Shown here: positions 1 to 64,000 of the stretch, piece by piece
Layout: every line of letters starts with the position of its first letter
Numbering within the stretch: position 1 is the first letter of the stretch
Assembly: GCA_963790475.1 (NCBI GenBank)
Contig: CAWBOS010000012.1
Coordinates: 416,001-480,000, forward strand
DNA length: 64,000 nt
Reading direction: 5' to 3'
From: an uncultured delta proteobacterium
GTDB lineage: Bacteria > Desulfobacterota > RBG-13-43-22
Notes under the pieces: model-generated
The model's database searches: none
Told to the model about the DNA's origin: nothing
Seen by the model: only the letters and a program-made list of their open reading frames with translations
Translations under genes and position numbers: made by a program

Positions 1-1371
1 GTGGCCGCCGGCCCTGTCCGCCAACCCGGCCTCTTCGGATTCCTTCAGGCCGACATTGCTGAAGATGTAGCGGGCGCAGAATAAATCGGTGGCCACCGGA
101 TCCAAACCGGCGATGACCAGTCCCTCACGCTCCTTGATGCCCAAGCCGACCCCCGTGTGATCCCTGTTTATAGCTTCCACGGCATCGACAATGTGCATCA
201 TGAAAATATCCTGTTGGACCACGGCGGCGATGATATCGAGCATGGTACCCGTCAGTCCGCCGGTCTTTTTCACCCGGTAGGTCCCATCGGGATTTTTTAA
301 GGGGATACTGGTCTTCGGGTCCAATTCAGGGATCCAGACCTGATGGGGAATGGCGCCTTTCATCCCCGGGATTTTCATCTTGGGTGGGGTGGCATATTCC
401 CAGTTGCAATCGTTTGATCGGGACACTTCCATGGGATAAAGCCCGATTCCCAGATTCTTGATCACATTGGTGAAAAGGGCCTGGGCATGAATCTTTAATT
501 TAGGCAGGTTGATGAGAATGCATCCCGGATAGAGGACCCGATCGCCGGGATCGGTGGGATCGCCTCCGATTATGACCTTATGGAGAATGATCGACTCGAA
601 ATTTTCATGGTCCGGGACCGGGATATCTCTTCCTTTGGACATGTCGTCGCAGATTCGGTTCAGGTCGTAGACCATCAGCTTATCTTGGACCTTCCCTGGA
701 GGCAGATAGGTACCAGCCATGCTTTCTTCCAACCCTTTCATCGGATCATCTCCTCGGGAGGATTCGGAGACCTCGGAAAGGTACTTGCGGACGAAATAGA
801 ATCCAAAGCCGCCGTAAAAATCATCGGACCGGCCTTCAATGGCCGCCTCGGTGGTCACGGGGCGGCCTGTCTTTTTAAGATGCCGAAAGCCGGCGGTAAT
901 TCCTGACATGGCTGTGGCGGCCTCCCCGATACACATCTGATAGTAGCTGATGCCGGCCTTATCGTGGAACCACCTCATCCCAGCGGCGACAAAGGCCCAT
1001 TCCGTGATGGCGGAGCTGCCGGGGCTGGGTCCGAAGGTATAGGGCTCAAAGCTCTCGACAGAAACGATGTTCGGTTTGAAAAGAAGTTTCTGCCCCTTTT
1101 GGAGTCTTTCATTGATTCGGGAAAGGAAGGGGGTTTCCTGCTCCAAGGCCGACAAAGCCCTATCCAGGTTTTCATAGGTATAATTGATCTTGGTTTTGAT
1201 CTCTCCCCAGGCTGCCTTATCGGAATCACGAATGAATTTTTGGAGCAGGAGACCAATCCCACCGTAGGCCTTATCGACATCCATCCGGGCAACGGCCACG
1301 GCTGAGCCTTTGCTGTCTATCTTCCCATCACCTATGGCCGTATGAACCCGGCCGTCGGTTGCTTTATTCAT
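1..1371 (-). CDS. DUF362 domain-containing protein (3' end runs off the window)
   Basis: Not in ORF track; read manually from ATG 1371 with AGGAG upstream: MNKATDGRVH...LLFKPNIVS...IGEAA...LINLPKLKIHAQALFTNVIKNLG, typical DUF362 motifs. Confidence 0.75.
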   Translation of the reverse strand, partial: MNKATDGRVHTAIGDGKIDSKGSAVAVARMDVDKAYGGIGLLLQKFIRDSDKAAWGEIKTKINYTYENLDRALSALEQETPFLSRINERLQKGQKLLFKPNIVSVESFEPYTFGPSPGSSAITEWAFVAAGMRWFHDKAGISYYQMCIGEAATAMSGITAGFRHLKKTGRPVTTEAAIEGRSDDFYGGFGFYFVRKYLSEVSESSRGDDPMKGLEESMAGTYLPPGKVQDKLMVYDLNRICDDMSKGRDIPVPDHENFESIILHKVIIGGDPTDPGDRVLYPGCILINLPKLKIHAQALFTNVIKNLGIGLYPMEVSRSNDCNWEYATPPKMKIPGMKGAIPHQVWIPELDPKTSIPLKNPDGTYRVKKTGGLTGTMLDIIAAVVQQDIFMMHIVDAVEAINRDHTGVGLGIKEREGLVIAGLDPVATDLFCARYIFSNVGLKESEEAGLADRAGGH

Positions 1372-1508
1372 TGGCTCTTCTCCTTTTGAGTTAAGGGTAA
1401 AGGATTCAGATATTTTTGTACCAACGTTTTATTTTACATCTCCGCACGGATTTTAAAAGCTTTTTTTGCGAAAATGGGTATTGGATGACTTTTTGAAGGT
1501 TATCGGAT

Positions 1509-1919
1509 TTATTGTTTCATTCTGCCGCAACTATAGCAATATCCTTTATGCACACAAACAGTGCCCCCGCATTCAGAACAAGCCCATCTTGATTTTTCAT
1601 CGGCAACAAATTTTTTAAGACCAAAATTTTTAATATGCTCAAGATTTTCAATCATGCTCATCCTGTATTTGGTTCGATATCTTTTATCCAAATGTTTTAA
1701 TCGGTCACAGGGAAACCTTTCGCACTCAAAACAAAATAACGATTTTCGTCCTTTGAAAGTTGAACAGTTTTTGATTTTGCATTGAGAGCGAGTAACCGGC
1801 TTATGAAGGTCAATTCCCCGACAACCGGGGCATTTATTTTTTACCCTTAAATGGGCCATGCAAATACCACAATTCATCCCACAGGGCGCAACGAGTGACA
1901 ATTTAGTGGAGGATTTCAT
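1509..1919 (-). CDS. DUF3795 family Cys-rich protein
   Basis: APCGMNCGIC...CPGCR...C..FCFECERFPC pattern plus C-terminal CSECGG..CVH..CYSC. Confidence 0.8.
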   Translation of the reverse strand: MKSSTKLSLVAPCGMNCGICMAHLRVKNKCPGCRGIDLHKPVTRSQCKIKNCSTFKGRKSLFCFECERFPCDRLKHLDKRYRTKYRMSMIENLEHIKNFGLKKFVADEKSRWACSECGGTVCVHKGYCYSCGRMKQ

Positions 1920-2094
1920 AATATTTATCCGACAAAAGCCATCCTATAATAATTTGAGGTTGATGGTGACTTCCATACTGGGAGAATCCACCTGAAATTT
2001 GATACCTTACACTTTATTTTATTGTTTTAATTTCGGGCCCGACCAGACATTTTTCGCTTCGATTAAAAGACCAGGATTGCCTTTTTATAAGCCT

Positions 2095-2637
2095 TTAATC
2101 CTGTCCAATCAATATCTTTTCTCCAGAATAATTTGGCAACTTTCCCCCTTTCTCCTTGGCGATAAGATGAGGAATCAAGCCGCGGTCGGCGATGATCTCC
2201 AGAAGAAAGTCCGGCAGCCGGGACCCTGAGAATTCCATGACTTTCGCCGGTATTCTTATTTTACCCGAAGTAGGATGAATTTCAACAGTATCTCCCTGTT
2301 GCACCTGTTCGTAGACAGCCGCGCACTCCAAAACGGGAATCCCCAGGTTAATAGCGTTTCGAAAAAAGATCCTGGCAAAACTGACGGCCACTATGGCTTT
2401 GATCCCCAGGTCCCGGAGGACGGCGGGGGCCTGTTCCCGGCTTGAGCCGCACCCGAAATTTCGGCCGCCTACAATCACACCTCCCGGATTGACCTTGCCG
2501 GCGAATTCCGGATCGATCGGCTCCATGGCCTTTTCCTTCATTTCTTCCAGGGGCAGAATCAGGTAACGTGCGGGAATAATGATGTCCGTATCGATCCCAT
2601 GGCCAAATTTCCAAATTTTTCCGATTATCACTGACAT
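2095..2637 (-). CDS. leuD: 3-isopropylmalate dehydratase/homoaconitase small subunit (LeuD type 2)
   Basis: [42 protein letters not shown]; start trimmed to ATG 2637 (2646 alternative). Confidence 0.88.
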
Positions 2638-2653
2638 TTTCCTCATCCTTTCT

Positions 2654-3889
2654 TCATCCCCGAGGGTCTTCAATCCGTCCGGCAATGGCCGATACGGCCA
2701 CAGTCTCGGGTGATGCCAGATAAACTTTGGAATCTTTGTGACCCATTCTGGCTTTAAAATTTCTGTTGTGGGTTCCGACGCAAACCTCGCCCTCCGACAA
2801 CATCCCCTGCCCCCCGAAACAGGCAGAACACCCGGGGTTGCAGACCACGGCCCCGGCTTCAATAAAGATTTGGATAAGCCTTTCCGTAACGGCTTGAATA
2901 AAAATGTCCTGTGAGGCAGGGGTAACCAGAAGGCGGACTTCGGGATGGATCTTCTTCCCTTTGAGTATTTGGGCCGCAATCCGTAAATCCCCGATCCTTC
3001 CGTTAGTGCAAGACCCGATAAAGGCCTGGTCGATCCGGGTTCCCCGGACTTCTTCCACGGGGACGACCTGGTCCACCGACCAGGGGCAGGATATCTGCGG
3101 ACTTAACCGATCCAGGGCAATAGTCATTTGCCGGCAATATTCGGCATCCGGATCGCTCTTGAAAAAAATGCCCTTTCCCTCCCGGGCTCGTGTGAATTTC
3201 AAGGTTACTTCATCAGGTTCAAAGATGCCTGTCTTAGCCCCGGCCTCGATGGCCATGTTGCACATAGTAAGGCGTCCTTCGTTGGGAATACCGGCAACTC
3301 CTCCCCCGGAGAACTGGAGGGCCTGGTAGGCGGCCCCCTCGGCTCCAAGGTCCCCGATCACCTTTAAGATGATATCTTTCGGGTGCAAGTGGTCGGGTAG
3401 TTTGCCCTGGAGTTCGATTCGTATAGTTTCCGGAATTTTTAGCCATATCTCTCCGGTTGCCATAACAGCGGCCCCGTCGGTGGACCCCACACCGGTAGCG
3501 AAGGCTCCAATACCCCCATAGGTGCAGGTGTGTGAATCGGTGCCGATGACCAGATCGCCGGGTAATACAAATTTTTCCACCATTAGCTGATGACAGACGC
3601 CCTGTTGGTCAAACAAGTGCAGGCCGTATTTTCTGGCGAAATCCCGGAGCAGCTTATGTGTTCTGGCCGCATTTTCCGTGGTCGCCGGGATGTAATGGTC
3701 CAGCACAACAGCGATCCGGTCCTTGTCCCAGGGCATCCTTCCCAGGGTTTCAAAGGCCTGAACCGTCAATTCACCCACGGCATCGTTGGTCATCAAAAAC
3801 GACACCCGGGCGTTGACGATTTCTCCGGCCGATAAATCCCGGCTCCCGCCGGCCTGATTAAGAATTTTTTCCAAGATGGTCTTTCCCAT
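2654..3889 (-). CDS. leuC: 3-isopropylmalate dehydratase/homoaconitase large subunit (LeuC type 2)
   Basis: MGKTILEKI start, GTDSHTCTYG, FIGSCTNGR, PGCSAC, HNRNFKARMG, YLASP. Confidence 0.9.
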   Translation of the reverse strand: MGKTILEKILNQAGGSRDLSAGEIVNARVSFLMTNDAVGELTVQAFETLGRMPWDKDRIAVVLDHYIPATTENAARTHKLLRDFARKYGLHLFDQQGVCHQLMVEKFVLPGDLVIGTDSHTCTYGGIGAFATGVGSTDGAAVMATGEIWLKIPETIRIELQGKLPDHLHPKDIILKVIGDLGAEGAAYQALQFSGGGVAGIPNEGRLTMCNMAIEAGAKTGIFEPDEVTLKFTRAREGKGIFFKSDPDAEYCRQMTIALDRLSPQISCPWSVDQVVPVEEVRGTRIDQAFIGSCTNGRIGDLRIAAQILKGKKIHPEVRLLVTPASQDIFIQAVTERLIQIFIEAGAVVCNPGCSACFGGQGMLSEGEVCVGTHNRNFKARMGHKDSKVYLASPETVAVSAIAGRIEDPRG

Positions 3890-3988
3890 GTTCCATAGCC
3901 TCCTGGTTTCATTTTTTTGCCAATCCCGATCTTGCGGACTCCGACAGTGCCGGGACTGAATTTCCTTCGACAATAAGGAAATTTTTTT

Positions 3989-4035
3989 ATTGCGTAAAGT
4001 GATATGTTTTCAATATAATGATGTATAATATGCAA
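3989..4035. promoter_or_regulatory. Tandem LysR (IlvY-type) operator region
   Basis: Two T-N11-A boxes (TTGCGTAAAGTGA 3990-4002; TGTATAATATGCA 4022-4034); minus strand reads TTGCA...ATATCACTTTACGCAAT, similar to the enterobacterial ilvY-ilvC operator region as I recall it. Confidence 0.6.
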
Positions 4036-4060
4036 CAACGAAATTTTAAAGGCATTCGAT

Positions 4061-4933
4061 ATGGACCAATATTCATTAAAATTGTTTCTTCATCTGACGG
4101 AAACGCTTCATTTTGGAAAAACCAGTCAGGCCGGTAATATCAGTCCGTCGGCCCTCAGCCGGCAGATACAACGGATGGAAGAAGAGGTGGGGCAAAGGTT
4201 GTTTGAACGGGACAACCGGATAGTGCAGCTTACCCGGGCGGGTCTTCTTTTCCGGGATTACGCTAAAACCGTTCTGGAAAAATGGCAGTCCCTTAGGGAT
4301 GATCTGATGGTGGAAGAAGGGAGCCTGAAAGGGGAAATAAGTCTCTATTGCTCGGTAACGGCCAGCCTGAGCATCCTCCCCGATCTACTGAATGCTTTTC
4401 GAACCGCCTATCCGGCCGTCCATATTCGTTTGCAGACCGGCGATGCCGGCATGGCCATACAAAAAGTGGTAGAAGGGGAGACGGACATCGCCGTGTCCGC
4501 CTTGCCGGAACGTATTCCAAAAGAACTAATGTTCAAGGTCTTGACTGAAACGGCTTTGGTGTTTGTCGCTCCCAAAAATCCCTGGGAATTCTCCGGGTCC
4601 CTTAAGAAGGAAATCCCCTGGAAAAAAATTCCTATAATAATATCTGAGCATGGACTGGCCCGAAAGAGGATTGATGCCTGGTTTAAGAAAAAGGGGATTC
4701 AACCGAATATCTATGCCCAGGTGGCCGGAAATGAGGCCATCCTTTCCATGGTCAGTCTAGGGTGCGGGATCGGGGTCGTCCCACGGCTCGTTTTTGAAAA
4801 CAGCCCCTTACAAAAAAATATTTCCATTCTTGATATCAAACCGGAACTGACTCCTTATGCCGTTGGTATCTGTATCCGGAAAAGAAAAATAAACTCCCGG
4901 CTGGTCCGAGCCTTTTGGGAGGTCAGGGATTAA
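4061..4933 (+). CDS. ilvY: LysR-family transcriptional activator, IlvY-like
   Basis: LKLFLHL..TLHFGKTS..SPSALSRQIQR; SLYCSVTAS.S.LP; IYAQVAGNEAI.SMVSLGCGIG. Confidence 0.8.
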   Translation: MDQYSLKLFLHLTETLHFGKTSQAGNISPSALSRQIQRMEEEVGQRLFERDNRIVQLTRAGLLFRDYAKTVLEKWQSLRDDLMVEEGSLKGEISLYCSVTASLSILPDLLNAFRTAYPAVHIRLQTGDAGMAIQKVVEGETDIAVSALPERIPKELMFKVLTETALVFVAPKNPWEFSGSLKKEIPWKKIPIIISEHGLARKRIDAWFKKKGIQPNIYAQVAGNEAILSMVSLGCGIGVVPRLVFENSPLQKNISILDIKPELTPYAVGICIRKRKINSRLVRAFWEVRD

Positions 4934-5235
4934 AACAAGTTTTCTGCCAAAAAACTTTTACATGAAATCAGTCAACTCTACCTCCAACAAGCCCATAGCT
5001 CCTCACGACCCACACCGGTAACAGCCAGTTCTTTCCCTCACCTCGGAAGCTTGTATTCGATGTGCCAGTTATCATGAGTTGGCCCTGAAGATAAAAAAGA
5101 GGCCTTTGGATAGGGGTTGTTCTAAGGAAAAACAAAAGGAATGCGTTACTGAAGAATGCCAAAATTAACTGAGGCTAAAAGCCTATGGTTTTGGGAGGGC
5201 TTTGGAAAAAATCTAGAAAGTTGGAAGTGGTTGAT

Positions 5236-6573
5236 CTAAGAGTATTCTCTTGTCCTGCCATAAGCCGAAATTCCCCGCAGAGGCTGTGGAGGTCTAGCGA
5301 AGAAAACAGCCACAATTGCCGACAGGCTGGTTATCCCAAAGATAGTGAAGGCGATTCGGTAATCGTGGGTAGCGTCAAAAATAAGACCGGCAATGGTCGG
5401 GCCGAAAGCAGCCCCCAGTTGGGTAAACAATCCGGAAAAACCGATTATCCTGCCGAAGGAAACCATGCCGAAACAATCGCCGACCAGAAGAGACTGCATC
5501 ATAACGATTCCGCCCATAGTCAGACCGAAGGCAAAGGTACCCAGGTAAAGAACCGCCACCTGGTGGAATCGGGCCATAAAAAGAACGGCTATCCCCTGGA
5601 TTAAAAAACAAAATATCGCCACAAACCGCTTATCAAAGCGGTCGGCGATAGATCCAAGAAATAGACGACTGATAATACTGGCCCCGGTCGTAACACTCAC
5701 CGCCTTGGCCGCCCCGGCTACACCCAGGGTCAGACTTAAGAAAGAGACCTGGTGCACGAGAAAGGCGAGCTGGCCGGTCATGGCCAGCAAAAAACCTATG
5801 ACAATGGCCCAGAAGGCGGTGGTGTGCATCGCTTCAACCCGTGTCCAGACACGCATCTGGGGACCAAAGGAGATCCGTCTGCCTGATGAGTCAACGGATA
5901 AGGGAACCTTCTGCCGGCCATCGGGGAATTGGCCCACATCTGCCGGATGTTGTTTTATAAGGAATGAAGCGATTGGTATGATCACCAGGCAAAACAGCCC
6001 CCCCAGGGTGGGTAATGCCGTCCGGAGACCCCAATGGGAGATCAGGTAAACGGTAAAAGGCACCATGATCATTCCCCCCAGGCTTAATCCACTCATGGTC
6101 AATCCCATAGCCAACCCTCTCTTCGAGACAAACCAATTGGCGATTAAGGTGGTAATTGTCATCGGGGACGCACAACTGGTTCCCACAGCCAGGAACAGGT
6201 AGACCGCATACAATTGCCAGAGTTGGGTTATACGGCTCAAGAGAAAGAACCCAATTCCGGTAATAATAGAACCCAGAATAAGAAGAGGTTTGGAGCCGAA
6301 CCGATCAATGGCCTGCCCAACCACCATACCCAAGACCCCGGAGACGGCAAAATACATAGTAAGTGCGGTTGAGATAGTGCCTTTGGACCATCCGTAATGG
6401 ATCCTCAGGGGGTCTAAGATAGCACCGTGGCTGTAAAAACCAATGCCGCAGGAAAAAACCAGGGTAATTGTACTCCCTAAAACGATCCACCAACCGTAAA
6501 AAACGCGTCGGGGCATAGGAGGGGTTGGTCCTACCGGCGGAGTGGAAGATGAATTTTTATCAGATTCAGACAT
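5236..6573 (-). CDS. MFS transporter (OFA/MCT-like)
   Basis: YGWWIV start, about 12 hydrophobic segments, G..IDRFGSK and G..ADRFDKR MFS motif A. Confidence 0.85.
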   Translation of the reverse strand: MSESDKNSSSTPPVGPTPPMPRRVFYGWWIVLGSTITLVFSCGIGFYSHGAILDPLRIHYGWSKGTISTALTMYFAVSGVLGMVVGQAIDRFGSKPLLILGSIITGIGFFLLSRITQLWQLYAVYLFLAVGTSCASPMTITTLIANWFVSKRGLAMGLTMSGLSLGGMIMVPFTVYLISHWGLRTALPTLGGLFCLVIIPIASFLIKQHPADVGQFPDGRQKVPLSVDSSGRRISFGPQMRVWTRVEAMHTTAFWAIVIGFLLAMTGQLAFLVHQVSFLSLTLGVAGAAKAVSVTTGASIISRLFLGSIADRFDKRFVAIFCFLIQGIAVLFMARFHQVAVLYLGTFAFGLTMGGIVMMQSLLVGDCFGMVSFGRIIGFSGLFTQLGAAFGPTIAGLIFDATHDYRIAFTIFGITSLSAIVAVFFARPPQPLRGISAYGRTREYS

Positions 6574-6864
6574 GCGCTTTTTTCATTAATAAAATAATTA
6601 CTTAGGATGGCCTCGCCTCTAATTTTTTCTAAGATGGGAGGCAGGCCCTGCTGTCAAATCACCTAAAAGTTTGGACCGGTTTTTCGACCAAAAGAGGGTT
6701 TCAGATAATTCTAAAGAAAAAAATCTTGCCGGACTTTTAGTGGGATTTATCGAATATGGTGAGGACTTTTTTCTGCGTGATTGCCCTTTATTATCTTCGA
6801 ACCTTTATAATATACATTGTTTCCGGAAAAAAACAAGGAGTTCTTTAAGAAGGATTAATTTCGA

Positions 6865-7048
6865 TCACCTTATTCCCTTGACCGGATTTAGTTTTCCGCT
6901 CTCGAGGTCAACAAACCTCCTGCGCACAACCCAGCGCGGATCTTTCCGGGGAGAATCTTCAAGACGAGCGTAAACCAAAAGATTGGTGTCGATGGCGATC
7001 GTCCCCGTCCCTCATAACTCTTTCCCGAATTTGGTCCCAGGAGGCCTC
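6865..7048 (-). pseudogene. Decayed vapBC toxin-antitoxin remnant
   Basis: Minus strand gives EASWDQIRE..YEGRG (antitoxin end, 1-nt gap) then (ACG)IAIDTNLLVYARLEDSP (PIN N-terminus). Confidence 0.6.
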
Positions 7049-7356
7049 CGAACGGTTATTCAGTTACCCGCGTAAGCCTTGGAGAAGTTCTTCTTTTATG
7101 AATAGCATAATTTATAATTAATTAATTTATAAAGAAGTTTGAGACTGAAGACTATTTTTTGCCACCGCCTGACCTGTTCCCTTTTCTCCAATATCCGATC
7201 TAAGAAAATAAATAAAAATCACTGAGAAAAGGCTATCCCCAGGAATCAGGAACTGGGACTTAAGAGGCTATCACCTTTCAATATTATAAGAACTTTTTTT
7301 TTAAAAAACCTTTGACATGGGGCAAAAAATACGATAAGAAGGCTTTTGTTTATGTT

Positions 7357-7374
7357 GTGTGAAAAAAGTCATAA
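7357..7374. promoter_or_regulatory. Putative Rex operator upstream of atp operon
   Basis: GTGTGAAAAAAGTCATAA matches TTGTGAAWWWWTTCACAA at 15/18; lies downstream of TTGACA 7312-7317. Confidence 0.5.
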
Positions 7375-7442
7375 ACCTCATAAACACTTCTTTTATTACT
7401 TCCGGATTAATCTTTTTTTAACTATGCAGGGAGGGCAAAAAA

Positions 7443-7865
7443 ATGATTCCTGATCAATCCCTTTTCTATCAAATCATTAACGTTCTTTTATTAATACTTA
7501 TTTTAAATACCTTTCTGTATAAGCCGATTAGAACCATCTTGAAACAACGGGCGGAAAAGGTGGGCGGTCTGACTTCAGAGGCCCAGAAAGCCCATTCCGA
7601 AATGATTCAAAAGGAACAGGACTACCAAGCCCGGTTGCAACAGGCCCGGAAAGAGGGCTTTGAGCAAAAAAATCTCTTTAAATTAGAAGGCCAGGAAGAA
7701 GAAAAAAGACTTCTCCAACAAGCTAACCTGAAGATTGAAGCCGAACTGACCCAGAATCGGCAAAAGATCGCCCTGCAGGTTGAAGAAGCCCGGGAAAAAC
7801 TCTCCGGTGAAGTAGCCTCCTTCTCTCAGGAAATAGCCCAAAAGATCTTAGGGAGGACGATTTAA
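7443..7865 (+). CDS. atpF: ATP synthase F0 subunit b'
   Basis: N-terminal TM, LYKPI..IL..R motif, coiled coil, first gene of atp operon; GGAGGG RBS. Confidence 0.85.
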   Translation: MIPDQSLFYQIINVLLLILILNTFLYKPIRTILKQRAEKVGGLTSEAQKAHSEMIQKEQDYQARLQQARKEGFEQKNLFKLEGQEEEKRLLQQANLKIEAELTQNRQKIALQVEEAREKLSGEVASFSQEIAQKILGRTI

Positions 7866-8528
7866 ATGTCCCATCTTCGTTTTTCATCCTCAGAAAGAAA
7901 AGCCTTTTTTCACGGCCTGGCAAAATACCTTGTATCTTACCTTCCTTTGATTGCTGTCCTGGTTCTTTATGGGGGGCTGGTCTATGCCGCTTCGGGGGGG
8001 GAAGGCGGGGCCGCCGGACATGAAGCCGCAGCTCACGGCGGGGAAACTCCGGAAAGAATATGGGAACTTATATACCGGTCGATCAATTTTATCATCTTTT
8101 TCGGGATCCTTTTTTTCCTGCTCAGAAAACCCTTGAAACAAGTATTGGCCGACCGGCGGGATTCCATCCAGAAAGAACTGCAGGATTTGGAAGCCAAAAA
8201 AGAAGAGGCCACCCGGGAATTTCAGGCCCTGGAAAATCGGATTTCCAATATCAAAGAAGAACGTTCGGCCATCCTGGCCGAATATAAAGTCGAAGCGGAA
8301 AAAGAAAAACAGAAGATCATAGAGAACGCCCAAAAAACAGCCACCCGGATCATCGATCAATCCCAACTAACCATCCAGCAGGAAATGCGGAAGGCCAATC
8401 AGGCCTTGCGGCAGGAAATGTCCGATATGGCCGTCCGAATGGCTGAAGAGCTATTGAAGAAGAATATCACCGAGAACGACCAAAAGGTCCTGATCGGTGA
8501 ATACTTAGCAAAGGTGGTGACCCATTAA
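7866..8528 (+). CDS. atpF: ATP synthase F0 subunit b
   Basis: INFIIFFGILFFLLRKPL...RR motif, N-terminal extension, precedes delta. Confidence 0.85.
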   Translation: MSHLRFSSSERKAFFHGLAKYLVSYLPLIAVLVLYGGLVYAASGGEGGAAGHEAAAHGGETPERIWELIYRSINFIIFFGILFFLLRKPLKQVLADRRDSIQKELQDLEAKKEEATREFQALENRISNIKEERSAILAEYKVEAEKEKQKIIENAQKTATRIIDQSQLTIQQEMRKANQALRQEMSDMAVRMAEELLKKNITENDQKVLIGEYLAKVVTH

Positions 8529-9080
8529 TTGAGAAACTTTACTATTTCCCGAAGATACGCCAAGGCCCTTCTGTCCCTGGGAAAAGAAGACGGGAACTAT
8601 CTTAAGTATGGGGAAGAGTTGAAGGCCTTCAGTGATTTGCTGAATAAGGAAACCCAGGCCCGTTATATCCTTCAAAGCCCGATCTATGATTTTACCAGCC
8701 GGAACAAGCTATTGAAGGCTATTCTGGAAAAGACCGGGTTTTCTATAACGGTGAACAATTTTATTCAACTTCTCTTGGTCAAGGGTCGCATTCGTTATGT
8801 GGATGATATCGTGGTCTATTATTCCCAATTGACCGATGAGTTGTCCAACATCAAAAGGGCCGTGGTCACTGCTGCGGTCCATCTTAGCGATGATATTATA
8901 GAAAAAATACAGGCGGCTTTGAAAAAGGTCGTTCAAAAAGAGGTTATGGTTACGGTCAATGAGGACCCTTCCATTATTGGCGGGATTGTCGCCCGGGTAG
9001 GGGATTTGACCCTGGATGGAAGTTTAAAAACTCAACTTAAGAGTTTAACAGAATCCTTAAGAAGGGGTGAGGGTGTCTAA
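8529..9080 (+). CDS. atpH: ATP synthase F1 subunit delta
   Basis: [31 protein letters not shown]; TTG start. Confidence 0.93.
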
Positions 9081-9082
9081 GT

Positions 9083-10600
9083 ATGGAAATCAGAGCTGAA
9101 GAGATCAGTCAGGTCATAAGACAGCAGATTCAAGATTTTGATAAAAAAGTGGAACTCAGCGAGACGGGGACCGTGCTTTCCGTCGGCGATGGTATTGCCC
9201 GGGTCTATGGGGTGGAAAAGACCATGGCCATGGAGCTTTTGGAATTTCCCGGAGGGATATACGGCATTGCCCTGAACTTGGAAGAGGACAATGTCGGTTG
9301 TGCCGTCCTTGGGGAAGACTTCCATATTAAAGAAGGAGATGTGGTCAAACGGACCGGCCGAATCGCCGAAGTCCCGGTGGGAGAGGCTGTCCTGGGCCGG
9401 GTCATTGACGCCGTGGGCCAACCCATCGACGGTCTGGGACCGCTCAATGCCAAGGAATTCCGGAAGATCGAGTTGAAGGCCCCCGGGGTTATCGAACGCC
9501 AGCCGGTGAAAGAGCCCATGTACACCGGGTATAAGGCCATTGATGCCATGACCGCCATCGGCCGGGGTCAACGGGAGCTGATCATCGGTGACCGTCAGAT
9601 CGGTAAAACCGCCCTGTGCGTAGACGCCATCATCAATCAGAAAGATTCGGATATTTTTTGCATTTATGTGGCCATCGGCCAGAAGAAATCCACAGTGGCC
9701 CAGGTGGTTGAGGCTTTGCGGCGCAACGGAGTTTTAGAGAAAACCGTGGTGGTTGCCGCCTGTGCCAGTGACCCGGCCCCCATGCAGTATGTCGCTGCCT
9801 TTGCCGGCTGCACCATGGGAGAATATTTCCGGGATTCAGGCCGACATGCCTTGGTGATTTACGATGACCTGTCTAAACAGGCCGTGGCCTATCGGCAGCT
9901 TTCCCTGCTCCTTCGACGTCCTCCCGGACGGGAGGCTTTCCCGGGGGACATTTTTTACAACCATTCCCGTCTGCTGGAAAGGGCGGCCAAGGTTCGGGAT
10001 GACTTGGGAGGAGGCAGTTTGACGGCTTTGCCGATCATTGAAACCCAGGCCGGTGACCTCTCGGCCTACATCCCGACCAATGTTATTTCCATTACCGACG
10101 GGCAGGTTTTTCTGGAACCGAGTCTGTTCTTCTCCGGGGTACGTCCGGCCATCAACGTGGGACTTTCAGTTTCCAGGGTCGGCGGAAATGCCCAGGTCAA
10201 AGCCATGAAGCAAGTGGCCGGGAGCCTGCGTTTAGACCTGGCCCAATACCGGGAACTGGCGGCCTTTGCCCAGTTCGGAAGTGAACTCGATAAATCCACC
10301 CAGGCCCAGTTGAACCGCGGGGTTCGTTTGGTGGAGATCCTGAAACAGCCCCAGTATCAACCCATGCCCATGGAAAAGATGATTATTAGCCTATTTGCCG
10401 GGGCCCGGGGATTTCTGGATGACCTTCCGGTGGAAACCTTGCAGGATTTTGAGCTTCAAATGATCGCCTTTATCGAATCCAAACATCAGGATATTCTTTC
10501 CGAAATCAAAGAAAAGAAGGAAATAAGTCCGGAATTGGAAGAAAAGATGAAAAAGGCCATTGGGGAATTCAAGACCCAATTTCAATCACAACAAAAATAG
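9083..10600 (+). CDS. atpA: ATP synthase F1 subunit alpha
   Basis: [41 protein letters not shown]. Confidence 0.98.
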
Positions 10601-10607
10601 ACCTTCA

Positions 10608-10637
10608 AGCTCATAGCTCAAAGCTGAAAGCTCACAG
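10608..10637. repeat. Heptamer tandem repeat (AGCTsAn)x4
   Basis: AGCTCAT AGCTCAA AGCTGAA AGCTCAC between atpA and atpG. Confidence 0.7.
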
Positions 10638-10671
10638 AAAGCTTTAAATAAATAAATAGAGAGTCATTAGC

Positions 10672-11541
10672 ATGGCGACACTTCAGGATATCAGAAGAAA
10701 AATCGGGGGGGTAAAAAAGACCCAGCAGATTACTAAAGCCATGAACATGGTGGCCGCGGCCAAACTGCGGGGCGCCCAGATGCGGATGGAAAATTTCCGT
10801 CCCTATGCCGGCAAATTTTTAGAAGTCATTAATAATCTTTCCTCCCGGATCGATCCCGAGGCTTTCCCATTGATGACCCAGAGGCCGGTAAAAAAGGTGG
10901 AATTGATTTCCCTTACCGCCGACCGGGGACTTTGCGGAAGTTTCAATGTCAATCTGATCAATGCCGGGGAAAAGTTTATTAAAGCCCGAATGAAAGAACA
11001 GGTAGAGGTGTCCCTGGCACCGGTCGGCAAAAAAGGGGGAGAATACTATAAACGCCGAAAATACAATGTTCGCATCCGCTATATGGATATATTTAATTCC
11101 TTTGATATGGTTACTGCAGCCGGTATCGGCCGGGATGTCATCGATAACTTCCTGGCCGGCGGATCGGATGAGGTCTATATCCTTTACGGCGAATTTATAA
11201 ACATGGGTGTTCAAAGACCCAAAGTGCTTCGTTTGCTGCCCATTGCTCCCTTGACCCAAAAAGGGGAGGAGAAACAGGGATTGGAATATCTCTATGAGCC
11301 CTCGGTGGAAGGAATTTTCAATGATCTGTTACCCCGTTATATCAATGTGCAAATCTACCGGGGCATGCTGGAAAATGCGGCCAGCGAACAGGCCGCCCGG
11401 ATGACGGCCATGGACAATGCCACCCGAAATTGTAAGGAGCTGATCACCAGCTTGTCCTTAATTTACAACAAGGCCCGCCAGAGTGCTATTACCAAGGAAC
11501 TGATGGATATTGTCGGCGGGACTGAGGCCTTAAAGAAATAA
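10672..11541 (+). CDS. atpG: ATP synthase F1 subunit gamma
   Basis: ITKAMNMVAAAK, DRGLCGSFN, SEQAARMTAMDNAT, NKARQSAIT.EL. Confidence 0.98.
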   Translation: MATLQDIRRKIGGVKKTQQITKAMNMVAAAKLRGAQMRMENFRPYAGKFLEVINNLSSRIDPEAFPLMTQRPVKKVELISLTADRGLCGSFNVNLINAGEKFIKARMKEQVEVSLAPVGKKGGEYYKRRKYNVRIRYMDIFNSFDMVTAAGIGRDVIDNFLAGGSDEVYILYGEFINMGVQRPKVLRLLPIAPLTQKGEEKQGLEYLYEPSVEGIFNDLLPRYINVQIYRGMLENAASEQAARMTAMDNATRNCKELITSLSLIYNKARQSAITKELMDIVGGTEALKK

Positions 11542-11549
11542 ATAGGTAA

Positions 11550-13010
<1,461 letters not shown>

Positions 13011-13034
13011 CAAAAAAAGAGGCGATAAAACATC

Positions 13035-13445
13035 ATGGCGGACAAGCTTGAATTAGAAGTGGTTACTCCTGATCGACTGGTGGCTCAAGAAACGGTGGAC
13101 ATTGTCATGGCGGTAGGTGCCTTGGGTGAATTCGGCATCCTGCCCAATCACATTCCTTTTTTGACCACCCTTCAACCCGGAGAACTGCGCTATCGTAAGA
13201 ACGGTCAGTTGGAGTATATGGCCGTTACCGGCGGATTTGCTGAGGTCTCAAATAATAAAGTCACCATCCTGGCCGAGGCGGCCGAAAGGGCCAGAGAGAT
13301 CGATGTAGATAGGGCCAAACGGGCCAAAGAGCGGGCTGAAAAACGCCTGGCTATGGCCAAGACCGAGGCCATTGATTATCTACGGGCCGAAGCAGCCTTG
13401 AAAAGGTCTTTGGTCCGTTTAAGCATTGTGGAAAAAGGCCGGTAA
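13035..13445 (+). CDS. atpC: ATP synthase F1 subunit epsilon
   Basis: [28 protein letters not shown]. Confidence 0.97.
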
Positions 13446-13473
13446 AGTTTTAACCTAATATCAATAAAATCTG

Positions 13474-13506
13474 AAAGGCAAGTCTGAAAGACTTGCCTTT
13501 TTTATT
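13474..13506 (+). terminator. Rho-independent terminator of atp operon
   Basis: AAAGGCAAGTC-TGAAA-GACTTGCCTTT followed by TTTATT. Confidence 0.85.
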
Positions 13507-13611
13507 TGTAGACCAAGACAACTATTTTGAATTAATTTGACAGAGAATTATGATTCCGATAATATTATTAAAAAGTTAACCGCGGTCTTAGAAGAAAATA
13601 AAAAGGATAAC

Positions 13612-14055
13612 GTGATCAATATAAGGAAGGCAAGCTCGTCGGACCGAGAGAGTTGGATCGGCATGAGAAAGGCACTATGGCCTGATTGCCCCGATAGCCG
13701 GCATGAAATGGAAGTCGATCAGATTCTCTCTTCCAATGGGATCGTGCTCATCGCGGAATCATTGTCATCTGGCCTGGTCGGTTTTGCCGAGATTTCCATA
13801 CGGATTGACCATGTTGAAGGAACAACCATCACCCCAATTCCCTATCTCGAGGGATGGTATGTTGATCCTGCTTACAGGGGACAGGGAATCGGCAAGGCCC
13901 TGATTCGCTCAGCCGAAGAATTTGCATTACAGGCCGGTTTCACAGAGCTGGCCAGTGATGCCGAAATCAATAATCAGACCGGGATCGAAAGGCACATCCG
14001 GTTAGGATTTAGAGAAGTTGAGAGAACGGTTCACTTCTTAAAGTCATTGTCTTGA
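13612..14055 (+). CDS. GNAT acetyltransferase, AAC(6')-I-like
   Basis: W..MRKALWP, GFAEISIR.DHVEGT, YLEGWYVDP.YRGQGIG, ELASDAE..N; GTG start after AAAGGA. Confidence 0.75.
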   Translation: MINIRKASSSDRESWIGMRKALWPDCPDSRHEMEVDQILSSNGIVLIAESLSSGLVGFAEISIRIDHVEGTTITPIPYLEGWYVDPAYRGQGIGKALIRSAEEFALQAGFTELASDAEINNQTGIERHIRLGFREVERTVHFLKSLS

Positions 14056-14459
14056 AACAATTCGTGACCTATCCTTCATGAACTGATTCTCAATATTTTA
14101 GAATTCTGTATAATATTATTAGTAATAGAATTCTTTCCGAGTTTCAGAAGTTTCTACTGACTTAGAAACCTAGGCCGAGGAACTCCTCCCTCCATTCTTT
14201 ATCCACATTGGGCCGATACCATTCTTGCTTATCAAAGAACTCCAATTTTCAATCCGGCGACTTTTTTTCGGAGTTGGATTCTGCCTAATTACTCAGGGGC
14301 TCATAATTTGAGAGGAGCAAACTAATTTTGGTTTTTAATTTTTTGGGGGGGGGAAAATTAAGGCACAGCCAGGTCAAAATAAAGAGAGGCCGTGTCTTGT
14401 AGTTGACAGAGAAGATGAAGAATGATAAATAAGGACAACAGCCGCAATCAGCTAAGGAG

Positions 14460-14547
14460 GGAGGGATGGCCGAGTGGTTTAAGGCGGCGGTCTTGAAAAC
14501 CGCTTTCCTTCCGGGGAACGGGGGTTCGAATCCCTCTCCCTCCGCCA
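14460..14547 (+). tRNA. tRNA-Ser (TGA)
   Basis: GGAGGGA/TCCCTCC acceptor stem, GCGGT-CT-TGA-AA-ACCGC anticodon arm, long variable arm, GGTTCGAATCC, encoded CCA. Confidence 0.95.
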
Positions 14548-14612
14548 TGCACCAGGTCAAACCCGTGGCTGCAAAAAAATGACCAACTGATTACTGACTG
14601 CCAATCCTATGC

Positions 14613-14705
14613 GGAGAGATGACCGAGTAGGCTTAAGGTGCTCGCCTGCTAAGCGAGTGTAGGGGGAAACTTCTACCGAGGGTTCGAATCCCTCTCTCTC
14701 CGCCA
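14613..14705 (+). tRNA. tRNA-Ser (GCT)
   Basis: GGAGAGA/TCTCTCC acceptor stem, CTCGC-CT-GCT-AA-GCGAG anticodon arm, long variable arm, encoded CCA. Confidence 0.95.
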
Positions 14706-14867
14706 TTCCCAAGTTTGGATTTCCTTTTGCGGATTGTGGCTTACAATTCCCTAATCCAAACAGGTTGAAAAGAGAATAGATTTCTCTCTCTTTTTCCTAA
14801 TCCCTTATCTTTATAAAACGATATCCCAAGATACCCGGGACCAGCCTTTTACCTCCAGCTATCGATT

Positions 14868-15590
14868 TCAAGGGGCTTTTATTTTTTGAGGTTGGGTTTG
14901 AGCCAATTTTTCTTTGCAGATTTCAATATAATTTTTCAGTTTAGGGGGGTGGGAGGTGTCGGGATACTGCTGAAGAATATTTTCAAACCGTCCCAGAGCG
15001 GCTTCATAATTTTTTTGATGAAAATAAAATTCTCCTATGAAAAATTCATGAGAGGCCAGGTTTTTTTTAGCGATTATCAGATTGGATTCGGCCTGGGAAA
15101 CATATTCGCTCCGGGGATAATTCTTAATCAATCGTTCAAATTCCTGAGCCGCCTGGAGAGCATAACTCTGGTCTCTGTCAATAGTGGGCATTTGTTTGAA
15201 GTAACACATGGCCAGTTGAAAGATTACATAGGGGATGATTTCATTAGACGGATGCAGCTTTTCAAATTCCTTATAAGCCGTGGCCGCCAGCAGATAATCC
15301 TTATTTAAGAAATGACTGTCGGCCAATTTCAATTCGGCTACGATCGCATAGGGATTGTAAGGAAAACGATCTTTCAAGTTTTGGAAGGCTTCTCCGGCCT
15401 TCTCATATTTTTTCCGCTGGTAGGCATCGAGACCTTCCGCGATCAGGGATTCAGGGGTTTTTTCCAGTTCTTTGGTTTCTTTACTTTTAAACAACCCGCA
15501 ACCCATCAGGGATAATAAAAACCATACGATAACCATCCAGATCAGGCCGTATTTGCAGCAGGAATATTTAAAAAGGGGATATTTTTTCAT
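14868..15590 (-). CDS. bamD: Outer membrane assembly lipoprotein BamD
   Basis: Lipobox LMGC, TPR repeats, F..LHPSN, DRDQS, LA.HEF.IG.FY. Confidence 0.9.
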   Translation of the reverse strand: MKKYPLFKYSCCKYGLIWMVIVWFLLSLMGCGLFKSKETKELEKTPESLIAEGLDAYQRKKYEKAGEAFQNLKDRFPYNPYAIVAELKLADSHFLNKDYLLAATAYKEFEKLHPSNEIIPYVIFQLAMCYFKQMPTIDRDQSYALQAAQEFERLIKNYPRSEYVSQAESNLIIAKKNLASHEFFIGEFYFHQKNYEAALGRFENILQQYPDTSHPPKLKNYIEICKEKLAQTQPQKIKAP

Positions 15591-16510
15591 AGGGTCTCCA
15601 GGTATCTTTCAGCGGCGAAAACCGCCGTTGCTCCATCTCCTACCGCCGTGGAAATCTGTCTTAACAATTTTTTGCGGACATCCCCGGCGGCAAAGATTCC
15701 CCGGACGGAGGTTGCCAGACTATCATTGGTTCGGATAAATCCTTGGGTATCCAGGGACAAGGTCCCTTTCAACCAATCGGTATTGGGCAGGATGCCGACA
15801 AAAACAAATATTCCCTTTACCGGGAGGGTCAGGTCAGGGGAACCGTCCGCCTTTTTGATCCGGACCTCTTCCACGCCGTCGGTCCCCAAGATGGATTCCA
15901 CCTGGGCATTCCAAACTGGTTGGATGAGGGGATTGGCCAAGGCCTTCTCCTGCAGGATCTTGCAGGCCCGGAGTTGATCCCTTCTATGGATCAAATAAAT
16001 TTTTTTTGCAAAACGGGTCAAGAAAAGGGCTTCCTGAACAGCGGTGTCCCCGCCTCCGACCACGGCGATCTCCTGATCTCTGAAAAAAGGTCCATCGCAG
16101 GTAGCGCAATAGGAAACCCCTTTACCGCCTAGATCTCCTTCTCCGGGGACCCCGAGTTTTTTATGTACGGCCCCACAGGCGATGACCAAGGTCTTGGCCC
16201 TGTAAGCCCCCTGGATTCCTTTCAGTATTTTTTCCTGACCTTGAAGAGACAGGGAGACGATCTCATCATTGATAACCGGCAATTCAAATCGTTCCGCTTG
16301 AAGGCGCATCTTATCCACCAGGTCAAAACCGGAAATTCCTTCAGGAAACCCGGGATAATTGTCCACCCAGTCGGTGGTCAAAACCTGACCTCCGGGTATG
16401 AGCCTTTCAATAAGAAGGGTATTAAGCCGGGCACGTCGGGCGTACAATCCAGCGGTCAGGCCGGCTGGACCTCCACCCACGATGATCATATCGTAAACAG
16501 GCTTTTCCAC
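15587..16510 (-). CDS. trxB: Thioredoxin reductase
   Basis: GGGPAGL, GVSYCATCDG, GGGDTA, GIFAAGD. Confidence 0.96.
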   Translation of the reverse strand: MEKPVYDMIIVGGGPAGLTAGLYARRARLNTLLIERLIPGGQVLTTDWVDNYPGFPEGISGFDLVDKMRLQAERFELPVINDEIVSLSLQGQEKILKGIQGAYRAKTLVIACGAVHKKLGVPGEGDLGGKGVSYCATCDGPFFRDQEIAVVGGGDTAVQEALFLTRFAKKIYLIHRRDQLRACKILQEKALANPLIQPVWNAQVESILGTDGVEEVRIKKADGSPDLTLPVKGIFVFVGILPNTDWLKGTLSLDTQGFIRTNDSLATSVRGIFAAGDVRKKLLRQISTAVGDGATAVFAAERYLETL

Positions 16511-16517
16511 AGACGCG

Positions 16518-16847
16518 TTAAAGGGCTTTTTTTATAGCGGACTCTAAAGTAGTTTTGGAAACCGCTCCGGTGATCTGTTCGACCACTGTTCCGTTTTTAA
16601 AGAGGATCAGAGTGGGGATGGCCCGAATTCCATATTGGCCCGGTGTCTTAGGATTCTCATCCACATTCAGTTTGCCTATTTTAAGCTGCCCCTGAAATTG
16701 AACGGCCAACTCTTCGACCACCGGGGCAATCGCTCTGCAGGGACCGCACCACGTGGCCCAAAAGTCGACCAGAGCCGGGGTGGAAGCCTCCATTATTTCC
16801 GCTTTAAAATTTTCATCGGTAACTTCGGTGATATTTTTTTCAGCCAT
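16518..16847 (-). CDS. trxA: Thioredoxin
   Basis: DFWATWCGPC, IPTL. Confidence 0.97.
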   Translation of the reverse strand: MAEKNITEVTDENFKAEIMEASTPALVDFWATWCGPCRAIAPVVEELAVQFQGQLKIGKLNVDENPKTPGQYGIRAIPTLILFKNGTVVEQITGAVSKTTLESAIKKAL

Positions 16848-16898
16848 GTTTTCTCCCTTCCTATTCTTATGGTTTAACTTTTAGGGTAGTAGCTAGGA

Positions 16899-16927
16899 AT
16901 TCTAATTCCCTTTCCTTCCGTTGTCAA
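16899..16927 (-). promoter_or_regulatory. Sigma-70 promoter for trxA-trxB-bamD
   Basis: TTGACA-N17-TAGAAT on minus strand. Confidence 0.7.
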
Positions 16928-17027
16928 TACTTACCCAAAATCCCTAAGTAAAAATAAGGAAAAATTTTGACTTTAGAGACATTTTTAGTTTAAAGTGCTT
17001 TATTATCACAAAAAAGAGGAGATGGAT

Positions 17028-18203
17028 ATGGAAGAATTCAGACGCATGAATCGTCTTCCCCCGTATGTCTTCGCCACTGTCAACACCTTAAAGATGGAAT
17101 TGCGGCGCCAGGGGGAAGATATCATCGATTTGGGGATGGGGAACCCCGACCTGGCCACCCCCAAACATATCGTGGATAAACTTCGGGAAGCCTCGTTGAA
17201 GGCGCATAATCACCGCTATTCGGCTTCCAAAGGGATCACCAGGCTCCGTACGGCAATTTGTGACTGGTATAAAAGGCGTTATCAGGTGAACCTGGATCCG
17301 GAATCCGAAGCCATTGTAACTATTGGAGCCAAGGAGGGGATATCTCATCTGGTTTTGGCCACAACCAGTCCCGGCGATGTGGTCTTCGCGCCTGATCCTA
17401 CCTATCCGATCCACCCCTTTTCCGTCATCATTGCCGGAGGGGATTTGAGAAGTATCCCCATGAGCCATGACCGGAATTTTTTTGAGGACTTATTGACCGC
17501 CACCAAACAAACCTGGCCCAATCCGAAAATGTTGATTATTTCCTTTCCCCACAACCCCACCACTATGGTTGTGGATAAGGATTTTTTTAAAAAGATCGTG
17601 GCCTTTGCCAAGGAACACCACCTGATGGTCATCCATGACTTCGCCTATGCCGATCTGGTTTTTGATGGGTATAAGGCCCCGAGTTTTATGCAGGTGCCCG
17701 GAGCAAAGGATGTCGGTGTCGAACTGTTTTCTCTGTCCAAGAGTTACAGCATGGCCGGGTGGCGGGTAGGTTTCGCAGTCGGGAATCCTGATCTGATTCA
17801 TGCCCTGACCCGTATAAAAAGTTATCTGGACTATGGGGTCTTTCAGCCGATCCAGATTGCCTCCATTATTGCCTTAAATGGTCCTCAAGAGTGTGTTCAG
17901 GAGATCGTCAGCACCTACAAAGAAAGAAGAGATACTTTGATCCGAGGGCTGAACCGGATAGGATGGAAGATGGAAAAGCCCAAAGGGACTATGTTCGTCT
18001 GGTCCAAGATCCCGGAGCCGTTCAGGAAAATGGGGTCAGTGGAATTTTCCAAGTTTCTTATCCGGGAGGGAAAGGTGGCCGTATCCCCAGGACGGGGTTT
18101 TGGAGAATACGGGGATGAATATGTCCGGTTCGCTCTGGTCGAAAACTCACATCGGATCCAACAGGCGGTCAGGGGTATCAAAAAGGCTTTGGACAAAGGC
18201 TGA
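17028..18203 (+). CDS. alaC: PLP-dependent aminotransferase class I (AlaC-like)
   Basis: [47 protein letters not shown]; GAGGAG RBS. Confidence 0.8.
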
Positions 18204-18330
18204 CGGTTTTTAGCAAAGAGAGTTTTTTTGACCCGGTAGGAATAGGTGGTCACCTTTCTGGGGACAAACAAGAAGGAGAATTTGGAATTATTTTTCATAT
18301 ATAAAGGGCTAAGGGTCAAGTGAGGGAATC

Positions 18331-19635
18331 ATGAAAGAAATTCAGGTGGGTTTAATCGGTTTTGGCACGGTGGGAACCGGCATGGTGAAGATTTTAATTG
18401 AGAAAGAAAAGCTTCTTCAATCCCTGGTCGGGGCGCCTTTGAAATTAAAACGGATCGCCGATCTCGATTTGAACCGGGATCGCGGGGTACCGATTCCCAA
18501 GGGGCTCTTAGTGGACAAAGCCGAAGACATTTTTAATGATCCGGATATTTCCATTGTCGTGGAACTGATCGGGGGTCTGGAACCGGCCCGAAGTTTTATT
18601 ATAAAGGCCCTGGAAAAAGGGAAACACGTAGTTACAGCCAACAAGGCCCTGCTGGCCCACAAGGGGGATGAAATCTTTCAAAAGGCGGAAGACTGCAAAC
18701 TGGACGTCGGCTTTGAAGCCAGTGTCTGCGGCGGCATCCCGGTTATCCTGGCCCTGCAACAGGGGCTGGTAGCCAATGAAATCGAAAGCATCCTGGGGAT
18801 ATTTAACGGGACTTCCAATTACATCTTGACTCGAATGACCGAAGAAGGACTGCCTTATTCGGAGGCCTTGAAAGAAGCCCAGCAAAAGGGGTACGCCGAG
18901 GCCGATCCCACCCTGGATGTAGAGGGTCTGGATACAGCTCATAAGCTTTCCATTTTAATGCATCTGGCTTATGGAGCTCCCTTAAATCCTGAGGCTATTT
19001 TTGTGGAAGGTATTACTCGAATCGGGGCCTTGGACATCGCCTTTGCCCGGGAATTCGGCTACTCGATTAAGCTGCTGGCTATCTGCCGCAAAGAAGGGGA
19101 CCTGTTGGAAGCCAGGGTCCACCCGACCATGATCCCTAAGGGACATATGCTGGCCGGTGTGCAGGGGGCCTACAATGCCCTTCTTATCAAGGGAGATTCG
19201 GTGGGAGATGTTTTGCTTTACGGCCAAGGGGCCGGCATGATGCCGACCGGAAGTGCCGTAGTCAGCGACCTGGTCAATATGGGCCGTAATATCAATAAGG
19301 GGATTACCCAAAGGATTCCCCGGAACCTGTCAATACAAGGGCTTAAGGAAAAGGGTTTGGCCTTAAAACCGTTTTCAGGGGTGATCGGTCGTTATTATTT
19401 TCGGTTTTCCGCGCTGGATCGCCCCGGTGTCCTTTCCACCATTGCCGGTATTCTCGGGGCCAATAAAATCAGTGTGGCCTCCGTGATCCAAAAAGGCCGA
19501 GAGGTTGAGGGGCCGGTCCCCATAGTCATGATGACCCATGAGGCCAAAGAATCCGCCGTCCAAAAGGCCATTCAGGAGATTGACCGCTTGACCGTGATTA
19601 CCGACCGAACGGTGATTATTAGGGTGGAAAATTAA
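18331..19635 (+). CDS. hom: Homoserine dehydrogenase with ACT domain
   Basis: GFGTVG, VVTANKAL, EASVCGGIP, GYAEADPT.DVEG.D, DRPGVL. Confidence 0.95.
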   Translation: MKEIQVGLIGFGTVGTGMVKILIEKEKLLQSLVGAPLKLKRIADLDLNRDRGVPIPKGLLVDKAEDIFNDPDISIVVELIGGLEPARSFIIKALEKGKHVVTANKALLAHKGDEIFQKAEDCKLDVGFEASVCGGIPVILALQQGLVANEIESILGIFNGTSNYILTRMTEEGLPYSEALKEAQQKGYAEADPTLDVEGLDTAHKLSILMHLAYGAPLNPEAIFVEGITRIGALDIAFAREFGYSIKLLAICRKEGDLLEARVHPTMIPKGHMLAGVQGAYNALLIKGDSVGDVLLYGQGAGMMPTGSAVVSDLVNMGRNINKGITQRIPRNLSIQGLKEKGLALKPFSGVIGRYYFRFSALDRPGVLSTIAGILGANKISVASVIQKGREVEGPVPIVMMTHEAKESAVQKAIQEIDRLTVITDRTVIIRVEN

Positions 19636-19640
19636 AAGTT

Positions 19641-20879
19641 ATGAATTCGAAAGGCAGGAAATATATCATTCTGGTCGGAGACGGGATGGGCGATTACCCC
19701 CAGGAAAACCTGGACGGAAAGACCCCTCTGGAAGCGGCCCATACCCCCCACATGGATGCAGTAGCTTCCCAAGGACTAATGGGTTGGGCTCAAACCGTAC
19801 CCTCGGGTTGTGAACCGGGAAGCGATATTGCCAACCTTTCACTCCTGGGTTATGACCCCCTGGTCTACCATACCGGCCGCGCCCCCCTTGAAGCGGTCAG
19901 CATGGGGATCCGACTAAAGGAAAAGGATGTGGCCTTCCGCTGCAATCTGGTTTACCTGGATCACCCGGGCAATGAAGACGTGAGGATGAACTCTTATAGC
20001 GCAGGGCATATCACTACGGAAGAAGCCAGGATTTTAGTCAACGACCTTAATGGATTTTTAGCTCATCCCCAATTGTCTTTCCATCCCGGGGTCAGTTATC
20101 GACATATCCTGATCTGGGCCGGGGCCGATCCATCGGCCAAGACTACCGCGCCCCATGACCTGACCGGGCAGGATGTGACTGACTATTTGAATACCGCGGG
20201 AGAGTTAGGACCGATTGTGGATCTGATGCGCCGTTCCTGGCTATTCCTAAGCCAACACCCGGTTAATAAATCCAGGCAGGAGCGCGGTCTGGTTCCAGCC
20301 AACTCCATTTGGCTGTGGGGACAGGGGAAAAGCCCGGACATGCCCGCTTTCCAGAAAAGGTTCGGCCTTCGAGGAGGAGTAATTTCGGCCGTGGATCTTT
20401 TGAAGGGAATAGGACTGTCCGCCGGTCTGGAACCCCTTTTTGTGGAAGGGATGACCGGCTATTTAGACTCTAATTTCCGGGGAAAGGCCGATAAGGCCCT
20501 GGGCGTTCTAAATGAAAAAGACCTGGTGTATGTCCATATCGAGGCCCCGGATGAGGCCTCTCACGAGGGAAGTCTGGAGAAAAAGATCCAGGCCATTGAG
20601 GCCTTTGATCGAGAGGTTGTGGGGCCTGTTGTGGAAGGGCTCAATCGTTTTGAAGCCTATTCCCTATTGATCGTCACCGATCATTTCACCCCTATTCAGG
20701 TTATGACCCATACCCGGGAACCGGTTCCTTTTGCCGTCTTCCGATCAGAAGATCAACGCCGTCATTCCCGAAGAAGGGGTTTTTCAGAAAGATCGGCTTT
20801 TGAGGGGGAAGTCTCCTTCCTGAAAGGAGACCGGTTGATGCCCTGGTTCATACATTCTCATCAGGAGTTATCCAAATGA
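19641..20879 (+). CDS. apgM: ApgM-type cofactor-independent phosphoglycerate mutase / proposed homoserine kinase
   Basis: VGDGMGD, PGSDIAN, TGRAPLEA, H.EAPDEASH, TDHFTP, HTREPVP. Confidence 0.85.
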   Translation: MNSKGRKYIILVGDGMGDYPQENLDGKTPLEAAHTPHMDAVASQGLMGWAQTVPSGCEPGSDIANLSLLGYDPLVYHTGRAPLEAVSMGIRLKEKDVAFRCNLVYLDHPGNEDVRMNSYSAGHITTEEARILVNDLNGFLAHPQLSFHPGVSYRHILIWAGADPSAKTTAPHDLTGQDVTDYLNTAGELGPIVDLMRRSWLFLSQHPVNKSRQERGLVPANSIWLWGQGKSPDMPAFQKRFGLRGGVISAVDLLKGIGLSAGLEPLFVEGMTGYLDSNFRGKADKALGVLNEKDLVYVHIEAPDEASHEGSLEKKIQAIEAFDREVVGPVVEGLNRFEAYSLLIVTDHFTPIQVMTHTREPVPFAVFRSEDQRRHSRRRGFSERSAFEGEVSFLKGDRLMPWFIHSHQELSK

Positions 20880-21277
20880 AATTCTTTCAGACGACCTACC
20901 GGGTAATTTACGGCGACGTGGATGCCATGAAAATGGCCTATTATGCCAATTATCTACGCTGGTTTGAAATCGGCCGTTCGGAATTGATCCGTCATTTGGG
21001 TCTTCCTTATGCCGGGATAGAGGCTCTGGGTTATCTGTTGCCGGTTACTGAGGCCTTCTGCAAATATAATAAGCCGGCCCGTTATGATGAAATCATTTTG
21101 ATCAATACCGGCGTAGGGTTCATTCGCAAGGCCTCTATGCGTTTTGATTATCGAATTTTGAATCAGGAGAACGATCTTCTGGCTCAAGGACACACCATCC
21201 ATGCCTGTCTGGATGGGGAAGGTAAATTAGTCCGTCTTCCTGAACCCGTAGTTACCCTTTTGGGGAAGTGGGATTAG
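20876..21277 (+). CDS. Acyl-CoA thioesterase (YbgC/4HBT family)
   Basis: RV.YGD.DAM...YYANYLRWFE.GR. Confidence 0.88.
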   Translation: MKFFQTTYRVIYGDVDAMKMAYYANYLRWFEIGRSELIRHLGLPYAGIEALGYLLPVTEAFCKYNKPARYDEIILINTGVGFIRKASMRFDYRILNQENDLLAQGHTIHACLDGEGKLVRLPEPVVTLLGKWD

Positions 21278-21367
21278 TTATGCTGTATGGCTTAGAATTC
21301 AGGAGATAGTAGTTACTCGGAAAAGTAATCACTATTTCAAGATGGGTTAATAGTTTGGAGAAAACCT

Positions 21368-21751
21368 ATGTCGGCAATCGAAGCCGCTAAAGCCGTTGAG
21401 GCCTTTTTTGAAGCCTTTAACGCCCATGACGGCGAGGCACACCTGAACACCCATCATTTTCCTCATATCCGCATCAACGACAAAGGCCAGGTACGTATCG
21501 TTCAAAATGCTTCCGAAACCCAGCCCCTGGACTCGGTACTCGAATATCTGACCAAGCGCGAGGGATGGCATCACAGCACTCTGGATTCGGTGGAAGTCAT
21601 TCACGCTTCACCGCTGAAGGTACATTTTAATATCCAATTCAGCCGATACAAGGCCGACGGGTCCAGGTACGCGGTTCATAAATCCCTGTGGGTAGTCACC
21701 AATAAAGACGAACGTTGGGGCATATTGGCTCGTTCCAGTTACGCCCCCTAA
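21368..21751 (+). CDS. Hypothetical protein, NTF2/SnoaL-like fold
   Basis: V..FF.AFNA.D start and WGI..RSS end; GGAG RBS. Confidence 0.6.
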   Translation: MSAIEAAKAVEAFFEAFNAHDGEAHLNTHHFPHIRINDKGQVRIVQNASETQPLDSVLEYLTKREGWHHSTLDSVEVIHASPLKVHFNIQFSRYKADGSRYAVHKSLWVVTNKDERWGILARSSYAP

Positions 21752-21938
21752 AGAATAAATCTCGAAGTCGCAGAACATACCAATAGGTCAAAAATGAAGA
21801 CTCCGCTGGGGTTTCCCGTGAAGTTAATAAAATGGGGTCTCCAGGGCCTCTTGAAAAAAAAGTGTACTCGAATTTAATTTTAACCCCCCTGCCCTCGGTG
21901 ATTAGCCGCCAATGTTTTTTTAAATATTGCTTTAATTC

Positions 21939-21967
21939 TTGACACAAAATATTGTTTTTAATATCAT
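21939..21967 (+). promoter_or_regulatory. Sigma-70 promoter for kinase-regulator-protease operon
   Basis: TTGACA-N17-TATCAT. Confidence 0.6.
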
Positions 21968-22178
21968 GATTCCATCTTTGTTGAGAAACCTTTCCCAGAT
22001 AATGCTTGATGGTTTGAATAGTTTCAAGCGAAGCGCTGGTCCTATCCCTAGTTGTAAAATAGAAGGTGAATCGCCGTAAATATCTTCCTTCTCCGCTTTT
22101 TCACTGGCGGATTGCCGATAAATTTTCATAGTCACCCATTAGTTAAAACAGAATAGCTAAAATTCAAAAGGTGGTGCC

Positions 22179-23723
22179 ATGGTAAAACCAACCCTGTCGG
22201 AAAATGGCCTTCTCTTGAATGTCGGTGTGGTGGCCAAGGGAGAGCAATGTGTAACCCTCATGAGGGATCTTGGTGCCATTAAGCTTTCACGGCTGAGGAT
22301 CAGGCTGGCGGCAATCGCTACCACCACAAAGTCCGCGTCCTGTTATAAATACGCCGGAGAATTGGGGATCAGGGTATTTGAAAATTATCTTGACCTCTTA
22401 TCTTTGGAATATCTGGATCTAATTCTTGAGCTTACCGGAAGTAATCAAATTCTTTCGGAAATCATAAAACGCAAACCCGCCGCTATCGGCATTCTGGATC
22501 AGAAGTCTTCCTCGTTGTTTTTTGATATCGCCCACCTTTATGATCATATGGGGCAAAAGGATACGGAGATTACCCTGGCAACCTCCTTTGCTTCAACTTT
22601 ACTGGAGGCTTCCCCGGACGGCGTTCTTGTCCTTGACCGGGATTACCGCATCATCAACAGCAATAATTCACCTCTGGTCACCGGAGGGCTGGATCGAAAT
22701 GCCATTCTCGGTAAATTCTGTCATGAGGTGATGAGTCTGGTGCGGACGCCCTGTTACAATATAGATGCCTGTTGCTCGGTCCAGGAAACAATTAAAACCG
22801 GAAAGCCCGCCCGCAGAGTTAATGATCTGGCCCTTTCCGATGGGAGCACTCGAATCTGCCAGATCACGGCCTATCCCATCTTCAATCGCTTCAATGAGAT
22901 GGTGCAGTTTGTCATTACCGTAAGGGATATGACCCAGGAACTCAGCGAAAGAATCCTGTTACAAACTGAGGTCATTAAGAAAGACCTGACCCGTGTGGTC
23001 AAAGAAGACCGGCTGTCCTCTCTGGGCAGGCTTGTGGCTTCGGTTTGCCATGAGATCAACAATCCCATAACCAGCATTGTTACGTTTACTAAACTGGTTT
23101 TATCTTATCTTAAGGATAAGGATTCAACCGCCAGGCCGCCGGACCTGGAACGTTACCTGGAATTGTCTTTTCGTGAAGCGCTTCGATGCGGCGGCATCGT
23201 AAAAAACCTGCTGACTTTCGCCCGCCAGGATAATGTCGAGGCCACCCATATCGACATCATAGAAATGATAAACACCATATCGCTGTTGACCAGCCATCAG
23301 CTTCAACTGGCCGACGTGGTCTTTAGCGTTGAACTGCCAACTCCACCGTTCACTGCCTGGGGGGATTACGGTCAGATTCAGCAATGCCTGCTAAACCTGA
23401 TTTTTAATGCCATCGATGCCATGCCCAAAGGCGGGAGCCTGGTTATCAAAGGGGAGGAAGACGAGACCAAAGATTTCATTCGCCTGGAAGTGACGGACAC
23501 CGGCCAGGGGATCGATCCGGAACATTTGCATCAAATTTTTGAACCTTTTTTTACCACCAAAACTGATGGGAAAGGGGTTGGATTGGGGCTGGCCATGGTG
23601 TACGGTATCATTCATGAACATCATGGGGTAATAGAAGTTGACAGCATCCCCGAAAGGGGAACGACCTTTCGCATCAAGCTTCCTAAAAGTCCGATTGAGG
23701 AAGAGAGAGGAGCAGCGGCATGA
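22179..23723 (+). CDS. PAS-domain sensor histidine kinase (NtrB-like)
   Basis: HEINNP H-box, NLIFNA.DA N-box, DTGQGI, FEPFFTTK, GVGLGL. Confidence 0.93.
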   Translation: MVKPTLSENGLLLNVGVVAKGEQCVTLMRDLGAIKLSRLRIRLAAIATTTKSASCYKYAGELGIRVFENYLDLLSLEYLDLILELTGSNQILSEIIKRKPAAIGILDQKSSSLFFDIAHLYDHMGQKDTEITLATSFASTLLEASPDGVLVLDRDYRIINSNNSPLVTGGLDRNAILGKFCHEVMSLVRTPCYNIDACCSVQETIKTGKPARRVNDLALSDGSTRICQITAYPIFNRFNEMVQFVITVRDMTQELSERILLQTEVIKKDLTRVVKEDRLSSLGRLVASVCHEINNPITSIVTFTKLVLSYLKDKDSTARPPDLERYLELSFREALRCGGIVKNLLTFARQDNVEATHIDIIEMINTISLLTSHQLQLADVVFSVELPTPPFTAWGDYGQIQQCLLNLIFNAIDAMPKGGSLVIKGEEDETKDFIRLEVTDTGQGIDPEHLHQIFEPFFTTKTDGKGVGLGLAMVYGIIHEHHGVIEVDSIPERGTTFRIKLPKSPIEEERGAAA

Positions 23724-25063
23724 AAGCATCCACTCATATAATGGTTGTAGACGATGAGGAGACAATCTGTGAAGCGCTCATGGCCTGGTTCATCAAAGAC
23801 GGATATAAGGTTGACACCGCCTTATCCGGTGCAGAGGCCTTGGTCCATCTTGAAGAGAAAGATTTTGATATTTTCCTGGTGGATGTCAAAATGCCGGGGA
23901 TGGACGGCATCGAACTCCTGTCCCGAATCAAAGAAAAACATCCGGAAGCGGTTGTTATTATGATGACGGCCTATGGCTCGATCCAGACGGCAGTGGAAGC
24001 CATGAAGCGGGGGGCAGGAGACTACTTATGCAAACCATTTGATCCCGATTCATTGTCTCTGCTCATGGAGCGGGTGATGATGCATAAAAAATTGAAAAAA
24101 GAAAACATCGTCTTAAAAGAAAGGCTGCTTGAACAACAGGAAGAAGCCCTGGATGTTTTTATCGTTCATTCCGAACCCATGCGGAAAATATTTTCTACAG
24201 TGGATGAAGTGGCCCAATCTTCCGCTCCCATCCTGATTACCGGAGAAACGGGGGTCGGAAAGGATCTGGTTGCCAGAGCGATCCATCTAAGGAGTCCGCG
24301 GTCTTTCGGACCTTTTGTGGCAATCAATTGCGGGGCATTATCCGAGTCTCTCCTGGAAAGCGAACTGTTCGGTCATGAAAAGGGAGCTTTTACCGGTGCC
24401 CTTAAAACTAGGCGGGGGTGTTTGGAGATGGCGGACAATGGGACTCTTTTTTTAGACGAGATCGGAGAAATTTCATCCAAAGTGCAGATCAGTTTGTTAC
24501 GGGTGTTGGAAGAGAAGCGCTTTTTAAGGCTGGGCGGAAGCAATTCCGTGTCTTCGGATTTCAGGTTGATCACCGCCACCCATCGGGATCTTCCTCCCTT
24601 GATCAAGGAGAATCAATTCAGAGAGGATTTTTACTACCGCATCAATGTTATCACGATCCATATCCCCCCGTTGCGAGAACGTAAGGAAGACATTCCTGTC
24701 CTTTCTGATCATTTTCTCAAACGATACGTGGAAGAAACGGGAAAACATCTGGAAGGTTTTAGCGCAGGGGCCCTTGAACATCTGACGGCCTACCCCTGGC
24801 CCGGAAATGTCAGGGAATTGAAAAACGTTATCGAACGAGCTGTGGTAATAGCCAGGGGTCGGATGATCGGTGTCGAGGAGCTTAAGTTCTTAGATCCCGG
24901 GAAGAAGACAGTCGTTCCGTCGTCCGTTACCCTTGAGGAACTGGAAAAGAATCATATCGAATCAATCCTGGAATCATGCGATGGGAATATCAGCCATGCG
25001 GCGAAAAAACTGGGAATCAACCGGAGTACCCTGTCTCGAAAAATGAAACGATACCTTAAATAA
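23720..25063 (+). CDS. Sigma-54-dependent response regulator (NtrC family)
   Basis: REC (VDDE, D.KMPGMDG), GETGVGKD, GAFTGA, WPGNVREL, Fis HTH; ATGA overlap with kinase. Confidence 0.95.
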   Translation: MKASTHIMVVDDEETICEALMAWFIKDGYKVDTALSGAEALVHLEEKDFDIFLVDVKMPGMDGIELLSRIKEKHPEAVVIMMTAYGSIQTAVEAMKRGAGDYLCKPFDPDSLSLLMERVMMHKKLKKENIVLKERLLEQQEEALDVFIVHSEPMRKIFSTVDEVAQSSAPILITGETGVGKDLVARAIHLRSPRSFGPFVAINCGALSESLLESELFGHEKGAFTGALKTRRGCLEMADNGTLFLDEIGEISSKVQISLLRVLEEKRFLRLGGSNSVSSDFRLITATHRDLPPLIKENQFREDFYYRINVITIHIPPLRERKEDIPVLSDHFLKRYVEETGKHLEGFSAGALEHLTAYPWPGNVRELKNVIERAVVIARGRMIGVEELKFLDPGKKTVVPSSVTLEELEKNHIESILESCDGNISHAAKKLGINRSTLSRKMKRYLK

Positions 25064-25110
25064 AATTGAACATTTTTCAAAAGTTCTCTCGGAAAGAGAC
25101 GTAAAAACAG

Positions 25111-25671
25111 TTGACTGCAGACCCACCGGTATCCGTTGAAGAAACCCATGTGGATCTTTTCCCCCTGGGCAGGATGGATATGACGGCCGTATCGGTAGTT
25201 GCGGCCAACTTGCAGGCGATCCTGGGGCTCAATACCCAGATTCACCAGGTTCAACCGGAACCTGACTATGCGTTCCTTCCCCGCAGGGGGCAATATGAGG
25301 CCGGAAAAATTATTAATGCCCTGGCGGCCCTTCCTGGTGGGCCCTGGCTCAGACTGGCAGTGGTTGGTGTTGATATTTACACGCCAATCCTGACCTTTGT
25401 TTTCGGAGAATCACAATTGGGCGGAAAAGCTGCCGTTATTTCTTTGTTTCGAGTCCATAGCAAAAACAGGGATAAGACCTACAACAGAATCGCAAAAATA
25501 GCTATTCATGAAATCGGGCACCTGTTGGGCATTGTCCACTGCCAGACGATGGATTGCCTGATGAGATTTTCCAACAGTCTGGAAAAGCTGGATGACCTGC
25601 CCCTGAGGTTCTGTCCGGCCTGTGAATACGAAGCCAGGAGACGTTTGAGACATCTGTTCGGCAAACTTTAA
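25111..25671 (+). CDS. Archaemetzincin-family Zn metalloprotease (M54)
   Basis: HEIGHLLGIVHC-x4-CLM-x-FSNS...LD...FCPAC, FVFGE; exact start uncertain. Confidence 0.85.
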   Translation: MTADPPVSVEETHVDLFPLGRMDMTAVSVVAANLQAILGLNTQIHQVQPEPDYAFLPRRGQYEAGKIINALAALPGGPWLRLAVVGVDIYTPILTFVFGESQLGGKAAVISLFRVHSKNRDKTYNRIAKIAIHEIGHLLGIVHCQTMDCLMRFSNSLEKLDDLPLRFCPACEYEARRRLRHLFGKL

Positions 25672-25683
25672 GGGTAAGGTCTA

Positions 25684-25721
25684 AGGTATAAGGTTTAAGG
25701 AAAACCTTAAACCTTATACCT
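25684..25721. terminator. Perfect 17-bp hairpin of heptamer units between convergent genes
   Basis: AGGTATAAGGTTTAAGG-AAAA-CCTTAAACCTTATACCT. Confidence 0.6.
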
Positions 25722-25770
25722 CCTACCAGTATTTTTGGACACTCGAACTCTTGCCCCCCCTTTTTTCATT

Positions 25771-26694
25771 CTATAGTGAGTGCAGAAATTCATTCACCAA
25801 CCGTTCCCAACCGATTTCAGGAACTTCGCTAAATATATCTTTAAGGGCCTCGCCGCCTGTGGCTGCCATTTTATACTGCATTTCCTCCCCGCGAACCTCA
25901 CCCATCAATGTTTGAAGACGGAAGAATTCGTCATCGATCCAGGAAAGACTTTCCTGGCCGAAGAAGAGATTTTTGAGGTTATTGCGAAGGGAAGAGGGTT
26001 GGATCACCATTAGCCATCCTTCTCCGTAAGGATCCTCGTTGGCAATGGTGGTTTTATTCAGCAGTTTTTGATTTACGGCAACGACTTTTCCATCCACGGG
26101 GCTGAGGACCGGAGCTTCTTTCCCATTGCGTTTTAACACGGCCTGAGGACGGTTTTGACCGACGCTGGATCCCAGACCCGGAATTTGAATTTCATTCTGG
26201 GGTCCCAGCAGTCGAAGGGCGAAGTCGTCGATGCCGATCCGAACCCGTCCCCCGTATTCCACCCTGGCCCAGGCGTGTCCGTAATGATAATAATGATCGC
26301 GGGCGACATTGAAACCGGAAGCGGCATCCACAACGGGCGGTTTAAGATTCGGCAGATAACTGGCATCTTCAATCATCTGATCAAAAGGACATTTTACACA
26401 GTTATATCCTTGCGAACATAACCCGTAAGATATGCGTCCGCTCAGCATATGTCGGCATTTGCCCTGGTTCATGAGAAGAAGCATTCTGGGGGGCCTGGGG
26501 TCTGTTTTCCCATCAACTTTTCTCTTCTCCTCGAATTTGGCCAGCACCTGATTATCCATAACGCATCCGAGACAGTCAAAAGCATTGATGCATTTGGTAG
26601 GCTTGATTACCCCGGCTCGTCCCCATACACATTGATTATTGACCATTGAAAAAACTACAGGCTGTCTGACCCCTTTTTGTTCATTCTTTTTCAT
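25771..26694 (-). CDS. GcvH-like protein with N-terminal tandem Cys4 motifs
   Basis: H.WARVE...VRIGIDDFA, SPVDGKVVAVN, N.DPYGEGWL; two CX12CX5CX2C motifs; AAAGGAG RBS. Confidence 0.85.
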   Translation of the reverse strand: MKKNEQKGVRQPVVFSMVNNQCVWGRAGVIKPTKCINAFDCLGCVMDNQVLAKFEEKRKVDGKTDPRPPRMLLLMNQGKCRHMLSGRISYGLCSQGYNCVKCPFDQMIEDASYLPNLKPPVVDAASGFNVARDHYYHYGHAWARVEYGGRVRIGIDDFALRLLGPQNEIQIPGLGSSVGQNRPQAVLKRNGKEAPVLSPVDGKVVAVNQKLLNKTTIANEDPYGEGWLMVIQPSSLRNNLKNLFFGQESLSWIDDEFFRLQTLMGEVRGEEMQYKMAATGGEALKDIFSEVPEIGWERLVNEFLHSL

Positions 26695-26759
26695 GGGACT
26701 CTCCTTTAAGCTGAATATAAAAAGATTTTCTTATTCGGAATTTTAAAATGCTTTCACTG

Positions 26760-26880
26760 GAGGTTCTTGCAAATCTCCCAAATTTCGTCACACCGGCGAA
26801 AGCCGGTGTCCAGAATGCATTGAAAAGACTGGATTCCGGCTTTCGCCGGAATGACATCACTGGACTTTTGCAAGAGGCTC
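26760..26880. mobile_element. 121-bp MITE with REP-like double-hairpin core
   Basis: Imperfect TIR GAGGTTCTTGCAAA / TTTGCAAGAGGCTC; ACTG on both flanks; core GTCACACCGGCGAAAGCCGGTGTCCAG..CTGGATTCCGGCTTTCGCCGGAATGAC. Confidence 0.75.
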
Positions 26881-26893
26881 ACTGATCATCCAT

Positions 26894-26910
26894 TGCAGGT
26901 TCTGGGCCAA
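26894..26910 (-). promoter_or_regulatory. Sigma-54 (-24/-12) promoter for GcvH-like gene
   Basis: TTGGCCCAGAACCTGCA: GG-N10-GC spacing. Confidence 0.65.
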
Positions 26911-27086
26911 TCATTGAAACAAAAGAGTTCCCATCATGTAACTGATTAAAGTCATAATGAATATTAAAACAGGGGCCAAATGGGATTAGGCGAGAAAAGG
27001 ACTTGACCGGAGACTGTTCTCTGCTTCATTTCACAGCAGATTTTTAAAGGAAAGTTGTTATTTAATAAATTTCAATGAGTTGTAAT

Positions 27087-27126
27087 GATGCCACATTCTG
27101 CATAGCGCGATGCATAATGCGGCATC
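27087..27126. promoter_or_regulatory. Palindromic candidate enhancer (UAS)
   Basis: GATGCCACATTCTGCAT-N6-ATGCATAATGCGGCATC, 15/17 inverted repeat; IHF-like TTTCAATGAGTTG at 27070-27082. Confidence 0.5.
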
Positions 27127-27218
27127 CGAAAGAGAAACCTAGTTTATGGGGCAACGGTAGTGATGAGGGGATTTAAATTCTTTTTCTGGGGAACCTTGGG
27201 GAAATCGGGTATGACTTA

Positions 27219-27560
27219 TTACTTTTTCTTTTTCTTGACCGGTAGCGATATGGCGAATTCAACGCCTTTCATAACCCATTTTCTCAGATCCTTATCGGAC
27301 TCAGTTCCTTTCTCACCAACGTAAAGAAAACCCTTCAACGGTTTCCCGGTAAAATCCATTTTTCGCACATAGGGTTGGTAAAGCATTTTTTCAGAGGAGT
27401 CCGGTTCCATACGGATCATCAGGTCATCGTTCACCAAGCCTAAGGCCATATTGCCGTTAACCAGGAAACAAAGCCCCCCGAACATTTTCTTTTCTGACAG
27501 ACCTTCAACTTTTTCGAGGATCTTTCGAACACGAATCGCAAGTTCATCGTCAAATGACAT
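27219..27560 (-). CDS. TfoX N-terminal domain protein
   Basis: EKKMFGGLCFLVNGNM, MDFTGKPLKGF, L.KWV; start trimmed to ATG 27560. Confidence 0.85.
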   Translation of the reverse strand: MSFDDELAIRVRKILEKVEGLSEKKMFGGLCFLVNGNMALGLVNDDLMIRMEPDSSEKMLYQPYVRKMDFTGKPLKGFLYVGEKGTESDKDLRKWVMKGVEFAISLPVKKKKK

Positions 27561-27566
27561 TTTTTC

Positions 27567-27637
27567 CCTCAAGGGTATGCTTCACCGGCATGTTCGATGT
27601 CCCCATATAGAACCTACGGTGGAAGCGATGGTTTGCC
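27567..27637 (-). mobile_element. Degenerate integron attC site
   Basis: R'' GGCAAAC-N5-L'' CTTCCACC...L' GGTGAAG-N6-R' CTTGAGG (GTT changed to CTT). Confidence 0.6.
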
Positions 27638-27647
27638 AGAATGTTCG

Positions 27648-28076
27648 TTACTTCAACGGGTTTCTCCACTTGATCCCAGGAAAGCGAGAGAAGTCGGTAT
27701 CGGTGGAAATTAGTTCACAACCGTGTTCACTTGCCAGAGCGGCCAGATGCGCATCGGTCACAAGGTTGGCAATGGCTTGGCCCTCAACCAACATTTTTTG
27801 AAAGATGATCCAGTGCCGGTCGGTAGGATGAATGATGCGCGTGCAGGGTTGATCCAACCAGCTCTGCACACGAGAGAGCGCCTGGTCGAGAGACAGGGGG
27901 TGCTCAAAGACACGCGGATTCGTGCCGATGCGGATGAACGCCCCAAGGACGGTCCAGCAAAGACATACCGGCGAGGCACCAGACAACTGGGCATCCCACC
28001 ATTCGCGGGCCTCCATATGGTGAGGACTCTGCCGGTCTTCGGCATACAAAAGGATATTGGCATCCACGAGGATCAC
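27648..28076 (-). CDS. vapC: VapC PIN-domain toxin
   Basis: ILVDANILLYA, NLVTDAHLAALA.EHG, STDTDFSRF. Confidence 0.9.
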   Translation of the reverse strand: MILVDANILLYAEDRQSPHHMEAREWWDAQLSGASPVCLCWTVLGAFIRIGTNPRVFEHPLSLDQALSRVQSWLDQPCTRIIHPTDRHWIIFQKMLVEGQAIANLVTDAHLAALASEHGCELISTDTDFSRFPGIKWRNPLK

Positions 28077-28321
28077 CGGTGATCTTCCCCTTCGATCTGA
28101 GATAGGAGCGCCTGGATGTTGTCCAGATTCCTCCCGGCTTTCAATCCCATCTTGTGGGGGCGGGTGTGATAGGGTCGGGTTTGCGGAGAGGTTTCTTCAA
28201 CGATCTGCAATCCGGTACGCAGCGCCTCATTAACCACACGCCGAAAGGGCGCACGGAGTTTTGCCGCAACGGCTTTCGCTTTGTCCAGAACATCGTCGTC
28301 TATGGTAAGTGTTGTTCTCAT
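28073..28321 (-). CDS. vapB: VapB antitoxin (RHH)
   Basis: MRTTLTIDDDV..., VVNEALR; 4-nt overlap with vapC. Confidence 0.85.
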   Translation of the reverse strand: MRTTLTIDDDVLDKAKAVAAKLRAPFRRVVNEALRTGLQIVEETSPQTRPYHTRPHKMGLKAGRNLDNIQALLSQIEGEDHR

Positions 28322-28327
28322 AATATC

Positions 28328-28355
28328 ATCATAGCATCATGCGTCGTGATGTCAA
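28328..28355 (-). promoter_or_regulatory. Sigma-70 promoter of vapBC, probably leaderless
   Basis: TTGACA-N16-TATGAT with TGn extension, ATG 6 nt downstream; TGATGC repeats. Confidence 0.65.
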
Positions 28356-28372
28356 GGCATCATTTTTTGTTG

Positions 28373-28438
28373 GGCGAACGGTGAACCTGACCAGCAGGCG
28401 CAGTTTTTAGCCCGTCTGCGTACAGGCACTGGTTATGT
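28373..28438 (-). mobile_element. Integron attC site
   Basis: R'' ACATAAC-N5-L'' CCTGTAC...L' GTCAGG-N6-R' GTTCGCC, one unpaired base, 17 nt after upstream stop. Confidence 0.7.
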
Positions 28439-28455
28439 ATTAATGTTTCAACTAT

Positions 28456-29088
28456 TCAATATGTCTCTCTTAACTCGTTAAAAACAAGACTATTTTCAAG
28501 AGAAGAGTTTTTCGCTATGATCTCCCAAGGAGGAAGGAGCTTATCTTCTGTTCCTTTAGTTAGGTTTCTTTGGAACCAGTACCCATTTTCGAAAGAAAGC
28601 TGTATCTTTTTTCCACCGACTGGACGCTCTGAATAATGCCCCAGTCGCTCAATACCCCTACCAGAAATTTTTATTGCTGGATATAAACCACCAACAGTCA
28701 TTTCTCCTTGTTTTTCAAGATATCTTCGAATAACGCCACGCAGTTCCAATGCTTCGTAAAATGAATTTCCACAATCAAAGGCAAATATGGAGTCGTAGTA
28801 CATATCTATAACTTCTCTCGCTTTTTCACCAGACCCGATTACAACGTAGTTCAGCGGTTTAAAAGGAACCATTTTAGAAGAAGGAGATTGGAGAACGTAC
28901 AATATCCCTGTTGAAGTACCAGACAACGAGATTTTCTCATATTGGTCCGGTATTTTTAGTAGTTCTATTATGAAATAGGGGATATCACTACACAAAAGAG
29001 GTTCTTCCTGATTTTCAGAAGTTCCTATTGGCCAAGAAACTGGTATCTTAAAAGAAGCCCCTTTTTTAAAATTTTTTATGGTTGACAA
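28456..29088 (-). CDS. Hypothetical AT-rich cassette ORF, probably 5'-truncated
   Basis: 210-aa ORF ending before attC; nominal TTG start overlaps the rplU -35 box; YVVIGSG and TVGG motifs. Confidence 0.5.
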   Translation of the reverse strand: MSTIKNFKKGASFKIPVSWPIGTSENQEEPLLCSDIPYFIIELLKIPDQYEKISLSGTSTGILYVLQSPSSKMVPFKPLNYVVIGSGEKAREVIDMYYDSIFAFDCGNSFYEALELRGVIRRYLEKQGEMTVGGLYPAIKISGRGIERLGHYSERPVGGKKIQLSFENGYWFQRNLTKGTEDKLLPPWEIIAKNSSLENSLVFNELRETY

Positions 29089-29110
29089 AAATTGTATTTG
29101 AAGTTATTAT
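29082..29110 (+). promoter_or_regulatory. Sigma-70 promoter of rplU operon
   Basis: TTGACA-N17-TATTAT. Confidence 0.7.
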
Positions 29111-29142
29111 TTCCATTTAAAAATTTTTACGAGGGAATAGCC

Positions 29143-29457
29143 ATGTATGCCATTATTCAAACCGGGGGAAAACAGTACCAGGTTGCCCCTGGAGATGTGA
29201 TTCGGATCGAAACCTTAGAGGGCGAAAAAGGGACAACGGTATCCATACCCAAGGTCCTGTTTGTCGCCCGGGACCAGGAAATTATGGTCGGTAAACCTTA
29301 TTTGGAAGGGGTTTCGGTGGTAGGGGAAATCCTGCACCAGGGTCGAGATCGTAAGATTTTGATTTTTAAACATAAGAGAAGAAAAGGGTACAAGAAAATG
29401 GTCGGGCATCGGCAGCCCTATACCCAGTTTAAAATAAACGAAATCCAAGGGATTTAG
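29143..29457 (+). CDS. rplU: 50S ribosomal protein L21
   Basis: [19 protein letters not shown]. Confidence 0.97.
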
Positions 29458-29467
29458 AGGGGTTTTT

Positions 29468-29716
29468 ATGGCACATAAAAAAGCAGGCGGCAGTTCCAGA
29501 AACGGCCGGGACAGCGAAGGACAACGGTTTGGAATCAAGCGATATGGCGGCCAGAAGGTCAAGGCCGGGAATATCCTGGTCCGGCAGGTGGGAACCAAAT
29601 TTCATCCTGGTGAAAATGTAGGGTTGGGAAAGGATTTTACGATCTTTGCCAAAATAGATGGGGTGGTAACCTTCGAGCGCTGGGGAAAAGACCGAAAAAG
29701 GATCAGCGTCTATTGA
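29468..29716 (+). CDS. rpmA: 50S ribosomal protein L27
   Basis: [16 protein letters not shown]. Confidence 0.98.
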
Positions 29717-29827
29717 TGATTTCATCCTCCCTTGCAGCTTAGACCATAACCCCATTTTGTTTCTAACCTTTCCAATCTACCCGGTTGCCAGACCTTAGTG
29801 GGTAGGGAATAAGCTCGCCAGATATCT

Positions 29828-30856
29828 TTGAAATTCTTTGATGAGGCCAAGATTTTTGTTCGATCCGGAGATGGGGGCAATGGATGCCTCAGCTTCCGAC
29901 GGGAGAAGTTCATACCCCGGGGAGGGCCGGATGGCGGAGACGGGGGCAAGGGCGGCGATGTCCTGATTACCGCCTCCTCCCAGAGCCAGACCCTCCAGGA
30001 TTATCACTTTCACCAGCATTTCAAGGCCCCCAAAGGGGCCCACGGTCAGGGGAATGATCGACATGGCCGAAATGGACGGGACATCCGGCTCATCGTTCCC
30101 TTGGGGACCCTGGTTCGGGAAGCGGAAACCAAGCAGATCCTGGCGGATTTAACCCAAGAAGGGCAGACCCTGGTCGTCGCCCAGGGAGGGAGAGGGGGCA
30201 AGGGGAATAAACACTTTGCCACGGCCACCCATCGGACCCCGAGATTCGCCCAAAAAGGAGAGCCGGGGACTGAGGCCTGGTTGTTATTGGAGTTAAAAGT
30301 ATTGGCCCACATTGGCTTGGTGGGCCTGCCCAATGCCGGGAAATCAACCCTCCTTTCCCAGCTTTCAGCAGCCAAACCCAAAATTTCCGACTACCCCTTT
30401 ACTACACTGACCCCCAATTTGGGGATTCTCGAAGACGATCATGGCCAGCGTTTGACCATTGCCGATATTCCGGGAATTATCGCCGGTGCCAGCGCCGGGG
30501 CCGGTCTGGGACTCAAATTTCTCAAACACATTGAACGCACTCAGGTCCTTTTGTTTTTGATTGACGGCTCCTTAACCGGGGAAGAACCTTTTCTTTCCTA
30601 TCAGACTCTGAATAAAGAATTGGAGGCCTATAATCCAGACCTCTTGAGTAAATCCCGACTGGTGGTAGTCAATAAAATGGACTTGCCCGGTGCGAAGGCC
30701 CATTTGGCCAATATCCAAAAAGCCTTTAAAAAACTCCGCCTGGAGGTCATCCCGATATCGGCAAAAACCGGCGAAGGTATCCCCGCCCTTATTGAACGTC
30801 TGTTTACTATACATGCTAACCGGACTTTGGCGGGCACCTCGAAGAAGGAAAGTTAA
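29828..30856 (+). CDS. obgE: GTPase ObgE
   Basis: SFRREKF.P.GGPDGGDGG, GLPNAGKST, YPFTT, DIPG, NKMD. Confidence 0.97.
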   Translation: MKFFDEAKIFVRSGDGGNGCLSFRREKFIPRGGPDGGDGGKGGDVLITASSQSQTLQDYHFHQHFKAPKGAHGQGNDRHGRNGRDIRLIVPLGTLVREAETKQILADLTQEGQTLVVAQGGRGGKGNKHFATATHRTPRFAQKGEPGTEAWLLLELKVLAHIGLVGLPNAGKSTLLSQLSAAKPKISDYPFTTLTPNLGILEDDHGQRLTIADIPGIIAGASAGAGLGLKFLKHIERTQVLLFLIDGSLTGEEPFLSYQTLNKELEAYNPDLLSKSRLVVVNKMDLPGAKAHLANIQKAFKKLRLEVIPISAKTGEGIPALIERLFTIHANRTLAGTSKKES

Positions 30857-30884
30857 ACAAGGGATTCAATGCAAGGTAATAGCA

Positions 30885-32039
30885 ATGGATAAACAGAACG
30901 GATTGACCGATCAACGGAAGGCCTTGCTCAAAGGGATAAAAAAGATCGTCATCAAAATCGGCAGTGCAGTCCTGACCGATAACGGGGTCTTGCATCATCC
31001 GACTATAGTCCGTCTGGCCGCTGATATCGCTTTTTTGAGAAAGAAAGGGTATCAAACGGTCATTGTCAGTTCCGGGGCCATTGCCTCCGGAGTGGGCAAG
31101 CTGGGTCTGAGCCGGAAACCCGATACGATTCCCCGGAAACAGGCCGTGGCGGCTATCGGGCAAGGAAGTTTGATGTATGCCTATGAAGAGGCCTTCAATA
31201 CCCATCAGTTGCTGGTGGCCCAGATACTATTGACCCGTGAAGACCTGACCAATCGTCAACGGTACTTGAATGCTCATAACACCTTGATCACCCTTCTGGA
31301 GTGGGGAATCATACCGATTATCAACGAAAATGATACCGTCGCGGTGGACGAAATCAAATTCGGAGATAATGACAATCTTTCAGCCTTGATCGCCCATTTA
31401 ATAGAAAGCGATTTGTTAATCGTCCTCACCGATACCGATGGACTTTATGATCGGGACCCCCGGGACGATTCCCGTGCCCGTTTAATTCCCGTGGTGGAAG
31501 AGGTGGATGATACGGTCGTCGAATACACATCGAATTTTTCAGGGCAATGGGGATTGGGAGGGATGCGCTCCAAGATTATGGCAGCCCGAAAGGTCACCGC
31601 CGGGGGTATTCCGGTCATTGTCGCCAGCGGCCGGAAAGAGGGGGTTTTACAGGAGATCATCAAAGGGAAACCCTTGGGCACCCTTTTTCTTCCTCAAAAA
31701 CCGACCCTGAGCCGGAAGAAACATTGGATCGCCTTTACCCTTAAACACAAAGGGGATATCATCGTCGATGAAGGGGCCAAAAAGGCGGTGCTGGAAAAGG
31801 GCAAGAGTTTGCTCCCTTCCGGGGTGATAGAAGTGAAGGGGCGTTTTGGGATCGGGGCCTGTGTCCGCCTGTTGGATCAAAAAGCCTGTGTGATCGGAAA
31901 AGGGTTGGTCAATTATTCGTCTTCGGATATAATAAAAATTCGCGGACTGAAAACCTCGGAAATCGAAGAGAGACTGGAATTTAAACATTCCGATGAAGTG
32001 ATCCACCGGGATAATATGGTCATTCAAGATAAAGAGTAA
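30885..32039 (+). CDS. proB: Glutamate 5-kinase
   Basis: VIKIGS, VSSGAI, PIINEND, FGDNDNL, PUA domain; start trimmed. Confidence 0.95.
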   Translation: MDKQNGLTDQRKALLKGIKKIVIKIGSAVLTDNGVLHHPTIVRLAADIAFLRKKGYQTVIVSSGAIASGVGKLGLSRKPDTIPRKQAVAAIGQGSLMYAYEEAFNTHQLLVAQILLTREDLTNRQRYLNAHNTLITLLEWGIIPIINENDTVAVDEIKFGDNDNLSALIAHLIESDLLIVLTDTDGLYDRDPRDDSRARLIPVVEEVDDTVVEYTSNFSGQWGLGGMRSKIMAARKVTAGGIPVIVASGRKEGVLQEIIKGKPLGTLFLPQKPTLSRKKHWIAFTLKHKGDIIVDEGAKKAVLEKGKSLLPSGVIEVKGRFGIGACVRLLDQKACVIGKGLVNYSSSDIIKIRGLKTSEIEERLEFKHSDEVIHRDNMVIQDKE

Positions 32040-32092
32040 ATGGTTCGGCGTTCGTTGACTAACACCGGATGTTTTATTAAAGGAGTTTTTCC

Positions 32093-33358
32093 ATGGACCT
32101 TAAAAATCAAATTCTGCAGATAGCCCGGAACGCCAAAGAGGCCTGTCCGGTCCTGGCCGGCCTTAATTCCAAACAGAAGAACCAGACCCTGGAACGGATG
32201 GCCCAGGTCCTGCTAAAACAATCCGGGATAATTTTGAAAGAAAATAAAAAAGACCTGGAACAGGCTAAGAAAGCCGGTCATCCTCCAGCCTTTATCGACC
32301 GCTTGCTTTTGACCGCGGGGACCCTTAAGGAAATGGCCCAGGGGCTTTTGGAAGTCGCTCAGTTACCCGATCCGGTGGGAGAGGTTACCGGAATGCAACT
32401 CCGCCCCAACGGCCTGCAGGTAGGACGTATGCGCATCCCCTTGGGGGTGATCGGATTCATTTACGAATCCCGCCCTAATGTGACGGTGGATGCTGCCGGA
32501 CTTTGTCTGAAATCCGGCAATGCCGTTATCCTGAAAGGCGGCAGCGAGGCCATCAGGTCCAACCTGGTCTTGACCAAAATACTTCAAGAATGCCTTATTC
32601 AGGAAGGGATTCCCCAAGGGGCCATTCAGATCATACCGACAACGGATCGGGAGGCTACCACCGAACTGTTGAAATTGGAAGAATATATCGATTTGGTGAT
32701 CCCCAGAGGGGGAGAGGGGCTGATCCGCACGGTAACGGCCCAGGCCCGTATGCCGGTCCTGAAACATTATAAAGGGGTTTGTCATGTTTTTGTGGATCAA
32801 GGGGCGGATTTGACCATGGCTTACCAGATTTGTCTCAACGCCAAGGTCCAACGCCCAGGGGTTTGTAATGCCATGGAAACCCTTTTGGTCCATCAAGATG
32901 CCGCAAAAGCCTTCCTTCCCGTGATGGCCAAACTTTTCCGAAAAGAAGGGGTTGAAATCCGGGGTTGTCCGGCCACACTTAAGATCATAGGAAAGGGAAA
33001 AGGGATTCGAGAAGCCGCAGAAGAAGACTGGTATGAAGAATACCTGGACCTGATCATTGCGGTTCGGGTGGTAAAAAATCTGAAAGAGGCCGTGGCCCAT
33101 ATCACCAAATATGGTTCCCAACATACAGAGGCCATCGTTACTCAAGATTACCAACGGGCCCATGACTTCATAAAATCAGTGGATTCTTCGGTCGTTCTGG
33201 TCAATGCCTCCACCCGTTTCAATGACGGAAATCAATTGGGCCTGGGAGCGGAAATCGGGATCAGCACCTCCAAACTGCATGCCTTCGGGCCTATGGGACT
33301 AAACGAACTGACCACCACCAAGTTTATTGTTTTTGGACAGGGGCAGGTGAGGGATTAA
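32093..33358 (+). CDS. proA: Glutamate-5-semialdehyde dehydrogenase
   Basis: [42 protein letters not shown]. Confidence 0.97.
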
Positions 33359-33361
33359 AAG

Positions 33362-33607
33362 GCGAGAGGCGTGAGTTGAGAGGGAAAAGGCATGAGGCAC
33401 GAGGCGTGAGGCTGAAGGGAAGTAAAGTTCAAAGTTCAAAGCTCAAAGTTCAAAGTTTGAGAGACCGTACACAATCGATATCGAACTTGGATCTCAATGG
33501 ACAGGCTTCAAGAAATCAATCGGCAATCCGCAATCCGAAAAAGATGGGGGAAAAGAGAGAAAAATTTATCTCTCGTGCCTCACGCCTTGTCCGTCATGCC
33601 TCTCGTA
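33362..33607. repeat. Composite heptamer repeat tract overlapping the nadD 5' end
   Basis: GGCGAGA/GGCGTGA/GGCACGA, (AAAGTTC)n, (CAATCCG)n, then inverse arm CTCGTGCCTCACGCC. Confidence 0.7.
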
Positions 33608-34248
33608 TAGGTCTTTTCGGAGGGGCTTTCAATCCCATTCATTTTGGTCATCTCCGAGCGGCAATAGAAGTTCAGGAAGCCTTTTCCTTAAACCGGGTCT
33701 TATTTATACCCACAGCCTTTCCCCCCCACAAAGAAACCCAGAACCTGCTTCCTTTTGCCCACCGTTTGAAGATGATCCGCTTAGCTATTGACGGGCACCC
33801 TTTTCTTAAGATCTCAAATGTGGAGAAAAAGAGGGAAGGGAAGTCCTATTCTATCCAGACCTTGCGGTTCTTTAAAAAAAACCTGCCTTCCGGGGCGGAG
33901 CTTTTTTTTATCATCGGGATAGACGCCTTTGAGGAGATTGAAACCTGGAGAGAGTATCGAAATCTTTTTAAGTTATGTCATTTTGTAGTCATGGATCGCC
34001 CTGGTTATCGCCGGGACCGGATTAAAGAATTTATTCTTCAAAAAATATCTGGGGATATGATTTATTTCCCCAGAGAGGATCGCTTCCTACACCCTTCCGG
34101 GTTTTCAATTTATCTATTTCCCATAACCCTGATGGACATTTCCTCAACCCGAATCCGCCGGCTCAGGCAGAATAATCAAACCATCCGCTATCTCTTGCCC
34201 GAAGAAGTGGAACATTATATTATGGAAAGAAATTTTTATGCCGTCTAA
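33544..34248 (+). CDS. nadD: Nicotinate-nucleotide adenylyltransferase
   Basis: IGLFGGAFNPIHFGH, IIG.DAF, ISSTRIR; start uncertain. Confidence 0.92.
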   Translation: MGEKREKFISRASRLVRHASRIGLFGGAFNPIHFGHLRAAIEVQEAFSLNRVLFIPTAFPPHKETQNLLPFAHRLKMIRLAIDGHPFLKISNVEKKREGKSYSIQTLRFFKKNLPSGAELFFIIGIDAFEEIETWREYRNLFKLCHFVVMDRPGYRRDRIKEFILQKISGDMIYFPREDRFLHPSGFSIYLFPITLMDISSTRIRRLRQNNQTIRYLLPEEVEHYIMERNFYAV

Positions 34249-34630
34249 ACGTCATCCGAAAATATCCGCCCAGGAAAAGGCCCTGTTGCTGGCCCGGGTT
34301 GCTCTTCAAAAAAAACCCAGGGACCCCCTTCTGCTCGATGTCAGTAAAAGCTGCTCTTTTGCCGATTTCTTTTTAATCCTGAGCGGAACCTCGACCCGCC
34401 AGACCCAGGCGTTGTCCAGCCATCTGGAAGAAGCCTTGAGGAAGGAGGGAATTCGTCTCCGCGGGATAGAAGGAGTGGAAACCGGACAATGGATTTTGAT
34501 GGATTTCGATGAAGTGATCGTCCATATCTTTTTTGAATCGACCAGAGGATTCTATGATTTGGAGGGGTTGTGGATGGAGGCCCCGCGTCTGCCTATCCCT
34601 TCGAACGTTTCTCCTACGGAGCTCTCCTGA
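34238..34630 (+). CDS. rsfS: Ribosome silencing factor RsfS
   Basis: ADFF...SGTS.RQ, EG....WILMD...VIVHIF...R.FYDLE.LW. Confidence 0.93.
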   Translation: MPSKRHPKISAQEKALLLARVALQKKPRDPLLLDVSKSCSFADFFLILSGTSTRQTQALSSHLEEALRKEGIRLRGIEGVETGQWILMDFDEVIVHIFFESTRGFYDLEGLWMEAPRLPIPSNVSPTELS

Positions 34631-36180
34631 TGGCTTCCCGTCCCCTAATCCTCATTATCTTAGACGGCTGGGGTATAGGCCCGGATTATCCGGGGAATGC
34701 CGTGACCCAGGCGAAAACCCCAACGCTGGATTTCTTGTTTAAAACCCGACCCCATGCCCAACTGAAATGCTGGGGTGAATCGGTCGGTTTGCCAGAGGGA
34801 CAAATGGGTAATTCCGAGGTGGGACATCTTAACCTTGGGGCCGGTCGTATCGTCTATCAGGATATAACCCGTATTGACCTGGCCATCCGAAGGGGTGATT
34901 TTTATATCCATCCGGGTTTGCTGGCCATGATCAGGCAATGCCGGGATGAGGGAACGACTCTCCATCTCCTGGGTCTGGTTTCCGATGGCGGGGTTCACAG
35001 CCACATCAATCACCTGCTGGCCTTGCTTCATTTGGCTGAAAAAGAAAAATTAGAAAAGGTCATGATCCAGGTTATCACCGATGGGCGCGACACCCCCCCC
35101 AAAATGGGTCTGGAATTCATCCGTCAATTGCAGCAACAGATCCGGGAGATCGGGGTGGGCAGGATTGCCACCATTTGCGGTCGCTTCTTTGCCATGGACC
35201 GGGACAACCGCTGGGAAAGGGTGGAACGGGCTTTTCGGGCCTTGACTGAAGGGCAAGGGATTCTTATTCCGGACCCCGTTCAGGCCGTTGAAGAGGCCTA
35301 CCAAAACGGAGAATCAGATGAATTTATTTCCCCCCGCCTTATGATGGGAGAAACCGGCCGCCCGGTGGGGACGATTCAAGACGGGGATGCCGTTTTTTTC
35401 TTTAACTTCCGGGCCGACCGGGCCAGAGAAATCACCCGGGCCTTTATCGAACCGGATTTTACTGCTTTTCCCGTTGCCGGACGTCCGAAACTATCAACCT
35501 TTATGACAATGACCGAGTTTGACACCCATTTTTCTCCCGGAGTGAAGGTGGCCTTTCTCCCGCAAAATCTGGTTCATACCCTGGGAGAAACCATTAGTCG
35601 TCAAGGGATCCGTCAGCTTCGGATTGCTGAGACCGAAAAATATGCCCATGTGACCTATTTTTTCAATGGGGGCATAGAAACCCCATTCCCCTTGGAGGAG
35701 CGCTGTCTGATTCCCTCAACCCGGGATGTGCCCACCTATGATCTAAAACCGGCCATGAGCGCTCCGGAAGTGACCCTGGAGATCATCAACAGGATAAATT
35801 CCGGTCGCTATGGATTTATGGTCTTAAATTATGCCAACCTGGATATGGTCGGTCACACCGGCATTTTGGATGCGGCCATCAAGGCTTGTGAGGTGGTAGA
35901 TGCCTGTTTGGGACAGGTGATCTCAGCTGTTTCCGATCAAGGAGGGATTGTAATATTAACCGCGGATCACGGTAATGCCGAGGAGATGATCGACCGCAAA
36001 CATGGAGGCCCTCATACGGCGCATACCTCGAGCAATCCGGTCCCTGTTTTGTTGATAGATCCGGAGCGGCCCAAGATACGGCTCAAGAACGGTATTTTGG
36101 CCGATGTGGCTCCCACCATATTGACACTCCTGAATATCCCAATCCCGGAGGAGATGACCGGGGAGTGTCTCCTGGAATGA
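34630..36180 (+). CDS. gpmI: 2,3-BPG-independent phosphoglycerate mutase
   Basis: ILDGWG, GQMGNSEVGH, SDGGVHSH, AETEKYAHVT, DMVGHTG, ADHGNAE. Confidence 0.96.
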   Translation: MASRPLILIILDGWGIGPDYPGNAVTQAKTPTLDFLFKTRPHAQLKCWGESVGLPEGQMGNSEVGHLNLGAGRIVYQDITRIDLAIRRGDFYIHPGLLAMIRQCRDEGTTLHLLGLVSDGGVHSHINHLLALLHLAEKEKLEKVMIQVITDGRDTPPKMGLEFIRQLQQQIREIGVGRIATICGRFFAMDRDNRWERVERAFRALTEGQGILIPDPVQAVEEAYQNGESDEFISPRLMMGETGRPVGTIQDGDAVFFFNFRADRAREITRAFIEPDFTAFPVAGRPKLSTFMTMTEFDTHFSPGVKVAFLPQNLVHTLGETISRQGIRQLRIAETEKYAHVTYFFNGGIETPFPLEERCLIPSTRDVPTYDLKPAMSAPEVTLEIINRINSGRYGFMVLNYANLDMVGHTGILDAAIKACEVVDACLGQVISAVSDQGGIVILTADHGNAEEMIDRKHGGPHTAHTSSNPVPVLLIDPERPKIRLKNGILADVAPTILTLLNIPIPEEMTGECLLE

Positions 36181-36264
36181 AAATTTAAATGCAAGATACT
36201 GAATGCAGGATGATCGATGGATGGCCTGGATCCTGCATCCGGCATCAAATTCTTAGAGAATCGG

Positions 36265-37702
36265 ATGCGCAAATATTTCCTTAAGATTTTTATCGGGTTT
36301 ATAGTTACTCTCCTTTTTGTTCCCTTTAATCCCTGGATTTCCTTTAGTGGAAACTATGGCTATGCCCTGACCACCACAGAGGAACAGAAATTAGGAGAAG
36401 AGGTGCTCCGGGAAGTGGAAGGCTAAATTTTCCCTGATCCGGGACCCTTTGATTCTGGAATATCTCAACAAGCTGGGTCAGGACATCCTCAAACAAGCCG
36501 GTCCTCAGCCCTATCCTTTCCATTTTTATCTCTTGAAAGATCCTCAACTGAATGCCTTTTCCGTACCGGGAGGACATGTCTTTGTAACCACCGGCATTCT
36601 TGAAATCATGGACTCGGAAGGCGAACTGGCCGGCTTACTCGGCCACGAAATCGCCCATGTCACCCACCACCACGTTTCAAAACAGATTGAACAACAAAAA
36701 AAGATCGGCCTGGCCACTATAGCCGCCGCTTTGCTCGGCGTTTTGGCCGGGGACCCCAGGATAGCCAGTGCGGCCATTGCCGGTTCTATGGCCACAGCTC
36801 AGACCTTGATGCTTACCTACAGCCGCGAAGACGAAGACGAGGCCGATAATTTTGGATTCAAATATATGTCCAAGGCGGGGTTCAATCCCCAGACTATGAT
36901 CGACCTGCTCGACAAACTTCGACGCTGGGGGTCTTTTGGTTCAGAAGGAATCCCGGCCTACATGCAAACCCATCCCCTGACCGGAGACCGAATGTCGCAT
37001 GTTGAAGATTTATTGCACCAGTATGCGGACCAGGGTCCATGGAAGCGGATGAGTTCCGATGAGTTTCGCCGTCTCCAAACCCTCACCCTGACCAAGTATG
37101 GAGATTTACAGCGGGCCCGGAATCTTTTTCAGTCCTGGTCCAAGGACACCCAGAATCAATTCTGGATCTATTATGGTCAGGGCTGGATCGACATCCGGGA
37201 AGGAAAATTCGACGCCGCCATCGACCAATTCGAAAAGGCGTTTAGTCTCAGGCCGCAGGACACCTATATCCAGAGAGACCTGGGACAGGTCTTCTTAATA
37301 AAAGGGGACTTTGAAAAGGCCATCCAAAAATTGAGTCAGTCCTCCCTTCTTGATCCTAAAGACGGGACTACCGCCTTTTTGCTGGGCCGGGCCTACCAGG
37401 AAAAAGGAGAAAATCACTTAGCCCTGGAAAATTTTCAAAAGGCCCTGAAACTCGGTTTGGAGGGTGAGGACCTTCATTATTATTTGGGTATGATTTACGG
37501 AAACTTGAACAATCTGGGACAGGCCCATTATCATTTTGGTAAATCATTCGGTTTGAAAGGAGATCGAGGGAAGGCCTTGTTTCATTTTAAAACCGCCTTG
37601 AGATATGTTGAAAAAGATCCGGCCCAAAAAGACCAGATAGAAAAGGAAATTAAAAACCTGGAATCGGAGAAGGTTGGAGCAAAGAAGCCCAATCCTCAAT
37701 AA
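36265..37702 (+). pseudogene. M48 metalloprotease with TPR (BepA/YfgC-like), one +1 frameshift near 36421
   Basis: Signal-peptide ORF 36265-36426 joins the 36449 frame (EVE-AKFSLIRDPLILEYL) if one base is removed; NAF..PGG, HEIAH, YSRE.E.EAD, THP. Confidence 0.75.
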
Positions 37703-37731
37703 AAAGGGGGTGGCCAGTAGAGACTATCAAT

Positions 37732-38169
37732 TCATTTTTTTGGAATTTCAGCTCCCGCGATCCGGTTCAGATATTTTTCCAATGTTTCGTAAGGGGCCAG
37801 GGCCGGGCAGGAATTGCGGGCTGTTTCCCAGTTGATCTGATCGATAAGCATGGGCGGGAAAAAGGGCCATTGTCGACAGGGAGCGGGTTTGACTTCATGG
37901 ATGGTGCATCGACCTTTTTGGGAAAAATGACAATAGCCGTCTTCCCGGATGTGGATATAAGTCCTCCCATTTTTCTTGAGGCAGAATTTTTCAAGAAACC
38001 TCTGTTGAGAAAGATTTAAAAATTTAGAGATGCGGTCGATCTCTTTCCGGGAAAGATAAATCCCCCCTTCTCCCCGGCAGCAAGTCCCGCATTGGGTGCA
38101 CTCAAACAGGTCCAGGGCCTTATGGAATAACAAGCTGTTGACTTTGGGGAATCTTGCCTTTTGCGTCAT
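37732..38169 (-). CDS. YkgJ-family cysteine cluster protein
   Basis: FECTQCGTCC, C.F....CTIH..KP..CR.WPF; start trimmed because the extension lies in a MITE. Confidence 0.85.
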   Translation of the reverse strand: MTQKARFPKVNSLLFHKALDLFECTQCGTCCRGEGGIYLSRKEIDRISKFLNLSQQRFLEKFCLKKNGRTYIHIREDGYCHFSQKGRCTIHEVKPAPCRQWPFFPPMLIDQINWETARNSCPALAPYETLEKYLNRIAGAEIPKK

Positions 38170-38199
38170 TAATCTATTTCCACGGTATGTCTCAGACTT

Positions 38200-38477
38200 G
38201 ATGGATTCGCAACGAGCCGTCATTGCGGCGAAGAGGCTGTGTCACAATTGCATTTATGTCATTCCGTGCAAGCGAAGCGCGACACGGAATCCAGTATTTC
38301 CAATAAGTTCTGGATACCGGCTTTCGCCGGTATGGCGACTTTGAGGGCGCTTTAAGTAATTACGACACAGCCTCCAAGGCGGGAATCCAGCTATGTGTAA
38401 CTTATTAAAAATACAGGATTTCAATTTTTACTTAAATGACGGAATTCGGCTTCTAACGATTTTTTTGCGAACTTTTC
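38200..38477. mobile_element. Outer degenerate MITE interrupted by a nested MITE
   Basis: GATGGATTCGCAACGAGCC / GATTTTTTTGCGAACTTTTC ends resemble the 44745 element; REP arm GTCATTGCGGCGAA..GGCGGGAATCCAG is split. Confidence 0.55.
38233..38374. mobile_element. Inner 142-bp MITE with REP-like core
   Basis: TIR GAGGCTGTGTCACAATT / AATTACGACACAGCCTC (15/17); core GTCATTCCGTG..CACGGAATCCAG..CTGGATACCGGCTTTCGCCGGTATG. Confidence 0.75.
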
Positions 38478-38546
38478 ACCATGATGGAATGTTTTAATCG
38501 AACCCTGCACGGATTGTCAAGGGGGTTTCTGTTTCCAATATTTTAA

Positions 38547-38575
38547 TTGACAAATTGCCAAAAGGAAAGTATTTT
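38547..38575 (+). promoter_or_regulatory. Sigma-70 promoter of rpsF operon
   Basis: TTGACA-N17-TATTTT. Confidence 0.65.
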
Positions 38576-38583
38576 ATTAATTT

Positions 38584-38624
38584 CCCCTTGCTCCCATTAG
38601 GGGGCTTTAACAGCCATAAGGAGG
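38584..38624 (+). promoter_or_regulatory. Putative S6:S18 ribosomal protein leader
   Basis: CCTT can pair with the AAGGAGG RBS around a GCTCCC/GGGGGC inner hairpin just before rpsF. Confidence 0.5.
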
Positions 38625-38628
38625 AAGT

Positions 38629-39057
38629 ATGAGGAGATATGATCTTATTTTTATCGTTCAGCCGGAACTGAGCGATGAGGAAACCAAGGCCGTTTCGGAT
38701 CGGCATCTTCAGATTATAACGGCGCAAAAAGGAATCATTATAAAGACCGAAGACTGGGGCAAACGCCGATTGGCCTATGATATCAAAAAGCAATCCAGGG
38801 GGACCTATATCCTGGTTGATTTTTACGGCCCTGGCTCCATGATTCGGGAGATTGAACGAAATCTCAAAATAGATGATAACATACTGAAATTTATAACAGT
38901 AAAGACCAGAGACCCTTTTGATCCTGCAACCCTGGAAGAAGAAAGAAAAAAAGAACAACTCCTTCAGGAGGCCCAAATTCCTCCCGATGAACCTGAGCCG
39001 GCCGTAACCCAGGAAGCGGTTGGGGAAGAAATCGATTCAGAAAAGGAAGGAGAATAG
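38629..39057 (+). CDS. rpsF: 30S ribosomal protein S6
   Basis: MRRYD..FI..P, WGKRRLAY.I.K. Confidence 0.96.
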   Translation: MRRYDLIFIVQPELSDEETKAVSDRHLQIITAQKGIIIKTEDWGKRRLAYDIKKQSRGTYILVDFYGPGSMIREIERNLKIDDNILKFITVKTRDPFDPATLEEERKKEQLLQEAQIPPDEPEPAVTQEAVGEEIDSEKEGE

Positions 39058-39060
39058 ATC

Positions 39061-39312
39061 ATGCTGCAACCCAGAAGAAAAAAAAGAATTTTCCCCCGCC
39101 GGAAGGTCTGCCGTTTTTGTGCCGACAGTACGATGATCATTGACTATAAAGATTCTAAGCTATTGAAGCACTTTACTTCCGAAAGGGGAAAGATAATCCC
39201 TCGGAGGATCACCGGAAATTGTGCCAAACATCAGCGGGAATTAACTGCAGCTATTAAAAGGGCTCGTCAGATCGCCCTGTTGCCCTATCTGGCCACCTCC
39301 GTTCAACATTAA
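39061..39312 (+). CDS. rpsR: 30S ribosomal protein S18 (Zn-binding type)
   Basis: [32 protein letters not shown]. Confidence 0.97.
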
Positions 39313-39557
39313 TAAGATCGGATTTAAGGATTCGAAGCCAATCCAGTTATGATGGACTCGCCAAGACTCCATCATGTATTTGTTTGTGGTGAGGAATGAC
39401 GGGTTTGTATCCAGAACTGTCAATGAATAGTTCCGAACCGTAACTTTGTCCCGTGCTTCTTTCCTTTTTTCCCCTTGATCGGGTCATCATCTCGAAAGCT
39501 TGCCTTAGGCGAATAAATCATATAAAATTACTCTATCATCTTCAGGAGGTTTGGATT

Positions 39558-40004
39558 ATGAAAGTTATTTTGAAAGAAGATATTTCTACCTTGGGGAAGG
39601 CCGGTGACCTGGTAGAGGTGACTCGAGGATATGGTAGAAATTTTTTGATCCCTCAGGGAAAAGCCCTGGAAGCCACCCCGCAACACCAAAAGCAGTTGGA
39701 AGAGCAAAGGCGGATTATCTTAAAAAGAAAAGCTCAAGAGCTGGAAAGTGCTCGAACACAGGCCGAAAAATTTGAGTTATTGACCCTTGAATTGTTCCGC
39801 AAGGTACAAGAAGAAGGGAAGATATATGGATCGGTCTCGGCCAAAGATCTGATGGAAAAATTGGCCGAGCAAAATATTTTGCTGGATCGTAAAAAGATTT
39901 CTTTAAAGGACCCGATCCGCAGTCTGGGTAATTATGAAGTGCCTATCAAACTGGAGGCCGGGGTCACCGCAACCCTAAAGGTATCTATAGTCGAAGCGAA
40001 ATAA
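39558..40004 (+). CDS. rplI: 50S ribosomal protein L9
   Basis: MKVIL..D...LG..GD.V.V..GYGRNFLIP, YGSVS; AGGAGG RBS. Confidence 0.97.
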   Translation: MKVILKEDISTLGKAGDLVEVTRGYGRNFLIPQGKALEATPQHQKQLEEQRRIILKRKAQELESARTQAEKFELLTLELFRKVQEEGKIYGSVSAKDLMEKLAEQNILLDRKKISLKDPIRSLGNYEVPIKLEAGVTATLKVSIVEAK

Positions 40005-40011
40005 AACCCCC

Positions 40012-41364
40012 ATGAGCAATGAGGATTCGGCCAATTTGAAAATCCCTCCCCAGAACCTTGAGGCAGAGCAGTCGGTTCTGGGAAGTGTCCTACTGGAGCC
40101 GGAAGCGCTCTCCCGGGTCCTGGAGGTCATGACCGGCGATGATTTCTATCGTGAGGCCCACCGCAAGATATTTTCCTCCATGCTGGATCTTTATCGAAAA
40201 GGGACTCCGGTCGATCTGATTACCCTTACCGAAATTCTACAGAATAAAGGACAATTGGATGAAATCGGAGGGGCCAGCTATCTTACCTCGTTGACTGATG
40301 CCATTCCCTCGGCCATTCATGTTGATGTCTATGCCCGGATAATCCGGGAAAAGTCCATCCTGCGCCGCTTGATTAACCGGGCCACGGAGATTGCCAGCAA
40401 GGGGTATCGCTTTAGCGGTGATGCCGAGGACTTGTTGGATGAGGCCGAAAAGACGATCTTTGAAATTTCAGAAGACAAGATCAACCCCCTGGTTTATCCT
40501 CTGAGCCAAATAATTAAAGAAAGCATGCCGGTCCTCGAAAATTTGTACGACCGCAAAGAAATGGTAACCGGAGTCCCTAGCGGGTTCACCCGGTTGGACA
40601 AACTCACCTCCGGCTTTCAAAACTCCGACCTGGTCATCATCGCCGGTCGCCCCAGTATGGGGAAAACGGCTTTTGCCTTGAATATAGCCCGAAATGCCGC
40701 TGTGGATTATGAAGTCCCGGTGGTGATTTTTTCTTTGGAGATGTCCAGACAGCAACTGGCCATACGGATGATTTGCAGTGAGGCTAAGGTGGATTCCAAT
40801 AAAGTGCGGACCGGCTTTTTCGGAGACCGGGAATGGCCCAAGCTGACCGCTGCCGCTGGGCATCTATCCGAGGCCCCCATCTTTATAGATGATTCGCCGA
40901 CCATGACCGTATTGCAGATGCGGGCCAAGGCCCGGCGTCTAAGATCCGAGCGGGGTCTGGGCATGGTGGTGATCGATTACCTCCAGTTAATGAAGGGGAG
41001 AGAAGGCAGTGAGCGACGGGAACAGGAAATTTCCGAGATCTCCAGATCCTTAAAGGCCCTGGCCAAAGAATTGAATATTCCGGTTATCGCCTTATCTCAG
41101 CTCAATCGCCGGCCTGAAGGCCGGGACGATAAAAAGCCGGTTCTGGCCGATCTCAGAGAATCAGGGGCCATTGAGCAGGACGCCGATGTGATCTGTTTCA
41201 TCTTTCGAGAAGAGATGTACGATGAAAATTCCAAAAACAAGGGAGTCGCTGAAATTTTACTCCGAAAGCATCGCAACGGACCGACCGGTTCGGTTCCCCT
41301 GAAATTTTTTAGTGAGCAGACAAGGTTTGAAGATTTGGCGTTTGACCTTGAAGAACCCTTGTAA
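40012..41364 (+). CDS. dnaB: Replicative DNA helicase
   Basis: PPQNLEAEQSVLG, GRPSMGKT, IDYLQL, LSQLNR, DLRESGAIEQDAD; no intein. Confidence 0.98.
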   Translation: MSNEDSANLKIPPQNLEAEQSVLGSVLLEPEALSRVLEVMTGDDFYREAHRKIFSSMLDLYRKGTPVDLITLTEILQNKGQLDEIGGASYLTSLTDAIPSAIHVDVYARIIREKSILRRLINRATEIASKGYRFSGDAEDLLDEAEKTIFEISEDKINPLVYPLSQIIKESMPVLENLYDRKEMVTGVPSGFTRLDKLTSGFQNSDLVIIAGRPSMGKTAFALNIARNAAVDYEVPVVIFSLEMSRQQLAIRMICSEAKVDSNKVRTGFFGDREWPKLTAAAGHLSEAPIFIDDSPTMTVLQMRAKARRLRSERGLGMVVIDYLQLMKGREGSERREQEISEISRSLKALAKELNIPVIALSQLNRRPEGRDDKKPVLADLRESGAIEQDADVICFIFREEMYDENSKNKGVAEILLRKHRNGPTGSVPLKFFSEQTRFEDLAFDLEEPL

Positions 41365-41376
41365 AAGGACTCGATA

Positions 41377-42999
41377 ATTAACCGCATTTTTGGACAAACC
41401 TCCGGTCTCAAGGCCCTTTATTTAAAAAAACTCGAATCCCTTTTTCGCCGTCAGATAAATCCTGCCCAAATTGTTTCGCCAGAATTGGCCTCTTTCCTGG
41501 CCCAACTTTCCTTCGAACTCAATCGTCAAATCGGTCTGTTAGTCAATAGGAAAGGCGGGATTGAAACCGTGATCCTGGGGGATGACCAATCCATTGTTAT
41601 CCCCCAGTTGCCTCAATCCCGAATTGGAGCCGGCCGGCTCAAGGGCCTGCGCTTACTCCATACCCATTTGAAAGGAGAACCGATCAGCGAGGAGGACAAG
41701 ATGGACCTGGCTTTGTTGCGACTGGACATGGTAACCGCGATCGGGGTCGATTCTGCCGGCCAGGCACAACGGCTGTGTACGGCCCACTTGCTTCCCGATA
41801 ACCCGGAAGGCCAACAATGGATGATTCTGGACTCGGAACAGATCGGGCAATCCGGGGTGGATGTCAGCGGCTTGATCCGCTCCCTCGAAGAAGAATGGGG
41901 CAGAAAGATCGCCTCCAATAAAATTCATACCCGGGGCGAACGGGCTATCCTGGTCAGTGTAACCACCCAGTCCAGGGCTGCGGTCCAGGAATCCATGCAG
42001 GAATTGGAGGAACTGGCCCGTTCGGCCGGTCTGACGGTTTTGGAGACCGTGATCCAATCCAGGAAAGAAGTCAGCCCCAAATTCCTTATGGGCAAAGACC
42101 GGTTGAGCAGCCTTTCCATCCGGGCCCTCCAACTTGGGGCCACCCTTCTTATTTTTGATCAGGATTTGAACCCGTCTCAGGTCCGCTCGTTGACCGATTT
42201 CACCGACCTGAAGGTAATCGACCGCACCCAGTTGATCCTGGATATCTTTGCCCAGCGGGCGAGGACCAGGGAAGGCAAACTCCAGGTGGAGACGGCCCAA
42301 TTGAAATATATGCTGCCTCGCCTGGTCGGGCGGGATGATGCCCTATCCCGTTTGACCGGGGGTATCGGAGGCCGGGGACCCGGGGAAACCAGACTGGAGA
42401 TCGACCGCCGCCGGGTCCGGGATAAAATTAATCGTCTTCAAAAAGAATTGGAAACCATCCGAGCCCAGCGAAAGCAAAGGCGAGGGAAAAGAAACCGGAA
42501 GGGGTTGCCGGTGATTTCCATCGTCGGCTACACCAATGCCGGTAAAACCACCCTGTTAAACACTCTGACCCACAGCCGTCAGACGGCCGAAGATCTCTAT
42601 TTTGCCACTTTGGATCCAACCAGCCGCCGGCTTAGATTTCCGAAAGATCGTGAAGTCATCATTACTGATACAGTCGGCTTTATAAAAAACCTGCCCAAAG
42701 ATTTGCTGACCGCCTTTCGGGCCACCCTGGAAGAGTTGGAAGAAGCCGACCTCCTGTTACATGTCATTGATGTCAGTCATCCCCGGTTTGAAGACCAGAT
42801 GCTGGTAGTTGAAAATCTGTTGGGAGAGCTTGACCTTTCCCGGATCCGAATCCTTCGGGTATTCAGCAAAGTTGATCTGGTTTCCAAAGAATATGCTGCC
42901 ACCCAGTGTGCCCGCTATCAGGCCATCCCGGTTTGCGCTTTACAGGAAGAGACTCTAAAGGAATTGCTGGGTGCCATGGAACAAGCGATGGGGAAATAG
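41377..42999 (+). CDS. hflX: GTPase HflX, long form; probable ATT start
   Basis: GIGGRGPGET.LE.DRR, GYTNAGKT, FATLDPT, DTVGF; frame open from ATA 41374/ATT 41377 (IFGQTSGLK) after AAAGGA. Confidence 0.9.
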   Translation: MNRIFGQTSGLKALYLKKLESLFRRQINPAQIVSPELASFLAQLSFELNRQIGLLVNRKGGIETVILGDDQSIVIPQLPQSRIGAGRLKGLRLLHTHLKGEPISEEDKMDLALLRLDMVTAIGVDSAGQAQRLCTAHLLPDNPEGQQWMILDSEQIGQSGVDVSGLIRSLEEEWGRKIASNKIHTRGERAILVSVTTQSRAAVQESMQELEELARSAGLTVLETVIQSRKEVSPKFLMGKDRLSSLSIRALQLGATLLIFDQDLNPSQVRSLTDFTDLKVIDRTQLILDIFAQRARTREGKLQVETAQLKYMLPRLVGRDDALSRLTGGIGGRGPGETRLEIDRRRVRDKINRLQKELETIRAQRKQRRGKRNRKGLPVISIVGYTNAGKTTLLNTLTHSRQTAEDLYFATLDPTSRRLRFPKDREVIITDTVGFIKNLPKDLLTAFRATLEELEEADLLLHVIDVSHPRFEDQMLVVENLLGELDLSRIRILRVFSKVDLVSKEYAATQCARYQAIPVCALQEETLKELLGAMEQAMGK

Positions 43000-43055
43000 T
43001 TGCGATTAGATGATCCGCTCGGAAACCGTCATATAATTTGCAGCACTACCAAAGT

Positions 43056-43928
43056 TTAATTTATAATAATCTTATAACCACAATGAAACTTTTTCCCTGC
43101 TTCCAAAGATAAAATACCCGGCTTTTTGGTTATATCCCCATCACTGTTTGCAGGCGAAGCAACTCCATGCCAAGGCTCAATACATACAAATGGCGCCCCT
43201 GTGGCCGGGGACCAAATACCAAGATAAGGATAGCCGTCAAGGGTAACCGAAACCTTTCTTTGATGATTTTTGCTTGATATGGAAACTGAACCTGACTTGA
43301 AATTTTCCAAAATTATCGCCCTTCTTTTGAATAATCCTTCCGAAAGCCTTACTGTTTTTTCATGATCCAAAAAAGGTTCCTTCTTCTCTATTAATAATGA
43401 ATTCTCCAAGAATCTCCGGTCTAGCTCTTCCTCCTCATCAAATACCAGAGAATAATCCTCCATAGTTTCTCCTTTAAGTAATGGACAATTGAACCCCGGA
43501 TGTTCTCCAATAGAAAACCACATCTTTTCCTTACTCCTGTTAACGATATGATGTCCGACTAAGACCGAATTCTTATCAAGGATATAGGTGTTATAGAGCT
43601 CAAAGGAAAAAGGAAACTTTTTTAGAGTCTGCAGGTTTTCCTTAAGCAAAAAACTCAAGCTGATGTCCGTAGCTTCGATCATTTCAAACTCAGAATCCCT
43701 GGCAAAGCCATGGGGCTCCATTTCATATTCTTTTCCTTTCAGTGTGTATTTACTATTTTTTACAGCACCCACGATTGGGAAAAGGGTTGGTGAATGTCTG
43801 GCCCAGTACCTGGCGTCTCCTTGCCATAAGAATTCCACCCGATCAGAAATGGTTTGAATACTCATGGGCTCTGCACCCAGAGAGTCGGCTTCAAACTTTA
43901 AAAAGTTATTTGAAATTTTATATCGCAT
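43056..43928 (-). CDS. Aldose 1-epimerase family protein (LacX-like)
   Basis: EFLWQGD..YW.RHSP.LFPIVG, HGFARD, FSIG.HPGF, FVCIEPW.G. Confidence 0.88.
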   Translation of the reverse strand: MRYKISNNFLKFEADSLGAEPMSIQTISDRVEFLWQGDARYWARHSPTLFPIVGAVKNSKYTLKGKEYEMEPHGFARDSEFEMIEATDISLSFLLKENLQTLKKFPFSFELYNTYILDKNSVLVGHHIVNRSKEKMWFSIGEHPGFNCPLLKGETMEDYSLVFDEEEELDRRFLENSLLIEKKEPFLDHEKTVRLSEGLFKRRAIILENFKSGSVSISSKNHQRKVSVTLDGYPYLGIWSPATGAPFVCIEPWHGVASPANSDGDITKKPGILSLEAGKKFHCGYKIIIN

Positions 43929-44021
43929 TTAATTTTCTCCGCCAAAATAAATCGGATTATTGGACCATGATATCCAATAAAACCTCCCCCACACTTTCCC
44001 TCGGCCCGTAGATGCCGACGC

Positions 44022-44693
44022 TCATCCAGCCTGTCTGGCAGCAATTAGCTGTCCCCACTTTTCCTTGAAAACGGAAAGGATATTATCCTTGCGGTCTTCC
44101 TTCCAGTCAGGATTCCAACCCAATCCCATATCCTCACCGATCAGGATGATTGAGATCTGGGTCATTCTGGGCTTGGCCTCAATGATGGTGGTGACGGTAC
44201 AGACCCTCATCGGAGATTTGCAGTCCGTGCACTTGCCCTCGACCGCGCAGGGCGTTTTGAGTCCGGCATTCCTGGCTATATTGGGGGCGATCACGCTTTT
44301 AATCCGGTCCAGGGCGGCAGGTACATCTTTGACGAGCTTATTCAACCCGACTATGACGATAACCTGTTTCGGTCCAAAGATCATGCTGGTCACCCGATTA
44401 CCGGTCATGTCGGTATTGACCAGTTTTCCATCCAGAGTGATCGCATTGCTGCCGGTCAGGTAAATTTCCGGACGAGAACGGGTTAACTGACCTCTTTCCA
44501 TCAACACCTCAATGACACCCAGTTGCATCAGGGATGTGGATCCGCCCATACCGACCTTGGCCTCAGGGGGTATCATATCCAAGACCATTTTTGCGGCGTC
44601 GGTGGCCTTCTCAACATATTCCACTGGATCAAAGCGGTTTGATTTTAAAGATTTAATTAGGGTCTGTACTTCTTGTTGATTGATCTCCGTCAT
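44022..44693 (-). CDS. LUD-domain (lactate utilisation/YkgG-like) protein
   Basis: GGS.SL, SNAIT.DG.LVN.D..GNRV..M.FGP, TPC...GKC.DC.SP.RVC. Confidence 0.8.
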   Translation of the reverse strand: MTEINQQEVQTLIKSLKSNRFDPVEYVEKATDAAKMVLDMIPPEAKVGMGGSTSLMQLGVIEVLMERGQLTRSRPEIYLTGSNAITLDGKLVNTDMTGNRVTSMIFGPKQVIVIVGLNKLVKDVPAALDRIKSVIAPNIARNAGLKTPCAVEGKCTDCKSPMRVCTVTTIIEAKPRMTQISIILIGEDMGLGWNPDWKEDRKDNILSVFKEKWGQLIAARQAG

Positions 44694-44744
44694 TAAAAAA
44701 TTCCCTTTCTCTCTTGATAATATGATAAGCTTTTCCTTTTAATT

Positions 44745-44876
44745 GATGGTCCTGTAAAAAGTCGTCACCCCGGCGAAAGCCGGGGTCCAGAAGTTTTCAT
44801 CTTGTTAAAAATCCTGGATTCCGACTTTCGTCGGAATGACGAAAATGAGCTTTCGGCGACTTTTTACGAGGACGTC
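44745..44876. mobile_element. 132-bp MITE with REP-like double-hairpin core
   Basis: TIR GATGGTCCTGTAAAAAGTC / GACTTTTTACGAGGACGTC; core GTCACCCCGGCGAAAGCCGGGGTCCAG..CTGGATTCCGACTTTCGTCGGAATGAC. Confidence 0.72.
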
Positions 44877-44881
44877 ACAAT

Positions 44882-45670
44882 TCATTTCTCCGTCAATTGA
44901 TAAACTTCTTCCATCGAAACCCCTTCCAGACAACAACCTATGGCCCCGTTAAACTGTGGTTCTTTTGGGGTAATGACCGGAAGGCCATACCGTCGGGAAA
45001 GCAAGGTCTCGACTCCTTTATTTAAGGACACCCCCCCGCAAAGGACCAGGGGCAACAGAGGATAGCGGCGGATCATCTGAATGATTCTCCGGGCGATGGA
45101 ATCATTGATCCCGGCGCAGATCCTTTTTAAGGGAATCTTTTCCATAAGAAAACCGATGATCTCGCTTTCTCCAAAAATGGCGCAGGTGTTGTTGATGGTC
45201 ACCGGGTCTTCGGTTTCCAATGAAAGCCTTTTTACGCTCAGGTTCAGCAACCGGGCCATGTTCTCCAGATAGCGGCCGGTTCCGGCCGCGCACTTGTCAT
45301 TCGTCTCAAAATCCATGACCCGTTTTTTCTGGACCCACAGGACCTTACTGTCCTGCCCGCCCAATTCCACCAGGATAAAATCCGTTAAACCGGTTTGAAA
45401 GCAGGCCCCGCGAAAATGGGCACGGATCTCGGTGATGGTTTTGATTTTTTTCCCCATAAGGTTTTTGCCGTAGCCGGTAATGATCAGAGACTTTTCCGGG
45501 CGAAAACCCAAATCGGCCAGGGCCATAAGGTAATTGGTCTTATTCGTCCCCGTTTTCATTCGTTGGGTCAGGAACTGAACCGTATCGAGACGGATTTTCT
45601 TGAAATCCCTAAAGTCATGGGTTTGGACGATCTTGACAAATCGGCTTCCCAGGTCGATTCCAATCGGCAT
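44882..45670 (-). CDS. 2-hydroxyacyl-CoA dehydratase activase (BadF/BcrAD ATPase)
   Basis: GIDLGS, TGYG, ELGGQDSK, NDKCAAGTG.YLE, TCAIFGESE, GAIG. Confidence 0.88.
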   Translation of the reverse strand: MPIGIDLGSRFVKIVQTHDFRDFKKIRLDTVQFLTQRMKTGTNKTNYLMALADLGFRPEKSLIITGYGKNLMGKKIKTITEIRAHFRGACFQTGLTDFILVELGGQDSKVLWVQKKRVMDFETNDKCAAGTGRYLENMARLLNLSVKRLSLETEDPVTINNTCAIFGESEIIGFLMEKIPLKRICAGINDSIARRIIQMIRRYPLLPLVLCGGVSLNKGVETLLSRRYGLPVITPKEPQFNGAIGCCLEGVSMEEVYQLTEK

Positions 45671-45671
45671 A

Positions 45672-46676
45672 TTATCTCCTCAACAGGTCGATAAAGGCTT
45701 CGATACGAAATTTGGTTCGGTTGTCGATGGGCCGGGGTTTGTCTCCTTCCAGGGTCAAGATGGGAAGGGAAAGATGTTTTCGGATCAGAAGGTCCTGAAC
45801 CTGACGAAAGCAGAAAGTCTGGGTATAGTGGATCAGACCGTCCAGTCTTCGTTGCCTTACCGCTTGTTGAATATCTTTAATTCTCCCGAAGATGTCATAG
45901 GGATAAGTGTAGGCCAGATATTGTTGGAACAGATTATGTTTATATTGGGGCATACTGAACTGGCGCTGGATTTCATTGAATACAACCCTGCCCCCCATAT
46001 CTTCAATAAACTCATAAAGTCCGGATTGTATGGGAGGAATGCCGATGTATCCCAGTCGAACCACTTTCTTTAATTTTGGACGATGAGATATAGTCTCTAA
46101 AAAGGTGGTTAGTTCTTCTTCATACCCATTTAAATTTCCATTGAAGTCTGAACTATTGACCAAAAAAAGATGGTTTTCCCAACCATGGACCCTGTTGGTT
46201 TCCCAAGTCTCTTTATCCAGCAAGATGAGTTTTTCCCGGATCGATTTTATCCGTTTCCGGGTTTGGCTTACCTTAGACCAGGACACTCCAAAAGTCTCCA
46301 TCAATGCCTCGATGTTTTTTTTCATTATATCGGGGTTTCGGTCATAGGGATAATTGAAGTGGATGACCTGGATTCCCTGATGATCCAGGATTTCGGTCAG
46401 GGCCTGGGTATTGCTGCAATCCCCCTGGGTGACGGCGATGACGGTTTTGATCTCCGGTCGAGATTTAAGGGCGGAATAAATGCCTTTAATCCAACTGCAT
46501 AGGGTTCGGGGAAAGCCCTTTTCTTCAGCCTCTTCGACCCAAGTCCCCGCTTGAGGAGAGGTGATAAAAATATTATTCAAATCCACAAGGAGGCAGTCGG
46601 CGGCGAACAGGATTTCCACCGGAATAGTAGAAGTGATGCCAATTATTTTATTTGAAATATCAAATTGTTTAGACAT
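45672..46676 (-). CDS. 2-hydroxyacyl-CoA dehydratase subunit (HgdAB/FldBC family)
   Basis: PVE...AA, G.P...CSWIKG, GDCS, DGLIHY.QTFC, R.EAF; adjacent to activase. Confidence 0.8.
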   Translation of the reverse strand: MSKQFDISNKIIGITSTIPVEILFAADCLLVDLNNIFITSPQAGTWVEEAEEKGFPRTLCSWIKGIYSALKSRPEIKTVIAVTQGDCSNTQALTEILDHQGIQVIHFNYPYDRNPDIMKKNIEALMETFGVSWSKVSQTRKRIKSIREKLILLDKETWETNRVHGWENHLFLVNSSDFNGNLNGYEEELTTFLETISHRPKLKKVVRLGYIGIPPIQSGLYEFIEDMGGRVVFNEIQRQFSMPQYKHNLFQQYLAYTYPYDIFGRIKDIQQAVRQRRLDGLIHYTQTFCFRQVQDLLIRKHLSLPILTLEGDKPRPIDNRTKFRIEAFIDLLRR

Positions 46677-46876
46677 TATCATCCTGAATTTATTCGGATT
46701 GGGACCTCTTAAAATCCCTCAATTCTTTTAAACCACAAGAGCCGGCAGGAGTCAAACAAGAAAGAGAGATTGGATATCCGGCAGGGGCAAATAACTTGAT
46801 TCCTTTATCTTTTTACTTTATACTTCTGGTTATTAATAAATAGTAATGGATTCTGCAATTTAAATCTTGGGATTGA

Positions 46877-47185
46877 ATGCCTTCTGATAAGAAAAAGACC
46901 AAAGCAACCGTCGATCAGGTAAGGGACCCCCAAAAGGTACGATCTCCTAAGGACCAGACACCGGTCGCGGAAGAAGACCAACAGACCAGGGAGTTCCTGT
47001 TTAAAGCTTTCCATGACATGAGAAACCCATTGCAGGCCATTATGGGGTATACCAGTCTGGTCTTAAGAAAAACGAGGGATCAGATTCCGGAAAAACAGCA
47101 AGAGAATTTGGAGAAAGTCCTTCAAAGCGCACAACGATTAAACGAAATAGTGGATCGGATGGTAGCCTTTTATCGTGAGAAATAA
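46877..47185 (+). CDS. Stand-alone HisKA (phosphoacceptor) domain protein
   Basis: EFLFKAFHDMRNPLQAIMGYTSL...SAQRLNEIVD then stop; no ATPase domain. Confidence 0.7.
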   Translation: MPSDKKKTKATVDQVRDPQKVRSPKDQTPVAEEDQQTREFLFKAFHDMRNPLQAIMGYTSLVLRKTRDQIPEKQQENLEKVLQSAQRLNEIVDRMVAFYREK

Positions 47186-47268
47186 CTAAAAACATGCCTA
47201 ATATTAGTTAGTGGATTATTTGTGCCTGTTTTAACGATTATTTTCGACAAGGGGAGGACCCGGAAATC

Positions 47269-48675
47269 ATGCCAGAGCCGTTTCAGATCTTGATCGCAGA
47301 AGATGATCCTCTGGAGGCCGATCTTCTTTCTCAGGAATTGGCCGACAATGGTTATAAAATCCGATGGGCCGAAGACGGGGAAAAAGCACTGTATCTTATC
47401 AAACAATTCTTACCCGATCTGGTCCTGTTAGACATCATACTGCCCAAAATGGATGGTTTTGAGGTGGTGAGGCAAATTAAAACCAATGCCAAGACCCGTA
47501 CTATTCCGGTCATCATGGTTACCGCTCTGGCCGATATGGATGAACGGGTGAAAGGGCTCGATTCCGGAGCCGACGATTATATCACCAAACCTTTTAAAAC
47601 CTTTGAGTTATTGGCCCGGGTGCGGTCGATGCTTCGAATTCGGAAGATGTATTTGGATCTGACTTCCACCAGGGCCAAACTGAAAGAATCCAAAGAGGAA
47701 AACAGCCTTCTGAAAAAAGAGATCCAGGGAAAATATTCCTTCGAAAACATAATCGGCCGCAGCCTGGCCATAAAAAAGGTTTTTTATCTGATGGAAAAAG
47801 CCATAGAAAGCCCGGTAACCGTGCTGATCCAGGGGGAAACGGGAACCGGCAAGGAACTGGTGGCCCGTTCCATCCATTACAACAGTACTCGAAAAGATAA
47901 ACATTTTGTGGCCCAGAATTGTGCCGCTCTGCCTGAGAGCCTGCTGGAAAGCGAACTCTTCGGCCACAAAAGAGGGGCCTTTACCGGTGCGGTGGCCGAT
48001 AAAAAAGGACTTTTTGAAATGGCCCATAAGGGGACCATCTTTCTGGATGAAGTTGGAGATACCCCCTTGTCATTGCAGGTCCGGCTTCTAAGGGTTTTGC
48101 AGGAGGGGGAAATCCGCCGTGTCGGTGAGGTAAACCCCATCAAGGTGGATGTTCGGGTCATCGCCGCCACTCATCAGGATTTAAAGGCCGAGATCGAGGC
48201 CGGGAGATTCCGGGAGGATCTTTACTACCGGATCCAGGCTTTTCCCATACCCCTGCCTCCATTGCGGGACCGGGGAGGAGATATTCCCTTATTAGCCGAA
48301 CACTTTTTAAAAAAATACTGTCAACGTCTGGAAAAAGAATGCCGATTCAGTCCCGAGTGCCTCTCTTTGCTGGATAAATACCCATTTCCAGGAAATATCC
48401 GGGAATTGGAAAATGAAATAGCCAGGGCCTTGACCCTGGCAACGGATCAGGGGACCATTACCCCTGATTTATTATCGGATTCCATAACGAAGACAACCGA
48501 CATCCCCCTCGGCGTCAAGCAAGGTACCGTTCATGCCGTTACCGACCGTCTGGAAAGGTCGCTGGTTCAAAAAGCCCTGGAAGAGTTTGGGGGCAATAGA
48601 ACTCGGACGGCCGAAAAGCTGGGCCTGAGCCGCCGGGGTTTGCTAAATAAGATTAGAAGATATGGATTGGAATAA
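47269..48675 (+). CDS. Sigma-54-dependent response regulator
   Basis: REC (EDD, D.ILP.MDG), GETGTGKE, GAFTGA, FPGNIREL, Fis HTH. Confidence 0.94.
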   Translation: MPEPFQILIAEDDPLEADLLSQELADNGYKIRWAEDGEKALYLIKQFLPDLVLLDIILPKMDGFEVVRQIKTNAKTRTIPVIMVTALADMDERVKGLDSGADDYITKPFKTFELLARVRSMLRIRKMYLDLTSTRAKLKESKEENSLLKKEIQGKYSFENIIGRSLAIKKVFYLMEKAIESPVTVLIQGETGTGKELVARSIHYNSTRKDKHFVAQNCAALPESLLESELFGHKRGAFTGAVADKKGLFEMAHKGTIFLDEVGDTPLSLQVRLLRVLQEGEIRRVGEVNPIKVDVRVIAATHQDLKAEIEAGRFREDLYYRIQAFPIPLPPLRDRGGDIPLLAEHFLKKYCQRLEKECRFSPECLSLLDKYPFPGNIRELENEIARALTLATDQGTITPDLLSDSITKTTDIPLGVKQGTVHAVTDRLERSLVQKALEEFGGNRTRTAEKLGLSRRGLLNKIRRYGLE

Positions 48676-48715
48676 CAGGAAGATGATCTTCCTGTATCGC
48701 CTTATCTGAGTTTAT

Positions 48716-49330
48716 ATGTCGAAATATCCTTATACGGGTATTATATTAGCTGGCGGGCTGAACCGCCGAATGGACGGCCGGAACAAGGCCCTGCTTTCTG
48801 TAGGAGATCAGTCCATTATCGGCCGACAGATCGAACTTTTTGAGGAGTTATTCGAACAGGTAATCCTGGTCACCAATCAACCCCTGGAGTTTGTATCCTG
48901 GGAAGGCTTGATTGTCAGTGATTTACTTCCGGTTCGCAGCTCATTATCCGGAATTCATGCCGGTCTCTTTTACACCCGGTCTTCTCATGCTTTTATCGCG
49001 GCCTGTGATATGCCTTTTTTGAAGAGAGAAATGATCCAGCTTCTGATTAAAAACCTGGAACCTAAATGGGATGTGATCGTCCCGGTGACCAAGGAAGGAT
49101 ATCAACCCCTTTGTGCCCTTTACTCCAAACGGTGCTTAAAGATCATTGAAGATCAGGTATCCAAAGGGGACATGAAGATTTCCAAATTGTATTCCAAAAT
49201 AAAAGTAAAAAAAATTGCCGAAGAAAGCCTAAGAGAAATCGATCCCGATCTGATTTCTTTTTTCAATATCAACACCCAGGAGGATCTGGCCCTCTCCCAA
49301 AAAATGAGGGCCGCCTTAACCAATGGATGA
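48716..49330 (+). CDS. mobA: Molybdenum cofactor guanylyltransferase
   Basis: ILAGG..RRM.G.NKALL, ACDMPF, PLCA.Y, FFNINT.ED. Confidence 0.9.
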   Translation: MSKYPYTGIILAGGLNRRMDGRNKALLSVGDQSIIGRQIELFEELFEQVILVTNQPLEFVSWEGLIVSDLLPVRSSLSGIHAGLFYTRSSHAFIAACDMPFLKREMIQLLIKNLEPKWDVIVPVTKEGYQPLCALYSKRCLKIIEDQVSKGDMKISKLYSKIKVKKIAEESLREIDPDLISFFNINTQEDLALSQKMRAALTNG

Positions 49331-50117
49331 CCAAAACCCGGGATTTGAAACCGCTAAGGTTTTTAAATGGACGGAAAAGGGACTCATAGAACAGGACCGG
49401 CCCATTATCCGGGAAGTCCCCGTGACCATTTATTTGAATGACCATGAAATCGTCACCCTGCTTTGCCTGGGGGACCATCTGAAAAGTCTGGCCGTCGGAT
49501 TTTTAAAGTCCGAAGGACTTATCAACCGGGTTGACGACCTTAAGTCGGTTTTTGTGGATGAAGCCAACCGGCTGGTCCGGGTGGAAATGGAAGAAGACAC
49601 CGATCTGGCGGAAAAACTTTTTCTGCGACGGACGGTAACCTCCGGATGTGGTAAGGGGACGACTTTCTATAACGCCCTGGATACGTTGATCACGGGGAAA
49701 ATCACTTCCCCTTTAAAAATAAGGGTTGATCAGGTTTTTCATTTAATGCGCCGTTTGGCAGAAGATTCAGAATTATACAAGATAACCGGGGGCACGCATA
49801 ATTCCGCCTTGGCCACGGCCGAAGACCTGGTGTTGTTCAGGACTGATATAGGCCGCCATAATGCCGTGGATAAGATCTACGGAGAATGCTTTCTGAATAA
49901 TATCTTCCTCGAAGACAAAGTTTTGGTGACCACCGGACGGATCACCTCGGAGATATTGATCAAGACCGGGCGCATGGGGATCCCGATTTTGATTTCTCGT
50001 TCAGCAGCCACCTCTCTGGCCATTTCCCTGGCCGGGCAAATCGGTGTGGCCCTGATCGGGTATGTACGGGGGAAGAATTTGATTGCCTATACTGGACGAG
50101 AACGAGTCAGCGATTAG
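49323..50117 (+). CDS. fdhD: Formate dehydrogenase accessory sulfurtransferase
   Basis: LAVGFL.SEG, TSGCG, TGGTH, DIGRHNAVDK, TGRI.SE. Confidence 0.92.
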   Translation: MDDQNPGFETAKVFKWTEKGLIEQDRPIIREVPVTIYLNDHEIVTLLCLGDHLKSLAVGFLKSEGLINRVDDLKSVFVDEANRLVRVEMEEDTDLAEKLFLRRTVTSGCGKGTTFYNALDTLITGKITSPLKIRVDQVFHLMRRLAEDSELYKITGGTHNSALATAEDLVLFRTDIGRHNAVDKIYGECFLNNIFLEDKVLVTTGRITSEILIKTGRMGIPILISRSAATSLAISLAGQIGVALIGYVRGKNLIAYTGRERVSD

Positions 50118-50130
50118 TCGGTATAAAATA

Positions 50131-50222
50131 AAGTTCGGGGTTCAGAGTTCGGAGTAAAAAGGCAAGAGACGGAAAGCAAAGGGCATGGAGCATAGAGCAC
50201 AGGGCAAAGGGTATAGGGTAGG
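50131..50222. repeat. Degenerate heptamer repeat tract
   Basis: AGTTCGG/GGTTCAG/AGTTCGG and GGGCATG/GAGCATA/GAGCACA/GGGCAAA/GGGTATA. Confidence 0.6.
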
Positions 50223-50286
50223 ATAAGATGTTCAAGGCCCGGAAACTTCGGCAAGCCCTTCGAAAAATTCAGAGCCTTAAAATTTT

Positions 50287-50537
50287 TCAGATTGAAAGGA
50301 ATTTGGCAATCTCTTCGATAATGACCGGCAGATTGGGTTGGGTAAAGCTCATCGCTGGAGCCGGAATACGGTTTTGCTTTGGGTTGGGGGCGAGGTGCTT
50401 GTGATGCGGGTCAGAGCTCTGCAAGACAGGGTTATCAGGATGGGGTTGCGAGTCGTACCAATATAATTTTTCATCGCCCCGCCAAACTTTCATAAGAATA
50501 GTTCGTAATCTTCGGGCGTTCGGAGGGGATTATTCAT
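50287..50537 (-). pseudogene. DUF6516 (TumE-like) gene with internal deletion
   Basis: MNNPLRTPEDYELFL* joined out of frame to VWRGDEKLYWYDSQPHP..HHKH; start overlaps upstream stop (TAATG). Confidence 0.65.
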
Positions 50538-50806
50538 TAGGCGGCTACATGGATGAGGCCGGCTAAACTTGAATCATGTTGTTGTAACCGTTCGACTTCG
50601 TTCCGGTATTGAGCCTGGCGGTTGAGCCAGGTCCGATAGATGCTGGCCCATTCCCCAAAATCCAATGTCCAGGTATCATCCTCGGGCTCTTCCCCGCTGA
50701 TGTAGGCCGCATAAAAGGTCTCGGACCGAATTCCAAATTTGCGCTCGAATTTAAGCAGTTCTTCTTCGAGGGCATGAATATCGGTTAATAGAGGTTGAAT
50801 ATTCAT
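50537..50806 (-). CDS. Putative antitoxin partner of the DUF6516 gene
   Basis: L..FERKFG.RS..FY..Y..G....DF.EW pattern; translationally coupled. Confidence 0.6.
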   Translation of the reverse strand: MNIQPLLTDIHALEEELLKFERKFGIRSETFYAAYISGEEPEDDTWTLDFGEWASIYRTWLNRQAQYRNEVERLQQHDSSLAGLIHVAA

Positions 50807-50950
50807 TGTGGGGCTCCAGCCACTATCTTATTATAATTGTTCTTAATACTTTGTTAATTAAAAATAAATAAAAACCGATCAAAAATCAAGAAAAAAGGAA
50901 ACGATGGCTTTTTCTTCAAAATGGTCTCAATGACCCGGTAAATAGTTTTA

Positions 50951-51956
50951 TCTGGGGTATTCACTTGACTAAGGTTACCCCAACATATAGTAATGGGGCG
51001 TGGAATCGTACCCCAAAAGTTTGACTGAATTTTAGTCTTGGTTTTCTTCGGAACAAGATTGTCGAGACTACCTTTATCGTTTGAGATGGCCGGAAGGCTT
51101 TATCTGTCCACGATGTGGGAACCCGGAAGCCTGGCCAATTGGTACTATGTTGTTCGAGTGTTCCGGTTGCCACTATCAGTTGTCGGTTGTAGCGGGAACA
51201 ATTTTTCAAGATACCCACAAGCCGTTGATGGTGTGGTTTAGGGCGATATGGTGGGTAACTGGACAAAAAAATGGAGCCAGCGCTCTGGGCCTTAAACGCA
51301 TCCTTGGTCTGGGAAGCTATCGCACGGCCTGGACCTGGTTGCACAAACTGCGTCGGGCCATGGTCCGTCCTGACCGGGACTGCTTGTCTGGTATTATTGA
51401 AGTAGATGAAACCGTTATTGGCGGAGAGAAACCTGGTAAACGAGGTCGTGGGGCGGCCGGTAAGGTACTCGTAGGTATCGCAGTCGAAGACAAGGGAGAT
51501 GACGGCGTTGGGCGAATTCGTCTTGGTATTCTTCCGGATGCCTCTGCAAACAGTCTCAACGCCTTTATTAAGGAAAGAGTCACGGGAGGAAGTACCATTC
51601 GAACCGACGATTGGCTTGGCTACAGCAAATTGGATTCTGTTGGTTATCGGCACGTCACTATTAAAAATACTGAATTGAAGCTTGCTCACTTGGTAGTATC
51701 TCTTCTGAAACGTTGGCTTCTGGGTACCCATCAAGGTGCAGTCAGTCATGAGCATTTAGCCTACTATTTGGATGAGTATGTTTTTAGATTCAATCGCCGA
51801 ACTTCGACTCACCGCGGCAAATTATTTATGCGCCTCCTGGAAAATGCTGTACAAATCGGACCGGTCACCCAATGTCAGATCATTCAGCATGTTAGAGGAC
51901 GCAAACCCAAAGAACACAACATATAGGGAATACCTTAGTCAAGTGAATACCCCAGA
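50951..51956 (+). mobile_element. IS1595-family insertion sequence (about 1.0 kb)
   Basis: Perfect TIR TCTGGGGTATTCACTTGACTAAGGT; flanking duplication TAGTTTTA (8 bp; also readable as 10-bp ATAGTTTTAT). Confidence 0.92.
51000..51926 (+). pseudogene. IS1595 transposase with amber stop at codon 12
   Basis: GTG-ESYPKSLTEF-TAG-SWFSSEQDCRDYL..RWPEGF.CP.CG; VDET, TDDW.GY, YLDE..FRFNRR. Confidence 0.8.
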
Positions 51957-52267
51957 TAGTTTTATATTCCTTTTTGCTGGCCTCATTGATGAGTGGGTTT
52001 CTTATTTATTCTTCACCTGGTTAATCTGAATCCCTCCTCCTTTTGCTAAAGGGAAGAAAAAATGCTGACGCATCAGCCAATGAAATGTCAGCAAGGGGGA
52101 AGACGTTGGAAACCGGAGGGCAGTTCTAACACGTCCAGACACAGCAAGAAAAGGATACTCTTTCTTGCCTACGGAAAACCTTTTTCTATTGACGGTGGCC
52201 TTTTAATGGGTAACCCTTTTCTCTCTTCTCTTCCTATTCTTCTTGGATATATACCCTGTCTTACGAG

Positions 52268-52760
52268 TTAGAGACGTTCCAATGGCATTGTCATGCAATG
52301 TGGGCCACCATTCCACCGAACCAATTCGTGACCTGGTAAAATAGTAACATCGATATTCAATTTTCGCAACGCATCTAGAGTGTGGACATTCTGATCATAC
52401 GCAATCACTTTGCCTGGCTTTGTAGCTATAATGTTGGCAGCCTGAAATATCAACTCTCTTAATACTCGTTCCACAATGTATTTAAAATTATCCCCATCGG
52501 GCAGACCTTCGGGGGATGCCCACCAACATAAATAATCTCAAATCCTTCTTTTTCCAAATAATCAATAAGCTTTATGCCGGTCACAGTTCTATCAAGCTCG
52601 CCGGTCCCAGCCTTATAGCGATTAATACGACCAATATCCTAAGACTGTTAGCGACTTTTTTTGCATTGTCCTTGTTAATCCCAAATAAATTGCCAAGACC
52701 TGAGATTATTTTTGTAAGGGGATCATTTCCAATGTACTTCGATTCAAGGAAGTAAGGTAC
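52268..52760 (-). pseudogene. Arginine deiminase/amidinotransferase 3' fragment, two frameshifts
   Basis: ELVRWNGGPHCMTMPL.R end; upstream segments VPYFLES.. and LIDYLEKEGFEIIYVGG in shifted frames. Confidence 0.7.
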
Positions 52761-53255
52761 TTGTCGGGTGTCGTAGCGCCTTTATTCGCCCCGGCGCCCA
52801 AAAAAAGGACAACACGACCTTGCCTAACTTGATTAATTAGATACGGTGGTAAATCCAACATTCCCCCTTAAGGGTAAACCATTTTTGAAAGGGGATCAAA
52901 TTTGCTCTTGGTGCTTTCTTTTTAGAAGCAAAGAAATAAACGTGTTAAAAAAGACAGAAAACCTATTAGTTCGGAATTTAGAAATATCTGCTCAGCTATC
53001 ACTTCAACCGGCAATTGAGCCCGGTAACCTGTTCCATCAAGCAAGAAAATGCTAACTTCACAAATTACTGGTGAAGGGATTTTTGAAAAGACAGGTACCC
53101 AGGAAGATTGGGTAACATTATGTTTATAAAGGAGAAAAATATGGAAGTCAACTAATTTCTTATTTTGCTAAATTGCGCTTGAAGTTTACCGCCATTTGTT
53201 TAATGATATGGACCTTAAAAGGCAACAAGGAAAACAACAGAGGTATAAAAAAATA

Positions 53256-53286
53256 GTGTTCGGTGTTCGGTGTTCGGCGTTCGGCG
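53256..53286. repeat. (GTGTTCG)n heptamer repeat
   Basis: GTGTTCG x3 then GCGTTCG. Confidence 0.75.
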
Positions 53287-53377
53287 AAAATCGATTTTCA
53301 TGTTTCGAGCTACCCAGGCGGGGCATTGAGGTTTAATAAGAGGATACCCTGACCATTGTTCCAATGATTGATAATTT

Positions 53378-54523
53378 ATGACCCTTTATTTAGATAATGC
53401 CGCATCGTCCCATCCCAAACCGGAACAGGTCTATCGGGCGTCTGATGATGCCCTGAGAAATATCGGGGCCAACCCCGGCCGCTCCGGGCACAAATTGGCC
53501 ATGAAAGCCAGTCAAAAGATTGCCCAGACCCGAAGTCTTCTGGCCCGGTTCTTCGAAATCAACGACCCCAGACGGATTGTCTTTACGGCCAACGCCACCG
53601 AGGCGATTAATCTCGGATTAAAAGGGCTCTTATATCCGGGAGATCATGTCATCACTTCTTCCATGGAACATAACTCGGTGGTCCGTCCCCTTCGGTTTTT
53701 AGAATCCCAGGGGATCGACCTTACTTTTGTCCCCGGCAACGCTCACGGACAAATTGAAATTCAGGCCATTGAAAAAGCCATACGGAAGAATACGCGCCTG
53801 CTCGTCCTGACCCATGCCTCCAATGTTACCGGGGGGATCATGCCCATCAGCGAAGCCGCCGTGTTGGCGCATAAGTATGGGTTCTTTTTGATGGTGGATG
53901 CAGCCCAGACTGCCGGCCTCGTTCCTATTTCGGTAGTCGATATGGGGATCGACCTCCTGGCGGCTCCGGGTCATAAAGGACTACTGGGACCGCAAGGCAC
54001 CGGGTTCTTATATATAGGTCCGGATATCTCTCTTCGCCCTTTAAAAGAAGGGGGTACGGGCAGTCAATCGGAATTGGAATGCCAACCTGATTTTTTACCC
54101 GACCGGATGGAATCGGGCACCTTGAATACCCCCGGTCTGGCCGGATTGGGGGCTGGGGTGGAATTTTTGCTCCAAGAGGGTTTGGAATTAATTAAGGAGA
54201 AAGAAATTCTCTTGAGCAGGATGATCTGGGATGGACTAAAAGAAAATCACAAAATCCGGTTATACGGTCCCGAAAAGGCGGAAGACCGCACCTCGACCAT
54301 TTCATTTACTATCGCCGGACTGAATCCCTCGGCTACGGCGTCCATCCTGGACACGGCCTATGACATTGCCGTCCGGGCCGGGTTGCATTGTGCGGTACTG
54401 GCCCATCGGACCCTCAACACCCTTCCCGAAGGAACAGTTAGGGTCAGTCCGGGGTTTTTCAATACCGAAAAGGAAATAGATTTTTTTCTGGAGGCCATCC
54501 GGGGAATTACAAAAAAGGTTTGA
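53378..54523 (+). CDS. Class V aminotransferase / cysteine desulfurase family protein
   Basis: YLDNAASS.PKP, EHNSV.RP, DAAQTAG, PGHKGL.GPQGTG, RAGLHCA. Confidence 0.88.
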   Translation: MTLYLDNAASSHPKPEQVYRASDDALRNIGANPGRSGHKLAMKASQKIAQTRSLLARFFEINDPRRIVFTANATEAINLGLKGLLYPGDHVITSSMEHNSVVRPLRFLESQGIDLTFVPGNAHGQIEIQAIEKAIRKNTRLLVLTHASNVTGGIMPISEAAVLAHKYGFFLMVDAAQTAGLVPISVVDMGIDLLAAPGHKGLLGPQGTGFLYIGPDISLRPLKEGGTGSQSELECQPDFLPDRMESGTLNTPGLAGLGAGVEFLLQEGLELIKEKEILLSRMIWDGLKENHKIRLYGPEKAEDRTSTISFTIAGLNPSATASILDTAYDIAVRAGLHCAVLAHRTLNTLPEGTVRVSPGFFNTEKEIDFFLEAIRGITKKV

Positions 54524-54574
54524 GTTTATAATAGTTGAACAGGTGTAACAGATTTGTTTTTCGAAACAAATGTT

Positions 54575-54768
54575 TTCACCGCAAAGACGCAGAGAACGCA
54601 AAGAAGAATTTTTATTGATTGCCGGTGAGGGGCCGGCAATCAATAAGCTTCGCTACCCTCCGGGGAATTAATTGGCCGGGGGCTAGAGTTGTTTTGTTCA
54701 ATTCCGCCTCTCCCGGAATTGAACAAATAATATGATTCTCTCTGCGTTCTTTACGTCTTTGCGGTGAA
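54575..54768. repeat. Long palindromic intergenic element
   Basis: TTCACCGCAAAGACGCAGAGAACGCAAAG .. CTCTGCGTTCTTTACGTCTTTGCGGTGAA arms enclosing ATTGATTGCCGG/CCGGCAATCAAT and TTGTTCAATTCCG/CGGAATTGAACAA hairpins. Confidence 0.8.
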
Positions 54769-54817
54769 CAAAAACTCTTCTTTAAAATAGTTACAGACTT
54801 ACGAAAAGGTAATTTTT

Positions 54818-55438
54818 ATGCTCATTCAAGCTATTTTCCTGACGGTTGTCGCCTACCTGGTGGGTTCCATTTCTACCGGTGTGGTCCTTTCCAAAATATT
54901 CGGCCAGGGCAATCTGCAGGCCGAAGGCAGTAAAAATATCGGGGCTACTAATGTCTCCCGCTTGATGGGTATGAAATGGGGAATCCTGACTCTGGTGGGG
55001 GATACGCTAAAAGGGATGCTGGTGGTCTGGGTAGGCCAATGGGTCTTTGCCGGTGAAGGAAATCAGGGGGTTCTTTTTATTGCGCTCATGGCCCTGGCCG
55101 TCTTTTTGGGCCATATTTTTCCGGTCTTTCTGGGTTTTAAAGGGGGAAAGGGCGTAGCCACTGCCTTGGGAATTTTTCTTCTCCTGGGCCCCAAAGCCAT
55201 CCTGGTGGCCCTTCTTCTTTTTATTCTGGTTGTCCTGCTGGGGAAATATGTCTCCCTGGGGTCTATCGTGGCCGCCGGTTTATTCCCTGTGGTGATGTAT
55301 TTTTTCCATTACAACAGGAACGTCGTCTTCCTGTCCATCGCCATTGCCGCCGTCATTATTCTCAAACACAAAGCCAATATCCTGCGCTTGATCAAAGGGG
55401 AAGAAAAACCCTGGCGATCCCCAAAAAAGGCCGCTTGA
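54818..55438 (+). CDS. plsY: Glycerol-3-phosphate acyltransferase PlsY
   Basis: GS.NIGATN, D.LKG, GH.FP.F..FKGGKGVAT, KH..NI.RL..G.E. Confidence 0.95.
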   Translation: MLIQAIFLTVVAYLVGSISTGVVLSKIFGQGNLQAEGSKNIGATNVSRLMGMKWGILTLVGDTLKGMLVVWVGQWVFAGEGNQGVLFIALMALAVFLGHIFPVFLGFKGGKGVATALGIFLLLGPKAILVALLLFILVVLLGKYVSLGSIVAAGLFPVVMYFFHYNRNVVFLSIAIAAVIILKHKANILRLIKGEEKPWRSPKKAA

Positions 55439-55503
55439 GGCGCCCTATCCCCTTTTTTGCCTTGAATAGTTCGAACGATCCTTAGATAGGATTATTAATC
55501 ATA

Positions 55504-56886
55504 TCATAGTACGGTTTTGTTTTTCCATCTCCCAAGGCGGAAATAAATAATGTAGGCCACCGCGCCGAACAATTGAGTGAGCACCATTGCCCAACGGATG
55601 CCGTAGACCCCAAGGTCAGTGATGTGCGGCAAAAGGGTGGCTGCCGGAAGCAATAAAGTCCAGGTGCAGAGAATACTGATCACCATGGGGGGCATAGTAT
55701 CACCGCTCCCGGAAATCGAATTCTGCAAGCTGGCAATAAATCCGGTCATCAGGTAACCGATGGAGGCAATTCTCATAAAGTTCGCTCCCAACCGTATCAG
55801 TTCAGTTTCGGCGGTGAATATGCGCATCAGGTTCGACGCCCCAAGAAAAACAGCGACGGCGCAAAGGGCCATAAAACCTTCCATTAGAGCAGTAGCGATC
55901 CAACCGGTGCGTTCGGCGCGATTCGGTTGCTGCGCCCCCAGGTTCTGTCCCACCAGGACTCCGGCACCGGCCCCGAGACCAAATCCGGGCATGAAGACAA
56001 ACATTTCCACTTGTTGGTTTAGGGTGTGGCCGGCTACGGCCAGTGTGCCAAAGGGTACGATGATTTTCATCAATACCGTCTGACCCAAATTAGACTGGAT
56101 ACCCATAACCAGGGACGGCAGGCCGATCTTGACCATTTGCCAGATGTTTTCCATATCCAGCCGGAATCCTTTAAGGGTCAGTCTGAGTCGCGACTTTTCA
56201 CCCAGGAAAAGAATCCACACGGAAATGACCATCCCCAGGCTTTGCCCGATGAGCATGGCCAGGGCCGCGCCCTGAACCCCGAGCCTGGGGAAAAACCACC
56301 AGCCGAAGACCAAGAAGGGGCTTAAGACCAGTTGAACACAACGAGTGAACAGGTGGATAAACATGGGGGTGGTGGCGTCTCCCGAGGCCTGCATGATGTT
56401 GAAAGCCAATAACCACAGAGAATAAAAAACCCACCCGCTGAACAGCATGCGCATATAGGCAGTGCCCAGAGCAGCTACTTCCGGTCGCAGTTTGAACAGG
56501 CCCATTATCTTATCGGGAAAGATCAGCCCCAGGGCACTGAAGAATATCCCAAAAATGAGGCTGACCACAAAGGCCTGGGTCCCGAGATGGTTCGCTCTTT
56601 GAAAATCCCCTTTGCCGATGGCCCGGGCAATCATGGCCCTGGACCCGGCGACCAGGCCCATCTTGGCCGACACCACCAGCATATGAACGATAAAAGCCGT
56701 GCCCACGCCGGCCACGGCCGCCGACCCCAGTCTTCCAATCCATATCATGTCCACCGCTTGACCGACCATGAAGAGCGCATAATGCACCATGATAGGCCAG
56801 GATAGGGACATAAGATTGCCAGTGACACTGCCTCTTACCCAGTCGCGGGGGAGAGCTCGCTGTTTGTCCGCGGCTTGTTTTCTCAC
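55504..56886 (-). CDS. MATE efflux transporter
   Basis: D..W.G.LG..AVAGVG, GDA.TPM, LGV.GAALA, VGQNLGA; start uncertain. Confidence 0.88.
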   Translation of the reverse strand: MRKQAADKQRALPRDWVRGSVTGNLMSLSWPIMVHYALFMVGQAVDMIWIGRLGSAAVAGVGTAFIVHMLVVSAKMGLVAGSRAMIARAIGKGDFQRANHLGTQAFVVSLIFGIFFSALGLIFPDKIMGLFKLRPEVAALGTAYMRMLFSGWVFYSLWLLAFNIMQASGDATTPMFIHLFTRCVQLVLSPFLVFGWWFFPRLGVQGAALAMLIGQSLGMVISVWILFLGEKSRLRLTLKGFRLDMENIWQMVKIGLPSLVMGIQSNLGQTVLMKIIVPFGTLAVAGHTLNQQVEMFVFMPGFGLGAGAGVLVGQNLGAQQPNRAERTGWIATALMEGFMALCAVAVFLGASNLMRIFTAETELIRLGANFMRIASIGYLMTGFIASLQNSISGSGDTMPPMVISILCTWTLLLPAATLLPHITDLGVYGIRWAMVLTQLFGAVAYIIYFRLGRWKNKTVL

Positions 56887-57173
56887 GTCAACCTTTGAAA
56901 AACTTTTGCTGTTGAGGTTCGTGAAAATCTCTCAGCTTTCATCAAACCTGCCCCCTATACCGCACGATAAACTCCAGACAGTATTCGGATTCCAGTTAAA
57001 AGAGGGGATTCCGGCTTTCACCGGGTCGAGTGTGTATTTCAATCTTCTTTTTTAGAAGGAAAACCAGAGATTGTCAAAAAGATTCGGTCAGGATCTTTTT
57101 AACTGGACCAAACCCTTGGTTACAAGGAAAGTTGGGTTAAGGGAAGCTTTCAGAATTTGGAAAATTATTTCAA

Positions 57174-58841
57174 TCACAGAGAAAGATCAGAGCCTTTTTG
57201 TTTTTGAGGACGGATTTCTTTTTCCCGCAGCTTATGGTGATAGGCCAGGGCAAAGCGATGGGCCTCATCGCGCACCCTTTCCAGAAAATGCAGGAGGGGT
57301 GAATCCGAAGTCAATCGAACCGGATTTTTTCTGTTGGGCAGGTAGATGCCGTCTTTGCCTTCCTGGGCTCGAAAGGTCTTTTTGGCCAGGGCCAGGATAT
57401 CCGGTCTTTCTTCGGCAGGGATTTTTTCCAATAAGTCTTTGAGGATATTTAATTGACCTTTTCCCCCGTCCACCAGGATCAGGTCAGGCAGTTTTGGATA
57501 ATGGTCGATCAGCCGTCCGATTATCTCGGCCATCATGGCATAATCATTGGGTTGCTCGATGGTCTTGATCCTGAAACGGCGATAGCTGTTTTTATCCTCT
57601 TGTCCTTTCCGGAATACCACAAAAGAGCCTACGGCCTGGTTCCCCTGGATATTGGATATATCCAAGCCGCCCACGGTCAGGGGGAGAGTTTTCAATCCCA
57701 GCTTTTCCTGTAGAGGTTTGGCTGTTTTTTCCTGGAAATTATCTTCGGGTTCCTTTTTCTCCAGGACACTTCGGCAATTATCTTCGGCCATAGTCATCCA
57801 GCGGCGGCCCTCTCCCCGACTGGGGATCCGGAGTTCAACTTTTTGCCCCTTTGATTCCGAAAGGACTTCTTCCAGAAGAATATGGTCCTGAAGGGAGATC
57901 GGGATCAGGATCGTCTGGGGAATATACTTTTCGCCCTGATAATACTGCTGAATTAAATCGGACAGACATTCATCGGAAGATTGGGCCGGATTCTTGAATC
58001 GAAAACGGGTCATTCCGGTCACCGATCCCAGGCGGACAAAAAGGATGACCACGGCAACGGCTTGATCCTGTTCCATCAGGGCAATGACATCGACATCAAT
58101 AAACCGGGGGGAGACGACCTTTTGCTCTTTCAAGGTTTCGGAAATAGCTAAGATACGATCCCTTAGGACCGCCGCCTCTTCAAACCTCAATTCCTCAGAT
58201 GCCAGGTGCATTTGCTTTTTCAGCTCTTTTAACAAATCTCGATTTCTTCCCTCCAGGAAAAAGACCACCTCCCGAACCCGCCGTTCATATTCCTCCCGAC
58301 TGATTTTGTCATGGCAGGGGCCAGGGCACTTGCCGGTCTGAAAATAAAGACAAGGTCGGGACCGCCGGGGCAGGTCTTTCTGGCGGCATTGGCGCAGCGG
58401 AAAAACACGTTGAAGGTACTCGACCGTGGCCCTCATTTTCCCGGCCGAGGAAAAGGGTCCGAAATAAACAGCCTTGTCTTTCTTGATCCGGCGGACCACT
58501 TGCAGGCGGGGATACGGTTCACTCAAACCGAGTCTCAAGCAGGGGAATTGTTTATCGTCCCGCAGGTCCACGTTGTAGCGGGGGCGATGTTTTTTGATCA
58601 GGTTGCTCTCCAGGATCAAGGCCTCTTTTTCATTGGCGGTGATTATATATTCCAGATTTTCCACCCGTTCCAGCAGGGCAGCGGTTTTAATATTTTCAAT
58701 TTTCAGATAAGAGGTTACCCGCTTTTTTAAATCCTTGGCCTTGCCCACGTAAAGGATCCGGTGTTCCTGGTCCCTCATTAAATACACCCCGGCCTGATGA
58801 GGAAAAGGGGACATGAGCTCTTTTAATTTTTGAAGATCCAT
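57174..58841 (-). CDS. uvrC: Excinuclease ABC subunit C
   Basis: GVYLM.D...LYVGKAKDL..RV.SY, D.SNIQG, DGGKGQL, RDEAHRFA; appears to lack the C-terminal HhH. Confidence 0.93.
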   Translation of the reverse strand: MDLQKLKELMSPFPHQAGVYLMRDQEHRILYVGKAKDLKKRVTSYLKIENIKTAALLERVENLEYIITANEKEALILESNLIKKHRPRYNVDLRDDKQFPCLRLGLSEPYPRLQVVRRIKKDKAVYFGPFSSAGKMRATVEYLQRVFPLRQCRQKDLPRRSRPCLYFQTGKCPGPCHDKISREEYERRVREVVFFLEGRNRDLLKELKKQMHLASEELRFEEAAVLRDRILAISETLKEQKVVSPRFIDVDVIALMEQDQAVAVVILFVRLGSVTGMTRFRFKNPAQSSDECLSDLIQQYYQGEKYIPQTILIPISLQDHILLEEVLSESKGQKVELRIPSRGEGRRWMTMAEDNCRSVLEKKEPEDNFQEKTAKPLQEKLGLKTLPLTVGGLDISNIQGNQAVGSFVVFRKGQEDKNSYRRFRIKTIEQPNDYAMMAEIIGRLIDHYPKLPDLILVDGGKGQLNILKDLLEKIPAEERPDILALAKKTFRAQEGKDGIYLPNRKNPVRLTSDSPLLHFLERVRDEAHRFALAYHHKLREKEIRPQKQKGSDLSL

Positions 58842-58899
58842 TTAAGGATAACCGTGAAAAGGTAAGTCTTAATCCATGCGGTCAGGAAAAATTGAAAGA

Positions 58900-59274
58900 T
58901 TATTTGCCCAGAAATCGGGCCAGGTCGGTGAGGTCTCTCTGAATTTCCTGAATTAAGGGGGCCAGACCGGAAGTACCGGTTTTCTCTTCTTCAACGGCCT
59001 GGGGCGTGGTCTTCTTTTCTTCTTTGGAGTGATGGAGCATTTTTTTTCTTGCCCCGGCGATGGTGAATCCTTCCTCGTATAGTAATTTCTTGATCTCGAA
59101 AATGATTTCCACGTCTTTACGGCGATACATGCGCTGATTGGAACCGAAACGGACCGGGCGGATCATCTTGAATTCCGTCTCCCAATAGCGGAGGACATAG
59201 GCTTCCAGTTGGGTCAGGGCGCTCACTTCCCCGATTTTGAAGTACTGTTTGTTGGGAATTCCTTCGGTGTCCAT
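58900..59274 (-). CDS. MerR-family regulator (pheT-associated type)
   Basis: [34 protein letters not shown]. Confidence 0.9.
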
Positions 59275-59428
59275 GGAGTCCCCCCTGTTGGAATAGGATC
59301 AAACCGTTCGGCGTTCGTCGAACGATACCGGGACGAACGAAATTTCCTTTTAATTATGAACCCATTGCTTTATGAATTCAATAAAATTAATCTTAAGGGT
59401 TTGGTAACCAATTCCCTTCGGACAGCAA

Positions 59429-61846
59429 TCATTTCTCACGCAAAGTGGCTCCGAATTTTTCCAGGACCCGTTTCAGCAGATTTTCCTGGATCGGATTAAC
59501 CAGTTCGTCAGAAAGTGTTTTCTCGGTAGAACGATAATGGATTCGAACGCCCAGATTCTTTTTTCCTTCAGGAATCGGCTTTCCGGAATAAAAATCAAAG
59601 AGTTCGATTTCTTCGATCAGGGGTTCTTTTAGTGAAAGAATTTCATCCCGGATCTCTTTCCAGAGGATATGGTTATCCAGGATCAGGGCCATATCCCGGT
59701 AGATTTCCGGAAACCTGGGCCAGGGTTTAAACTGAGGAACGTCGGTGACTTCCAGGCTAAGCCGATCCACATCCAAATCTAATAAGTAAGCGGTTTCTTT
59801 TAAGTCAAATTGAGATTGGACCTGCGGTGAAATTTCACCCATTTCCCCCAAGAGGTTATCCGAACTGTAGCATTGGATGTATTGGCCGGGAACGAAATAG
59901 GTTGGAACTTTGCCCTCACGGATTGAAAATTCCTTGATTTTCAAGGAGTCGGCCAGGTTTTCCAAAACCCCTTTTAAATCATAAAAATCCACACGTTCAC
60001 TTTTGAAATAATGGGATTCGGGATGCCTTCTCCCGGTCCACAACACGGATAATCGGTTCGTTTCTTCGGGTAACTTTTTCGGGTCGGCCGCCGCGATAAA
60101 TACATTCCCCAATTCAAAAAGACGAAGGTTCAGATTTCGTTGGGCCCAATTCTTGTTCATGGTCATCAGCAATCCGGGGATAAGGCTGGTTCGCATGACC
60201 GACTGATCTTCGGAAATCGGATTTTTTATCCGGACAAAAGAAATGGCCTTGGAATGCTTTGGATCCCGGAAAGTAGAACAAAACTCTTCGGAAATAAAGC
60301 TATAGGTGATAATTTCATCAAACCCGAGACCGGTTAATATCTCCCGGATTCGCCTGCGGAGCGGAATAGTTTTGTGTTCCTTCCGGCTGGAGGAGGATAT
60401 ATTGGGAATAGTCGCCGGAATCCGGTCGTAGCCGATCAGGCGGGCCACTTCTTCCATCAGATCGACCGGGCGGGTCAGATCTCGGCGGAAGGAGGGAGGT
60501 ATGATCTCAACCCGGTCTTTTTCTTTATTGACCACGGTCAGGCCCAATCGGCGGCTGATATCGACAACCTGATCTGACGACACTTCAATCCCTAAAAACC
60601 GTCCGGTCTTTCGGGTATCGAGATGGATCGGCGAAATGATCAGGGGTTGGGGATACTCATCGATCCAACCGGGCACGATCTCTCCCCCGGCTAATTCCTG
60701 GATCAATAACGAGGCCCGGTCTGCGGCCTTGATAACTCCTTCGATATCCACTCCTCGTTCAAAGCGGATGGAAGCCTCGGAGGATAAAGCCAGTTTTTTA
60801 GCGGTCCGGCGGATACAGCGGGGTTCGAAATAAGCGCTTTCCAGAAGGATATTTTTAGTCGTAGATTGAATCTCAGTATTCAGTCCCCCCATGATCCCGG
60901 CGATAGCCACCCCTCTTTCCCCGTCGGCAATAATCAACATGTCCGGGGTCAGATTTCGCTCCTGGCCGTCCAGGGTGGTGAGCCGTTCCTGAGGTTCGGC
61001 CGTGCGTACCACAATCCGTCTCCCGGAAAGGGTGTCAAAATCAAAGGAATGCAGGGGCTGGCCATATTCCATCAAAACAAAGTTGGTGACATCCACCACA
61101 TTATTGATGCTTCGAATTCCCACCGAAAGAAGCCGGTTACGAAGCCAGGCCGGGGAAGGGCCTATGGTAACTCCCCGGATCAAACGGGCGGCGTAGCGGG
61201 GACAAAAGTCCGGCGCCAGAATCGATACGGAAGTCTCTTCCTCAATGGTCTTCCCCACCGGGGCTGCAGAAGTATCCGGAACCTTCAACGGGCGATCGAA
61301 AATAGCCGAGATCTCCCGGGCGATACCGATATGACTCAGGCAATCTCCCCGGTTGGGAGTTACATTGATTTCCAGCAAGGTGTCTTCCAGGCTCAGGGCT
61401 TGGCTTAGGGAAAGTCCTACGGGAATCCCCTCCGGCAGGATCATAATCCCCGAATGATCTTCGGATAAGCCCATTTCCTTTTCGGAGCAGAGCATTCCCG
61501 GCGACACGAGACCGCGTATGGTAGCCACCTGGACTTCCATCCCGGAAGGGAGACGGGTTCCGGGCAAGGCTACCGGTACCAGTAATTCAGGTCGCACATT
61601 GGGGGCCCCGCAAACCAGGTCGAGGCATTCCTGGCCGATGTCCACCTTGCAAATGGTCAGACGGTCCGCCTGAGGATGTTTCCGCACCTCCTGGATCTTC
61701 CCCACCACCAGGGGTTCCAATTCCCGCCCGATGGGAAGGACCGCTTCCACCTCCAGACCGGCCATTGTCAGACCCTCGGCCAGGTCCTCGACGGGAAGGC
61801 CTGTCAAATCCACATATTCAGTTAGCCAGTTTATAGTGACTTTCAT
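59429..61846 (-). CDS. pheT: Phenylalanine-tRNA ligase beta subunit
   Basis: HPQADRL, VCGAPN, TPNRGDCLS..GIARE, RFERG, EEVAR..GY. Confidence 0.97.
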   Translation of the reverse strand: MKVTINWLTEYVDLTGLPVEDLAEGLTMAGLEVEAVLPIGRELEPLVVGKIQEVRKHPQADRLTICKVDIGQECLDLVCGAPNVRPELLVPVALPGTRLPSGMEVQVATIRGLVSPGMLCSEKEMGLSEDHSGIMILPEGIPVGLSLSQALSLEDTLLEINVTPNRGDCLSHIGIAREISAIFDRPLKVPDTSAAPVGKTIEEETSVSILAPDFCPRYAARLIRGVTIGPSPAWLRNRLLSVGIRSINNVVDVTNFVLMEYGQPLHSFDFDTLSGRRIVVRTAEPQERLTTLDGQERNLTPDMLIIADGERGVAIAGIMGGLNTEIQSTTKNILLESAYFEPRCIRRTAKKLALSSEASIRFERGVDIEGVIKAADRASLLIQELAGGEIVPGWIDEYPQPLIISPIHLDTRKTGRFLGIEVSSDQVVDISRRLGLTVVNKEKDRVEIIPPSFRRDLTRPVDLMEEVARLIGYDRIPATIPNISSSSRKEHKTIPLRRRIREILTGLGFDEIITYSFISEEFCSTFRDPKHSKAISFVRIKNPISEDQSVMRTSLIPGLLMTMNKNWAQRNLNLRLFELGNVFIAAADPKKLPEETNRLSVLWTGRRHPESHYFKSERVDFYDLKGVLENLADSLKIKEFSIREGKVPTYFVPGQYIQCYSSDNLLGEMGEISPQVQSQFDLKETAYLLDLDVDRLSLEVTDVPQFKPWPRFPEIYRDMALILDNHILWKEIRDEILSLKEPLIEEIELFDFYSGKPIPEGKKNLGVRIHYRSTEKTLSDELVNPIQENLLKRVLEKFGATLREK

Positions 61847-62853
61847 CAGAATTGTCTTAAAAATCTTTGATCGTTTTCGAAAAACATCCGGATGTCATCA
61901 ATTCCATACCTGAGCATGGCGATTCGTTCCACACCCATGCCAAACGCAAATCCGGTCACATGATCGGGATCATATCCGACCATCCGGTAGACCTCGGGAT
62001 CGATCATTCCTGAGCCCAGAATCTCTATCCAGCCGGTTTGGGAGCACAGTCGGCAGCCCGATCCCTCGCAAATCACACAGCCCATGTCCACTTCGGCGCT
62101 GGGTTCGGTAAAAGGGAAAAAACTGGGACGGAAGCGAAGCGGGGTGTCTTCCCCGAACATCTGATGAATGAAAAAGGTCAGGATCCCTTTCAGGTCCCCA
62201 AAACTGATATCTTCTCCGACCATGAACCCCTCCACCTGATGAAACATAGGGGAATGGGAGATATCCGAATCACGGCGGAAGACCTTTCCCGGAGAGATGA
62301 CCTGCAGGGGAGGGGCATTTTTTTCCATAACCCGAATTTGTAAAGGTGAAGTTTGGGTTCGGAGCAAAAGGGTATCTGATATATAGAAGGTGTCCTGCAT
62401 GTCTCGGGCGGGATGGTCCGCAGGCATATTCAGGGCCTCAAAGTTATAATAATCCAGTTCGACTTCCGGTCCTTCAACCGTTTCAAAATTCAAGCGGGAG
62501 AAGATATCACAGATCTTATCCATAGTTTGGGTAATAGGGTGCTGCCGTCCCTGAAAGATTTTTCTTCCGGGAAGACTCCAGTCAAACCGGGTTTGAACCG
62601 TTTTACCTTTTCCGGAAAAGGCCTCCTTTTTCTGTTTAAAAAGCCCTTCCAATATCCCTTTGAGACGATTGGCCTCCTGACCGACCAGGGGCCTCTCCTC
62701 AGGCGGAACGGTCGAGACTTCCCGTAAACACTGCGTCAATTCCCCTTTTCTTCCCAGGAACCGGATCTGCAAGGCCTCCAGATCGGCAATGGAGACAGCC
62801 CGGTCCACTTCTTCCCGGACTTGGGTTTCCAGTTTTTTTAATTTGGATAACAT
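61846..62853 (-). CDS. pheS: Phenylalanine-tRNA ligase alpha subunit
   Basis: HPARDMQDTF, FHQVEG, FPFTEPSAE, GFAFGMG.ER. Confidence 0.98.
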   Translation of the reverse strand: MLSKLKKLETQVREEVDRAVSIADLEALQIRFLGRKGELTQCLREVSTVPPEERPLVGQEANRLKGILEGLFKQKKEAFSGKGKTVQTRFDWSLPGRKIFQGRQHPITQTMDKICDIFSRLNFETVEGPEVELDYYNFEALNMPADHPARDMQDTFYISDTLLLRTQTSPLQIRVMEKNAPPLQVISPGKVFRRDSDISHSPMFHQVEGFMVGEDISFGDLKGILTFFIHQMFGEDTPLRFRPSFFPFTEPSAEVDMGCVICEGSGCRLCSQTGWIEILGSGMIDPEVYRMVGYDPDHVTGFAFGMGVERIAMLRYGIDDIRMFFENDQRFLRQF

Positions 62854-62909
62854 GGCAATTATCTTAATTCAGGTGGCGGTTAGGGTTGGACCCGAAGAGA
62901 GATCAATCC

Positions 62910-63260
62910 TTAAGATTGGGAAACCATCTTAACCAGAGAGGTAAACCTTTCCGGATCTCGAGCGGCCATTTCGGATAGCACTTTGCGGTCTAAGCCGATG
63001 TCGGCCTTTTTCAAGGCTCCCATAAATCGGCTGTAAGAAATGCCGTTATTCTTAGCGGCGGCACTGATCCGCACAATCCATAATCCTCTAAATTCTCTTT
63101 TGCGGACCCGCCGGTCCCGATAGGCATATTTAAGCGACCGGTCCACGGCCTCGGTCGCGGTCTTGAACAATCGGCTTCGCGCACCACGAAATCCTTTGGC
63201 CAGCTTTAAAACTTTATTTCTTCTCCGCCGGGCTTTGAAGCCTCTTTTTACTCTGGGCAT
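62910..63260 (-). CDS. rplT: 50S ribosomal protein L20
   Basis: MPRVKRG, KR.FR.LWI.RI.AA, DRKVL. Confidence 0.98.
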
Positions 63261-63291
63261 GACTAATCACCTCGTTTTTCTGAAAACATTC

Positions 63292-63489
63292 TTAACTATA
63301 GGGCAGCATCCTCTTGATAGCCCGCATGTTGGCTGGTTCCACCACAGCCGATTTTCTTAGACTTCTTTTTCGTTTGGTGGTCTTACTGGTTAAAATATGA
63401 CTGCCGAAGGCTTTGGAACGGATAACTTTCCCGCTTCCTGTGGTTTTAAACCGTTTGGCAGCCCCACGTTTGGTTTTCATTTTCGGCAT
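63292..63489 (-). CDS. rpmI: 50S ribosomal protein L35
   Basis: [14 protein letters not shown]. Confidence 0.97.
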
Positions 63490-63661
63490 ATGAATACACT
63501 CCTTATTCCTTATTAACAACTTGGACCTTAATTGGGCCCTCTCTTCTTTTTTCGATTATTCAAATATAAACGATGGTTATAGGCAATAGGCTATAGGAGA
63601 GAAAAAACCTCTTTCGGTTTTTCCCTATCACCTCTGGCCCCTTGCCTCTCGCCTGCTTTTA

Positions 63662-64000
63662 TTATTTCGACCCCAGGATCATAGTCATGTTCCGGCCTTC
63701 CAGCTTGGGTTCCTGTTCCACTGTAGCCAGGTCTTTGGTTTCTTCGATGATCCTTTTCAAGATATTCCGGGCTGCTTCCTGATACTGTATCTCCCGGCCT
63801 CGAAACATTAGAGATATTTTGGTTTTATTTTTTTTCTCTAGAAATTTTCGAATATTATTCAACTTGAACTGAAGATCGTGTTCCTCGGTTTTGGGTCGAA
63901 GTTTAACTTCTTTGACCTGGATGATCGTCCGGCGTTTTTTGGCTTCATGAATTTTTTTGGTCTGCTGGTATCTGAACTTACCATAATCCATAATCCGGCA
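63662..64000 (-). CDS. infC: Translation initiation factor IF-3 (5' end outside window)
   Basis: CRIMDYGKFRY, KEVKLRP...HD, MFRGRE, EGRNM. Confidence 0.95.
   Translation of the reverse strand, partial: CRIMDYGKFRYQQTKKIHEAKKRRTIIQVKEVKLRPKTEEHDLQFKLNNIRKFLEKKNKTKISLMFRGREIQYQEAARNILKRIIEETKDLATVEQEPKLEGRNMTMILGSK

Follow-up and report, generated by a model that had tools for sequence, protein, structure and literature searches.

A GcvH-fold protein lacking the lipoyl lysine belongs to a conserved regulatory module and is predicted to dock on a neighbouring archaemetzincin

Introduction

In regulatory systems of the PspF/PspA type, a sigma-54 activator is encoded beside its main target gene. 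Proteins resembling the glycine cleavage H-protein (GcvH) are also used outside glycine cleavage: the LbpA proteins are the lipoate-binding GcvH-like proteins of sHdr sulfur oxidation and, according to the available part of the report by Cao et al. (2018, PMC6067878), the lipoyl lysine is kept in all 95 of them. The M54 archaemetzincins form a third point of reference, and the available part of Graef et al. (PMC3427221) describes the solved archaeal members as inactive on standard substrates and their biological role as little known.

Here we describe a locus at which elements related to all three systems meet. It lies in a 64,000-nucleotide stretch of DNA from an uncultured delta proteobacterium (hereafter the window) and encodes a GcvH-like protein without the lipoyl lysine. 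Our literature searches returned no paper on this lysine-less family and no experiment on any of its members, and the available parts of PMC9723716 and PMC11887813 contain nothing that bears on it.

Results

An intact H-protein fold without the lipoyl lysine

The open reading frame at 25771..26694 (minus strand, stop codon included), delimited by ORF calling, Pfam and the family alignment, encodes a protein of 307 residues and begins with an ATG that is preceded 7 nt upstream by AAGGAG. A pseudogene or decaying gcvH is ruled out by the intact frame and by relatives that are 61-93% identical among the best 120 of 681 matches. Residues about 125-245 (25960..26322, minus strand) form a GcvH-fold domain by Pfam, phmmer, AF2 and Foldseek, with the Pfam GCV_H match covering residues 135-244 (E 5.1e-21). 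The AF2 model of the whole protein has a mean pLDDT of 83.2, rising above 90 across most of the GcvH domain. The original prediction had assigned the protein to the GcvH fold, and structural alignment with the E. coli H-protein (Foldseek, 3a8k_E, target-normalised TM-score 0.94, rmsd 1.4 Å) found that fold intact; 22 Foldseek matches were obtained at E <= 0.001, every listed one of which is an H-protein or H-protein-like.

The same prediction held that glycine occupies the lipoyl-lysine position, with a lysine shifted by one, and that the protein is not a lipoyl carrier. Indeed, in phmmer alignments the lipoyl lysine of the T. thermophilus (1onl) and E. coli (3a8i) H-proteins falls opposite Gly191 (codon 26122..26124, minus strand), and Lys192 follows next. 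Reading the lipoyl position in relatives as the eighth residue before the proline of the SPxxG motif, we found glycine in 98, lysine in one and other residues in 20 of the 119 motif matches among 120 close relatives; across 150 cluster representatives, lysine stands there in 4 of 144 motif matches. The position of Lys192 is itself variable (lysine in 60 and asparagine in 43 of the 119 close relatives), and there is thus no conserved shifted lysine. The protein also scores below every curated gcvH cut-off, reaching 66.5 bits against 115.85 for TIGR00527 and 79 against 117 for NF002270. Further GCV_H genes are present in the host genome, one of them with a canonical ESSKV hairpin. With respect to gene context, a scan of 16 ORFs in the 14.9-30.9 kb interval of the window detected no GCV_T or GcvP domain, and the 13 neighbour-cluster representatives that were scanned carry no gcvT/gcvP-type domain either; the four commonest neighbour clusters are the regulator, kinase, M54 and HdrL-like genes described below.

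The gene is accordingly not a gcvH, as it falls short in three defining respects: lysine, curated score and gene context. With the acceptor lysine missing across the clade and the TIGR00527 score so far below its threshold, the view that the protein cannot carry lipoate is well supported by sequence. Mis-annotation as glycine cleavage H had likewise been anticipated, and relatives do bear the name "glycine cleavage system H lipoate-binding protein" in public records, a naming by which reconstructions of the metabolism of sulfate reducers and syntrophs can be led astray.

A conserved kinase, regulator and archaemetzincin module

Three genes on the plus strand lie beside the GcvH-like gene: a cytoplasmic PAS histidine kinase with three conserved cysteines in its PAS domain (22179..23723; Pfam, synteny, alignment), a sigma-54-dependent response regulator (23720..25063; Pfam, translation, synteny) and an M54 archaemetzincin with the HExxHxxGxxH motif, Cys4 site and Met-turn (25111..25671; Pfam, alignment), which is also the predicted partner in the complex model presented below. 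The PAS cysteines C181, C192 and C199 of the kinase are conserved at 83-87%. Its N-terminus (residues 1-140) gave a best Pfam match of only E 0.068; a Rossmann-like domain in this region was considered and dropped, as it was an impression from reading the sequence only.

To place this arrangement in context, we gathered 80 related loci from genome contigs, nearly all labelled as Thermodesulfobacteriota or "delta proteobacterium" MAGs. BLAST clustering of neighbours within 6 kb covered 76 loci (75 fetched loci and the window) and placed an NtrC-type regulator at 58, a PAS kinase at 54, an M54 gene at 52 and an HdrL-like gene at 14 of them, with an HdrD-like gene in the same range at 4 of the 76. 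A profile search for M54, which is more sensitive than the ORF-filtered clustering, detected the protease within 6 kb in 43 of the 49 loci flanked on each side by 4 kb or more (median gap 187 nt), 39 of these 43 neighbours lying within 1.1 kb; the other 6 of the 49 full loci have no nearby M54 gene. The commonest layout, found at 26 loci, is that of the window, with kinase, regulator and M54 on one strand and the GcvH-like gene convergent to them, while at 11 loci M54 lies upstream of the GcvH-like gene on the same strand. The gene is therefore one member of a module conserved in the Thermodesulfobacteriota, alongside the PAS histidine kinase, the sigma-54 response regulator and the M54 archaemetzincin.

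Of 401 genomes sampled from the phylum, 89 (63 of 254 genera) encode the N-terminal cysteine module of the protein (see below) and 153 encode M54, the two coinciding in 78, so that 78 of the 89 genomes with the cysteine domain also hold M54; related genomes are not independent in these counts, which are given without a test. In at least 40 of the 89 genomes both genes reside on one contig within 5 kb. Conversely, 75 of the 153 M54-bearing genomes lack the cysteine domain, and 19 of 20 M54 genes sampled from such genomes have no GcvH-like gene within 4 kb. That every M54 gene in the phylum has a GcvH-like neighbour is thus ruled out (1 of 20 in genomes free of the cysteine domain). Since M54 occurs elsewhere without such a partner, the link concerns one divergent M54 subgroup.

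A sigma-54 type promoter with upstream dyads

Upstream of the GcvH-like gene, motif and conservation in relatives point to a sigma-54 type -24/-12 promoter at 26894..26909 (minus strand), which reads TGGCCC-N5-CTGCA and has the GG-N10-GC core. In relatives, the best GG-N10-GC site clusters 120-200 nt before the codon of Cys22. Using a fixed 210-nt window and random windows from the same loci as controls, we found that 46 of 72 upstream windows hold a site with a score of 8 or more out of 11, versus 79 of 1377 controls, and that a score of 9 or more is attained in 29 of 72 versus 20 of 1377. Farther upstream, 112-232 nt from the promoter, three TGC-Nn-GCA dyads (27021..27126, minus strand) are candidate activator sites on the strength of motif and enrichment: dyads with N5, N8 or N11 occur upstream of the promoter at 1.4-1.7 per kb versus about 0.27 across the loci (5-6 times), those with N6, N7, N9 or N12 at 0.13-0.40 per kb, and N10 is intermediate (0.67).

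The regulator encoded next door combines a receiver domain, an AAA+ domain (Sigma54_activat, E 1e-66) with GAFTGA in its translation and HTH_8, and rpoN is present in the host genome (match E 7e-61). We conclude, from these sequence features, that the gene is probably a sigma-54-dependent target of the neighbouring regulator.

Comparison with the closest relatives and blastn revealed that the 5' leader carries a repeat-element insertion of about 120 nt (26762..26886, minus strand) between the promoter and the conserved part of the leader. It is absent from the two closest loci, is a member of a palindromic repeat family for which blastn gave 176 matches in the host genome, and includes a terminator-like hairpin on the coding strand (26852..26833). 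The insertion with its hairpin could lower expression, which may differ here from that in relatives.

Predicted docking of the C-terminal loop in the archaemetzincin active site

Several features identify the M54 neighbour as a genuine archaemetzincin: its profile matches archaemetzincin 2x7m at E 6e-42, it carries the signature HEXXHXXGXXHCX4CXMX17CXXC, and residues H133, E134, H137, H143, C144, C149, M151, C168 and C171 are invariant in 41 sequences.

When the complex of the GcvH-like protein with this protease was folded from our own unpaired alignments (A3 and A1), three predictions gave ipSAE values of 0.82, 0.84 and 0.85, compared to 0.00 for the best control. The models contain 93-95 contacts, the partner pLDDT is never below 83, and 96% or more of the contacts are shared between runs. 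The ipSAE mark that we used is reached by 116 of 157 solved complexes and by 2 of 215 mismatched pairs, a rough guide here, since our own alignments were used. Five PDB sequences match the M54 profile, named archaemetzincin, zinc peptidase or MMP-16 only, and we know of no solved complex of an archaemetzincin with a GcvH-like protein; it thus seems unlikely that the model merely reproduces a known structure.

On the protease side, the modelled interface consists of residues 91-105 together with H133, E134, H137 and H143. Residues 91-105 align with a conserved segment of solved archaemetzincin 2x7m, and in our reading they correspond to the bulge-edge segment and the edge strand, the substrate-binding elements described in the available part of Graef et al. 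(PMC3427221). On the side of the GcvH-like protein, the modelled contacts come from one face of helix 247-268, from residues 124-127 and from a loop at residues 273-284 (25843..25878, minus strand) that includes a conserved AAxGGE motif and is predicted, from the complex model and alignment, to sit in the active-site cleft. Residues 274-277 run antiparallel to protease residues 103-100 over the HExxH zinc site in the model, and an antiparallel orientation of substrate on the edge strand is what the available part of PMC3427221 implies. Loop residues 278-280 have a pLDDT below 50 in the free model. Conserved interface residues in alignment A1, which holds 40 full-length relatives with identity down to 26%, include G127 (40/40), L260 (39/40), G280 (39/40) and G281 (36/40). 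The loop is accordingly predicted by the model to dock in the archaemetzincin active site in the manner of a substrate.

We then compared 41 module-linked M54 proteins with 19 orphan M54 proteins and found that positions of the predicted interface separate the two groups. At position 93 the module-linked proteins have isoleucine (37 of 41) and the orphans glycine, glutamate or serine; at position 95 they have threonine or serine versus asparagine in all 19 orphans; and at position 130 they have isoleucine or valine versus glutamate in all 19. Positions 102 (glutamine, 31 of 41), 104 (glycine, 32 of 41) and 105 (glycine, 40 of 41) of the module-linked proteins are variable in the orphans. Both the active-site docking, as modelled, and the subgroup-specific protease residues appear to be new here.

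A stable core with interchangeable N-terminal heads

The loop belongs to a conserved helical C-terminal domain (residues 246-307; 25774..25959, minus strand), defined by alignments and AF2, that is absent from canonical GcvH. Besides L260, G280 and G281, its conserved residues in A1 are E256 and D286 (36/40 each), W296 (39/40) and F303 (38/40). In a search of 1.84 billion representatives, many matches share residues ~125-305 alone, that is, the GcvH domain and the tail. Among the 150 best representatives, 48 have at least two cysteine motifs, 39 have one and 63 have none. The N-terminal position can be held by Fer4 diclusters (P0164, P0166), by Fer2_4 and Fer4 (P0224), by Fer4, FlpD/MvhD and Molydop_binding (P0174, P0189), by a receiver domain (P0192) or, judged by eye, by a hydrophobic N-terminus (P0207, P0237, P0268). 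In P0211 the order is Fer2_4, Fer4, one cysteine motif and then GcvH, and in P0196 three GcvH domains precede FAD-oxidase and CCG domains. Because the heads vary, the stable unit is the GcvH domain with its tail, and the cysteine module is one of several interchangeable heads; because the core also occurs without any cysteines, its function is independent of the metal site.

A duplicated four-cysteine module that may bind metal

All eight cysteines of the protein (residues 22, 35, 41, 44, 80, 93, 99 and 102) lie inside two CX12CX5CX2C motifs, the first at residues 22-44 (26563..26631, minus strand) and the second at residues 80-102 (26389..26457, minus strand), each recognised by a motif script, alignments and repeat homology. 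The script thus bore out the predicted pair of motifs with identical spacing, and the letters quoted for them match the translation. C22, W24, C35, C41, C44, C93, C99 and C102 are invariant in A1, where C80 is kept in at least 90% of sequences, and all eight cysteines are invariant in an alignment restricted to the N-terminal part (A2; 34 sequences). This conservation argues that the motifs did not arise by chance. In some relatives, CX13 replaces CX12 or CX4 replaces CX5 in the second motif. Since hhalign detects homology between the two repeats (probability 97.8%, E 7e-13), the module is an internal duplication.

Searches with this part of the protein gave no assignment to a described domain. 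Fer4 did not match the 307-residue protein in Pfam at E <= 1, and the spacing is not the ferredoxin-type CX2CX2CX3C of Fer4 (2x[4Fe-4S]). The isolated N-terminal domain folded poorly (AF2 pLDDT 60.1); its comparison with solved folds by VIA-align (48,161 chains) produced no match (best Z 3.0), its profile found plasmepsin X alone among PDB sequences (E 0.57), and residues 1-125 retrieved nothing but unnamed clusters from the ESM Atlas (best score 0.82). The module is therefore a candidate new metal-binding domain of a kind absent from the libraries searched.

The original prediction had also proposed Fe-S or Zn binding, and either is plausible for this module. We lean toward Fe-S clusters, with zinc the less probable occupant, on the grounds that relatives have classical Fe-S domains at the same N-terminal position. 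The strongest competing explanation keeps the adaptor and its protease partner but treats the two Cys4 motifs as structural zinc sites without redox chemistry. Helices begin at residues 45 and 103 in the AF2 model, directly after the CxxC pairs; zinc sites, too, typically have a CxxC that leads straight into a helix, the arrangement resembling zinc knuckles; the missing Fer4-type Pfam match fits zinc as well. Moreover, a Cys4 zinc site is present in the partner archaemetzincin itself, according to the alignment and the available part of PMC3427221. Pointing the other way are the true Fe-S domains of relatives, above all P0211, in which the cysteine motif comes directly after Fer2_4 and Fer4, and the HdrL-like genes that adjoin 14 of the 76 loci. 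The family also resides in the Thermodesulfobacteriota, which are largely anaerobic. We regard purely structural zinc sites as a real possibility, albeit of clearly limited probability.

Discussion

We propose that the protein consists of three parts, a duplicated four-cysteine module, a GcvH barrel-sandwich domain and a helical C-terminal domain, and that it acts as a metal-binding adaptor, probably with Fe-S, which forms the output of a two-component system and either serves the archaemetzincin as a substrate or regulates it. We hold this explanation as a whole to be somewhat probable. The protein had been predicted to be a sensor or adaptor, a role that agrees with the sigma-54 promoter, the dedicated two-component system, the predicted archaemetzincin complex and the C-terminal domain.

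In mechanistic terms, the two-component system would sense a cytoplasmic signal, as suggested by a kinase that has cysteines in its PAS domain and no N-terminal domain recognised by Pfam, and this signal may be of redox nature. The PAS kinase and NtrC-type regulator would then activate the sigma-54 promoter, making the GcvH-like protein their dedicated output. Its cysteine head would bind metal, more likely as two Fe-S clusters, while the GcvH domain, having lost the lysine, would serve as a protein-binding scaffold rather than as a cofactor carrier. The C-terminal domain is predicted to dock on the archaemetzincin encoded in the kinase-regulator operon, and the flexible AAxGGE loop would lie across the edge strand and zinc site of the protease, where it might be cut or might occupy or regulate the enzyme. 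Between these two outcomes we incline slightly toward cleavage. The Hdr-type links of relatives suggest that redox metabolism may be the downstream field.

A more specific version of this scheme is a proteolytic switch under signal control, formed by the four genes, which we put forward tentatively: the induced Fe-S GcvH-like protein would be cut in the AAxGGE loop by the archaemetzincin, and removal of its last ~30 residues would switch a redox adaptor for Hdr-type enzymes on or off. If true, the protein would, to our knowledge, be the first physiological substrate identified for a prokaryotic archaemetzincin, with the H-protein fold put to a new use. Already the predicted cognate partner, with a defined loop placed in the active site, makes the question of the archaemetzincin's role directly testable with two small soluble proteins.

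Alternatively, the protein could be an electron-transfer subunit of Hdr-type (HdrL/MvhD/HdrD) complexes, in which its clusters relay electrons, the core serves for docking and the contact with the protease is irrelevant or false. The fusions of the core to FlpD/MvhD with Fer4 and Molydop_binding, to FAD-oxidase with CCG and to Fer4 speak for such a role, as do the HdrL-like genes (Fer4_20, Pyr_redox_2 and a second flavin domain) and HdrD-like genes within 6 kb of a minority of the 76 loci. On the other hand, the 16 ORFs scanned in the 14.9-30.9 kb interval of the window include no Hdr-type gene, and HdrL is linked in only 10 of 50 full loci, compared to 43 for the regulator, 40 for the kinase and 36 for M54 (43 of 49 by profile). 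The receiver-domain fusion P0192 and the members without cysteines also suit signalling or docking better, and we consider a primary role in electron transfer unlikely. It is highly improbable that the protein works as a carrier of lipoyl or other acyl groups on the shifted Lys192 or on some other lysine: Lys192 does adjoin the canonical position and the fold is fully GcvH-like, but Lys192 is not conserved, a one-residue shift of the lysine abolishes the lipoylation of lipoyl domains, none of the gcvH model cut-offs is reached, the 16 ORFs scanned around the gene encode no GCV_T or GcvP domain, and the host genome has a canonical ESSKV paralog.

The adaptor that we favour can be set against each of the known systems. 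With GcvH (PF01597, TIGR00527) it shares the barrel-sandwich fold and the HxW, DDF, SPxxG and PYxxGW motifs. It differs in that the lipoyl lysine is gone and the score is below the equivalog cut-off, in about 125 extra N-terminal and 62 extra C-terminal residues, and in a regulatory and protease gene context instead of gcvT/gcvP. We know of no LbpA protein with Cys4 repeats, with such a C-terminal domain or in a sigma-54 or M54 context. Like LbpA, the family is GcvH-like outside glycine cleavage, and its relatives are linked or fused to Hdr-type proteins; unlike LbpA, it lacks the lysine whose conservation characterises those proteins in the available part of PMC6067878. The M54 neighbour is a clear member of the archaemetzincins (AmzA; PDB 2x7m, 3zvs, 4axq), with all catalytic and Cys4 residues invariant, and differs from the solved ones in having a specific protein partner predicted by modelling, for a divergent bacterial M54 subgroup. 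Finally, as in the PspF/PspA type, an enhancer-binding protein is encoded beside a single, putatively sigma-54-dependent gene with upstream dyads; here, however, no sign was seen that the output protein feeds back on the activator, which is equipped with a receiver domain and paired with a cognate kinase.

A repeat element in the leader of the GcvH-like gene

The 5' leader of the GcvH-like gene carries an insertion, a palindromic repeat element of ~120 nt (26762-26886, minus strand) that lies downstream of the sigma-54 promoter and upstream of the ribosome-binding site, and that includes a terminator-like hairpin (26852..26833). This element is absent from the two closest loci (L007 and L008), and a 135-nt query spanning it returned 176 blastn matches in the genome (E < 1e-3). 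At the other end of the gene, an inverted repeat whose 17-bp arms match perfectly around a 4-nt loop (25684-25721) separates it from the convergent archaemetzincin gene and may serve both genes as a shared bidirectional terminator.

Neighbouring genes and the module kinase

Immediately upstream of the promoter region lies an ORF with a TfoX_N domain (27219-27572), and farther upstream are a toxin-antitoxin pair composed of VapC (PIN) and a VapB-like protein (27648-28321) and a 210-aa ORF (28456-29088) that matched nothing in Pfam at E <= 0.001, all on the minus strand. The module histidine kinase (22179-23723, plus strand) has an N-terminus of ~135 residues without a Pfam match. Its PAS domain contains three cysteines, C181, C192 and C199, that are conserved in 83-87% of 47 sequences and possibly form a metal or redox sensor site.

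Archaemetzincins and GcvH relatives elsewhere

Twenty orphan archaemetzincin loci (L088-L107) were sampled, one in each of 20 further genomes of the phylum, and 19 of them have no GcvH-like neighbour. Against Pfam M54 the orphan enzymes reach better scores than those linked to the module, from which E130 and N95 set them apart.

In the 401-genome sample the number of matches per genome reached four at most. The GcvH-like family is present in several genomes as paralogues in tandem, ~1 kb apart, or as a full gene adjoined by small ORFs (76-150 aa) that have one Cys motif (e.g. genome:contig:positions G338:C1:1926695-1927973, G140:C11:26245-27490 and G369:C240:19515-20561).

Among the other GcvH paralogs of the genome that holds the window, L002 (~150 aa; G000:C15:549387-549749, minus strand) is a second lysine-less protein, with ESQGE in the hairpin where ESVK is expected and a C-terminal poly-Glu tail. 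The near-identical paralogs L001 and L004 read ESGKW, and L003 is canonical, with ESSKV.
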